A DNA stretch of 64,000 bases from Azolla caroliniana (taxonomy: Eukaryota; Plantae; Polypodiophyta), in contig JBHGNT010000004.1 in assembly GCA_043228905.1 (NCBI GenBank), forward strand, positions 14,942,001 through 15,006,000, given 5' to 3'. Under the pieces are notes generated by a model, which saw only the letters and a list, made by a program, of their open reading frames with translations, was not told the origin of the DNA and made no database searches. Each line of letters begins with the position of its first letter. Position 1 is the first letter of the stretch. Below are positions 1 to 64,000 of this stretch, piece after piece. The translations under genes were made by a program, and so were the position numbers.

Positions 1-1417
1 CATGTCAGCCATGGCGTTATCCTTTCCGAAGATGTGCCTAATCTCCGGGTTTAGGGACTTAATGTACGCTATCCACCGGAGCATTGCTAGGTCCGGCGTC
101 GCGCATCCGGAAACCATGCCGAGTATCGGCAGGCAGTCCGTCTGGATGATCACCTCCGTCCTGATCAGATAGTCCTTGTCAGCCTTGACTGCCGAAACAA
201 TACCCAAAAGCTCGTGCTTAACTTGGGCATATCCTCGTTGCCATTCGCTCAATACCTTTGCCCCGAACCGGATCGGGAATCGTACGCCATCCTTGTCCTC
301 CTGACTGATTACCCACCCGATCCCGGTCGGGCTCGTGTCCACTGTCACGCAGATGGGAACACCCTCGCCGTAAATTGCTTTACGGAGGGGCCGACGCTAC
401 CCTAAGTGCTTCCTTTAGTCTCCGGACCGACTCCGTGTGCTCCGTCCTCCACTTGAACCCACGCCCTTTCTTCAATAGCCCGTAGAGAGGCTACGCAACA
501 TGCGCATAGTGCGGAATCCAGATGTGGTAGAACGCGCATGATCCCAAGAATCTACGGACCTCCCTGACAGACCTGCAATCGTCCCTCATCGCCAAGATGG
601 CCTCCACCTTTGCTGGAGACGGTTTCCTACCGTAGGGCCCGCACAGGTGTCCGACCACCAAGATCTCCAACTGCCCGAACGCCGATTTTTCTCCGGAGAA
701 GGTGAGTCGTGTGTTTTTGAGCTTCTGCAGCACTTTCTCGCAGTCGTTGATGTGGTTCACGACGAACCTCCGGCATCCGTCTGGCCCGACAGTGTCGTTC
801 GTGTCTTCCACTGGACACCCCTTTATCGGGATCTCGTCCAAGAATGGCATGGTGATGTCCGGGATGCAGTCCCTGAGCACCTTGTTCATTGCGTTCACCA
901 TATGCGCCACCGAATTCGTCCCGCCTTGTGGTAAGGTACACATCCGTACTAGGCCGAGAGGGGTTCGCATCGTCGTGATATCCCTGCTCTCGATTGCTAG
1001 CTGGAACTGGTCGTACCCCGAGTATAAGTCACCGACCGAATAGATCGACCTTCCAGCGAAGGCCTCCGCGAACTCGTCTATGGTTGGTCCGATTCCTGCG
1101 TTACGGATGGTCACCTTGTTGACCGGTTGTAGGTCCTGAATGAAGCGCAACATGTCGTTCTTCTTTGGCACCGTAAACCACCGGTTCGAATACGGGGCAC
1201 TCGACGGTTCGAGGATGCCCATCTCCACCTTTTGCTTCAGAAGCTCCATCAACTTCGGGATGTGAGCCCTCGACAGCGGAATCGGTTTGAGATTCCACGA
1301 TACATGCGGTACCGTGAAGATCACCATCGGTTCAACAATCGTCGGGTCCACGCACCCGATATCCTCCGGCGAGAACGCGAAGGCTTTCCCATGCCTTCCG
1401 AGCATTCTCCAAAACCT
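1..1417 (-). pseudogene. Gypsy C reverse transcriptase and RNase H (degenerate)
   Basis: ORF 491-1405 has LRFIQDLQPVN, DLYSGYDQ, LPQGGTNS and FLDEI (catalytic DD changed to DE). Downstream are VTVDTSPTGIGW, ELLGIV, TDCLPI and NAMADM (RNase H), with in-frame stops. Confidence 0.9.
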
Positions 1418-2088
1418 TGTTGGGATTTCGGTCCCTCCGGATGGGATGTCCGGAGATGAATGACGGCAAGCCCGGTTGCGGTTACGGAACCGGAGGATGA
1501 AGAGTACCCGGCATGAAGCCGGATGAAGAGTACCCGGCTACGGATCCGGATGATGAAGACCCCGGCTACGGAGCCGGATGATGAAGACCCCGGCTACGGA
1601 GCCGGATGACGAATGTACCCGGAGAGAGATCCGGATGCGGGGACATATTTGTGAATATGTTTGCCAAGGGCCCTTGAGGCTATATTTGTAAATAGCCCGA
1701 AAGTCATATGTGTATAAATATGACTTAGGGCAAACAGTTTACAGTCTGTTGCTCATTTTTTCTGTTTTCCACTTAGAGGGAGTGAAGTGAGAGCAGCCGA
1801 GAGAGAGTGAGAGAGAGAGAGAGACGAAGAGGTCGTTGCCTCTGTGTATTACCGCCGCCTGTGGCGAGGACAGCGAGCTCAAGGTCGTCGCCTTGCAGCT
1901 CGCCATTGTACATTCCCTACGTATAGTGATAGTTGGAGTTTGAGGACTCCCGTGGTTTTTCCCATTTAGGGTTTTCCACGTAAAACATCCTGTGTACTCT
2001 TCTCTCCATTGTCTTCGTGCATTTTGTATTTCCTGTTTTCTGTGAGTTGATCCTATTCCTCGGTTGTGGCCGAGCACTGTGTTTAACA
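1418..2088 (+). repeat. 5' LTR of A, first copy
   Basis: TG...CA; matches 12210-12907; internal short tandem units; TATAAATA near 1713; (GA)n tract. Confidence 0.95.
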
Positions 2089-2090
2089 AA

Positions 2091-2688
2091 GCAAGCCCGG
2101 TTGCGGTTACGGAACCGGAGGATGAAGAGTACCCGGCTACGGATCCGGATGATGAAGACCCCCGGCTACGGAGCCGGATGATGAAGACCCCGGCTACGGA
2201 GCCGGATGACGAATGTACCCGGAGAGAGATCCGGATGCGGGGACATATCTGTGAATATGTTTGCCAAGGGCCCTTGAGGCTATATTTGTAAATAGCCCGA
2301 AAGTCATATGTGTATAAATATGACTTAGGGCAAACAGTTTACAGTTTGTTGCTCATTTTTTCTGTTTTCCACTTAGAGGGAGTGAAGTGAGAGCAGCCGA
2401 GAGAGAGTGAGAGAGAGAGAGAGACGAAGAGGTCGTTGCCTCTGTGTATTACCGCCGCCTGTGGCGAGGACAGCGAGCTCAAGGTCGTCGCCTTGCAGCT
2501 CGCCATTGTACATTCCCTACGTATAGTGATAGTTGGAGTTTGAGGACTCCCGTGGTTTTTCCCATTTAGGGTTTTCCACGTAAAACATCCTGTGTACTCT
2601 TCTCTCCATTGTCTTCGTGCATTTTGTATTTCCTGTTTTCTGTGAGTTGATCCTATTCCTCGGTTGTGGCCGAGCACTGTGTTTAACA
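2091..2688 (+). repeat. Tandem second copy of the A 5' LTR, lacking the first ~50 bp
   Basis: Exact 600-bp period (line 1561 matches line 2161); ends TTAACA and is followed by the PBS. Confidence 0.9.
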
Positions 2689-2691
2689 AAG

Positions 2692-2703
2692 TGGTATCAG
2701 AGC
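2692..2703 (+). promoter_or_regulatory. Primer-binding site (tRNA-iMet) of A
   Basis: TGGTATCAGAGC, 3 nt after the LTR end. Confidence 0.95.
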
Positions 2704-2719
2704 GACGGTAACACAGAAA

Positions 2720-4697
2720 ATGGAAGGCGGCGGTAGTGGGCCTCCGGGCATGATGGTGTTGAACTCACAGAACTACGCCGACTGGAAGATAAAGATGGAA
2801 GACCTTCTCATCGTCCGAGACCTGTACGAACCGATCGACAATGCTGAGATACCGAAGGGGGTAATAGAGTCGGAGTGGAAGCTCCTGAACCGGAAAGCCG
2901 TAGCGACGATCCGGCAATATGTCGATGTAAGTGTCCTGCAACATGTGGCGAACGATACGAACGCCTATGAGATGTGGCAGAAGCTGTCCAGACTGCATGA
3001 GAGGAAGAATGCTCTGACCCGGACCTCCCTGATGAGGAAGATAGTGAATCTTAAGTACCGGGACGGCGAGAGCATGGTCGAACACGTCAGCACGTTCATG
3101 GCATTCGTGAACCAGCTTGCGGCGATCAAGTTCCCGTTGGATGACGCAATGCAAGCCATCATGCTGATGTGTACCCTTCCGGAGAGCTGGGAGAACTTGG
3201 TAGTTACTCTCAGCACCTCCTGTAAGGAAGAGAACTTGTCTTTACTAACGGTAAAGACAAGTATTCTAAATGAAGAAGCGCGTCGGAGAGATAAAGAACC
3301 GGCCTCCGACTCGAAGGCGCTGCTTACCGAATCGGAACGGGGAAGACAACGGAACCGGAGTCCGCAAAGACGGGAGAAGTCGGGGACACGGTCGCAGTCG
3401 AGGGGAAGACCTACATGCTTCTACTGTGGGAAGCCGGGGCACTTCCAGAAGAACTGTCGGCATTTCCGGAAAGACAACGGAACCGACGGTACCGATTCGA
3501 AGAAGTCACCGGAGCGAAACGGTGCATACCGGGGAGCCACGGACCGGAGAGGTCCGGATCAGCGAGGGCAGGACCGGAAAGGAACGACGGCACTCGCGGC
3601 AAGTGAAGAAGAGATAATGCTCATTACCGAAGAGACGGAGCTGAACCTTGCCGGTGAAGAGATGACCTGGGTGGTCGATTCCGGAGCGTCGTTCCACCTG
3701 ACCCCGAAGAAGAAATACTTCTCATCCTACACAGCCGGTGAGCACGGCTGTGTCCGGATGGGAAATGAAGGTACATGCCGGATTGTCGGCATAGGAGACG
3801 TGTGGCTGATGACATCAACCGGATGCAAGATGCTGCTGAAGGATGTTCGACACGTTCCGGAGGTTCGATTGAGCCTGATTTCGGCCGGGAGGCTAGACGA
3901 TGAAGGCTACACGGGTAGCATCCGGAACGGTGTCATGAAGTTCAGCAAAGGGAGCCTGATAGTGGCTCGGGCCCGGAAGGTCAACACACTGTACCTGATG
4001 AATTCCCGGCTATGTCCGGAGGAGCTGAACGTGGCAGCTGACACTACCGGTGAGCTGTGGCACAAGAGACTGTGCCACATGAGCGAGAAGGGGATGAAGA
4101 GGCTTGCCGAAGACAACCTGATACCGGTAAAGCACGTACAACTGGGGAAGTGTACCGACTGTCTGGCCGGTAAGCAAAACCGGACCTCCTTCCGCTCAAG
4201 ACCACCGATGAGACGTAGTGTACCATTGGAGTTGGTACACACTGATGTGTGTCAGGTAGAAACGAAGTCACATGGCGGAGCCCAGTACTTCGTAACATTC
4301 ATAGATGACCATAGCCGGAAGCTGTGGACGGCACCGTTGAAGACAAAGGACCAAGTATTGTCCGTCTTCAAAGAACTCCACGCGAGAGTGGAAAGAGAAT
4401 CCGGCAAGAAGCTGAAAGCACTACGAGCGGATAACGGAGGAGAATACCGAGGGCAATTCGAGGAGTATTGCCGTTCGATGGGAATCCGGCTCGAGTTTAC
4501 TGTGCCGAAGACGCCGGAACTGAACGGGCTGGCCGAGAGGATGAACCGGACCATAATGGAGAGGGTCCGGAGTATGCTGGCGCATGTGAAATTACCCAAG
4601 GGTTTTGGGCTGAGGCAATGTCGACGGCGACATACGTGATAAACAGATCACCCTCAGTACCTTTGGACGGAGACACGCCGCAGAGAGTGTGGACCGG
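2720..4697 (+). pseudogene. Copia A gag-protease-integrase
   Basis: CFYCGKPGHFQKNC zinc knuckle, WVVDSGASFH protease, LWHKRLCHMS, HTDVC/DNGGEY/NGLAER integrase core. 1-nt frameshift near 4603 relative to B. Confidence 0.92.
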
Positions 4698-5258
4698 TAG
4701 GACACTTCCTTACCGGTCCACACTTTCTGCAGCGTGTCTCCGTCCAAAGGTACTGAGGGTGATCTATTTATCACATACGTCGCCGTCGACATTGCCTCAG
4801 CCCAAAATCCCTTGGGTAATTTCGCATGTGCTAGCATACTCCGGACCCTCTCCATTATGGTCCGGTTCATCCTCTTGGCCAGCCCGTTCAGTTCCGGCGT
4901 CTTCGGCACAGTAAACTCGAGCCGGATTCCCTTCGAGCGACAGTACTCTGCGAACTGCCCCCGGTATTCCCCTCCGTTATCCGCTCGTATCGCTTTCAGC
5001 TTCTTGCCGGATTCTCTTTCCACTCTCGCGTGGAGTTCTTTGAAGACGGACAATACTTGGTCCTTTGTCTTCAATGGTGCCGTCCACAGCTTCCGGCTAT
5101 GGTCATCTATGAATGTTACGAAGTACTGGGCTCCGCCATGTGACTTCGTTTCTACCTGACACACATCAGTGTGTACCAACTCCAATGGTACACTACGTCT
5201 CGTCGGTGGCCTTGAGTGGAAGGAGGTTCGGTTCTGTTTACCGGCCAGGCAATCGGTA
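4693..5258 (-). other. Inverted segment matching element B integrase (8561-9126); probable mis-assembly
   Basis: Appears identical to 8561-9126, joins A at a shared CCGGTA, and abuts the N gap. Confidence 0.75.
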
Positions 5259-5358
5259 NNNNNNNNNNNNNNNNNNNNNNNNNNNNNNNNNNNNNNNNNN
5301 NNNNNNNNNNNNNNNNNNNNNNNNNNNNNNNNNNNNNNNNNNNNNNNNNNNNNNNNNN
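5259..5358. other. Scaffold gap (100 N)
   Basis: Run of exactly 100 N. Confidence 1.
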
Positions 5359-5768
5359 GCAGGATCGTGGTGAAGGGGTTCCAGCAGAATAAGGGCGTCG
5401 ACTTCGACGAGATATTTGCCCCGGTAGTGAAGATGACCTCCATCCGGACGGTGCTGAGCATAGCGGCAAGCATGGACCTCGAGGTAGAACAGATGGACGT
5501 GAAGACGGCATTCCTTCACGGTGACCTCGAAGAAGAGATCTACATGCAGCAACCAGAAGGATTCGAGAAGAAAGGGAAGGAGCACCTGGTATGCCGGTTG
5601 AAGAAGAGCCTTTACGGACTGAAGCAGGCTCCCCGGCAATGGTACCGGAAGTTCGACACTTTCATGACCGACGAAGGGTACCACAAAACGCAGTCCGATC
5701 ACTGCGTGTTTGTGAAGAAGTTCGAAGGAGGAGACTTTCTAATACTCCTCCTGTACGTGGACGACATG
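5359..5768 (+). pseudogene. Copia A reverse transcriptase, N-terminal part up to YVDDM
   Basis: [40 protein letters not shown]. Confidence 0.92.
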
Positions 5769-6033
5769 TGTTGAAAAAACAGTGCTCGGCCACAACCGAG
5801 GAATAGGATCAACTCTCAGAAAACGGGAAATACAAAATGCACAAAGGTAATAGAGAGAAGAGTACACAGGATGTTTTACGTGGAAAACCCTAAATGGGAA
5901 AAACCACGGGAGTCCTCAAACTCCAACTATCACTATAAACAGAGGTGTACAATGGTGAAGCTACAAGGCAACAACCTTGAGCTCACTGTCTTCGCCACAG
6001 GCGGCGGTAATACACAGAGGCAACGACCTCTTC

Positions 6034-6078
<45 letters not shown>

Positions 6079-6473
6079 CTGCTCACTTAGCTCCCTCTAG
6101 GTGGAAAAACAGAAAAATGAGCAACAACATAAAACTGTTTGCCCTAAGTCATATTTATACACATATGACTTTCGGGTTATTTACAAATATAGCCTCAAGG
6201 GCCCTTGGCAAACATATTCACAAATATGTCCCCGCATCCGGATCTCTCTCCGGGTACATTCGTCATCCGGCTCCGTAGCCGGGGTCTTCATCATCCGGCT
6301 CCGTAGCCGGGGTCTTCGTCATCGTCATCCGGCTCCGTAGCCGGGGTCTTCGTCATCCGGCTCCGTAGCCGGGTTCTTCATCATCCGGCTCCGTAGCCGG
6401 GACCGTCACTGTAACCGGGATTGCCGTCATTCATCTCCGGACATCCCATCCGGAGGGACCGAAAATCCCAACA
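5769..6473 (-). repeat. 3' LTR of B
   Basis: TG...CA, followed on the + strand by AAACTCCCCCTTCAC (reverse PPT). Confidence 0.93.
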
Positions 6474-6484
6474 AAACTCCCCCT

Positions 6485-9400
6485 TCACTTCGGCATGGGA
6501 TGTCTCTCCAATCCGATCCTCTTCCGGCATGCTTCCAACTTGTCGGGTGTAAGTACCTTGGTCAGCATATCCGACCCGTTCTCGTCAGTGTGGATCTTCG
6601 TCAACACGAACTCCTTGTCTTCTATCCTTTCCCGGATCCAGTGGTATCTACGCTGGATGTGCTTCGTCCGGGAGTGATAGGCCGCATTCTTCGCAAGGTG
6701 GATGGCACTCTGACTGTCGCAGTAGAGTCGGTACTCCTCCTGCCGGATACCGAGCTCTCTAATGAAGTCCTTCATCCATATCATTTCCTTGCCGGCTTCA
6801 ATAGCCGCCATGTACTCCGCCTCCGTGGTTGACAATGCAACCGTCTTCTGCATCCTCGATTGCCACGAAACAGCTCCCCCTGCATACGTCATCACATACC
6901 CTGATGTGGACCGGCTGGTATCTGCATCAGCCGACATATCCGAATCGGTAAAGCCGTCGAGTTCGGGCTTACCGGAGCCGAATCGGAGGCACACGTTTGC
7001 CGTGCCCTTCAGGTATCGGAGTATCCACTTGACCGCGTTCCAGTGCTCTTTGCCGGGATTGCTCATGTACCGGCTCACTACTCCAACTGCATATCCTATG
7101 TTCGGTCTTGTACACACCATTGCGTACATCAAGCTTCCGACGGCAGAGGCATATGGTACTTTCATCATGTCCTCCTTCTCAGCCTTTGTCTTGGGGCTTT
7201 GCTTGCTGGACAACTTGCAGTTTGCTGGGAGGGTTGACCCGACCGGTCTTGCTTCCGACATGTTGAACCGGTGAAGCACCTTTGTCACGTACTTCTCCTG
7301 TGACAGCCACAACTGCTTCTTCTTCCGGTCCCGGATGATATGCATCCCTAGTATTTGCCTCGCCAGACCCAGGTCCTTCATTGAGAAGGTTCGGTGAAGC
7401 GCTTTCTTCAGCATCCGTATCTTGACCTGGTCCCGTCCGACGATCAACATGTCGTCCACGTACAGGAGGAGTATTAGAAAGTCTCCCCCTTCGAACTTCT
7501 TCACAAACACGCAGTGATCGGACTGCGTTTTGTGGTACCCTTCGTCGGTCATGAAGGAGTCGAACTTCCGGTACCACTGCCAGGGAGCCTGCTTCAGTCC
7601 GTAAAGGCTCTTCTTCAACCGGCATACCAGGTGCTCCTTCCCTTTCTTCTCGAATCCTTCCGGTTGCTGCATGTAGATCTCTTCTTCGAGGTCACCGTGA
7701 AGGAATGCCATCTTCACGTCCATCTGTTCTACCTCGAGGTCCACGCTTGCCGCTATGCTCAGCACCGTCCGGATGGAGGTCATCTTCACTACTGGGGCAA
7801 ATATCTCGTCGAAGTCGACGCCCTTCTTCTACTGGAACCCCTTCACTACGATCCTGGCTTTGTATCTCGGGGGGTTTCCGACATCTCCCGGTTTCAGCTT
7901 GAACACCCACTTGTTTCGAAGTGCCCGTTTTCCTTTCGGCAACTCCACAAGTTCATATGTGTGGTTCTCATGCAGGGAATCCATCTCCTCCTGCATGGCA
8001 CTTAACCACCTGCGGCTATGGGTGTCAAGCTTTGCTTCTTCAAAACTCTCCGGCTCCCCCTCGTCGGTTAGCAGCACATGCTCTGGTTCCGGAAATCTCC
8101 GGGGGGCCCTTCTCTCTCTTAGAGGATATCTCCGTTCCGGAGCTTCGGTAACCGGCTCCTCCGTTTCCTCTTCATCCGAATCCATTTTGGGATCGGGGCC
8201 GGTTCCGGTATCAGTTTCATCTTCCTCGGCCGGTTCTGTTTCTTCACCGTCTTCGGCCGGATCCTCGAGTGCTAACCGGTCCCTTGCCGGTCGGGACTGC
8301 TCTTCGTAGAGTTGATCCTCACCGGTCGACTTGGAGCTCTTCATCTTCTTCTCCGACTCCCAGTCGGTGAGTGTCTTGTCCTCCATGAAGATGATATCTC
8401 GACTCCTGAATATCTTCTTGTCGACCGGGTCCCATACTCGGTAGCCGAACTCGTCGTCGCCGTAACCGAGGAATATGCATGGCCGGGTCTTTGGATCTAA
8501 CTTTCCTCTCCGGTCCTTTGCCACATGCACGTATGCGAGACACCCGAACACCTTCAGATGCCGGTAGGACACTTCCTTACCGGTCCACACTTTCTGCAGC
8601 GTGTCTCCGTCCAAAGGTACTGAGGGTGATCTATTTATCACATACGTCGCCGTCGACATTGCCTCAGCCCAAAATCCCTTGGGTAATTTCGCATGTGCTA
8701 GCATACTCCGGACCCTCTCCATTATGGTCCGGTTCATCCTCTTGGCCAGCCCGTTCAGTTCCGGCGTCTTCGGCACAGTAAACTCGAGCCGGATTCCCTT
8801 CGAGCGACAGTACTCTGCGAACTGCCCCCGGTATTCCCCTCCGTTATCCGCTCGTATCGCTTTCAGCTTCTTGCCGGATTCTCTTTCCACTCTCGCGTGG
8901 AGTTCTTTGAAGACGGACAATACTTGGTCCTTTGTCTTCAATGGTGCCGTCCACAGCTTCCGGCTATGGTCATCTATGAATGTTACGAAGTACTGGGCTC
9001 CGCCATGTGACTTCGTTTCTACCTGACACACATCAGTGTGTACCAACTCCAATGGTACACTACGTCTCGTCGGTGGCCTTGAGTGGAAGGAGGTTCGGTT
9101 CTGTTTACCGGCCAGGCAATCGGTGCACTTCTCCAGGTGCACATGCTTCACTGGAATAAGGTTGTCTTCTGCAAGCCTCTTCATCCCCTTCTCACTCATG
9201 TGACACAGTCTCTTGTGCCACAGCTCACCGGCAGTATCGGCTGCCACGTTCAGCTCCTCCGGACATAGCCGGGAATTCATCAAGTACAGTGTGTTGACCT
9301 TCCGGGCCCGAGCCACTATCAGGCTCCCTTTGCTGAACTTCATGACACCGTTCCGGATGCTACCCGTGTAGCCTTCATCATCTAGCCTCCCGGCCGAGAT

Positions 9401-10558
9401 CAGGTTCAATCGGACCTCCGGAACGTGTCGAACATCCTTCAACAGCATCTTGCATCCGGTTGATGTCATCAGCCACACGTCTCCTATGCCGGCAATCCGG
9501 CATGTGCCTTCATTTCCCATCCGGACACAGCCGTGCTCACCGGCTGTGTAGGATGAGAAGTATTTCTTCTCCGGGGTCAGGTGGAACGACGCTCCGGAAT
9601 CGACCACCCAGGTCATCTCTACACCGGCAAGGTTCAGCTCCCTCTCTTCGGTAATGAGCATTATCTCTTCTTCACTTGCCGCGAGTGCCGTCGTTCCTTT
9701 CCGGTCCTGCCCTCGCCGATCCGGACCTCTCCGGTCCGTGGCTCCCCGGTATGCACCGTTTCTCTCCGGTGACTTCTTCGAATCGGTGTCGTCGGCTCCG
9801 TTGTCCTTTCGGTAATGCCGACAATTCTTCCAGAAGTGCCCCGGCTTCCCACAGTGGAAGCATGTGGGCCTTCCTCTTGACTGCGACCGGGTCCCCGACT
9901 TCTCCCGTCTTTGCGGACTCCGGTTCCATTGTCTTCCCCGATCCGATTCGGTAAGCAGCATCTTCGGATCGGAAACCGGTTCTTTATCTCTCCGACGCGC
10001 TTCTTCGTTCAAAATGCTTGTCTTTACCGTTTGTAGAGACAAGTTATCTTCGGTGCAGGAGGTGCTGAGAGTCACCACCAAGTTCTCCCAGCTTTCCGGC
10101 AATGTACACATCAGAATGATGGCTTGCATTGCATCCTCCAACGGGAACTTGATCGCCGCAAGCTGGTTCACGAATCCCATGAACGTGCTCACGTGTTCCA
10201 CCATATTCTCGCCGTCCCGGTACTTGAGGTTCACTATCTTCCTGATCAGGGAGGTCCGGTTCAACGCATTCTTCCTCTCGTAGAGGCCCGACAGCTTCTT
10301 CCACATCTCATATGCGTTGGTGTCGTTCGCCACATGTTGTAGAACGCTTACATCGACATATTGCCTGATCGTCGCTACGGCTTTCCGGTTCAGGAGCTTC
10401 CACTCCGACTCTATTACCCCCTTGGGTATCTCGGCATTGTCGATCGGTTCATACAGGTCTCGGACGATGAGAAGGTCTTCCATCTTTATCTTCCAGTCGG
10501 CGTAGTTCTGTGAGTTCAACACCATCATGCCCGGAGGCCCACTACCGCCGCCTTCCAT
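6485..10558 (-). pseudogene. Copia B gag-pol polyprotein; intact except one nonsense codon
   Basis: ORFs 7829-10615 and 6485-7789 are in the same frame. TAG at 7829-7831 replaces CAG (GFQ*KKG versus GFQQNKG in A). Gag, PR, IN, RT (YVDD) and RNase H motifs are all present. Confidence 0.93.
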
Positions 10559-10590
10559 TTTCTGTGTTACCGTCGCTCTGATACCACATG

Positions 10591-10855
10591 TGTTGAAAAA
10601 ACAGTGCTCGGCCACAACCGAGGAATAGGATCAACTCTCAGAAAACGGGAAATACAAAATGCACAAAGGTAATAGAGAGAAGAGTACACAGGATGTTTTA
10701 CGTGGAAAACCCTAAATGGGAAAAACCACGGGAGTCCTCAAACTCCAACTATCACTATAAACAGAGGTGTACAATGGTGAAGCTACAAGGCAACAACCTT
10801 GAGCTCACTGTCTTCGCCACAGGCGGCGGTAATACACAGAGGCAACGACCTCTTC

Positions 10856-10898
<43 letters not shown>

Positions 10899-11231
10899 CT
10901 GCTCACTTAGCTCCCTCTAGGTGGAAAAACAGAAAAATGAGCAACAACATAAAACTGTTTGCCCTAAGTCATATTTATACACATATGACTTTCGGGTTAT
11001 TTACAAATATAGCCTCAAGGGCCCTTGGCAAACATATTCACAAATATGTCCCCGCATCCAGATCTCTCTCCGGGTACATTCGTCATCCGGCTCCGTAGCC
11101 GGGGTCTTCATCATCCGGCTCCGTAGCCGGGGTCTTCGTCATCCGGCTCCGTAGCCGGGACCGTCACTGTAACCGGGATTGCCGTCATTCATCTCCGGAC
11201 ATCCCATCCGGAGGGACCGAAAATCCCAACA
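10591..11231 (-). repeat. 5' LTR of B
   Basis: Near-identical to 5769-6473 apart from repeat-unit number; adjacent PBS. Confidence 0.93.
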
Positions 11232-11236
11232 ACATG

Positions 11237-12199
11237 TTGATCGTCGGACGGGACCAGGCCAAGATACGGATGCTGAAGAAAGCGCTTCACCGAACCTTCT
11301 CAATGAAGGACCTGGGTCCGGCGAGGCAAATACTAGGGATGCACATCATCCGGGACCGGAGGAAGAAGCAGTTGTGGCTGTCACAGGAGAAGTACGTGAC
11401 AAAGGTGCTTCACCGGTTCAACATGTCGGAAGCAAGACCGGTCGGGTCAACCCTCCCGGCAAATTGCAAGTTGTCTAGCAAGCAAAGTCCCAAGACAAAA
11501 GTTGAAAAGGAGGATATGATGAAGATACCATATGCCTTTGCCGTCGGGAGCTTGATGTACGCAATGGTGTGTACCCGACCGGACATTGGATACGCAGTCG
11601 GAGTGGTGAGCCGGTATATGAGTAATCCCGGCAAGGAGCACTGGAACGCGGTCAAATGGATACTCCGATACTTAAAGGGCACTTCGAACATGTGCCTCCG
11701 ATTCGGCTCCGGTAAGCCTGAACTCGATGGATTTACCGATTCGGACATGTCGGCTGATGCGGATACTAGCCGGTCTACATCTGGGTATGTAATGACATAT
11801 GCAGGGGGAGCCGTTTCGTGGCAGTCGAGGTTGCAGAAGACGGTTGCGTTGTCAACCACGGAGGCGGAGTACATGGCGGCTGTTGAAGCCGGCAAGGAAA
11901 TAATATGGATGAAGGACTTCATTAGAGAGCTCGGTATCCGGCAGGAGGAGTACCGGCTCTACTGCGATAGTCAGAGTGCCATCCACCTTGCGAAGAACGC
12001 GGCCTACCATTCCCGGACGAAACACATCCAGCGTAGATACCACTGGATCCAGGAAAGGATAGAAGACAAGGAGTTCGTGCTGACGAAGATCCACACGGAC
12101 GAGAACGGGTCGGATATGCTGACCAAGGTGCTCACACCCGACAAGCTGGAAGCATGCCGGAAGAGGATCGGATTGGAGAGACATCCCATGCCGAAGTGA
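11237..12199 (+). pseudogene. Copia A RT C-terminal part and RNase H
   Basis: Continues YVDDM/LIVG across B; TRPDI, FTDSD, STTEAEY, CDSQSAI, RTKHI, DMLTK; stop next to the PPT. Confidence 0.93.
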
Positions 12200-12209
12200 A
12201 GGGGGAGTT

Positions 12210-12907
12210 TGTTGGGATTTCGGTCCCTCCGGATGGGATGTCCGGAGATGAATGACGGCAAGCCCGGTTGCGGTTACGGAACCGGAGGATGAAGAGTACC
12301 CGGCATGAAGTCGGATGAAGAGTACCCGGCATGAAGCCGGATGAAGAGTACCCGGCTACGGATCCGGATGATGAAGACCCCCGGCTACGGAGCCGGATGA
12401 TGAAGACCCCGGCTACGGAGCCGGATGACGAATGTACCCGGAGAGAGATCCGGATGCGGGGACATATCTGTGAATATGTTTGCCAAGGGCCCTTGAGGCT
12501 ATATTTGTAAATAGCCCGAAAGTCATATGTGTATAAATATGACTTAGGGCAAACAGTTTACAGTTTGTTGCTCATTTTTTCTGTTTTCCACTTAGAGGGA
12601 GCGAAGTGAGAGCAGCCGAGAGAGAGTGAGAGAGAGAGAGAGACGAAGAGGTCGTTGCCTCTGTGTATTACCGCCGCCTGTGGCGAGGACAGCGAGCTCA
12701 AGGTCGTCGCCTTGCAGCTCGCCATTGTACATTCCCTACGTATAGTGATAGTTGGAGTTTGAGGACTCCCGTGGTTTTTCCCATTTAGGGTTTTCCACGT
12801 AAAACATCCTGTGTACTCTTCTCTCCATTGTCTTCGTGCATTTTGTATTTCCTGTTTTCTGTGAGTTGATCCTATTCCTCGGTTGTGGCCGAGCACTGTG
12901 TTTAACA
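12210..12907 (+). repeat. 3' LTR of A
   Basis: Follows PPT GAAGGGGGAGTT; TG...CA. Confidence 0.95.
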
Positions 12908-12912
12908 AACCT

Positions 12913-15585
12913 GTCCTCCTCCGCCGGCAACCGGAAGCCACCCCCACCGACCTTGGGCTCCCGTAGCGTTATGTCGGTGAACCGGTGCCCTATGCCAGCC
13001 GGATTCCGTAAACTTGGGTCCGACGCGACCCCTTTTATCCGCTCCTCGCTGCCCTCTGGCAAGGGTGCCGCGACTGGCCTCACCTTCCGGTCCACAGTCT
13101 TGTACTTTGTATCCACGCGGGCCGTCCGATCCGACCCGATCCTTTCCCCGAAGTCCGCGATGACTTCGTACATTCCCATCGACCCTATCGGAATGGTTCG
13201 GTCTTCTCTAAGGTCTTCACCAATCACCTTTCGCAACTCGCCCAAGGTGTCATCAAAAGAGACCGCCTCCACGGCGCCGCTGATCTCTTCGCCGGGGGAG
13301 AGGACTCCGCATCCCCTGAGCCGCTCCTCCGCTCGCTTCCTTTCCCAGCTGCTGACGTTGGCTATAATACAATCTCCGTTTTCGGAAAACGAAAACTTCC
13401 TACCTACTGTACATGTGTGGGGTTCTTCCGGTACATCTGGACTACCGTGGCCCCACGCCTTGATATCCCTCTCTAAAAATCCCCTTGGCTATCGCCGCCG
13501 AGGGTCTCGCGATTCCTCTCATGGTTCGGACGTACGGTCATGAATTGGACGGAATGCCGACCGTCCTGGCTCTTGACACGCGCGTACGCCGAACCGTTGT
13601 CTAGTACCTTCGTCTCCATGCGTGCTGCCGTAATGTATGGTTCACCGAGAATCATCGGGTGCGAGGATGTTTCCTGCACGAAGAAATGTTGATCTATCTC
13701 GATGTCACCGACCTTTACGCGTATATTCGAGCACGCACCATGCAGCTCCTCCATAGCACGCGTCGCCGTGCGTATCTTCCACCCATGCTTGGTGTTGATC
13801 GACCATTTACCCCTCTTGTAGAAATCCATGGACATCAGGTTGATTTCGGATCCATGGTCTACCAAGGCCACCACTGGTTCCGGAACGTCGCCGATCCGCA
13901 CAGGGGTTTCCGTAGTTGCCCTGGCCCAAGGCGGCTTCACGTAGTGGCTTTCCGCCAACTCGTCTTCTAGGGCCGTGTCTTCTAAGTGCGTAGTCCGCAC
14001 CTCCACCAACTTTTCCCGTTCTGGCTCCGTCAACAGCCTCTTCCGCTTCACCAAGTCTACGATGGAGTCGTGGAACTCCCTCTTGGCGATTCCCAGCACC
14101 TCCCGCAACGACAACTCCACTTTACTGTCGAGGATTCGCTCTTCAAGGACCTTCCGTAGGTCTGTTGCTCTCACGATTTTGGTGCTCAACCGAAACCCTG
14201 CCTGCTTCTTTCCATCCGGCGCGCCTGGGTTGCCGACACCGGTCGGTTTCGGTCCGAACCAGGTCTCATACCCTTGCGGGGGACCCACCCCCCCGGCCTT
14301 TCCTGCCCGTTTGTCTTCCACCAGAACCTCGTAGTTCTGGCAAACGGCTTCTACGAAGCCCGTTTTCTCTTCGACTGGATCGTCCCATCCGGTGACCTCC
14401 TGGACCCGTTGTTCCGCGCGGTCCGCCTCTTCCTTCTTCAGCCAAACTCCGGAGAAGCCTTCTAGCACTAGCAGCCAGAATCCAGAGTCCTTCACCTTTC
14501 GGGACTCGTCACCCCCGACCCGAATTCCCACCGCCACTGAGTAGGTAACGGCTTCTACATGCCGTGTCGCGGCCTCTTCCATCAACCTCTTCATTCCGCC
14601 ACACCTCGTATTCAGTTCTAGGGCTCTCCGGGTCTCGCTCGCGTGCACCCGCCCGTTCCAAAGGTACACCACGTTGGCCCTGGGTGCGTTGGCGAAATCC
14701 GCGCAATCCCTCCGAATGTGACAGATCGCGTCACACCACATGCACCGCTGCCTAGCCGGCGGCCTCCGGTTGCGAGGTTGTTCGCCGCTATCTCTCCGGG
14801 CCTGTGCGATCTGCAAGTCGCGCACCATCTGCGTCAGCTCCTCCAGAGCCGCTCCTCCGGATGGGCCTCTGACCACGTCATTTGATGCCGACCCCGACTC
14901 TAGCCAGATTCGGGTCTCTTCCTTCCTACTGGCCGGCACCGATACCGGCTCATTGAGCCTCCTTGCCGGAACCGTCGCTCCAATCGTGCCGTTTGTCGAA
15001 ACGGCTGCAGACCCGTCTTACCACGGCCCAGTCTGTCGTGAGCCCTTCGTCCGTTTCCAATAGGGGACCCACCTTTTCCCTATCGAGCGTGTCCACCGAC
15101 TTGATAAACAGTAATACTCGACTCGTTTCGAGTACGGTCCGGTCCAGCGTCGACAGCCGCGCGAACTGTTTTTCGAACTCATGGAGGAGTGCCGACGTGT
15201 TCCTCCCTTTTCCGGGTCTTTCCACCCACGCCATGAAGTCCCGCCTCGACAACCGAAGTGAGTCGCCAAACCCGTACTTCTCAAGGAGCTGCATCTCAAA
15301 CTCCTCCCAAGTCTATCATCCGGCCAACACCTTGAGCACCTCCGCGTGGATTCTCGGCGTCACCACCCGAGGGAATCCGGACAGCCGCCTGCCCACCGGG
15401 ATATCCCTCATGATCATTTCGGCCTGGTAAGCCTCCAAATAACTTGTGGCGTCTTTCCCTCCGAACCGGCCTATAATACAGACGATCGATTGAACGGCTC
15501 TGTCGAGGGTACCCGTCCGCTCATGAGCGCTTACTAGCAGGTCGACAGCTACCGCCATTGCCTTTGCTAGCTCCGATCCCCTCAT
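12913..15585 (-). pseudogene. Gypsy C gag and aspartic protease (frameshifted)
   Basis: Starts MRGSELAKAM; CMWCDAICHIRRDC zinc knuckle; LVDHGSEINLM and ILGEPY protease motifs; KYKTVDRKVRPV linker. Confidence 0.85.
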
Positions 15586-15606
15586 CTTTCGACTCCTTTG
15601 CCGCCT

Positions 15607-15625
15607 ATTCACGTCGGGTTCACCA
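15607..15625 (-). promoter_or_regulatory. Primer-binding site complementary to tRNA-Trp
   Basis: + strand ATTCACGTCGGGTTCACCA matches the 3' end of plant cytosolic tRNA-Trp plus CCA as I recall it; 4 nt from the LTR. Confidence 0.8.
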
Positions 15626-15629
15626 AAGA

Positions 15630-18124
15630 TGTCGCGAAGTTTCGCGTTCGCGTGTAGGAAGAGGCGGGACCACGGGGGTCTTGGACCAAGGAGAGAGTGA
15701 GTGAGAGAGAGAGAGAGAGAGAGAGATGCAAGCTCACAGGAAGAGATTAAGAGCAAGGAAACAAGAATCCGATTACTATAGTCAATAGCTTACAACTCGA
15801 ACAGTTACAACCGGCAACCCGGTAATGGACCCGACACGGGGTCCTACTCACGCACACTGACGACAGCCACACGACTCGAAGAAACAAAAGGGGAAAAGAG
15901 GAGAGAGAGACTCTGTTGGAAGCACACGGGCTGTCCACAAAGCAGAGGCAGTGAACTCCCGACACCCGTAGAGAACGACGATTGGAGGAGAGAGAGCTCG
16001 GCACTCAGTTCTGCAGCAGCACTTCGTCCTCGCCAATGCGCCCCCCCCCCCCCCCCTTTCCTCCTTCTCTCCTCTCCTTTTATAGTTCCCCCAAAAAGGG
16101 GTGCCCTCTTTCCCTAGTCAAATTGCTTTATTCCCTATCCCTTCTGACAGATATACGCACAATCCCTCCTAATAAATGTGCACTACCTAGTATTTACATC
16201 AGTTGATCCAATATCAAAATATCAATTCATGCGCCCATCCGTATAAGAGCCGGTTCATGCGCCTTTTTCTCCGATTCCGCCTATGCCCGGTTTTCTTCAC
16301 GACATCGGACAAGAGCCCTCGGGACCGATTCCGGAGAACTTGGCATTCGGGCCCTTATGCCCATGTGAGACTGAGGAGATGGACGACAGTATCGAGGAGT
16401 CCTGGCATGATGCCAGTGAAGAGGGATGGGAAATGGCCCACAAGAAGGTCGATGAAAGGAACAAGAAACGACCCGACCGGGGACCGAACCACGCGGCATT
16501 CCGATTCGGGTGGAGCGCGATCAGGTCGTGGATTGTTCGACCGGGGCTAGAATCGGCATGAGGGTGCTGATACGGGAGAGGGTGCGGAACGAGCCGCCCT
16601 CTTTTACATGGGGAGAAAGACCGACCGAGCGAAGGTCGGGAATCGGGAAGAAGATGATCGAGGGTACGGAACGAGTCCGGCAGGATCGGCATCAGAGCCG
16701 AAACTCCGGACATTGGAGAATAAAGCCCAAGTGGGGCTTGATCAATCATAGAGCGGATGCTATCCACCGGCACCACTAAAGGGTCGGTGGCCCCGGATGA
16801 GTCGTCGGGAGTCGTTAGGAAATCGGTGTCCCCACATCTTGACCGGAGACTTCGGCAGTTCAAGCCAACATGGCAACGTGAGACCGAAAGAGATGGAAGA
16901 TGGAGGCGGGAACGCAACAAGGAGAGTGACGATGAATCTAGTGAAAGTACAAGGGATGAAGCGGAGAACAAAGACCGGTCCTACGGAGATCCTCAAACCG
17001 ATCCGGCTGTCGGCCCGAGTGCCGGCGTGAGTCCTATAGGAGAGATCGGTGGCGACAGGAGATCGGGACCCGGCAATCCAGAGAATGATTGGCGGACCCG
17101 GACGAGAATGGGGTGGAACGAGCAGGCCTACGATAACTGATCCAGAAGAGAGGAGAGAGCAGGCCTACGAAGAGGCCGGGAGCACGATACGTCGGTACCA
17201 TGGGGGAGGGTGTGGAGCGAGCCACCCTCTCGACTTGCGGACAAAGTCGACCCGGGATAAGGGTCAGAGACTAAACGGAGGCCCGAGGAGGATCCTTCAC
17301 ACCGGTTCTAGAGATCTGGCGGTCGGCCCAAGAGCCGGCGTGAGACCTAGAGTAACGAACGGTGGCGGCGAGGGGACGAAGGCAAAGGGACCGCGGAAGG
17401 GCGGTCTACAAAGATCCTCACCCTGATCCGGCTGTTGGCCTGAGTGCCAGTGTGAGTCCTATAGGAGAGATCGGTGGCGGCAAGTGAACGTGACCAGCAG
17501 AAGAGGCCGATGCAAAGGTTGGGAAAACGGCAAGCGGTGCTGCCACGACCTTACACACACCAGTTCTTGAGACTCCGGCAGCTGGCAACGAGAGCCGGCG
17601 TGAGACCTAGAGTGAAGAACGGTGGCGGTGGCAAGGCGGGCAACCGAGACGAAAAAGGGGAGGTCCCACGAAGATCCTCACACTGATCCAGCGGTCGGCC
17701 TGAGTGCCGGCGTAAGTCCTATAGGAGAGATCGGTGGCGTCAGGTGAACGTGATAGGATGACGAAGGCAAAGGACTGAGGATGGGCGGTCTGTGGAGATC
17801 CTCACACCGATCCGGCTTTAGGGTTTCGTCTTGGTTTCTTCTTCTTCTACTTCCCCTTCGTGTTTGTTTAGGGTTTGCTTCTGCTCGGTCCCCTGTGCAA
17901 GACCCCACTCAGCGAGACGAGCCCGAGAGCTCCCCGATCGGTGGCTTGGCAACAGACTGCTGTTGTAACCTACCTTGGTCTGGCTCGAAGTCGGGGATGT
18001 ATTCTTTCCCTTGTAATATACATACTCGTATCTGTTTGTGCATATTGGTGTATTTGGTAGTGTCGGAAGCACAACCCCTTGCTTCCTGTGCATAAGAGTC
18101 GGTGTCGCGCGCACGCTCTCCCTC

Positions 18125-18181
<57 letters not shown>

Positions 18182-18296
18182 GTTCGGTTGCATCCGGGTT
18201 GTGTCCAGTGTCGGTTTTCTTGGTATCCCTCTTCTCCCTCATCCGTGACCTCCATGGTCCCGCCCCTTCTACACGCAAACGCGTAACAACGCGACA
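15630..18296 (-). repeat. 5' LTR of gypsy C (~2.7 kb) with long terminal inverted repeats
   Basis: TGTCGCG...CGCGACA. CTATAAAAGG on the minus strand near 16080. Copia protease sequence begins immediately at 18297. Confidence 0.75.
16987..17818 (+). repeat. Degenerate direct repeats inside the C LTR
   Basis: GATCCTCA..GATCCGGCTGTCGGCC.GAGTGCCGGCGTGAGTCCTATAGGAGAGATCGGTGGCG near 16990, 17413 and 17673, partial copy at 17797; AGAGCCGGCGTGAGACCTAGAGT at 17331 and 17592. Confidence 0.85.
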
Positions 18297-18518
18297 CCGG
18301 TATGAAGGAACTGTGGTATGTTGACATCAAAGCGTCGAACCATATTACGAGCCACGAAGAATGGTTTTCATTCCTAGAAAAACCGGAGCAACCGAGAGTT
18401 GTCGAAACAGGAGACGACACTCCTCATACGATCAAACACATCAGTGAGGTCCCTCTCAGTCGTGTTGGGCAGAAGGGAAAGCTTATGAACATCTTGCACA
18501 TCCCAACTGCTAGGATTT

Positions 18519-18972
18519 TGTTACTCCTAAGGGTCGGACAATAACCTAACACAAGGTGTCTACGGAAGACACTTCACCAAAGGGTGTTACGGTGAGATAG
18601 AGTTAGACCGATGATTCATCATACCTATATCGGTTACTTAAGCAACATATCCTGAATCTTAATACACGCGTAAGATAGGAAGTAATTAGCACAGAACGGT
18701 AATCAATACACAGAGATAAGACAATAGAGCTTTTATTAATTATCTGTCGTCATTTACAATGTAATCAGGCTTATTTATAGATCACCAGTTCTGCATACAA
18801 AACGGTGCCAACTAGTATGAACCGGTCTGGCTCCGGATCAGCATACCGATTCCAGTCCGTCCGTTCACTTCTCAAAATATACTTAATTACTTAATATCCT
18901 AATAACAACTTCTGATTATTCCTGCCCTTTCAAATTCTAGACTGTCCTCCACTCCTTGCCGGCTAGCTAACA
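18519..18972 (-). mobile_element. Solo LTR F, TSD GATTT
   Basis: TGTTA...TAACA; GATTT at 18514-18518 and 18973-18977; CTATAAATAA and AATAAA on the minus strand; no internal region. Confidence 0.85.
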
Positions 18973-19593
18973 GATTTCGATCCCTCCGAATGGGATATGA
19001 CTACCCAGCAAGGAAGACTCGGTGAGAACCGGATGTGGTTCCTCCGGATGGGATATGAGCACCCGGCAAGGAAGACCCGGTGAGAACCAGATGACGCAGG
19101 CCCGGTGAGAACCTCTCACCGAATGAAGGGACATATATGTAAATATGTTTCTGTTAGCCCATTGTGGCTATATTTGTAAATAGCCCGAAAGTCATATGAG
19201 TATAAATATGACCTAGGGCAAACAGAGTGTGTGATTGTGTTGTTGTCATATTGCTGTAACAGTTGTACAGAGAGAGAGAGATACAGAGTGAGTCTCTGTT
19301 GTAACTGCCGCCAGGCGAAGATTGTGAGCAAGAGGTCGTTACCTCTATGTTCCTTTCGTTCTATTCTTCTAGATATAGTGATAGTTTGGAGCTAGTGGGC
19401 TCCCGTGGTTTTTTCCCGTTTAGGATTTTCCACGTAAACATCCTGTGTACTCTCTCTTGCTTTATTGTTCGTGTGTATATGTGCATTTCTTCCTATTCCC
19501 ATCTTTCTGTGGTTGATCCTAAGACTCGGTTGTGGCTGAGTAATATTCAGTGATATTCCTGTCAATTTCGTATTAGAGCGACCAACACAAGAA

Positions 19594-22500
19594 ATGGAAG
19601 AATTGTTCGGCGGCATGTTCAAGCTCATCGGCTCCAACTACTCAGTGTGGAAGTCGAAGATGAGGGACATGCTAGTGGTTAAAGATCTTTGGTTGCCGGT
19701 TCAGTTCGGGGACAAGAGACCGGATAAGATCGACGCCATGGTGTGGGAGGTGATGCACATGAAGACAACGGCATACATCCGGTGCTTCGGCGACATGAGC
19801 CTGTACAACAACTTCAATGAAGAGAGCAAGACTCATGAACTCTGGGAGAAGATCGACATCATGTTCCAGAACAAGAATGCCATTAATTGGGTTTCGGTAT
19901 TTCGGAAGCTAGTGAGGCTCTGGTACCAAGACGGCTCCAACATGGTGGAGCACATGAATGCCTTCCAAGGGCTGATACACTAAGAAACCTCGTTGGAAGT
20001 ACCTCTCGCCGATGAGGTACTTGCTCTACCCCTGCTTGGTTCCCTCCCGGATAGCTGGGAGATGTTAGTTGTCCTGTTGGGCAACGCTGGGCCGGAAGGA
20101 AAACAACTATCCCTAGCAAGAGCCAAGTGGAGCTTGCTAGATGACGAGGCGCGTCAGAAAAACAAGGAGGTGATCTCCGACGCCAAAACCCTCCTTACTG
20201 AATTGGAACGTGGAAGACAAAGGAATCGGAGTCCCCAGAACCAGGAAAAGTCGGGGACAGGGTCAAAGTGAAGGGGGAGGCCCACTTGCTTCTATTGTGG
20301 CAAGCCATGGCACTTTCAGAAGAGTTGTCGGCATTTCCGAAAGGACAAGGGAACCAACAGTACCGATTCGAAGAAGTCGCCGAACCGGAAGGGAACGACG
20401 GTGAACGCAGCAAGTGAAGAAGAACTAATGCTTATCTCCGGGGAGAGCGAGTTGAACCTTGCTGTCGACGAGACACCATGGGTTGTCGACTCTGGAGCGT
20501 CGTTCCACCTTACCCTGGACCGGAAATGCTTCTCATCCTACACAGCTGGTGAGCACGGCTGTGTCCGGATGGGGAATGAGGGGACATGCCAAATTGTCGG
20601 CATAGGAGATGTGTTGTTGACGACATCAACCAGATGCAAGCTGCTGCTAAAGTATGTTCGACACGTTCCGGAGGTTCAATTGAACCTAATATCAACCGAT
20701 TGGCTAGTTGATGAAGGCTACACGGTAGCATCCAGAACGGTGTCATGAAGTTCAGCAAGGGGAGCCTGATAGTGGATCGGGCCCGGAAGGTCAACACATT
20801 GTACTTGATGAATGCCTGGATATGCTAGGAAGAAGTGAACGTAGCATCCGTCACTGCCGGTGAGCTGTGGCACAAAAGATTGTGTCACATGAGTGACAAA
20901 GGGATGAAGAGGCTTGACGAAGTCAACCTCATTCCGGTGAAGGACGTGTAACTTGAGAAGTGCACCGATTGCTTGGCTGAGAATACCGGGGACAGTTCGA
21001 GGAGTACTGCCACTTGAAGGGAATCCGACTCGAATTCACCATGCCAAAGACGTCGGAACTCAATGGACTGGCCGAGAGGATGAACTGGACCATAATGGAG
21101 AGGGTCTAGAGTATGCTAGCACATGCCAAGTTACCCAAGATGTTTTGGGCTTTGGCGCTGACGACAACGACGTATGTGATAAACATATCACCCTCAGTAC
21201 CCTTGGACGGAGACACGCCGCAGAGAATGTGGAGCGTTAAAGAAGTGTCTTACCGGCATCTTAAGGTGTTCGGGTGTCTCGCTTACATGCATGTGGCAAA
21301 GGACCGGAGAACAAAGCTGGATCCAAAGTTCCAGCCTTGCATATTCCTCGGATACGGCAATGATGAGTTTGGTTACCGAGTGTGGGACCCCGTCGACAAG
21401 AAGGTGTTCCGGAGTCGAGATATTATCTTCATGGAGGACAAGACCCTTGTCGACTGGGAGTCGGAGAAGAAGATAATGATCTCCGAGTCGACCGGTAAGG
21501 ATCGGTTCGACGAGTTTCAGACCTACCTGGCTAACAGCCGGTTGACACTCAAGAACCGGCCGGTAGTGGTGAGGATACCGAACCGGCAGAAGAAGAAGAG
21601 GAAGTTGGAAACGGAACCGGCCAAGATCCCGAATCGGATTCGGATGAAGAACAGATGCAGGGCCAGTTACCGAAAACCGAAGTCGGAGATATCCCCTTAG
21701 AGAGAGGAGGCCCCCCTGGAGATTTCCGGATCCAGAGCATGTGTTGCTAACTAAAGAGGGGTAGCTGGGGAGCTTCGAAGAAGCAAGGGAAGACACCCAT
21801 AGCCGCAAGTGGTTAAGTGCCATGTAGGACGAGATGGATTCTCTGCATGAGAACCACACGTATGAATTGGTGGAGTTGCCAAAAGGAAAACGGGCACTTC
21901 GAAACAAGTGGGTGTACAAGCTGAAACCGGGAGATGCCAGTAACCCCCTGAGATACGAAGCCAGGATTGTGGTGAAGGGGTTCCAGCAGAAGAAGCGCGT
22001 GGACTTTGACGAAATATTTGCCCCGGTAGTAAAGACGACTTCCATTTGGACGGTGCTGAGCTTAGCGGCAAGCATGGACCTCGAGGTAGAGTAGTTAGAC
22101 GTGATGACAATGTTCCTCCATGACGACCTCGAGGAGGAGATCTACATGCAACAACCGGAGGGATTTGTGAAGAAAGGGAAGGAGCACTTGGTTTGCCGGT
22201 TGAAGAAGAGCCTCTACGGTTTGAAGCAGGCTCCCTGACAATGGTACCGGAAGTTCGACTCCTTCATGACCAATCAAGGGTACCACAAGACGCAAGCCGA
22301 TCACTACGTATTTGTGAAGAAGTTCGAAGGTGGAGACTTCCTAATACTCCTCCTGTACGTGGACGACATATTGATCATCGGACGAGACCAAGTCAAGATA
22401 TGGATGCTGAAGAAGGCTCTGAACCAGACCTTCTCAATGAAAGACTTGGGTCCAACAAGATAGATAATGGGGATGCATATCATCCAGGACCAGTCAAAGA

Positions 22501-23333
22501 AGAAATTGTGGTTGTCACAAAAGAAATACATGACAAAGGTGCTTCAAGGGTCAAACATGTCAAATGCGAAACGGGTCGGATCGACACTCCCGGAAAACTG
22601 CAGATTATCCGATAAGCAAAGCCCGAAGACAAAGGCAGAGAAGGTGGATATGATGAAGATACCATATTCCTTTGATGTCGGTAGCTTGATGTACACAATG
22701 GTGTGTACCCAACCGGATATCGAATACGAAGTAGGAGTGGTGAGCCGGTTCATGAGCAATCCCGGCAAGGAGCATTGGAATGCGGTAAAATGGATCCTCT
22801 GGTATCTGAAGGGCACTTCGAGTATGTGCCTCCAATTCGGCTTAGGTAAACCCCAACTAGACGGATTCACGGATTCAGACATGTCGGATGATGCGGATAC
22901 CTGTCGGTCAACATCCGGATACGTCATGACATATGTAGGGGGAGTTGTTTCGTGGCAGTCGAGGTTGCAGAAGACAGTTGCGTTGTCAACCACGGAAGTG
23001 GAGTACATGGCAGCTGTGGAAGCCGGCAAGGAAATACTGTGGATGAAGGACTTCATCGGAGAGCTAGGGATCTGGAAGGAGGAATACCAACTCTACTGCG
23101 ACAGTCAGAGTTCCATTCACCTTGCAAAGAACGCTGCCTATCATTCCAGGACAAAGCACATCCAATGCGGGTACCACTGGATTCGGGAGCGAGTAGAAGA
23201 TTGGGAGTTCGCGCTGACGAAAATCCACATGGAGGAGAAAGGGTCAGATATGCTGACCAAAGTGCTGACACCTGACAAGTTAGATGCATGTAGGAAGAGG
23301 ATTGAATTGACGAGGCATCCCATGCCGGAGTGA
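19594..23333 (+). pseudogene. Copia E gag-pol with multiple stops/frameshifts and an integrase deletion near 20978
   Basis: WVVDSGASFH, YVDDI and STTEVEY motifs; CLA joins directly to EYRGQ. Confidence 0.9.
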
Positions 23334-23343
23334 AGGGGGATTT

Positions 23344-23889
23344 TGTTAGGATTTCGGTCCCTCAGGATGGGATATGAGTACCCGGCAAGGAAGACCCGGT
23401 GAGAACCAAATGACGTAGGCCCGGTGAGAACCTCTCACCGGATGAAGGGACATATATGTAAATATGTTTCTCATAGACCATTGTGGCTATATTTTTAAAT
23501 AGCCCGAAAGTCATATGAGTATAAATATGACCTAGGGCAAACAGAGTGTGTGATTGTGTTGTTGTCATATTGCTGTAATAGTTTTACAGAGAGAGAGAGA
23601 GAGAGTGAGTGAGTGAGTCTCTATCGTAACCGCCGCTAGGCGAAGATTGTGAGCAAGAGGTCGTTAGCTCTATGTTTCTTTCATTGTATTCTTCTAGACA
23701 TAGTGATATTTTGGAGCTAGTGGGCTGCCGTGGTGTTTTCCCGTTTAGGGTTTTCCACGTAAACATCATGTGTACTCTCTCTTTCTTTATTGTTCGTGTG
23801 TATACGTGCATTTCTTCCTATTCCCATCCTTCTATGGTTGATCCTAAGACTCGATTGTGGCCGAGCAATATTCAACGATATTCCTGTCA
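23344..23889 (+). repeat. 3' LTR of E
   Basis: TG...CA after the PPT; homologous to the E 5' LTR. Confidence 0.9.
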
Positions 23890-26292
23890 CCGACAATCAC
23901 AAAGAATCTCGTGTTAGTTGGACAGATTGTCAATCAAGGGATGCAAGTTCAGTTCACACACCTCAGGTGCTTCATCGAAGAAGAGGGCAAAGTCATCGCA
24001 CAAGGGCTCCGAGATGGGAGGATGTTTATCCTCGAAACGAATGATGTTGGCAGTGTTATGTTTGCAAAAGGACAAAAGGTTGAGTGGGACATCGACCTGT
24101 GGCACAAGCGGATCGGCCATATCAACTTCCGGAAGCTTCACGAGCTGCAGTCAAAACACGTGGTTTCTGGACTACCAAATTTCAGTGGCCGGAGAGGCCA
24201 AATCTGTGAAGCGTGCTAGCTCGGGAAGTAGCATAGGCTTCCATTCCCCAATGAGATGAATCGGAGCCGGAATCGGCTTGATCTTATCCATTGGGATGTG
24301 TGGGGACCAACACAAAACATGAGCATCGACGGGAGTCGGTATTTCATCTCCTTTATTGACGATTTCACGTGGCACACTTGGATCTACCTAATCGAGAAGA
24401 AAAGTAAAGTCTTCTTGTACTTCCGGGATTTGACGAACCTTGTCGAACGCGAGACCAGAAGAAAGATCAAGTGTCTGAGATCGGATGGCGGAAAAGAGTA
24501 CTTTTTTGGCCAGTTCACGAGCTATCTGCAGATGAAGGGAATCTGACGGGAATTCTCTTGGAGATACACGCCGGAGTAGAATGGCGTGGCCAACCGTCAA
24601 AACAAGACGTTGGTAGAAGCACCCAAGGCAATGCTCGAGGAGAAGCATATGCCAAAATTTTAATGGGCCGAAGCAATCTGGACGACTGTCTACATCTAGA
24701 ATTAGATATTTGCCTCAGGGACAAAGGTGTTGCCGCATGAACTGTATTTCGAGCAGAAGCCAAATTTGACACACCTTTAGGTGTTTGGTAGCATTGCATA
24801 TGTGCATGTACCGAAGGTAAAAACGGAGGAAGTTAGATGCAAAAGCCGAAAAGTGCATTCTCATCGGTTACTCGAATGAACAGAAGGGTTATAAGTGTTA
24901 TAAACCCCAATCAAAAGCGATCTAAGTCAGCCGAGATGTCATTTTTATTAATTGGCATCTTGGTACTTCTCTCCACCCAAGCCCAAGCCGATTGTTGTAG
25001 ATGATCCGGTGGAGTCTGGAACAGAGAGAAGTATCATGGAATCCGAACAATTGGATAGTTCGAGCTCTCTCCACATGAGTGGACCGAATTCGGATTGGTT
25101 GAGGCAGAATGGTCAACCGGATGATGAGCCGGCGAGTAGTGAAGCCTTGGTCGTGCTCTCCCCGTGCAAGGAACTGAGGAGACAGTTCACAAGCAAAGAA
25201 AAGGGGAAGAAAAAGATGTCGGAGTACGACACTGGTCGAGCCTAGTCAGATGAGAGCAAATCCAACTCTGACAAGATCGAAAGGAAACCTCTGAGGAAGA
25301 GGTTGAAGTTGGCTGAGAATGCTGGGAAATTGGCGAATCAGGAATTGCGCCGATCCATCCGCTAGAAGAACCCCGTGAAGAGGTAAGGTATAATGAGCAT
25401 ATGGCGTATCATTATACGTACATGACGAAGGTGGCGACAGTGCATGAGCCAGAGAGCTACGCAAATTGGCATGCCGCTATGGAGGAAAAGATGCATGCAC
25501 TCACGAAAAATGAGACGTGGGATTAAGTGGACATACCGAAAGGAGTGAAGCTTATGGATTGTCGATGGGTATACAAGGTTAAATACAACACTGACCACTC
25601 CGTCAACAGGTACAAGGCCCGATTAGTGGCCAAAGACTACGCGCAACAGCATGGCATCGACTACGATGAGATGTTTGCGCCGATCGCGAGGATGATGACC
25701 GTCTGTGTCCTGTTTGCGGTGGCAGCGGCAAAGGGGTGACATCTACATCAGATGGATGTGAAAAACACGTTCCTACAAGGTGATCTTGAGGAACATGTGT
25801 TTATGGTTCAGCCCCCCGGATTTCAGTCCGTAGTGAACACCGGCTATATGCCGATTGAAGAAGTCCCTCTATGAACTCAAGCAAGCCCTGCACGCCTGGA
25901 ACATGAAGATTACACAGAGACTGCATCGGATGGGGTTTGCTTCGTCAAAATTGGACTCTTCTCTCTTCATCTGCAAGGTCGGAACGGGCCGGTGTGCATA
26001 TTGCTCTATGTGGATTATCTTGTCATCACTGGCGCCGACCTGGATGAAATCGGCTGCGTCAAATCACAGCTCGTGGCATTATTCGAAATGAAGGATCTTG
26101 ATGACCTTCATTACTTCCTCGGGGTCGAAGTGATTTGCAACCCCAAAGGGATACTGATGAGCCAACGACATTATGTGCGGAGTATGCTCTTCAAATTCAG
26201 CATGACAGAATGCAAATCCATCTCGACTCCTCTGGACTGGAATTTGAAGCTTCACCCTGACTCTGGAATGACATGCAACCCAAAAAGGTTCC

Positions 26293-29200
26293 TATAAAAG
26301 AATACGTGTGCGGAAGCGTGTGCGTAAACATAGAGTACACAATTCAGAAATAAGATAGTTCGGTAAACGCAGAAAACACAAAGATGGAGAGACAAAGAGA
26401 GAGTAGACAACTCAATTATATTTCAAAAATAATGGCACTCTGTACATTCTTCGTGCTCAGTGAGCACCTTTTATACAAGCCCTGACTATCGGGCTGACAC
26501 AAGTACTAACAATACTTGACTGCTCATAAATGAGCCTGTTACACTAACTCCAAAAATTATTCCTTACGAGGAATACCATACTAACGGCCTTCTGGTTTAT
26601 GCACCGATACGGCCACGTTATGCGTACTGTTTTACGCACCTAGCCTACGCATTGGGTTACGCACCGTATTACGCACCCAATGTTGAGCTTGTAACTCAAC
26701 ACTCCCCCTCAAGCTCAACTTGAGGTTCCATCTGCTCTTCTGGATCTACACTCCGGTTCCTTCTGGCTTCACCTTCGCTCGCGCTCCTCGACCCCTTCGA
26801 TTTTGCGCGCTTCAACCCTTCCGGTTGAGTTGTCTGCTCGTTCAGCTTTTCTTAGCTCCCTTGTTGTTGTGGTGTTGGCACGTCCTTCACTGCCCTTTGC
26901 TCCGCATGGCCTTCAGTTGATTCGGCGTATCCGAATCGAACACTTCCGATTCAATTCCACTTGCATCTGAATTGGCTATCTCCAATTCATCTTCAGTAAT
27001 TAGGCCTTTGACAATGTCAGACCAGGTCTTGGTCTTGGCCTTACCTCCCCCTAATTCGGCTGTCCTTGGCTCTTCCCTGCGATTACCACGCTTGCTCTCT
27101 TCTTCAGCTTCTTCAGCCTGTTCGAAATTGAATTCTTCATCCGATTCCTCATCACGGTTACTTCCGTCATGATGAACACCTCCGCTCCTTTCATGATCTT
27201 GTTCCTATTCTTCCTTTCTCCTCCTCAAGTTCAGTGTGTCGAGGTGACGCAACCCTAGGTCACCTTAGAAATGTTGTAACTTGTCGAGACCAAGAGGCTT
27301 GGTGAAGATGTCGGCAACGTGTCGATCCGTCAGAACATACGCTAGTTCGACATCACTTGAAAGGACCCGCTCGTGGAAAAAATGGTAATGCACCTCAATG
27401 TGCTTGGTCCATGCGTGGAGCACATGGTTTTTCGCAATGTGGGTATTGTTGAGGTTGTCACAATAGATTGTCGTCGGATTAGACACCTCTACATGCAAAT
27501 CTTGTAATAGCCATTTCAGCCAAATGACTTTGCACTTAGTGACAGTCGCCCCTCGATATTCGGCCTCCATGCTCGACAGTGCCACTGTCAGCTGCTTTTT
27601 GCTGCTCCACGCAATCGCCGCACTTCCTAATGAGAAGGCATATCCGGATGTGGATCTACGATCACTGGCATTTCCGGTCCAATCGGCATCTGTGTAGTCG
27701 ACTAACTGTTCAGCTATGCCTGTTCAATATAGGAACGCCATGTCTTTCATGCCGCTGACATATCGCAATATCCTTTGCGTGCACTGAAAGTGTTCGGCCG
27801 TAGGCCGCGACATGAATTGACTAATCAGTCCGACTGGGTAACCAAGGTCCGGCCAAGTAATAATCAAATAAATGAAGCTTCCAACAATCTATCGGAACCG
27901 TGTTGGGCCGCATGCCTTTCCCGAATCTCGGCGAAGCTTTACGTTTCTATCAGAGGGGTCGAGATGGGCTTACAGTCTGCCATCCCGAACTTGAAGAGCG
28001 TATTCAGCGTGTAATGACGCTAACTGATCAATATGCCTTCGAGGTTGCGGATCACTTCGATCCCGAGGAAGTAATGAAGGTCACCAAGATCCTTCATTTC
28101 GAATGATGCCGCAAGCTAAGACTTTATGCGGTGGATTTTGTCCAGGTTGGCAACGGCGATGACTAAATCATCAACATAAAGTAGAAGACTTATTGGTCCA
28201 TATTGACCTTGCCGAACAAATAGTGAAGAGTCTGATTTCGACGTCGTAAACCCCATCCTACGCAACTGTTGCGTAATCTTCGCGTTCCTGGCTTGTGGGG
28301 CTTGCTTGAGTCCGTAGAGTGACTTCTTCAGTCGGCAAATTGACAAGGTGTTTTGTTCAGATAGAAATCCGGGGGGTTGTACCATGTACACCTGTTCCTC
28401 AAGATCACCTTGCAGGAACGCGTTCTTTACATCCATCTGATGTAAGTGCCACCCCTTTGTCGTAGCTACGGCTAGTAGAACACGCACGGTAGTCATCTTC
28501 GCGATAGGCACGAAGGTCTCGTCGTAGTCCATGCCATGCTTTTGCGCGTAGCCTTTCGCCACTAAGCGGGCCTTGTATTGATTGACTGAGTCGTCGGTAT
28601 TGTATTTCACTTTATACACCCACCTACATCCGATCGACTTTACACCCTTCGGTGTGTCAACTAGGTCCCAAGTCTCATTATCAGTTAGAGTGTGCATCTC
28701 TTCCTCCATCGTGGTATGCCAGTTCGCGTCTTTTGCTGCTTCTGCGTAGCTCTCCGGCTCACGCACTTCCGCCACTCGCGTCATGTACGCGTAATGGTGC
28801 GCCATGTACTCATTATACCCGTATCTCTTTACGAGGTTCTTGAGGCGGGTAGATCGGCGTAATTCGTGATTACCCGATTTCACGACCTTTTTGGCTACTG
28901 TCGACCTCTTCCATGGAGGTTCCTTATCAGTTTGCCCGTAGTCAGACTCGCTCCAATCTGACTCAACACTGCCAAAGTTGTATTCCGGCATTTTCTTCAT
29001 GCTCTTCTATTTACGCGTAAACCATCTCCTCGGTTCTTTACACGGGGACATCACAGCCGAGTCTCCACTACTCGTTGTCTCTTCAATAGGTTGGTCATTT
29101 CGGCTCAACCCTTCATTCGGCCCACTTAGCCGAAATGAGATCGGATTCTCTCTCAGAGCTCCGATTTCCTCATCATGCAGAGACATCTCAGCCTCGCTGA

Positions 29201-32026
29201 CTTCTTCCTCAGAATTCAGAATGGAGTCGTGAGGTATTGGAGGTGAAGGTAGGTACCATGAAGCGGATTCGTCGAACACGAGATCTCGACTTATGCGTAC
29301 TCCCTTTGTTCGGGGGTTATAACATTTATACCCCTTCTGCTCGTCTGGATAGCCGACTAAGATGCACTTTTCGGCTTTGGCGTCCAGCTTCCTCCTCTTT
29401 TCCTTTGGCACATGCACATATCCAATGCTACCGAAAATCCTCAAGTATGTCAAGTTCGGCTTCTTCCCGAAATACAGCTCATGTGGCGAGACTCCTCCAT
29501 TAGTAGAAGTCTGATTCTACAAGTAGACAGTTGTCCTCACGGCTTCAGCCCAATAGAATTTCAGCATATGCTTCTCTTTAAGCATTGCCCTGGCCGCTTC
29601 TTCGATTGTCTGATTCTTCCGCTCGGCCACGCCGTTCTACTGTGGCGTGTATCTACACGAGAATTCGCGTCAAATTCCCTCCTTCTGTAGATAACTTGTG
29701 AACTGGTCGAAGAAGTACTCCTTCCCACCATTGGACCATAGGCATTTGATCTTACGCCCTATTTCACTTTCCACAAGGCTCTTCACCTTCAGGAAACATG
29801 TGAAGACTTCGCTCTTCTTCGTGATCATGCATACCCATGTGTGCCGAGTGAAGTCGTCGATGAAGGTTACAAAGTAACGGCTTCCATTGAGACTCACGTT
29901 CTGTGCCGGTCCCCACACATCCGAATGGATCAAATCCAGCGGACTTCGACTACGATTACGCTCATTGGGGAATGGAAGTCGGTGTTGTTTTCCCATCTGA
30001 TAGGCTTCGCAGACTTGGCCATTACGGCCCCGAAATTTCGGTAAGCCGAAAACAATGTTCTTCGTCTGCATCTCACGAAGCCGTGGGAAATTTACATGGC
30101 TGAACCGCTTGTGCCACAGGTCGATATCCGATTCGACCTTTTGTCCTTTTGCGTACAACGCGATGCTGACTTGATTAGTGTCGAGGATAAACATCCTCCC
30201 TTCACGGTGCCCTTGCGCGATTACTTTGCCTTCCTCTTCTATGAAGCAGCCGAGATGCGTGAATCAAACCTGCATTCCGTAGTCAACGATCTGACCGACT
30301 GACACCAGGTTCTTCGTTATTGTCGGGACGTGCAACACGTTCATGAGTTTCCCTTTATTCCCGACCTGGCTATGGGGAACTTCGCCGACATGTTCGATAG
30401 TATGCGGAGTGTCGTCTCCCGTTTCGACCACTCTTGCGATTCTAGTTTCTCCAAGTACGTGAACCATTTCTTGTGACTTGTCATCTGATTTGACGCTCCA
30501 GAATCAACATACCACACCTCGCTCGATTTCGAGGTGTTCATGGGCATAGAATTGGCCTTATGCTTCATTACGAAGGCTGGGTCCGATTTGTTTACGGCTC
30601 GTTCAGAGCCTTTTGCATAGTGCGATCTCTGGCGCCTCTCTGTGTCTCTTCGGCTTGATCCAGCTTTGTCTAAATCAGCTCGCTTTTTCTAGCACTCGCT
30701 CTCCTTGTGGCCTTTCTTGCCACAATACCAGCATTTCGACGCGGCCTTCTCTTGCCGGCTTCCAACGCCGCCATGACTCCCCCTGCTTGTGGAGGGTCCA
30801 GAACTGTTATCGGCATTTCGATTATGCCGCTTGTTCTACACTTGTCGGCCGCCTCCATTGCGCACCGATCCGCCTCATCCACCATGACGATGGGGCCTAT
30901 CTTCCTCCATGTACAACATCTTGTCGTTGGCGTGCGTACTTGTCGACGCATCCGTGTGATTTTCCTCCACAAGCAACATTGACTGAAGCTCGAAGAACGA
31001 AGGCGTATTCTCCCTCGTACAGACCGCTATTCGGAAGGCTCCGAACCTGGACGCTAGCCCACCAAGGAAAACTTGCACCATTTCATCTTCCTCAACGTTC
31101 ACGTTGACGGAGGCGAGAGAATTGCAGATTTCCTTGATTTGGGATGTGTAATCAGCCACAAACAGATCTTTTTGCCGGACATTGTTGAGCTCCTGCCTGA
31201 GCTGCAGCTTCTTGGCTATTGTGCTTGCGGCGAAAATCTTTTTGAGATTCGCCCACGCGTCCTTTGGTGTCTTAGCATCCCGAATATAGCTCAATAGTTG
31301 GTCGCTCACACAGGATGCAAAGCAGTAGAGAACTCTGCTTGCCGCCTGTTCCCAAGCCGGAAAATCTCTGTGTGTCAAATCGGGTGCTACGTCATTAGCT
31401 CCTTCGACATAACTCTAGTAGCCGTGACCGAGCAAGTACTGGTGCATCTTGTACGACCAAGATGCATAGTTGCTCCTCTCGAGCTTTTCAGTTGGTAGCG
31501 AGCTTCCCATACCTCTGTCCATATTACTGTCTTTTTCTTTCCGGAAAAAAAACAAAGAACAACTTCAACTCTGTTTTGTCGCAAGCTTTTCTTGTCGGCT
31601 GCAGAGGACTTCAACCCTCACGCTCTGATACCATGTAAAAGAATACGTGTGCAGAAGCGTGTCCGTAAACACAGAGTACACAGTTCGGTAAACGCAGAAA
31701 ACACAGAGATGAAGAGACAGAGAGAGAGCAGACAACTCAATTATATTTCAAAAATAATGACGCTTTGTACATTCTTCGTGCTCAGTGAGCACCTTTTATA
31801 CAAGCCCTGACTATCGGGCTGACACAAGTACTGACAATACTTGACTGCTCATAAATGAGCCTGCTACACTAACTCCCAAAATTATTCCTTACGAGGAATA
31901 TCATACTAACGGCCTTTTGGTTTACGCACCGATACAGCCACGTTATGGGTACTGTTTTACGCACCCAGTCTACACACTAGGTTACACACCGTATTATGCA
32001 CCCAATGTTGAGCTTGTCACTAAACA
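26293..32026 (-). mobile_element. Ty1/copia element G, TSD GTTCC
   Basis: LTRs 26293-26701 and 31634-32026; GTTCC at 26288-26292 and 32027-32031; PBS 31622-31633; PPT 26702-26712. Confidence 0.92.
26713..31510 (-). pseudogene. Copia G gag-pol (degenerate) with a C-terminal extension after RNase H
   Basis: MGSSLPTEKL start, WYVDSGASN, HSDVWGP, QMDVKNAFLQG, YVDDL, TKHIEVHYHF, ADIFTKPL. Confidence 0.88.
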
Positions 32027-33672
32027 GTTCCGACAGATAGTTGGAAGCCTCATATATCTGAGCATCACCCGGTCATATCTCAGCTATCTGGTCGGATTGA
32101 TTAGTCAATTCATGGCGCATTCGACTGTGGAGCACCTTAAGTGCGCGCACCGAATACTCAGGTATGTTAGCGGCACTAAGGACAGGGGGTTGTTGCATTG
32201 GACCGGTGTAGCCGAACAACTTGTTGGCTACACGGATGTGGATTGGGCCAGAAATGCCGGTGACCGCACGTCTAAATCTTGTTATGCCTTCTCACTTGGA
32301 AGCACGGTGGTCGCCTAGAGAAGTAAAAAGCAACCGACAGTAGCATTGTTGAGCACCGAGGACGAGTACTAAGGAGCGGCTATCGCAACGTGCGAAGCCA
32401 TATGGCTGAAAAGGCTAGTCAAGGATCTGTGTGGAGGTACTCGATCCGACAATGATCTATTGCGATAACCTCACCAGCATCCAATTGGCTAAGAACCCTA
32501 TCTTTCACTCCTAGACAAAGCACATCGAGGTGCACTACCATTTTGTCCGCAAGCGCGTTCTTTCCGGTGAAGTGGAACTGCAGCATGTTCCGATGGATCA
32601 GCATGTAGCTGATATCTTCACCAAACCCCTTGGCTTAGACAAGTTGCAGCAATTTTCTGGTGCATTGGTCTACAATACCTCGATATGCCAAACTTGAGGG
32701 GGGAGGAATGAGAAATACGACCGAAAAGCCGTGTTAGAAATTGGCCCGATTAAAGAAGTCGGAGTGCACGGGTAAACCGAGAAAACCGAGACCAGAAGTA
32801 GGGGGAGCCACCAGAACGGAGAGCCCAAGCTGGAGCCAACCGAAAAAGGGGGAGGCAAAGCTGAAAAGATCGAGACACGAACGTGGGATGATGTCGTGAA
32901 TGGTCTGGGAATTGAAGACGAATTGGGGACAACCGATTCAGTTGAGAGTAGAAATGAATTGGATGCACTCGATTCAATCGAAATGATCGATTTGGAGGAT
33001 CTGAATCTATGATGGGCCAAGCGGACAGAAAGGCAGCCGACGACGATGCCGAGATGGAGAAACCAACGGGTCGAGGGACGCCAGCACCACGAAAGCAAGG
33101 GAGTTGATAATGGCCATGGGAACATACAAGCCGAAAGAGAAGGTCAAGATGCATGGAACCAGATGCATCGTGGGAAGCAGAACCGGACCAGACGTGGAGC
33201 GTGAGCCAGGCGGGAGGACGTTAGAGGGAGCCCAAGGAGAGGACCGACTACGACAAACACTGACACTACAATTCGACCTCAAGTTGAACTTGAGGGGGAG
33301 TCTTGAGCGGACAAGCTCAACCGGATTTGGATCGGCTGAACAAGCCAGAGCCGGATCAGAGTCTAGATGGTATCTGGAACTAGGAGCCGGATCTGCGAGT
33401 TGGATCAAATTGTAACCGGTAGGCCCTTAGGGACCTACGAATCTATCCTAGTACGTAGGCATATTTTTAGTGAGTCGCTCGTATGAGCATTGAAGTACTT
33501 GTTAGTACTTCTGTAACTCCTTTTAAGGATTTGTATAAAAGTGCTCACAGAGCACATTGTATGTAAAGAGAGTTTTTAGTGTTTTGGGATACACACATTT
33601 TCTGTGTTCTACTCTAACTCTGTCTCAGTCGTGTAAGGTTTCCAATAAACCTATGTCTGTATTCTTTTGCTA

Positions 33673-33735
33673 TCCGGATGAGCTGGTTTGTAAATCGCCC
33701 ATTTAGTGTATAAGTATAAATACACTTAGGGCAAA
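33673..33735 (+). repeat. Remnant of an A/E/K-family LTR core
   Basis: TTTGTAAATCGCCC...GTATAAATACACTTAGGGCAAA matches the TATA region of the K and A LTRs. Confidence 0.5.
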
Positions 33736-34316
33736 ACCTAGTTGTACACAATGTGTAGAGCAAGCATAGAATTGGGAACCGTGTACACAGACATAACAAG
33801 AACATTTACAAACCAAATCAACAAGAATATACCTCTTCTCAAATAGTTGAAGCTTCTCAATGAATATGTGGTAGAGTCACAAGTTATTTTCCAACAACTT
33901 GTTGTAGATCATCCAACAAAACCTACAATAGGAGGAGACCTAGATGTTGTGATGTTGGGTCACAACAAGGACATTGAGCAAATATGGTATGAACACAACA
34001 AGCAGAGGGGACATAGTGAGCAAAGAATGTCGTATACATCGTAGAGGGGTCACAATAATAACAAAGAGCAGAGAATGCATGTTCGTTGCAGATGGGTCAA
34101 AACAACAACAAAGAGTAGAGAACTCTTGTTCGCTCTGGATGATGTGACACAACAAGCACCAATGAGTAGAGATGGTGGGGACAGAGTGAGCAGAGAGTGC
34201 CTTGACGTTGCAGAAGCTTCAAATCGAACACAGAATGTGGTTTCCTGGAGGTGCAGACGGTCGGAAGCATCGCCACAACTTGAACACCTGTGAATGTAGG
34301 AGAAGAAAAGAGAGAT

Positions 34317-34359
<43 letters not shown>

Positions 34360-34770
34360 CTGAGAGATCTAAGAGAGAGAGAGAGAAAGAAAGAAAGAGA
34401 GTAACTTGAACATCCACTTACGTGAGGTAGGAGAAGGAGAGAAAGAGAGAGAGACTCACTCACTCACTCACCTTCAACAATTAAAGACTCTGTATAAGGT
34501 TACCTCGACTTATGCACCTTCAACCTCAACTGGAATTTATTACACAAGGGACACTTGGATAGAGACGTAACAATGGAAGGATGTGTGGGTTTATTATTCT
34601 TTTAAAATTTGAACCCATTGAATATGACTTTTCCTTTTTTAATATGTGATGATAAACTTTTTAGTCACTTTTATTGGATTTATTTTAAATTATAGTGTTT
34701 ATTCTCTTCATCGAAATAGTACTAAAATTTTGGCCAAAAGTTGGTACATCATAGCTTGCTTTCACCCTTA

Positions 34771-37700
34771 AGCTAAGCGGAAGATTAAGTGATATGTGTG
34801 TGTATGTGTGTGAGAGGAAGAGAGAGAGGAAGTTAACACTATGAACAACGAGACAAGATGGGGGATGATTAATTATATTAAAACCATCATCAAATACAAA
34901 AATACCCACAATGAGGTATATATAGATCTCATGTGTAAGGGTGCCCATGTGTGAGGAGAATATAGGTACAATGGTGTAAGCCCTATATTAAATGTACTTG
35001 AGAGTGGAGGATCTAGAATATCTCACTTAAGTACAATGTCCTAATTAAGGCGTTATAGTCAACACTTCTAACTAGATTCTATCTAAGTAACTACGAAGTT
35101 AACGTGGTTGACTAACTAACTAACTCTAGTTGAGTTTGATCTCTCAACGCGCCCCCTTAAGCTCAAGTGTGAGGCGTCTGACATCCGGTTTTGCTTTCGG
35201 CTTTGTCCGACTTCTATGTGGCTTTCAGCGTCAGTATTTTCGTGGCAGTTTCGGTTCCTCCGCCTCAAGCTTGTGACGAAGGCTTGGGTCGACTGCTTTC
35301 ACCCATCATGGGTCATGAGCCACTTTTGTAAAGCTCTCGGGCTCTTGTTCGGACGCTACCTTCATTGCGATGGCATAATGATGGGCCATGTACTCATTGT
35401 AGCCGAGCCGAGTGACGAGGTTCTTCTCTCCAGATGAGTGTCGAAGATTTTCGCTCGCCGATGTGAGCGCCTTCTTTACTCCGGGTGTTCGCATGATGGG
35501 TACACCAAACTCACTATCTAGTGAGGGCGCCGACACATCCGAATCACTGTCGTCGGGGTGATCAACTTTGTATTTGGGCATCTTTCCTTTGCCTTTGTCC
35601 AAGGTCGTACTTGGCCGCAACGTGCTTGGAATGCTTGAAGGCTCTGGTGGGCTTGGATTGTCCTGTAGTAGAGGACTTGTCCAATTATCATCCTCCGAGT
35701 TGACATTCAACTCTTCCTCGGTCGGGTCGGGTGGAGCCGAATCGGGCTCATACCATGATGTTGATTCGTTGAAGACTACGTCTCGACTCACCCAAACTGC
35801 ATGGGTCGAGCGGTTATAGCACTTGTATGCCTTCTTCTCGGATGAGTATCCTACAACGATACATTTCTCCGACTTCGCGTCGGGCTTCTGTCGGCTTTCG
35901 TTTGGGATGCGTACATTCGCAATGCTTCCGAACAATTTGAGGTGCGACAAGATCGGCTTCCTTCCAACAAGGAGCTCGTATGGAGTTAGCTCATGCACTC
36001 CATTGGTGGTGCATCGATTCATGAGATAGACGGCCATGGATGCCGCTTCGGCCCAATAGAAGTTCTGCATGTGCTTCTCATGCATCATGGCGCGTGCTAC
36101 CTCAAGTATTTGCCAATTCTTCCTTTCGGCGCCTCCATTTTGTTGGGGTGTGTGTCGGCATGAGAATTCTCTCCAAATGCCTTCACTTTGGAGGTAGGAG
36201 GTGAATTCGTTGGAGAAGTACTCCTTGCCTCCATCCGATCGTAGGCATTGAATGTGCCGACCGGTTTCTTTTTCCACTTGGCACTTGAGCTTTTGGAAGT
36301 GGGAGAGCACTTCGCTCTTCTTCTTCATCGGGAAGATCCATGTATAGCGCGAGTAGTCGTCGATGAAAGTGACATAGTATCGGCATCCGCCGATCTTCGG
36401 CGTTTGAGCCAGTCCCCATACATCCGAGTGTATGATGTCGAGGAGGCCTTTGCTCGTGGAGCTCTCCTTCGGGAATGGGAGTCGATGTTGTTTGCCGAGT
36501 TGACATGCTTCGCATACTTGGTCGACTCGAAGGTCAGAAGTCCGATGATGACTCCCTTTGTTTGCATAGCTCGGAGCCGTTGGAGGTTGATGTGGCTTAT
36601 TCGTTTGTGCCACAACTCGATGTTCGTCTCGGTTTTGAGACCTTTGGCCTACATGGCTGATTTCACCTCATTCGAATCGAGGATGAAAATGTGATCGTCT
36701 CTCCATCCCTTGGCTATGAGTCAACCATCTTTTTCTATGAAGCATCCTTCGTTGTTGAAACGAAATTGCATGCCTTGCTCCACGATTTTGCCGACCAAGA
36801 CCAAATTCTTCGTTATTGTGGGCACGTCCTTCCAATGTCTTAGTTTTGGTTTGGACATGGTTCTCTTCAACCATTAGCATTGATTAAATGTCGAAGAACG
36901 AAGGAGGGTTTTCCCTCGCCAAGATTGTCGTCCTCAACGAGTTGAATCGTTGTGTGAGGCCGCCCAAGCATACTTGAACCATGTCGTCTTCGTCGATGTT
37001 TATTTTGATGGAGCCAAGCGAGTCACAAATGCTCTTGATCTTGGCGGTGTAGTCCGACACAGACATGTCTTTTTGCCGAATGTTGTTCAACTCTTGTCGG
37101 AGTTGAAGCTTTCGGGCGGTCGTGTTGGCATCGAACATTTTCTTTAAGTTCTCCCACGCCTCTTTGGGCATCTTGGCGTCTCGAATGTGGCTAAGCATGT
37201 GGTCGTGGACACATGTTGCCAAGCAATACATGACTCGACTCGCCACTTGCTCCCATGTTGAGTAGTCGGCGTTCTTTGGGCCGGGTCGATTTTCTTGAGC
37301 ACCATTGATGTAGCTCCAACACCCTTGGTCAACAAAGTATTGGTTCATCTTGTACTCCCAAGAGGAATAATTGCTCCGGTCTAGCTTTTCACTAGGGAGT
37401 GAACTACCCATTTGTGTGTTCATGTTGATTGTAGTGTCTTCCGTTTTTGCTTTCCTTCCTTCAATCACGTACACGTGCTACTTAGCGGCACTACAGTAGG
37501 GGATAGCCAGATTTTGTCGTCGACGTCTCGAACACACAATCACGGAGTCAGGTGGGCTTAGTGGATTTTCTAAACCACACGCTCTGATACCATGTTAAGA
37601 ATTAGGCAATTAACTACGGGTTAATTAGTACCTAATTATGTGATTTAGCTAAGAAAAAGATTAAGGGATATGTGTGTGTATGTGTGTGAGAGGAAGAGAG

Positions 37701-38024
37701 AGAGGAAGTTAACACTATGAACAACGAGACAAGATGGGGGATGATTAATTATATTAAAACCATCATCAAATGCAAAAATACCCACAATGAGGTATATATA
37801 GATCTCATGTGCAAGGGTGCACATGTGTGAGGAGAATATAGGTACAATGGTGTAAGTCCTATATTAAATGTACTTGGGAGTGGAGGATCTAGAATATCTC
37901 ACTTAAGTACAAGGTCCTACTTAAGGAGTTATAGTCAACACTTCTAACTAGATTCTATCTAAGTAACTACGAAGTTACATGGTTGACTAACTAACTAACT
38001 CTAGTTGAGCTTGATCTCTCAATA
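34771..38024 (-). mobile_element. Non-autonomous copia element H (gag plus integrase only)
   Basis: LTRs 37593-38024 and truncated ~34771-35149; PBS 37581-37592; gag 36884-37410; integrase ORF 35306-36613; no PR, RT or RNase H motifs seen. Confidence 0.85.
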
Positions 38025-38850
38025 TTTTTCCATAAGTGAAGAAGATTTTTCCTTTTCTTGTTCACAGTATCTGGGGAACCTTGTATATTATCATACTGGC
38101 CACAGACTACTGCCAGCAAGTTCTCCCATATCTCAAACAACACATCTGAGAGATGAATATCTACCGCATCATAAAGTCGGTTACATCGATATTTCCATAA
38201 TGCCCATAACGTTATTGTGGTCAATGTTTTCCAAATCAGGACAGATCGCACCTGCTTTCGAGGTTGCATTGCCTCATGAACATCGTTTGCCTCATACAAC
38301 ATCAAGCTGGAATGTAATACTCCCCACATCGTTGATCCCCATGAGAATAGGCAACCTACATTGATTGTTAGGAATAAAGACATGACTTTCTTCCATACTT
38401 GTTGAGCAAAAGAACAAGACCATAGGACATGCTTGGTAGTCTCCTGAGCTTCATGGCAAAAGCCACATTGCCGCAAATTGGGTGCCACATTCCTTTTCAA
38501 TGAATGGCCAACTGGTAGTGCCATATGCACTAATAACCATCGAAAGAGAATAAATTTAGTTGGCCTCTTGAATGACTAGATCCATTTCTAGTAGGTTCTC
38601 AAATGCGAAGTTGAGACACCCCAATTGGTCCAATGTTTCTGGGCTGCTGGTATCGTTACATTCCTAGAGAGCAGTAATGATCTTCCAAGTTTTACTGAGT
38701 ATTGAAAGAAGGGGACCTTTACGATCTTTTCCCCCAAGGAGTGCGACCAAAGCCAACCCCTCGGATCCCATGTTAATCTTGCAACAAGATCTTTTGCGTA
38801 TAACCACAGGATTATCACACATATGAGCAATTGACGATCCATTTCTTTCC
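38025..38850 (-). mobile_element. L1-type LINE ORF2 C-terminal fragment (zinc-binding region)
   Basis: CGFCHEAQETTKHVLWSCSFAQQVW and LWALWKYRCN motifs. Confidence 0.75.
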
Positions 38851-39031
38851 AGTTTTAGCAACCACTCTGATTGGTGCACTTCGCAAGTCCTGTAGATAAC
38901 TGCAATCAAAGGTATAAGATACGTGTATCTTTGTGTTGAGTACCAATGCTCAAATAGACTAGCCAATAGGAATCGATATTGTTTTTTTGTTGATCTACAT
39001 GCTCTTTCCCTGCCTTCAAACTAGAAAAAAT

Positions 39032-39106
39032 TTCTCCAAATTTGATCTTTGTGAGGCCTACAATTTGGTTCACGTGAAGCCTGGCAAGGAATGGAAGATG
39101 ACATTT
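39032..39106 (+). pseudogene. Tiny gypsy RT relic
   Basis: Translates FSKFDLCEAYNLVHVKPGKEWKMTF, resembling the gypsy FSKxDLxxAYxxxRxxxxxEWKTAF motif. Confidence 0.55.
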
Positions 39107-39688
39107 TACACTCATCATGGGTTTTTCTAGCATATGGTTTCACATCAATTCGTGTGTGCATGTGTCGCTCGAGCAAGACCATTATGAACCTGACCCAAGG
39201 AAATGGCTTTGTCAAGAAAAGACTATGGACTTTTCTCATTTCACATAGTTGTGTTAGAGCTCTAACTCTTCCCTTTCAATTTTTCACTTGTACCCAAGAG
39301 TGATTAAGGTTAAGCGCTAATTGACCACTCTAGCCCGATTGGCTACCAATAGGGTCAACGGAGATCTGGATCTTTCAGGCAACGATATAGATGTGGACGT
39401 AGAACTCTAATTCATAGAAGTGTGCCAATGTCATGTGCATGGAAGCCACATATAATCTAGAGAGCTATCGAAACCCTCATTTGTATACCCTTGTTTAGTA
39501 GTGTTTCAAGATAGCTTTGGAGATGTTCAACATTGCATCATCTGAACCTCCTCAAAACTTCCTCTTGTTCTTTCCTAGCATATTGTAGCCTTGGACCAAA
39601 GGTTCCTCGATGCACCATTCCTAGGTGTACCATTCCTAGGATCATATATTCACCTTCTTTCTTTTCTTTGGACTCGTCTTTGCCTAAT

Positions 39689-39883
39689 TCGTATATGTAT
39701 AATGAGAAGGTGGTATACCCCTTGAAATTTCTTTTAACTTGAGTTTCATTAATAATAATATACTTGAGTTTCGTTAATAATAATATACTTGAGCTTCATT
39801 AATATAATAATAAGTCCTTTATTTGGACTAGTCATTGCCCAGTTCATATATGTATGACAAGAAGGTGGTATACCCCTTGAAAA
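39689..39883. repeat. Local direct repeats
   Basis: AGAAGGTGGTATACCCCTTGAAA twice, flanking three ACTTGAGTTTCATTAATAATAAT-like units. Confidence 0.65.
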
Positions 39884-42044
39884 ACTAATAATAGTATTAA
39901 ATAATAAAGAGATTAACATGTTGTTAACATTATGTATCCACTTGGGGGATAGTTAGACTGATAAATCAAATATATTGTACATAGAGTGTTTTTGCAAATG
40001 TTTTGTGATCAAAGCACCATAAAATAGGAATAAGATACAAACAAATACTGAGAGTGGATGTAAATGTTAACACTTACACTCAAGAGCTATATGAATTGTT
40101 CGATACATGCAAATTCTTATACTATAGATTGTGTTTAAGCAATGTGCAATTAACAATTCTAACAATAACACATACCTTTTGTCATGTCTTTATTGAAATT
40201 GTGTTTGGCTTCTAGTGCGTGTCAAGTTGCTTAGTCAACTTTCAACCGAGAATCAATGTGTGTGCACCAATTATGTAATAGTGGGAGAGTCAATGGCTCA
40301 GTTGATTTTGCAGATGAATTATAATAGTGCGATTAAGTAATCAATGGATTGACTAGACCATACATGGAAAGATTTGGATTATGTATCACTCATGTTTTGT
40401 ATCTGCCTTTGTTTTAGCATTTTCTTCCTCTTGACACGTTTGACTTCTAAAGTTTTATGAGAGGAAAATAGTTTAACCTTAATAGATTAAAAAAGAAACA
40501 AGAATGACATTTAATCTTTCAATACACAAATAAGTGATTTTCCTAGTGGACAAAGTTAGAAATTGTTAGTGTTGTGGCTTAGTTTCATGTGATGTGAAGA
40601 AAGTTGGCCCATCTATATTTGCCTCTTCCAAATCATCCGCTTTTTTTGACCTTTCTTGCTTGACAAGGTGTGAACCTCGGCTTAGAGACATTTCGGTTCA
40701 ATTCAGAATAAGGTGATTTATACAAACCTCTCCTTCTCTCAAGCGCGCGTATAATATCCCCACACCACATAATCTCCTAGCTATATTATGGACATAATAT
40801 GTTTTTCACTCGTTCTCACTATAATATCCACACACTCATTCTACAAGCTTTAATTTTAAAAAAATCTCTCAAATATATAATCCACACATTTTTTTCATTT
40901 CCATTTCCATTTTCTCTCTCAAATATATAATCCATACGCTTTTTTATTTCCAATCCTATTTTCCCTTTCCATAACTTTAGTAAACATAAGTTTGGTCACA
41001 TTCTCTCATTTAACTCTCCTCTCACAAATAATATCCACAGAATGCCCTCTAACCTTTACGTGCACGCACGCACACAAAATCCACCCAATAATTCTGACCA
41101 TGTGATGCCGATTGCCAACATTTTGCAAAATTTATACGATACTTCCCCCCTTTCTTTCGATGAATACTGTCTGTAATTTGTTCTCTCTACTTGACTATTT
41201 GACATTAATCTCTATTATTATGCATGTGGTCCATAAAAAGTGTATGGTTCGAATTGTGTAGTACTCCATACCGATGATAAACATATATGTACACATGTTG
41301 TTTGCACCGGACAAAACCAAGGCCACTTTGCTTTGCCATAAATAAAACAAAGCTAACTTTGATTCCAATAAATATTTTGCTTCATTAGTAACTTCCAAAT
41401 TCTTGCATCTAAGCGTGGAGATTGTTGCCTTCAAATTGTGTGTTTTCCTAAATACATACAATATGGATATACCTCCATGCATGTATGTATCGTCGTGTAA
41501 GAAGCACCTTTGGTTCATATTGACGACACATGTATGTTTAAGCCTCATGAGGTGTATGTGTTTGTGTTGTTTTTATTGCCCAAATGTCCAACGCATCATT
41601 GAGATTTACACACCTCCTCGCTCTGAATGTGTGCATTTTGTTGCATGTCCATGTTTCATTGCCAGTTTGACAAGAGTATAAGTCAAGCTTCAAGTGGAAT
41701 GAGGATCAATGGGAAGAAAAGAAGAAGAGAGAAAAAAAGAATCATATGTATGTATGTTGTAGAAAGGGGAGGGGGGGAAGACAATTGGAAGGCTAGACAC
41801 GTACGTACGTGGGTGGACGATGTTTTCGTATGGCAGGATGATCTTCATGGAAGATTTAACAGAGATGCATGCGATGGAATATGTATATACATATATAGGT
41901 TGGAGGGGGCACCGCTATTATGTTGTTTTATATTACGTTTCTGAAAGAGCAATAGGAGGAGGGGATGATGGCATGCTTTTCTTCTTCTTTTTTAAACCAA
42001 ATCAACAACAAATAAAGGGAGAGTGGGGATGATGATTGATTTTC

Positions 42045-42483
42045 GTCTTCTTCTTCTTCTTTTTAAACGATATGGACGCACGGGGGGGGGGGGGGGGGGG
42101 GGGGGGCGAGTATGTGAAAAAGAAAACGAGACTAAAACACAAATAAATACATACTGTATATGTATGTATGTATACTTACGCATACACAAAATACATACAT
42201 ACATACATACATACATACATGTCGTACAGTACATGTTGTAACATACCATACGTGACTGAAGTCTGAGACAAACCGGAAGAAAATAAGAAAGAAAGAAAAG
42301 AGTGTCTGTGTAACAAAACAATAGCACACAAACACAACACAGGCATCAATCCATCAAACTTAACGGCAATTTCCTCTTTCATTCTCTAAGGCAATACATA
42401 TCTTTCTTTCTCTCTCTCTCTCTCTCTCTCGCCACGTCACAACACTCCCTCCCTGCCTGCCTGCCTGCCTGCCTGCACGTCCT

Positions 42484-42532
<49 letters not shown>

Positions 42533-42680
42533 TTGCATACAGGAAGTAGTACAGTACACGTTTGTTTGTTTGTTTCTCTGTGCGCCTGTCTGACTGTCTG
42601 TCTGTCTGTCTGTGGTTTCCTTCCCATCATCATCACCATCATCATCATCCATCCATCCATCCATCCATCATCCTCCTCCT
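42045..42680. repeat. Dense microsatellite cluster in the promoter/5' UTR of the host gene
   Basis: (CTT)n, poly-G, (ATAC)n, (CT)n, (CCTG)n, (TTTG)n, (TCTG)n, (ATC)n, (CATC)n. Confidence 0.9.
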
Positions 42681-42703
42681 GCATTTATTTGCCCGAAGAA
42701 GAA

Positions 42704-45700
42704 ATGGTCGCCGTGAAGAAGTTGTATTCCACAGCCCCCATAGAGCCCGACTGGAAACCTCCTCTGAATGTGCACCACGAACATCGCCATCACCACCACC
42801 ACCACCACCACCACCATCATCGTCATCATCATCATCATCGGAGAGAAGAAGGTAGTTGGCAGAACAGATTCGCAGGATTCATTTTCGTCTGCAACAAGGA
42901 TACGCTCCCCGATCTGGACAGAAGGATATTCGGTGAGTCTTTCTCATCTCTCTCTCTCTCTCTCCCTCTAATCTCTTCTTTTACCATGCTCCTATACACT
43001 AGGTCAATCAAGAACGGCCAGGTCAATCGTGAAACGTACAGGGAAACCAAGAAACTAAAGTGTAAAGCGAGAGACGGCTATCAATTAAGTGCATTGGAGG
43101 CAGATTCCCCCTGAACTGCCTCTCTCTTGGGGAATGAGATTGTTGAATCAAGACTCTCCTGTGGAGTAAACATGAATCAGTTCAATTTTGTGCGAATGGT
43201 TTGTCTTTGTGTGAAGGAGCTGGTTAAGCATGAATTGGCAATGGATTCAAGGGGAAGCATTCAGAATCTGTCTGATATGGATATCTCTGTATGAACAGCC
43301 GCTATTGCAACCAAGAATCGTCTAGGTCAAGCAGCAATCAGGTTTTCTAAATGCATGAATGGGTAGAATTAGCCCAGGACAGATGCTTCTATGAAGAGCC
43401 GTGTCACCAAAGAATCAGCTAGGTCAACCAGGATTCATGTTGTCTTAATATATGCATGAGTAGAATTAGCTATGGTAAGGTTCAACTATTGATTAAATGC
43501 AAAGAGGACTTGGTCTTCTTAGTATATGCATAAATAAGAGGATTGGCTTACTCAAGCTTTGCCAATGGATTAATTGTGAAGCACTCAGATTTTCTCTGAA
43601 CTGGTTCTGGTTTGTGAAGGAGATCTTGTGACACGAGAAGACTGTTTGATGTGAAGGAAATTTGTGACCATAGGTCAGGCAAGAGTTAGATACTGAATAG
43701 GCATAAAGTAGTTAGAATGTGTGCAATGTTATCTGCATGTTCGAAGGAGATTTGTGAGATTAGAAATATTGGAGATACATATATTCTGCTGTGATTATGT
43801 TCTCCAGGTTTACCAGCTCATCATGCTGAGTCTGTGCGTGCAATCAGACGAGGGATGCCACTCTTCTTGTTCAACTATTCAAGCCGATGTCTTTGTGGAG
43901 TCTTCGAAGTATTTACTGTGATTTGCAATATTCGTTAATGTGATTTCTATTTATTTGTGATGTTCCACTATGTGATTTGAAGTTACGAACGTCCTTTCGC
44001 ATGATCTCTTTTGATTTCTGATGTCTTTCTAAATGATTGCTTAAATTGGTGATGTTCATTCCTTTGCATGAAACTCTAGGCAACAAGTGATGGCGGATTA
44101 AACCTTGATCCCTACGCTTGGGAAAATACTGAGCAAACTAAATTCATGAAGGGACCAGAATCAAGGTACCCTGCTCAGGTGAGCCTTCTATGTGCATAGA
44201 ATTATACGATCCATGGTTCCTATCATGATTCTATTGATGAGACTTATCTGTCATCTCTAACTATTATAGGTAAGGGTTCGCTTGAGATTCCAGAGGCCAC
44301 CGTTGAATGAGGAAACTTTTCGGCCTGTTCTGGATCACTTTGAGGGGCATAAGTTCAGGTTGGAGCTGACAAGATACCAGGTATGTCCCAAATGCCATTG
44401 TGCATTGGACATTGGTACTTCGCTAGAAGTATGGCAGTTTCTTGAGTAGATGGTGTGGTTGTGTTGCTTGTAACATTTCATATATTTTTGGTGATGACAG
44501 GTACAACAACTTCTCAGATTGTTTGGAGCTCCAGAGGGAGGGTTCTTTGGGGTAAATGCCAGGGATTTCCATTTGCCGTTTAGCCCATGTGATTGTGATT
44601 CTCCACGATCTGCGTCCAGGTCAGATTTTGACTGTCAAAGTGAGTGTTCCAGCAAAGGAACCTATAATGGGGAGGAAGAGTGTATTGAAGAAGCTCCATC
44701 TGAAGACAGTGTGCTTAGTGATAGCATGAACTTAGATTTTCTGAGTGACAAATTGTGTCAAGTAGTGCTAAATGATGTGCGCATTGATCACCTTGACATT
44801 GTGCAAGAAGATATGCTTTATAATGCGACTCAAATGGCAGGCGTGCATCTCAATATCTTGGGGAGAAATCATACTAATCTTATGAATCACTATCACATTT
44901 GGAACATGAACCATTCAAAGGGTCTTGATTGTGCTCCAAATTATCACAATGAATGTCACATGCTACGTTTGAATGGGAATGATCCAGCTGTGAACAACGG
45001 GTTAGTCAATTTTGGTCAGAACTGTTCACACCATCTGCTGTTGGAAGGTGGAGAGGGCATGCTTACGATTCCTTCGATACCAGCACCGTGGCAGCCTCTG
45101 TTTCTTGAAACTCAGATTCCTGCACTAGCAGAACCAAGAGACTGTACTGGTTTTCCTGTGCACATGCATAAAGTAAGTGGGATGGCCGAAAGTATGCGAT
45201 CTAATTCACGTTTGTCCCTGAAGCAATGTCTTAATGAGGAGAAAATCAAAGATTCTCTGCCTAGTATTCCAGAAAGACAGGTGGATGGTACAGCTTCCTG
45301 TTTACCATCAAGTCTGTTTGTTCAACTTCCTGCGCAGTCTGGGTCAGGCAAATGTATGCCAGTATTGCCCCCAGATGGGAAATATGCCCAGCCTCCAGTA
45401 GATCACCTAGAGGAGTCAGAAGAAGGGGAGGGAGATTTGGCAGTGATGCCACATTTATTCATTCAACCTAGCTCTTTCCCAGTATATCTGATGCCATCAA
45501 TGCCAAGAATTGTGACCATTGCATCACCCATTGAATTATTGCACTTAGAGATATTGCAATTTGCAAGACTCACTCGACCGTCTGCTGAGACAATACTTCA
45601 CGTGGAGTCTGCAATAGATTCAGTCAGATCCTGTGTGAAGATGCTATGGCCTGAAGCTGATGTGGAGGTTAGCCTATTAATCCACACGCTTCTCATTTTT

Positions 45701-47273
45701 CTCGTGTTATTGTTGAAAGCGCTTCTTAATACGTAGATTTCCTTGTATTTCTTCCCAAGTCTTATCTCACTCTTGATAGACTTTCCTATGAATTTAATTG
45801 TGATACATTTGGTGCGTTCAGGTGTTTGGTTCCTTTGCTTCAGGCTTGTGCCTGCAGCACAGTGATGTTGATCTTGCAATTGTGGATGCACCTTTTGTAC
45901 CACCAATGGTGAATATGTCTATGTCACAAATATCTGCTTCTCTGTTGAAGGAGATTGGATCATTTTTGAAATTTCAGAAATGGTGCATGAACTACAATGT
46001 GATAGACACTGCGTCAGTGCCTGTACTGAAGTGTTGCTATCAACCTTTCGCGAGGCTACCAGATAGTTCTCTGTCTATCCCTTCAATTTCCATTGACATC
46101 ACAATCGGTGGTATAAGGGGCACTGCGTATGAATGGAATCAAGCCTATAGATTTGGTGGCTCGGGCAAGCTCTCAACGATAGGTAAGTTTCGGAATCAGC
46201 ATACGGGAGGAGGAGCTCGTGAGTATGTCCTCCAAAAAATCCAGGAGTTACCAGCTCTTGCACCACTTGTAAGTTATGTCTTCTCTTTAAAGTCTTGTTG
46301 GAACATTTTCACAAATTTTGAATGACTTATAAAAGAAAACAATATATCGTGTTGCTTTTTCTTGCAGGTGCTACTTTTGAAGTCATTTTTGCACCATAAG
46401 GGCTTAAGTAATGTTTATTTGGGTGGGCTTGGATCTTTCTCCCTGACTTTACTCATCACCTTTTACTTGGAGGTACATTCTTGATAGTTTATTACCTTTA
46501 TTTTGATTCTCTTCTCTTTGATTGTTGTCATAAGGGGAATTGAATTTGCAGAGAGCCATGGAGGGATTATTTGAGGATTTTCATGCAGAATCTGTCCTTC
46601 CAAAGCATTTTGATATCCAGAACTTGGAAAATGGTCCTGATTACAATTGTAGTCTTGGTGAATACTATGTTCAAAGAGCAGCAAAAGCTGTTGAGAAAGT
46701 GTTAGCACTCAGTGAGTCTTCTGGTATCCATTGTCTAGGAACGTTGCTTCTGGGTTTTCTGAACTTCTTTGGATCTGAAGACTTGACATGTCAGAAAATT
46801 GTATTGAAGGTAATGCATGTTTTGGAGGTAAAGATGTTAGTGTTAACGAATCGATTCTGAATGTTTGATCATATGTCTATTTGAAGGGACTTGATGGCAG
46901 TCCGGGTGGGAAACGGCAAAGGCGGAATAGACATATTGCATTATGGATAGATGATCCTCTGCATCCAGGAATTAATGTAGGCGCTGGTTCATTTGGCATG
47001 TGTCATGTTCAGGTAATTAATTTTTAAGCTGATTGCAGTCTAACTGATTAAGAAACACGGCTAAAATGAATCAAGAGATGTGCAGGTTCTCTTGGTCTTA
47101 AAAGTGTAAATCTCCTTTGGCAGGATTCGTTCCGAGAAATGTTGCAGGTTCTTATTTACCGGAAGTTGCCTGTAGTGCCGCTCTGTTGTAGCAAAATCGA
47201 TTGCCGAGACTTGGCTGCATTTGGGCAACTTCCCCAGTTAAGGCAATTAGTCTTTCAGGCTGAATCTTGGTGA
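42704..47273 (+). CDS. DCD-domain / TRF4-PAPD5 (TENT4)-like non-canonical poly(A) polymerase fusion protein, 10 exons, ~930 aa
   Basis: Exons 42704-42932, 43808-43908, 44080-44178, 44270-44380, 44501-45667, 45822-46268, 46368-46472, 46552-46809, 46887-47012, 47124-47273. All introns GT-AG; 2793 nt with no internal stop. DCD and nucleotidyltransferase/PAP-associated motifs are in frame. Confidence 0.88.
42869..44524 (+). other. DCD (development and cell death) domain, exons 1-5
   Basis: FAGFIFVCNKDT..RRIFGLP..SVRAIRRGMPLFLFNYS..GVFEATSDGGLNLDPYAWE..SRYPAQVRVR..PLNEETFRPVLDHFEGHKFRLEL..QVQQLLRLF, collinear with the plant DCD/NRP consensus. Confidence 0.9.
43282..43470. repeat. ~100-bp degenerate tandem duplication in intron 1
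   Basis: TATGAA.AGCCG..AAGAATC..CTAGGTCAA.CAG..GTAGAATTAGC twice. Confidence 0.6.
45530..47150 (+). other. Pol-beta-type nucleotidyltransferase and PAP-associated domain
   Basis: LHLEILQF, VFGSFASGLCLQHSDVDL, ASVPVLK, SIDITI, LKSFL..GGLGSFSL, LGTLLLGFLNFFG, WIDDPLHPGINVG. Confidence 0.9.
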
Positions 47274-48056
47274 TGCGAACTCTTTTGGAAGTGTGCATCA
47301 TTGATCGGAGAAAGCGTTGGAACTGGATTTGGAGTATCTGGTATGAATGGAGAAGCAGTGGAGATAGAAAAATAATGGTTCTTGGTTCTGCGGAAGATAG
47401 TTCAGTGCCATGATCCTCACTCCAGAACCTCGGTTTAAGCTTCGTTTCAATTTGAGGCTCTCCTGCAGATGCTCAGAAAGAACAGTTTTGTTTGATTAAT
47501 TTGAACCCTTAGGAACAGATAATCAGGAAGAGTTTGGTGTAGATGTGTACAGAGGCGTATAATGTGCAGCTTTGCCTATGCTTATTTTTTTCTGCAAGGC
47601 AAACTATTTTAACAGCAGTGACAAGAAACTTTCAGGGAGTTCTCATTGTAAATAAACTGAAAACTCAGTTTTGAGGCAGAAAGTATGCCTGCTCTCCCAG
47701 GCATGCAAGCCTTTATCAACAACCATTTGGGGCAATTGTATGTATTTTTAAACAAAAACTCAACTCGAGTTAAGATTGCCAGCAATTTGGCAATCGGGTG
47801 TATTTTTCAACAGCATCTCAACTGGAGAAGACTCAACATGGGTAATAATTTAGAGAACGTACCACTGAAATGAATGGGGTTGTGTCTGAATCATCTGTGG
47901 CGTTGGTGTAGCTGCAATGTGGATTTATTCACATGAAGTTCACTCAAAGTGTTGAGTTGTTATGTCTAATATGGTCTAGTGAGGACAAGCATTGACAGTC
48001 TGATAAGACTCAGACTTTTCTTCTAAATATCTCGAAGACAGAATAGCGGGAAGGCA

Positions 48057-48486
48057 TTGGAATCAGAGGTCGTTACATGCTTAAGTCATAGAAAACATTA
48101 GAATTTTGCTGTGATTGTAATTCTCAAGACAACAACATTGGGAGTGGAAGTTGAAAATATTGGAAGCAGAACTTGGTACGTGCTCAAATCATAAAAAATA
48201 TCAAATTAGCAGTGATTATAATGATCAAGAAAAAATTGGGAATAAAAGTCAGAACACATTGGAAGCAGAACTCACCTACGGAATTCATAAAAAGCATTAG
48301 AAATTTGCAGTGGTTGTAATGCTCAAGAAAACAGTGGGAGTTCGAGTTGTACCTGATTAACTCATCAGAATATTAGATAGAAGTAGTTACGTGCTTAAAT
48401 CATAAAAAACATTCGAAGTCTGCAGTGATTGTAATAAACCTTCGCAGTTGTACCTGATTAATTCATCAGAATAGTAAATAGAAGTC
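48057..48486. repeat. About four degenerate ~100-bp tandem units downstream of the gene
   Basis: Recurrent TTGGAAGCAGAAC..TACGTGCT.AAATCATAAAAA.CATTAGAA.TTGCAGTGATTGTAAT; AGTTGTACCTGATTAA.TCATCAGAATA twice. Confidence 0.65.
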
Positions 48487-49969
48487 TACAATGTATTTGG
48501 CAATTAAGGTGGGCACTGATTGCCATAAGATTGTGTCAATAAGTAAATCCAGGAAAATATCTCTCTAGAAATAGAAGGGCTCATATCATGTGAATAATCG
48601 TTGCTCTGAAATATTTAGAACCTTGCTATAAATTTCAGACCAGATGTCTATGTACTGTAGCGTGTTTTTTATTATGCTTAGAATGGACACCATCTAAGAA
48701 ATAAAGGAAACCCCAATATTAGTGGGAAACTGTCCCAAATTCATAACGTTAAAGCTAGTAGTATTTAATTCGAGAATGATGTTATTGGTCTAAATGTGCA
48801 CAAAACAATGTTCAATTTGCATTAATGCTGGAACTTTGTGCAAATAATGTTCATGCTTTGGAGAATATCTCAAAATTATATCATGATCTAGATGTTTTGC
48901 AAATAGATAATGGGAAAAGATAGGTCTATTGGCTTTGATAATTGGGAGTGGCATTAATTGAAAATCCAAGAAATGGATGAGGGCGAGGGTTTATGTATTG
49001 CCCGACCAATATCATGTAGCATTATATTTTTAATTTTGTTGGTAATGCCATAGCCAAGTATTCGATGTGATGCTGCTACTTGTGCATTTATTATTTATTT
49101 ATTTAAAAAGGATTTTCTTCAATAGTATTAAGAAAAAAACGCTCAAAGGCTACAACTTGAACCTAGCTACCAAGGAGGTGCATTTCTTAGCAAACAAGCT
49201 ATATTAATTGAATCATTGTAGCTAGAGCAAACACAAATTCATAGCATGCTTGTCAAGTTGCAATTTCTAGCATGCTAGCAACGATTAAGCCAATTGATTT
49301 TGAGAAAACATTGTTCATTGCAAGAGTACGATTGAGATCAATGGCATGAAACAAAAATTCTTTGACAAATATTAACTCAACATTATTCGTACCTAGAATG
49401 AAAAATATCAAATGGGTAATCATATCATTCATTGCTTCTTAATGAATGATAGCTAGCACATCTTAATAATAACTTTACTAAAATGATAATAAATAATACA
49501 TGCATCTACACTCGTTTCTTTTATTCCCTAGTATAGAATCACTCAAAAGCGGCTTACTTGATTGGCCTAATGCGTTCCATCTATAACAACATTATATGCG
49601 AAGATTCATCTATCAGCCTATTGTTACAATTGCACCAGTCAACGTGTTACGAGCATAACCATATTTTATTGCACATTTTTATATGGTTAACTTTCCATAT
49701 TGATTGTGACTTTTTTCATCCATAAAAGAGTGACTACACATGTGTATATCCTCTTGTATCCTTGACATGAAAGACTACAAGGATCATGGTGCAAACTTCT
49801 TGTGTAGCTTTCAAGTAAGCAATGCCACCTCCTTGATTAAAAAATGTTTAGTTTGTGTCACCTCAATTAAAAAAAGTTGAGCACAAAATGTCATAGATAA
49901 TGGAGAACTTAAACCCATGGTCTCCTTGAGGTGCACTTGAAACTTTGGCAACTACATTTATGACTATTT

Positions 49970-50195
49970 GCTTGTAAGATTGTACATATGTGTGAATGAG
50001 TGTGTATGTTTAAATGATCGATGTGTATGATGGTATGCATATAAGATTGGATGTATGTGTATGATTGTATGCATGTAAGATTGTCTGTATGTGCGTATGC
50101 GCATGTATGTGGATGAATGAATGATTGCATGCATATGCCTATGCACGTATGTATCTATGTATGTATGTATACGTGTATCTATGTGTATACATGTG
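49970..50195. repeat. Low-complexity (TATG/TGTA)-rich tract
   Basis: Degenerate TATG/TGCA repeats. Confidence 0.75.
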
Positions 50196-50275
50196 GCTTG
50201 CTATATAGTCCCATAATCGAGTGAAGGAAGAGGAGATCTAATTGTCTAAAAAGGAAGATTTCATGTGTAGGTTAA

Positions 50276-53200
50276 TGTTGAGAAACGAATTGTTGATCCA
50301 CAATTCAAAACACACACACAACAGTGCATTCAAATTTTTACGTGGAAACCCTAAAACGGGAGAAAACCATGGGAGAACAAAGCTTCACTATATAGTGGAT
50401 ATACGAAGGACAAGATTACAACACTCTCGACTGTGAAGTGTATCAACCTCACAGGGCTCTTGGCGTCTGCTATTACGAACACAACTATGGCATCACTCTC
50501 TCACTCTTCTCTCTATCTCTCTGTCTCTCTCTCTAGAGGCTAACACCTTATTTTGTTCAACTCACACATCTCTCTAATTTTCCCTAAGTGTATTTATACT
50601 TATACACTATATGGGCTATTTACAAATGTAGCCACTGCTACTGTCATTCCTATTATAACGATAATAGTTATTCAGCCAATTGATCGACTCTAGTCGATTC
50701 TAGTGTCGACTGTCCAGTCAACCCGACTAATTGGACTTGTCGTCGACCCTTTGGTCGGCCCGACTAGTCAGTCTTGTCTTCGACATGGATCATTTGCTAT
50801 GTCGACTCTCTCTTAGTTGGTTCACCCAATTGACGCTCCATGACTTCGAGTGTCGGCACTCGGCCCGACAAGTTGGCTGCACCCATAGGAGGGACATATT
50901 CCTAACAAACTCCCCCTTCACTCCTATGAGTGGAGTTTGTTAGTCCTATCCTCTGTTGACAGACTGTAAGTCTGTCCATCGGTAGGTTTTTTGTCAACAT
51001 GTCAAATCCATTGTCATCAATGTGGATTTTCACAAGTGTAAACTCTCCGTCCTCCATTTTCTCCCGTAACCAAGGATATCTCCTCTGTATATGTTTGGTT
51101 CGGGAGTGGTGCGCAACGTTCTTGGCTAGATGTATGGGCTCAGATTATCATAGTGGAGCAAGAACTCTTCTTGCTTCATTCCGAGTTCACTGAGGAAACT
51201 ATTCATCCAAATCAGCTCTTTGCCGGCCTCTACTGCTGCCATGTATTCTGCCTCTATGGTCGACAAAGCTACCAACTTCTGTAGCCTCGACTGCCATGAC
51301 ACCGCTCCCCCTGCATAGGTCATCACACTCCCAAACGTGGATCAACTCGAGTCTGCATCCCTCGACATGTCCGAATCGGTAAACCCTTCGAGCATGGGTT
51401 TTCCGACACCATACCTAAGGCACACACCTGAGGTGCCTTTTAAATACCCGAGTATCCATTTTATAGCTGCCAATGTTCTATGCTTGGATTACTCATGTAT
51501 CGTCTTACTGCTCCCACAAAAAATGCTATGTGTGGTCTCGTACAGACCATAGCATACATTAAACTACCGACGACAGATGCATATGGTACTTTCCTCATCT
51601 CGGCCTTATCCTTCTCCCCTCTCGGGCATTGCTTGGCATTTAGCTTGCAATTGGTCCGTAACATAGAGCCAATTGGCTTTGATTCCGACGTGTTGAATCT
51701 TTCTAGGATCTTCGTCACGTATTTCTCTTGTGACAACCACAACACTTTCTTAGTTCTATCTCGAACTATGTGCATCCCTAATATCTGCTTTGCTAGTCCA
51801 AGATCTTTGATGGAAAACGACTTGCCTAATGCTTTGTTCAAGCTATCGATCTTCCTTGTATCTTGACCGACTATCAACATGTCATCTACATATAATAAGA
51901 GAATCAAGAAGTCTCCTTCATCATACCTTTTTAGGAACACACAATGATCAACCTGTGTTTCTGGAACCTATGTTCCACCATGAAGGACTCGAACTTCTTG
52001 TACCATTGGCGGGGGGCTTGTTTCAACCCACACAAGCTTTTCTTCAGTCCACACACTAGGTTCTCTTTCCCTTTCTCCACAAAGCCTTCGGGCTGCTCCA
52101 TGTAGATTTCTTCATCCAGTTCCCCATGCAAGAATGTTGTCTTGATATCCAACTGTTCGATCTCTAGATCCATGCTGACAGCTATGCTCAGAACAATTCT
52201 TATGAATGCCATCTTTACTATTGGAGTGAATATCTCATCAAAGTCGACACCCTTTTTCTGTTGGAAACCCTTCACCACCATGCATGCTTTATACCTAGGC
52301 GCGTTGTCGACTTCTCCAGTCTTCACCTTATAGACCCATTTGTTCCTCAGTGCTCTTTTACCTTTTGGTAATTCTACAAGGTCGTAGGTGTAGTTTTCAT
52401 GCAAGGAGTCCATCTCATCTTGCATCGCGCTCAGCCATTTCTCTCTACGCTCGTCAACAATGGCTTCATCATAGCACTCTAGTTCACCTTCATTAGTCAA
52501 GAGCATGTATTGACTGGCATATGTTATCGACTTCTTTCTCTGAGTAGGTATCTCCTTCCACTCGTCGCTGGCTCTCGTTCGGATGTCTCTGCCAACTCTT
52601 CTCTCGGCTTGGGTATGTATGTCGACCGACTTCTCAAGGTTGGACGACTCCAACTCGTATTCCTCGATCGATCTTAACAACTTTGCACTCTGACTCATAG
52701 TCGGTCGGTCTCTCTGAGTTGACCGACTCGGATTCAGCTGTGTTGACTGCCTGTCTCCGAATGATTGATTGTGTTGGTTCACTTGGCCTTAAGTCGACGG
52801 TACTCGAGGTTAACTAGGAAGTCGATTCCAACTTCTATTGCTTCCTGTCCTTTATCGTCTTGTCTTCCAAGAAGACTACATCTCGACTTCTCACTGCCTT
52901 CTTGTCGACTAAGTCCCATAGCCTATAACTGAACTCAACTTTTGAGTATCCCATGAATATGCATGGCTTCGACTTACTGTTGAGCTTCGACCTTTGATCC
53001 TTAGGCACATGCATATAAGCTAAACATCCAAACACCCTTAGGTGTTGGTACGACAAATCCTTACCTATCCACACCCTCTGTGGGACATCACCCTTCAATG
53101 GCACTGAGGGAGACCTCTGGATAAGATAAACAACTGTGTACATTGCCTCAACCCAGTATATTTTCGGCAGTTGAGCATGCGACAACATGCTCCTTACTCT

Positions 53201-56200
53201 CTCCATGATTGTTCGATTCATCCTCTCTGCAAGACTGTTCAACTTGGGGGTCTTCGGCACTGTGTATTCTATTCGAATACCTTGGGCGTTGCAGTATTCC
53301 TCGAACTGCCCTCTATATTCGCCACCATTGTCGGTTCAGATAACTTTCAACTTCTGATTTGGCTCCCATTCAGCTCTTGCCTAGAACTCCTTGAAGAACG
53401 GCAATACTTGATCTTTTGATTTAATACGAAAGCCCACAGCTTCCTACTGTAGTCGTCGATGAAAGTCACAAAGTACTATCCACCTCAATGCAACAGAGCA
53501 TCGACATAATACACATCTGTGTGTACTAGTTCCAATGACACTTCTCTTCTTCTTGGTGGTCTTGAGTGGAATGTTGCTCTGTTATGCTTTCCAACAAAGA
53601 AGTCGATGCACTTCTCCAGGTGCACTCCCTTTACCTCTAGTAGAAGTTTCTGTTCGGCTAATAGATGCAGACCCTTCTCACTCATGTGGCCTAGCCTCTT
53701 ATGCCATATCTGCCCTACCGAGTTGGCTGCCACATTCACTTTTGACTTGCACAATCGGGCTTGCATCATATACAATGCACCTTCTTTATGTGCTTAGGCC
53801 ACTATAATATTTCCTCGACAGAACTTCCACTTGCCATTTTGAAAACTACCATTGTAGCCTTCGTAGTCCAATCTTCCAGTCGATATCATATTCAATCTGA
53901 TATCGGGGACATGTCAAACATCCTTCAGAGTTAGTTGACACTCTGTCGACGTCGTCAAATAGATACTTCCGATTCCGGCTATCTTGCACTCCCCACTGTC
54001 ACCCGTCTTTACATAACCATGATCACCGGCTATGTAAGTCGAGAAATACTCTCTCGACGGAAATGTGGAAAGATGCACCGGAGTCAATCACCCAAGTGCA
54101 TTCTTCGCTTGCAAGATTTGCACTTGTCTATTCACAAATGAACACAAGTTCTTCATTGCTCGTAGCAATGGCTGAAGTGTTCTTTTCTTCAGGAATCTTC
54201 TTGGGTTCGACATTATTACCGACACTCTTTTCCTTCTTAAGATGTCGACAATCCTTGTGGAAATGCCTAGGCTTTCCACAATAAAAGCACACGAGCTTAC
54301 CTCTGGACTTCAATCTGGCGTGGATTTGTCCCTTCGTTTTGGACTTCTTTGTCGGTTCCTTCCTCTGCCGATATGTTGAGCCACGTTTGATTCCGACTGG
54401 GACAAGACTCCCTTGTCCTTCCTCCTTGTCTCCTCGTTCAAGATACTTGTTTTTACCGCTTGTAGAGACAAGTTCTCTTCTTGACACGATGTGTTGAGAG
54501 TCACCACCAGGTTCTCCCAGCTGTTCGCAAAGTTCACAACAGGATGACCTACATTGCATCCTCAAAGGGGAACCTGCATTGCAAGTTGATTCACATACCG
54601 CATGAATGTGCTGACGTGCTCGACTATGCTTTCCCCGTCCCTGTATTTCAATCTCACGCTCTTTCTCATCAAGGATGTTTTGTTGAGGGCATTCTTCCTC
54701 TCATATAAGCCTGACAGCTTCTGCCACATCTCGTAGGCATTTGTTGTTACGAAGGTGCTACAACTCTTCTTAGTGCACAATGGATCGTGATGTGCTGGAT
54801 CGTTAGTGCATTCAAGAGAGAAAGAAAAGGGGTGGACGAAGACTCACCTCAGTAGCAGCCCAAGGCTTCTATTTCATTACACAGAGAAAAAAGCCTCTCT
54901 GGTTTGTTTTCTATTTTCTTCTTACTTCACTCTCCTACTCACTCTTACTTTTTTTACCTAAGTATATAAGTGACTTACATATTTAGCTAATTAGTTGTGA
55001 GTAGCTAAATAGTTGTTTTACCTATATGTCTAATAGTAGCTAATTTCTTGTTAGTTACTATAGAAGATCTATGTTACCAATAAGCATCACATGCTTTTGT
55101 TAAGCTTGATTCTTAACACTCCCCTCAAGCTCAACTTATCCATTCTTGAGATCATCTTCAATCTTCTTTCCTTCATGCTTTCCAACTATCATACCAATGC
55201 TTATAACTCCCATCAATAGCAACTTGTTTCTTGCTACTCCATGAAATAGTTGCAATTCCCAATGTAAACATATATCCACTCGTGGATCTTCTATTAGTTT
55301 GGCTTCTAGCCCAATCAACATTTGTATATCCTTCCAACTTTATGTCCAGATCAGCCTTGTAAAATAGTCCATGGTTTTGAGTAACTTTTACATACCTCAA
55401 AATTTTTCTAATGCAATCCAAATGTGGCTTTGTTTGATGTTGCATAAATTGGCTGACTAATCCAACTACATAACACTTAAATAAGGTCTTGTTATAGTCA
55501 AGTATATGAGGTTGCCCACCATAGACCTGCACATGTTCACATCTACTATTTTTGCTCCCAAATCAACTCTCAATTTGTAGTTCTTATCCAGTGGTACATC
55601 AATAGGTTTGCATCCAAGCATTCCATACTTTTTCAACACATTTGTAACATACTGTGTTTGCAGCATATATATTCCACTTTCAGATATGATTATCTCAATA
55701 CCAAGAAAGTATTTCAGGTCTCCCAAATCCTTCATATGAAACTGTATTTCTAGATTTTTCTTCAGATTGCTTATTTCATCCATAGAATCACCTCCAATGA
55801 TTAAATCATCTACATAAATCAAAATCATAACAATGCAATCATTCACAATCTTTACATACAATGATGGATTAACCTTTGACATTTTGAAAACAATTTTTTT
55901 TAGAGATTCTGAAAGTTCTTTGTGCCATGCTCTCGGTGCTTGTTTTAGTTCATAGAGAGCCTTTTTCAACTTACAAACATATTCTGAATGCTTCTTATCT
56001 TCAAATCCTAGTGGTTGACACATGTACACTTCCTCTTCTAAGTTCCCATGTAAAAAAACATTTTTTACATCAATATGGTGCAGAAACCATCTTTTGGTTG
56101 CACTTACAACAAATAGTGTCCTCAAGGTTGCCATTTTTGAAACCGGTGCAAATGTCTCATCATAATCACTTCCTTGCATTTGAGCATATCCCTTTGCAAC

Positions 56201-59200
56201 AAGTCTTGCTTTATGTCTACTTACATTCCCATTTGAATCACGCTTTGTTTTGTAGACTCATTTGCAACCTACCACATTTTTTGCTTTTGGCAATTTTATC
56301 AAATCCCATGTTTTGTTTTCAGCCAATGCATCCATTTCTTCTTGCATTGCATTCACCCATTTCTTCTTAACTTTTGCTTCATCAAAACTATTTGGATCAA
56401 GGATCTATACCACTTTAGACATATATGCATAATGCATAGCCATGTATGTATCATAACCATATCTTTCAACCATTTTTCTCTCTCTATCTGATCTTCTCAG
56501 TTTCTGATTTGCATCTTTCACTGCTCTTTGAACACTAGAGATTTTCAGCACTTGTGTACCCAACTCTTCATCCAATGATACATCTGAATCTACATCTTCC
56601 CATGTTTCTAGATCCATCATCAAGCATTTCATATTCTGGCATCTTCTATTTCCCTTTTTATCATCATCTTTTTTATGTCTTAGATTTTTTCCACTCCAAG
56701 CATTTGAATCAGATTTACTACCTGAGTTTTCAGATGGTCTAGTACATTCTATTGATGTTGAACTTTGCTATCCAACCTTATTTCCATTTCCATGACAATC
56801 TCTTCCATTTTCCGATTTATCCATGTCTTCATTTTCATTGTCTTCGTCAGTTTCTACATTTTGTTTTGGGTTGTACCAGCCGCCCAACTCATCAAATATC
56901 ACATCATGGCTTACTACAATCTTTTTTGTCAAAGGGTTCCCTTTTTGCTCCGCTGAATATCCCACATTTTTCAGCTTTTGGATCAAGCTTACTTCTTACT
57001 TCAGCAGGTACATGAACATAAACAATGCATCCAAACACTTTTAAGTGTCCTAAACTAGGTTTCATGCCATAGAAACATTCTTCAGGAGTTACTACATGTA
57101 CTCCAGATGTTATGCATCTATTTAGAATATAGTTTGTTGTGTTTACAACCTCAGCTAGGTAATACAATGACATATTTTTTTCTGTAATCAAAGCTCTTGC
57201 TATATTTACCAAAGTTCTGTTTTTCCTCTCAGACACTCCATTTTGCTGTGGAGTATATCTACATGCAAACTGTCTCCTTATTCCTTGATTGCATGGAAAA
57301 ACAGAAAATTCATTTGAGAAGTATTCTCCTTCTCCATCAGACTTTAAGCATTTTATTCTAGTCCCGACTTGCTTTTCTACCATGCATTTGAACTTACAAA
57401 AGCAATCAAATACTTCACTCTTCTCTTTCATGAAGTAAACCCATGTTTTCCTTGAGCAATCATCAATGAATGTTACATAAAACCTGCAACCACCAATTGA
57501 GGCCTTTTTTGTTGGTCCCCATACATATCTGTATGCACTAGATCCAACAAGTTTTTGCTTATATGTCCTTCATGAGAGAAAGGTAGCCTGTTTTGCTTTC
57601 CATATTGACATGCTTCACATATTTTGCTCATCTCACATTCTTTCAACTTTGGCAGTCCAGCCACTGCATTTTTTCTCAACATATTTTGCAAAGTTTGCAT
57701 ACTTATGTGTCCCATTCGTTTATGCCATGTTTCTACATTTGAGATTACATTCATTCCTCCTTCAAACATGGATGTAATCTTTTTCGGCATATCCATATCT
57801 AAAACAAACACACTTCCTTGACGTTTTCCTTTTGCAATCAGCTTTCCATGTTTCTCTATAAAGCACCACTTGCATTCCTTGCTCTACTATCTGTTCAACA
57901 GAAATCAGATTTTTTGCAAGGTATGGAACAGGCATAACATTCTGCATATACTTTTTTTTCCTCTTTCTTCCCACAATGGAATATCTCCAACATGCTCGAT
58001 TGTATGAGTAGTGTTATCACCTGTCTGTACATAACCAGGAATCTCTGGTTCTCTTAGACTTTCAAACCAGTTTGCATGTCCGGTCATATGATTAGATGCC
58101 CCAAAATCTACATACCACATATAATCTTCATTACATCTTTGTGAACATTTAGCCACTGTTGTTGTTTCACGTTGCATCACAAAAACACCTTCTTTATCAC
58201 CGTTTTCACTAGTTGAAGCATAGTTATTTTGCTGTCTCTTCCCTCTTTTTTCATCATTTTGCTTTTTATAACCTTCAACTTGTGTATGACCTGGTTTTCT
58301 ATAATACTAACAACCATCATCACTCAAATATGTTTGCTTACCTCTACCTCGGTTGCTCCCCCTGCCTCTAATGTCGTTTCTTCCACTTATAGCTTGTTGT
58401 CCTCTTCGTTGATAACTATTATTGGTTCTAGTTGAACCCAATCTTCCATGGCCTCTTCCTCGGCCTCTTCCAACACTATTGTAGAGAGCTTGCCCCTCAG
58501 TTTCAAAGTTTCCTTTGTTTATATCTTCAATCTGGTTTCTTTCTTCCACTACTAGCATTGAAACCATATTTGCAAAATTTGGGATACTATCCCTTGTGAG
58601 AATGGATGTTTTGAAGCTTTTGTATTGAGGTCCTAAACCCCTTAAGCATACTTCTACCTTATCATCATCGTCTACCTTCACATTAATAGAAGCAAGTGAT
58701 TCACATATGCTCTTTATTTTCAGAGCATACTCTTTGACTAACCTCTTACCTTTTTCCAAGGTATGTTCAGTCTTCAACTGAAGTTTTCTTGCCTTTGTAT
58801 TCACTTCAAATAGTTTCACCAAACTGTCCCAAGCTTCTTTTGGAAGCAAAGCATATTGTATATGTCCAAGCATCGAATATGAGATGCCAAGTGACAGCCA
58901 ATGCAATAATTTTCTTGCCCCTTGATTCCAATCCTTAAATGCTTTGATCTATGCAGTAGTTGCATTTTCTTTAGGGATCTCTAGAGCCTCTTCTAGGTCT
59001 CCGTCAATGTAATTCCAGTATCCTTTTCCCATTAGGAAATTTGTCATTCTGAATTTCCACGTAGGGAAATTTTTCTTATCCAATTTTTCTGTGACTATTT
59101 GGCTTCCATTTTCAGCAACCATCTCTCTTTCAATTTAGGGCTTTAGCTACGATTAACTTTAACAAGCAACTCTTTGATTCAGATCAGCAACCAAAGAAAT

Positions 59201-60645
59201 CTTCTCGGATCTATATAGTCTATTCTTCTTTACGAGCAACTCTGCTCTGATACCATGTTATGAAGGCTCCACGGCTCTTCTTAATGCACATTGGATCGTG
59301 ATGTGATGGATCATTAGTGTGTTCAAGAGAGAAAGAAAAGGGGGGGAAGAAGACTCACCTCAGTAGCAACCCAAAGCTTCTATTTCATTACACAGAGAAA
59401 AAAACCTCTCTCGTCTGTTTTCTATTTTCTTCTTACTTCACTCTCCTACTCACTCTTATTTTTTTAACCTAAGTATATAAGTGACTTCAATATTTAGCTA
59501 ATTAGTTGTGAGTAGCTAAATAGCTCTAAGTAGATAATTAGCTGTGAGTAGCTAAATAGCTCTAAGTAGCTAAATAACTGTAAGTAGCTGTGAGTAGCTA
59601 AGTAGTTGTGAACAACTAAATAGTTGTTTTACCTATATGTCTAATAGTAGCTAATTTCCTAATAGCTACTATAGAAGATCTGAGTTACCAATAAGCATCA
59701 CATGCTTTTGTTGAGCTTGGTTCTTAACATTTGTGTCGTTCGCCACATGTTGAAGTACACTTACATTGACACATTGTCAGATGGTGGCCACTGCCTTTCT
59801 ATTAAGAAGTTTCCATTCCAACTCTACTCCCATGGGTATTTCTTCTTTGTTGATTGGCTCATATAGGTCTTTGACCATGGGAAGGTCCTCCATCTTTATC
59901 TTCCAGTTTGCATAGTTATGAGAGTTCAGAACTATCACACTTGGGAAGCTGCTCACACCTCCTTCCATGCTTGCACCTCAAGCTCTGATACTAGAATGTT
60001 GAGAGACGAATCATTGATCCACAGGAGGAAAAAATTGAAGATATACAACGCAAAACACACACACAACAGTGCACTCAGATTTTTACGTGGAAACCCTAAA
60101 CGGGAGAAAACCATGGGAGAACAAAGCTTCACTATACAGTGGATATACAAAGGACAAGATTACAACACTCTCGACTGTGGGGTGTATCAGCTTCATAGGG
60201 CTCTTGGCGTCTGCTATTACGAACACAACTATGGCACTACTCTCTCACTGTCTCTCTCTCTCTCTCTCTCCGGAGGCTAACACCTTATTATGTTCAACTC
60301 ACACATCTCTCTAATTTGCCCTAGTAAGTGTATTTATACTTATACAATGTATGGGCTATTAACAAATGTATCCACTGCTATTGTCATTCCTATTATAACA
60401 ATAATAGTTATTTAGCCGACTGATCGACTAGTCGATTCTAGTTTCGACTGTCCAGTCGACCCGACTAATCGGACTTGTCGTCAACCCTTCGGTTGGCCCG
60501 ATTAGTCGGTCTTGTCTTTGACTTGGATCATCTGCTATGTCGACTCTCTCTCAGTCGACTCACCCAATTGACTCTCCATGACTTCAACTGTCAGCACTCA
60601 GCCTGACAAGTCGGCTGCACCCATAGGAGGGACATATTTCTAATA
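50276..60645 (-). mobile_element. Ty1/copia element K, degenerate, TSD GTTAA/GTTTA; contains L
   Basis: LTRs 50276-50907 and 59997-60645; decayed PBS 59982-59993; PPT 50908-50921; gag-pol remnants at 50920-54744 and 59730-59968 (YVDDM, STIEAEY, CFYCGKPRHFHKDC). Confidence 0.9.
54745..59729 (-). mobile_element. AT-rich Ty1/copia element L nested in K gag, TSD TTTGT
   Basis: LTRs 54745-55118 and 59256-59729; TTTGT on both sides restores K's HVANDTNAYEM; PBS 59244-59255; YVDDL present; most of RNase H deleted near 55215. Confidence 0.92.
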
Positions 60646-60921
60646 GTTTAGAGGTTTTGTGGAGACAAGAACATGACATAAAACAAGTCGGAGATGTGAA
60701 GCTTGATGAAAACCACAAAGTGAAGAGTTTATCATGGCACAAAGACGAAGCTCATAGTAACAGTTGATTGGAGTTTATGATAAACCGGACATACTATATG
60801 CTTCGTCCTTGCATGATAAACTAGATTTTGCACGAGGTGTATTGCGCTCTGTGAGTCGCAATGCAAGGTCGGAGAGAATTGGACAATTCAACTCTTGGTC
60901 GACAAGTCAATTGCTAGATGT

Positions 60922-62496
60922 TGTTGCGGATTTCCGCGAGTGTGTGTTGAAACGGGGCGGGACGACTATGGTCTCGAACCAAGGACCCAACAAAGGAAGA
61001 AGGATCAACCGGATCAGTGTCCGGATAACTTCGTCGGAGTGCAGTTCCAAAGCCGGTAAGGAAAATGGATTATCTGGATAACTTCGTTGCAGCGCGGTCC
61101 GGACACGTATCCGATCGGGATCTGTCTCTGAATGCCGACTGATGAGCACATGGGCTCAGACGCACATACTGCTCCGGAATAGCCGCCCGATCACGGACAA
61201 CAAGCCCACGGCTACCGCACTTGGGTATGCACATGTTGTCGTGAATGATTCCGGTCAGAGGAAGAAAACAGAGCCGGATGCACGTGAACGGGGGTGTGTG
61301 TGGATGCACACGAAATTTGTCTTAATGTATAAAGTGTGTAAATAACATAGGACTAATAAATACTAGGTTGAGTGATTGAGACGGGTACTTTAATGTCCCA
61401 CACGAATAGAGAGGAATGAGAAGATATGATGTGAGGGAATCGAGGAGAGAATCGAGGGTCAGAAAGCGGTTGTCTTAACAGCCTGGTGTAACGGTCTCTC
61501 CCTCTTTGAACTATAAAAGGAGGGACAGGAGACTGAGGAGGGATCCACGATTTGGGAGAATGAATTGCTGCCAGATCGAGCTTTGTAGATTTCTGTTTTC
61601 CTAATCTCTATTTCGCTCGATGAGCTATGAGCCCTCCGTTTCGCGTTGGTAGCCCATGTGCTCTCGATTGGAGGCTCACTAGTGTCTATGTGTGTGAGTT
61701 TCGGGAGCTCGTAGCTCTATTGCCAGCCGTGTCCGGTTGTAATCTTCTATTTTCTCTGATTAATCATTAGTTATATTGAGTCTTTGTTCGTGTTTAGGTA
61801 ATTCTACGCCCTTTCTGTTTGACGTGTGTTTGTCGTGTCTTGAGCTTGTGATCTCACATTTGTTCTATTCCCGTTTTAGTGTGCGGGATCAATGTGTGAG
61901 CCCATGAGCTCATTGTTCGTTGTCTGGCACAGCTCCGGAACTGATAACCCGTGCCGAGCCCGTGTGCTCACTGTCAAGCATCCGAAGACTTGTCTAGATC
62001 GGATCAGGTACTTGTTCAAACTGCTCTCTGGGGAAGTTACGTGGAGGTTGATTCAGATAATCCCCTTTCCTTATCGGCTCTGGAACAACGCTCCCGCGAG
62101 AGATATCCAAACACCTATCCGGTTAACACTTCTTCCCTTACCGACTCCTTGGTCCGAGACCCCGGTGGGCCCACCCGTTCTGACACATCCACACGAAAAT
62201 CCGTGACATCCTTGGTGAACCCGACGTGAAAGAGGTGGAAGAGGAGTCCGAAGATGAGAGGAAGCGAACTTGTAGTGGCGATGGTGGTGGCCGTCCACCA
62301 GATAGTAAATGCGTGGGAGAGCGTAGGTGGCCTCGATAGGGCAATAGAGAGGATGGTCGGCACGATAGGTTGATTTAACGGAAAGGACTTGAAAAGCTAT
62401 CTAGAGTCCTACTGGGCCGAGATAATAATGAGGGATATCCTGGAGGATAGACGGTTGTTCGGATTCCCATGAGTTGTGACACCGAGCATCCACGTT
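60922..62496 (+). mobile_element. Truncated gypsy element M (family of C): 5' LTR, tRNA-Trp PBS and gag start
   Basis: LTR 60922-62208 (TG...CA, CTATAAAAGG at 61511); PBS TGGTGAACCCGACGTGAA at 62213-62230; gag from 62254 (MRGSELVVAM..YLESYWAEIIMRDI) is homologous to C gag. Confidence 0.85.
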
Positions 62497-62594
62497 ATCA
62501 TGGTGTACTTTGTACACTACGTAAAATATGTGTGGAGTACCCGATTGACTAAGTATAAAGAAATAGGAGCAATACTACAATAATTATGTTACAT

Positions 62595-62660
62595 GCATAG
62601 GGCAGGATTTGAACCCTATACCTCCATGTTAACGATTTTAAGCCTTACCACTGTACTAGC
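62595..62660 (-). other. tRNA-derived (SINE-head-like) relic
   Basis: Minus strand has A-box-like TAGTACAGTGG and B-box GGTTCAAATCC at tRNA-like spacing; no clean cloverleaf. Confidence 0.35.
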
Positions 62661-62769
62661 ATATTATGAGTTTTAAAGTTATACTAAACTTTATCCCACG
62701 TAAATATTCTAGATAAGCATGATAGTCGATAAGTTTCTATGGGACAAAGGAGGCTCCATTGGAATTTTA

Positions 62770-64000
62770 CCTTCATTTTCCTTTTCTGATCATGCACCAC
62801 TTTGTTTAATTATAGTTTTATAGGAACACTATAAAACTTCTAGATTTCAAATTCCAAATCATGTGTTTCTTAGACAAGATTGTGTTCATGTTGTGCATAA
62901 TATTTGGAATAAGTATGTCTATTCTTATGATTATGCATTATCTAGTGTTCAAAACGCTATTACTAAAATACAACAATTTTTTCACTATAAGGCCAAACAA
63001 ATATTTCGAGCGTCTTTCACTAAAATAGGAAGACTTCAGAGGGGATTGAGGTCCTTGCAACATTTGCAAGAGAGAAGGCCATATTCGAGTTATATAAGTT
63101 CTAGAGTGATACAAGTAGGGAATCAGATATTAGTATTACAAAAGGTTTCTGCTAAATTTACTTACCACAATATAGCATCTGAATGGGCAGAGTCGGGAGA
63201 TAAAGTAAATAAAATGTTCTTTAAAATGCATAATCACCATAAGGCGGCTGCTAGGATTCCCCATTTAAAATGTCCTGATGGCTCTTATACCAATTATCCT
63301 AGTCAGATGCGGCAAATAGCCTCTGAATATTATGAAGATTTGTTGAAGGCTCGATCCTTTTCTACTGATGATTTATCTAAACGGGATATTATTTGGTCGA
63401 GGATTCAACATAGAGTGTCTGTTAAACTTTCCGAATGTCTTTTGCAACCACTAAGTCCTCAAGAGATTTTTAAAGCAGCAAAGGCCTTAGTAAAGGATGT
63501 TTGTCCTGGATTGGATGGGCTAGGGGTTCAGTGGTATATACAATATTGGGATTTGATAGGTGAGGGACTGACTAAAGCTTATCAATAGGTTTTAGATCCT
63601 AGAAATATGCCGCAAGAATGGAATGACGGTTTAATTTACATGATTCCCAAAGCAAGTGGTTAGTTAGAGGAGCTTCGCCATTGGAGGCCAATTACTTTGT
63701 TGAACGTTATTTATAAGATATTAGCCAAAACGTTAGCTAGACGTTTACAACCTTATCTTTCTGAACTGATTCATGATTCTTAGACAGGTTTTATACAAGA
63801 GCGAAGTATTTTTGATAATATTATTCTTTTTTGGGAAATGGTAGCTTTTGCTGAAGTGTAGAATCAAGAGTTGGAAAGTGGTATTTTTGGATTTTGAAAA
63901 AGCTTATGACAAAGTGGATTGGGATTTCATGGAGGGTACTTTGCTCAAGATGGGTTTTCCAAACAGATGGATATGGGGTGTTTCAGCATTATATTGTAAT
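62770..64000 (+). mobile_element. L1/Tx1-type LINE ORF2 fragment (endonuclease end, linker, RT N-terminus), degenerate
   Basis: SDHAPL, DKVNKMFF, CPGLDG, WRPITLLNVIYKILAK, GFIQERSIFDN, DFEKAYDKVDW; several stops. Confidence 0.88.

Follow-up and report, generated by a model that had tools for sequence, protein, structure and literature searches.

The closest described relatives of the gene analyzed here are yeast Trf4/Trf5 and human TENT4A/B (PAPD7/PAPD5), poly(A) polymerases of TRAMP, for its enzyme part and the NRP/B2 and DCD-Kelch proteins for its DCD domain. Binding to Mtr4 and Air is known for Trf4 in TRAMP, and a preliminary description of the locus stated that TRF4/PAPD5 enzymes rely on adaptors (Air1/2, ZCCHC7); since human TENT4B is active without a cofactor according to section 7 of PMC6232586, this reliance holds fully for yeast Trf4 only. 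The same source describes TUT1 as a tailing enzyme with targeting domains of its own (ZnF/RRM/KA1). For plants, the available sections of PMC8894942 report no clear ZCCHC7/Air1 homolog and no TRAMP, and a 2026 review of plant NTPs deals exclusively with families of angiosperms, with the words "DCD," "moss," "bryophyte," and "gymnosperm" absent from its text. DCD proteins were divided into subgroups I to IV (Tenhaken 2005), none of which carries an enzyme domain in the portion of PMC1182354 available. Elsewhere in eukaryotes, DCDs occur in fusions with CPSF30-like, YTH, KH, and mRNA-methyltransferase domains (PMC7641849).

The gene lies in a 64,000-nucleotide (nt) stretch of Azolla caroliniana DNA (the window) and encodes a single 930-amino-acid (aa) protein, in which an N-terminal DCD is followed, after a long linker, by a TRF4-like nucleotidyltransferase whose catalytic triad is intact. 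Its features are as follows.

42704..42932, + strand: exon 1, with the ATG, a nonconserved His-rich tract (aa 24-46), and the first DCD strand and helix (FAGFIFVC...RIFG)
42869..44524, + strand: DCD domain, aa 56-188, exons 1 to 5 (Pfam PF10539, conservation, fold of a homolog)
42929, 44119, and 44167, + strand: conserved DCD aromatics F76, W124, and Y140, respectively (conservation)
42933..43807, + strand: intron 1, 875 nt, phase 1
43808..43908, + strand: exon 2, DCD core, FGLP..LFLFNY (Pfam, splicing)
44080..44178, + strand: exon 3, DCD, AW..RYPAQ (Pfam, splicing)
44270..44380, + strand: exon 4, DCD (Pfam, splicing)
44501..45667, + strand: exon 5, aa 181-569, with the last DCD helix, the 335-aa linker, and the first enzyme helices (from aa 524)
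45822..46268, + strand: exon 6, catalytic nucleotidyltransferase core with GS, D584, D586, D661, and the HTG motif
45828-45833, 45864, 45870, and 46095, + strand: catalytic residues GS (aa 572-573), D584, D586, and D661 (SIDITI), respectively (motif and conservation)
46368..46472, + strand: exon 7, helical central domain (KSFLHHKGL..YLGGLGSFSL), aligned to Trf4 3NYB; spliced
46552..46809, + strand: exon 8, a variable insert followed by the start of the PAP-associated region
46887..47012, + strand: exon 9, with a basic stretch (aa 848-854), the nucleotide-recognition loop IDDPLHPGINVGAGSF from 46941, and Ile868
47124..47273, + strand: exon 10 as far as the stop codon; spliced
47274..47695, + strand: 3' untranslated region, minimum extent (contigs X1 record 5 and X3 record 15)

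Joined via nine GT..AG introns, the 10 exons amount to 2,793 nt, coding for 930 aa plus a stop with no internal stop codon, as the preliminary description had read them. The end of the DCD and the start of the enzyme do share exon 5, as it had also claimed, the catalytic motif beginning in exon 6. Its nine junctions were all recovered in contigs of close relatives: those of introns 2 to 9 as GT..AG joints in contigs of four public runs (run X1 has all eight), and that of intron 1 in contigs of three of the four runs, where the end of exon 1 directly precedes exon 2, with loose ends. These runs come from related species or strains, mostly 90 to 99% alike, and their RNA origin is our guess; the spliced contigs can hardly stem from genomic DNA. 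Contig X8 (3,750 nt) spans exons 2 to 5 and carries a further 3,238 nt on the 3' side, and the two contigs that define the 3' untranslated region extend from exon 10 to 47676-47695. DCD and enzyme also occur in single transcriptome-derived open reading frames (ORFs) of Psilotum and Pteridium. In one contig of a relative, intron 1 was retained or separately transcribed.

The enzyme part shares with Trf4/Trf5 and TENT4A/B the catalytic triad, the GGLG motif of the central domain, and the layout of the DP..N..GSF loop, and differs from them by its own N-terminal DCD and the 335-aa linker. The GS-x10-DxD signature with a third Asp identifies it, at the sequence level, as a noncanonical terminal nucleotidyltransferase (Pol beta-like, Cid1/Trf4 type). 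Among the streptophyte family members G, S, and the first two Asp residues are each conserved in 43/43 and the third Asp in 42/43. Pfam matched exon 6 with MTPAP-like_central (39.3 bits, over the cut-off) and NTP_transf_2 (20.3 bits, just under it). The PAP-associated region noted in the preliminary description is present with its loop (aa 858-875), although its Pfam match is weak (PAP_assoc, E of 0.31 in exon 8; 20 to 22 bits in three homologs, just below the cut-off of 22.6). The closest solved relative by sequence is yeast Trf4 (3NYB; E of 9e-27), to which the enzyme aligned over three stretches, with both the central helical domain and the PAP-associated loop recovered. Trf4 was likewise closest by structure in a fold search with a rough full-length model, built from nine sequences and of poor quality (mean pLDDT, 35), and the Atlas structure neighbors include TENT4A.

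Nucleotide choice was approached through the Cid1 H336 position, whose role in uridylation is described in PMC13702519. Uridylyltransferases have His at this position, which is occupied here by Ile868; over 43 family rows the position holds V (20), A (14), I (3), or S (2), and His is not one of the five most frequent states. As controls, the URT1-like gene of this genome has His and its TRL-like gene has Asn. A uridylyltransferase of the Cid1 or URT1 type was therefore rejected, as this His is absent. In the same loop the TRL-like and URT1-like genes have Lys/Arg at a position held here by Ala; the Asn and Lys of the TRL-like enzyme give way to a hydrophobic residue and Ala. Because the loop fits neither the His type of uridylation nor the Asn type of TRL-like enzymes, and carries this Ala, the choice of nucleotide is uncertain.

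The DCD was identified by Pfam on single exons, Dev_Cell_Death matching exons 2 to 4 (36.4 bits for exon 2 alone), and in a close homolog (P0004) at 118 bits over 1-126/126; the motifs FGLP, LFL, PAQV, and PLxE are all four present, placing it in PF10539. Its fold was modeled on a homolog (P0059) that is 59% identical to the window's own sequence in the DCD, with a pLDDT above 90 for 118 residues. The top structural match of the model was PH1033 (Z of 14.0, rmsd of 2.5, 125 aligned), followed by VcaM4I (Z of 11.7), Mmi1 YTH (11.2), YTHDC2 (11.1), and THYN1 (9.3), and Foldseek agreed on EVE/YTH folds. The DCD is thus predicted to adopt a PUA-like EVE/YTH fold of the nucleic-acid-binding type, in line with the preliminary description, and is mildly basic (19 K+R, 15 D+E). 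A shared fold by itself shows no function. Profile searches of solved structures gave no solved DCD among the matches; that with alignment A2 gave only Kelch repeats, because Kelch-bearing rows had polluted the profile.

Two paralog pairs gave dN/dS ratios of 0.06 and 0.13 for the DCD (the former against paralog L006, with dS near saturation), 0.18 and 0.14 for the enzyme, and 0.25 and 0.44 for the linker. By these ratios, both domains are under purifying selection, which is no weaker on the DCD than on the enzyme. Identity to moss and liverwort proteins is 59 to 62% in the DCD and 46 to 51% in the catalytic part. The linker, contained in exon 5, is poorly conserved and predicted to be disordered, with two short conserved motifs, one Ser/Asp rich (near aa 218-236) and one DPAVN (near aa 341); for its W-x-x-V motif, nothing relevant was found in the literature.

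The layout of a DCD with a TRF4-like nucleotidyltransferase is conserved in ferns, lycophytes, mosses, liverworts, conifers, and zygnematophyte algae, and this genome has five intact copies, the ten-exon layout being the same in the five paralogs. Both halves thus recur in the same proteins, 42 of the 47 matches to the enzyme part carrying a DCD. DCD erosion was also seen: P0050 has only a remnant, and several fern entries start inside the domain. None of the 47 matches was from a flowering plant, and the named matches included none from hornworts, cycads, Ginkgo, gnetophytes, or Amborella. We found no description of this architecture in the literature, as the preliminary description had supposed, but it is a conserved family from algae to conifers rather than a one-off. 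Chromist proteins such as CPSF30-YTH-DCD-KH and DCD-CAPAM (Bell et al. 2020) similarly join a DCD to RNA 3'-end or RNA-modifying modules, with RNA binding predicted. The fusion here differs in having a nucleotidyltransferase: "nucleotidyl" does not occur in the available text of PMC7641849, and no such fusion was found in three supplementary files. TUT1 has its own targeting domains as well; it is of a different subfamily, uridylates, and its domains are unrelated, none of them PUA-like. A search of the Atlas with the whole fusion protein returned leads below 0.9 and no DCD-enzyme cluster, a blank that is uninformative there.

The fusion enzymes form a clade of their own (100/100), apart from TRL-like rows, which form another clade (100/91-96), and from MEE44-like rows, with which they share a larger group (100/96); both labels are ones that we take to apply from motifs, in a tree composed of sequences other than those of Arabidopsis. 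The enzyme is thus TRF4/TENT4 related, as first proposed, but it is nearer to the MEE44-like than to the TRL-like proteins, and orthology to TRL/TRF4/TRAMP was rejected. With the group of Arabidopsis MEE44/NTP9, an unstudied TRF4 homolog, it shares an H-x-G motif after the third Asp; orthology was rejected here as it was for TRL/NTP10, the fusion enzymes standing apart and this genome having a separate MEE44-like gene (L025) besides a TRL-like one (L028). Labyrinthulomycetes have divergent DCD-enzyme versions with an extra RRM (Pfam, 25.6 bits in P0080, over the cut-off; 19.3 in P0173, under it). The evidence for a single rather than a repeated origin of the fusion across eukaryotes was mixed: streptophyte and labyrinthulomycete enzymes came together at 99.4/100 in one enzyme tree, a mixture-model tree gave this grouping weaker values of 96/79 and placed one row without a DCD within it, and an AU test did not reject a single clade (p of 0.44); the DCD tree did not join their DCDs. 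In that tree the fusion DCDs share a clade with the NRP-type DCDs (98/92), which are their nearest relatives.

On balance, we lean toward a self-targeting tailing enzyme: its DCD would select RNAs by binding them, and its catalytic part would give them short untemplated tails, probably rich in A or mixed. Tethered in this way, the DCD would do for the enzyme what Air1/2 or ZCCHC7 do for Trf4/TENT4. Enzymatic activity is very likely; ATP would probably be preferred over UTP, the tail seems somewhat likely to commit the RNA to exosome decay and not to protect it, and we expect, with some hesitation, that the DCD binds RNA. This reading draws on the purifying selection on both domains and their joint occurrence, the catalytic residues, the modeled DCD fold, the RRM of labyrinthulomycete members, the fusions of other eukaryotic DCDs to RNA-related domains, the missing uridylation His, and the lack of a clear plant ZCCHC7/Air1. 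Against it weigh the protein partners of the NRP DCD, the only mild basicity of the DCD, its erosion in some members (with W124 lost in conifers and paralog L009), the atypical recognition loop, and the poor full-length model. That the DCD instead serves as a protein-binding adaptor as in NRP, localizing or regulating the enzyme through partners such as signaling proteins while RNA choice comes from partners or linker motifs, is possible but rather unlikely. NRP-type DCDs group with the fusion DCDs and have measured protein partners, which makes this a real rival: the Arabidopsis NRP DCD binds CRY2 PHR at 4.34 uM (surface plasmon resonance [SPR]) and the fungal effector PevD1 at 0.19 uM (PMC13570309), and NRP acts on FyPP3 (PMC10388829). 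Several short conserved linker motifs are, moreover, typical of protein-binding sites. The predicted fold of nucleic-acid readers and the recurrence of eukaryotic DCDs beside RNA-processing domains speak against it, and the NRP partners are compatible with RNA binding, a subject on which the available text of PMC13570309, with no occurrence of "RNA," is silent.

If the DCD recognized a modified base (m6A or m5C), an RNA mark would be coupled directly to tailing. Such reading is predicted for eukaryotic DCDs in PMC7641849, m6A and m5C readers are among the structural neighbors of the model, and F76, W124, and Y/F140 are mostly kept in fusion DCDs (36/38, 32/38, and 37/38, respectively). W124 aligns with a YTH cage tryptophan, but in a weak profile alignment (probability, 8.6%) that matches one of three cage positions, the first being unaligned and the third YTH tryptophan lacking a conserved aromatic counterpart. 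W124 is missing in conifers and paralog L009, and the aromatics may be mere core residues. Mmi1 YTH, which binds unmethylated RNA, ranks level with m6A readers among the matches. We regard this reading as unlikely, and the methylated-RNA recognition envisaged in the preliminary description is so far unsupported. A DCD that is a mere passenger, or a frame that joins two genes as an annotation artifact, is extremely improbable and already largely refuted. The Klebsormidium (P0218) and Mesotaenium (P0054) entries without a DCD would fit it, as would the 5/47 matches with none over the threshold; the open exon 5, the nine spliced junctions, the paralog layout, and the transcriptome ORFs led us to reject the merged-gene version, and the strong selection on the DCD opposes the passenger version. 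The self-targeting tailing enzyme might, more doubtfully, be an ancient one-protein RNA 3'-end reader-writer whose DCD pocket reads a modified base or short motif while the fused enzyme tails. It would predate land plants, perhaps by far given the labyrinthulomycete DCD-enzyme-RRM proteins, would have expanded in ferns and been lost in flowering plants, and NRP would be the freed DCD, all that flowering plants retained, hence an unrecognized RNA-binding protein.

The RNA-tailing toolkit of plants has been cataloged almost only in flowering plants, and the DCD fusions add a further subfamily, which flowering plants appear to lack and which the genetically tractable Marchantia, Physcomitrium, and Ceratopteris possess. 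What the DCD does at the molecular level has been an open question since 2005, RNA binding having been only predicted, in 2020. Because a natural DCD-enzyme fusion has a read-out, the RNA tails, it makes DCD function directly testable, and through the kinship with the NRP DCD the result would also bear on a regulator of stress and cell death that is studied in crops.

The gene that fuses a DCD domain to a TRF4-like nucleotidyltransferase has ten exons, joined through nine GT..AG introns into a stop-free frame of 930 aa. Pfam places the DCD in exons 2 to 4 and the nucleotidyltransferase in exon 6, which bears out the intact gene fusion claimed in the preliminary description. The gene model of that description has nine splice junctions: in contigs of public sequencing runs, presumed to be RNA from close relatives, introns 2 to 9 are skipped exactly, and for intron 1 the end of exon 1 stands directly before exon 2 in three of four runs. 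Intron 1 is covered by a contig of one run, X8, at a depth of 15.7 versus 92.4 for the spliced form, and the fern database proteins P0016, P0017, and P0019 start within the DCD; intron retention or an alternative start may give a DCD-truncated isoform. The gene is isolated amid retrotransposon remnants with long ORFs, and its neighbors are therefore uninformative. Window features are as follows:

42704-47273, plus strand: the gene, ten exons
42979-43836: intron 1 cover by a 905-nt contig of run X8 (~90% identity), which extends into exon 2
1-38600 and 51400-63600: nested remnants of copia- and gypsy-like retrotransposons at high density, with short N gaps, flanking the gene

A catalytic-exon search retrieved nine longer proteins among 303 candidates, all nine with DCD and nucleotidyltransferase domains; matches came from Adiantum, Ceratopteris, Pteridium, and Psilotum and from contigs of 3.6 to 4.3 kb. 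Profile searching revealed further members in Marchantia, Riccia, Sphagnum, and Ceratodon. When 1.84 billion representatives were scanned with HMMER, the best 150 of 5,946 matches added Taxus, Cryptomeria, Closterium, Spirogloea, and Diphasiastrum, as well as divergent proteins (10 examined) from Mucochytrium, an MMETSP transcript, a Durusdinium-labeled record, and marine metagenomes. Finally, a conifer enzyme-domain query gave 47 matches at E <= 1e-20 among 3,644 candidates, and Selaginella, Physcomitrium, Calypogeia, Klebsormidium, and a JGI "Mesen1" entry, which we take to be Mesotaenium, were gained. The DCD is present in 42 of the 47, and its absence from the remaining five seems to reflect incomplete or split gene models or, in one case, erosion; that the fusion is an artefact is very improbable. 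Since none of the 36 organism-named matches was from a flowering plant and the 11 unnamed ones best matched fern, moss, or algal proteins, the family was likely lost in flowering plants, as judged by this word-based search of proteins of 463 to 1,476 aa.

Two short linker motifs, acidic-W-E-x-V-K (immediately following the DCD) and S-Y-x-A-A-L-K, are common to the non-fern members compared (P0021, P0024, P0027, P0045, P0046, P0089, P0210, and P0212) and absent from ferns; a Ser/Asp-rich motif and DPAVN are more widely shared. In P0089 (27 members, marine metagenomes), also a DCD-enzyme fusion, the first catalytic Asp is replaced by Asn and the third by His, suggesting a probably inactive version from a marine eukaryote. 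P0080, from a 10.9-kb contig labeled Durusdinium trenchii, groups with Mucochytrium (branch supports 100/100) and may stem from labyrinthulomycete contamination of the Durusdinium assembly.

The TRF4-like identity proposed for the enzyme part held: its nearest solved relative is yeast Trf4, and the catalytic triad (D584, D586, and D661) is nearly invariant across the family. Enzyme trees were built from 67 sequences over 290 alignment columns, after one partial and two near-duplicate rows of an initial 70 were dropped; outgroups were limited to the sequences available, none of them from Arabidopsis. The streptophyte proteins, 40 in number, fall into a single clade (100/100 in one tree, 92/77.5 in another), which is nested with MEE44-like proteins in a larger group and is separate from the TRL-like proteins. 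Tree position also identifies the host as a fern. Passages of PMC13702519 report that a recognition-loop His favors UTP in Cid1. This position is His in the Azolla URT1-like protein, Asn in the TRL-like one, and Val, Ala, or Ile in the fusion family. With the UTP-favoring His missing, the family more likely adenylates or adds mixed tails, but its loop represents a distinct type. Two probably green-algal records, P0090 and P0123, carry TRF4-like enzymes with another N-terminal fusion, presumably a HAD/FCP1-type phosphatase region.

The Azolla genome contains five family copies, all built from the same ten exons with a DCD upstream of the enzyme and the catalytic triad intact, alongside separate genes that we labeled TRL-, MEE44-, URT1-, and HESO1-like by their motifs. 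In one paralog (L009; G000:C1:29430500-29440499, minus strand) the enzyme is intact and the DCD fast-evolving, apparently without the conserved aromatic W124 and PAQ motifs, although the exon 3 call there is low-scoring; conifer DCDs likewise lack W124. The only TRL-like gene found (L010/L028; G000:C9:20236700-20238410, minus strand) is almost free of introns in its coding region; Arg/Asp changes lie beside its third catalytic Asp, and its catalytic motif contains an insertion. It could be a divergent retrocopy, the ordinary TRL having been overlooked by the exon-wise search.

The structure model is of the DCD of P0059, a family-like protein 59% identical to the window DCD, on whose record the enzyme part is absent. 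The model is confident across the domain and scores far better against EVE and YTH structures than against unrelated folds, confirming the profile-based assignment in PMC7641849 (section 12) and agreeing with the EVE/YTH grouping cited in the preliminary description. Selection constrains the DCD as strongly as the enzyme, although dS is saturated in part. NRP-type DCDs join the fusion DCDs (98/92), apart from other N-terminal and multi-DCD types, in a tree of 81 DCDs built from few columns and with rough support values. The grouping suggests that the fusion DCD module may be the ancestor or the sister of NRP.

DCD-tethered tailing is the most likely explanation for the fusion protein. The analysis establishes gene structure, splicing, conservation, and catalytic residues, whereas the DCD fold is a prediction. 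As to activity, ligand, nucleotide, and outcome, we infer that the DCD would bind chosen RNAs and tether the enzyme to them, and a flexible linker would let the catalytic module reach the RNA 3' end, where it would add a short A-rich tail, probably marking the RNA for decay. Tethering is favored because labyrinthulomycete members carry an additional RRM, other eukaryotic DCDs keep RNA-processing company (PMC7641849, sections 13 and 21), and plants have no clear Air/ZCCHC7 in the sections consulted of PMC8894942. The kinship with NRP cuts both ways, since excerpts of PMC13570309 and PMC10388829 describe measured protein partners of the NRP DCD; a DCD acting as a protein adaptor is accordingly possible, if somewhat unlikely. 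Within RNA tethering, a strict methyl reader is unlikely: three aromatics are conserved in fusion DCDs, of which W124 alone can be aligned, weakly, to a YTH cage residue.

As the preliminary description had supposed, no account of the DCD-nucleotidyltransferase fusion was found in the open full-text literature, where, among the papers listed, "DCD domain" and "nucleotidyltransferase" co-occur in a single one, on bacterial BREX. The DCD survey (PMC7641849) lacks "nucleotidyl" in its text and holds nothing relevant in three supplementary files searched, a 2026 plant NTP review lacks the term "DCD," and the 2005 DCD paper (PMC1182354), in the part available, gives four layouts, none enzymatic. 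Database names are only "hypothetical" or "DCD domain-containing," and the architecture is computable by anyone from database records. The family is a real, apparently undescribed subfamily of predicted RNA-tailing enzymes with the DCD fusion as its defining trait; it extends a known kind of enzyme and does not amount to a system of a new kind.
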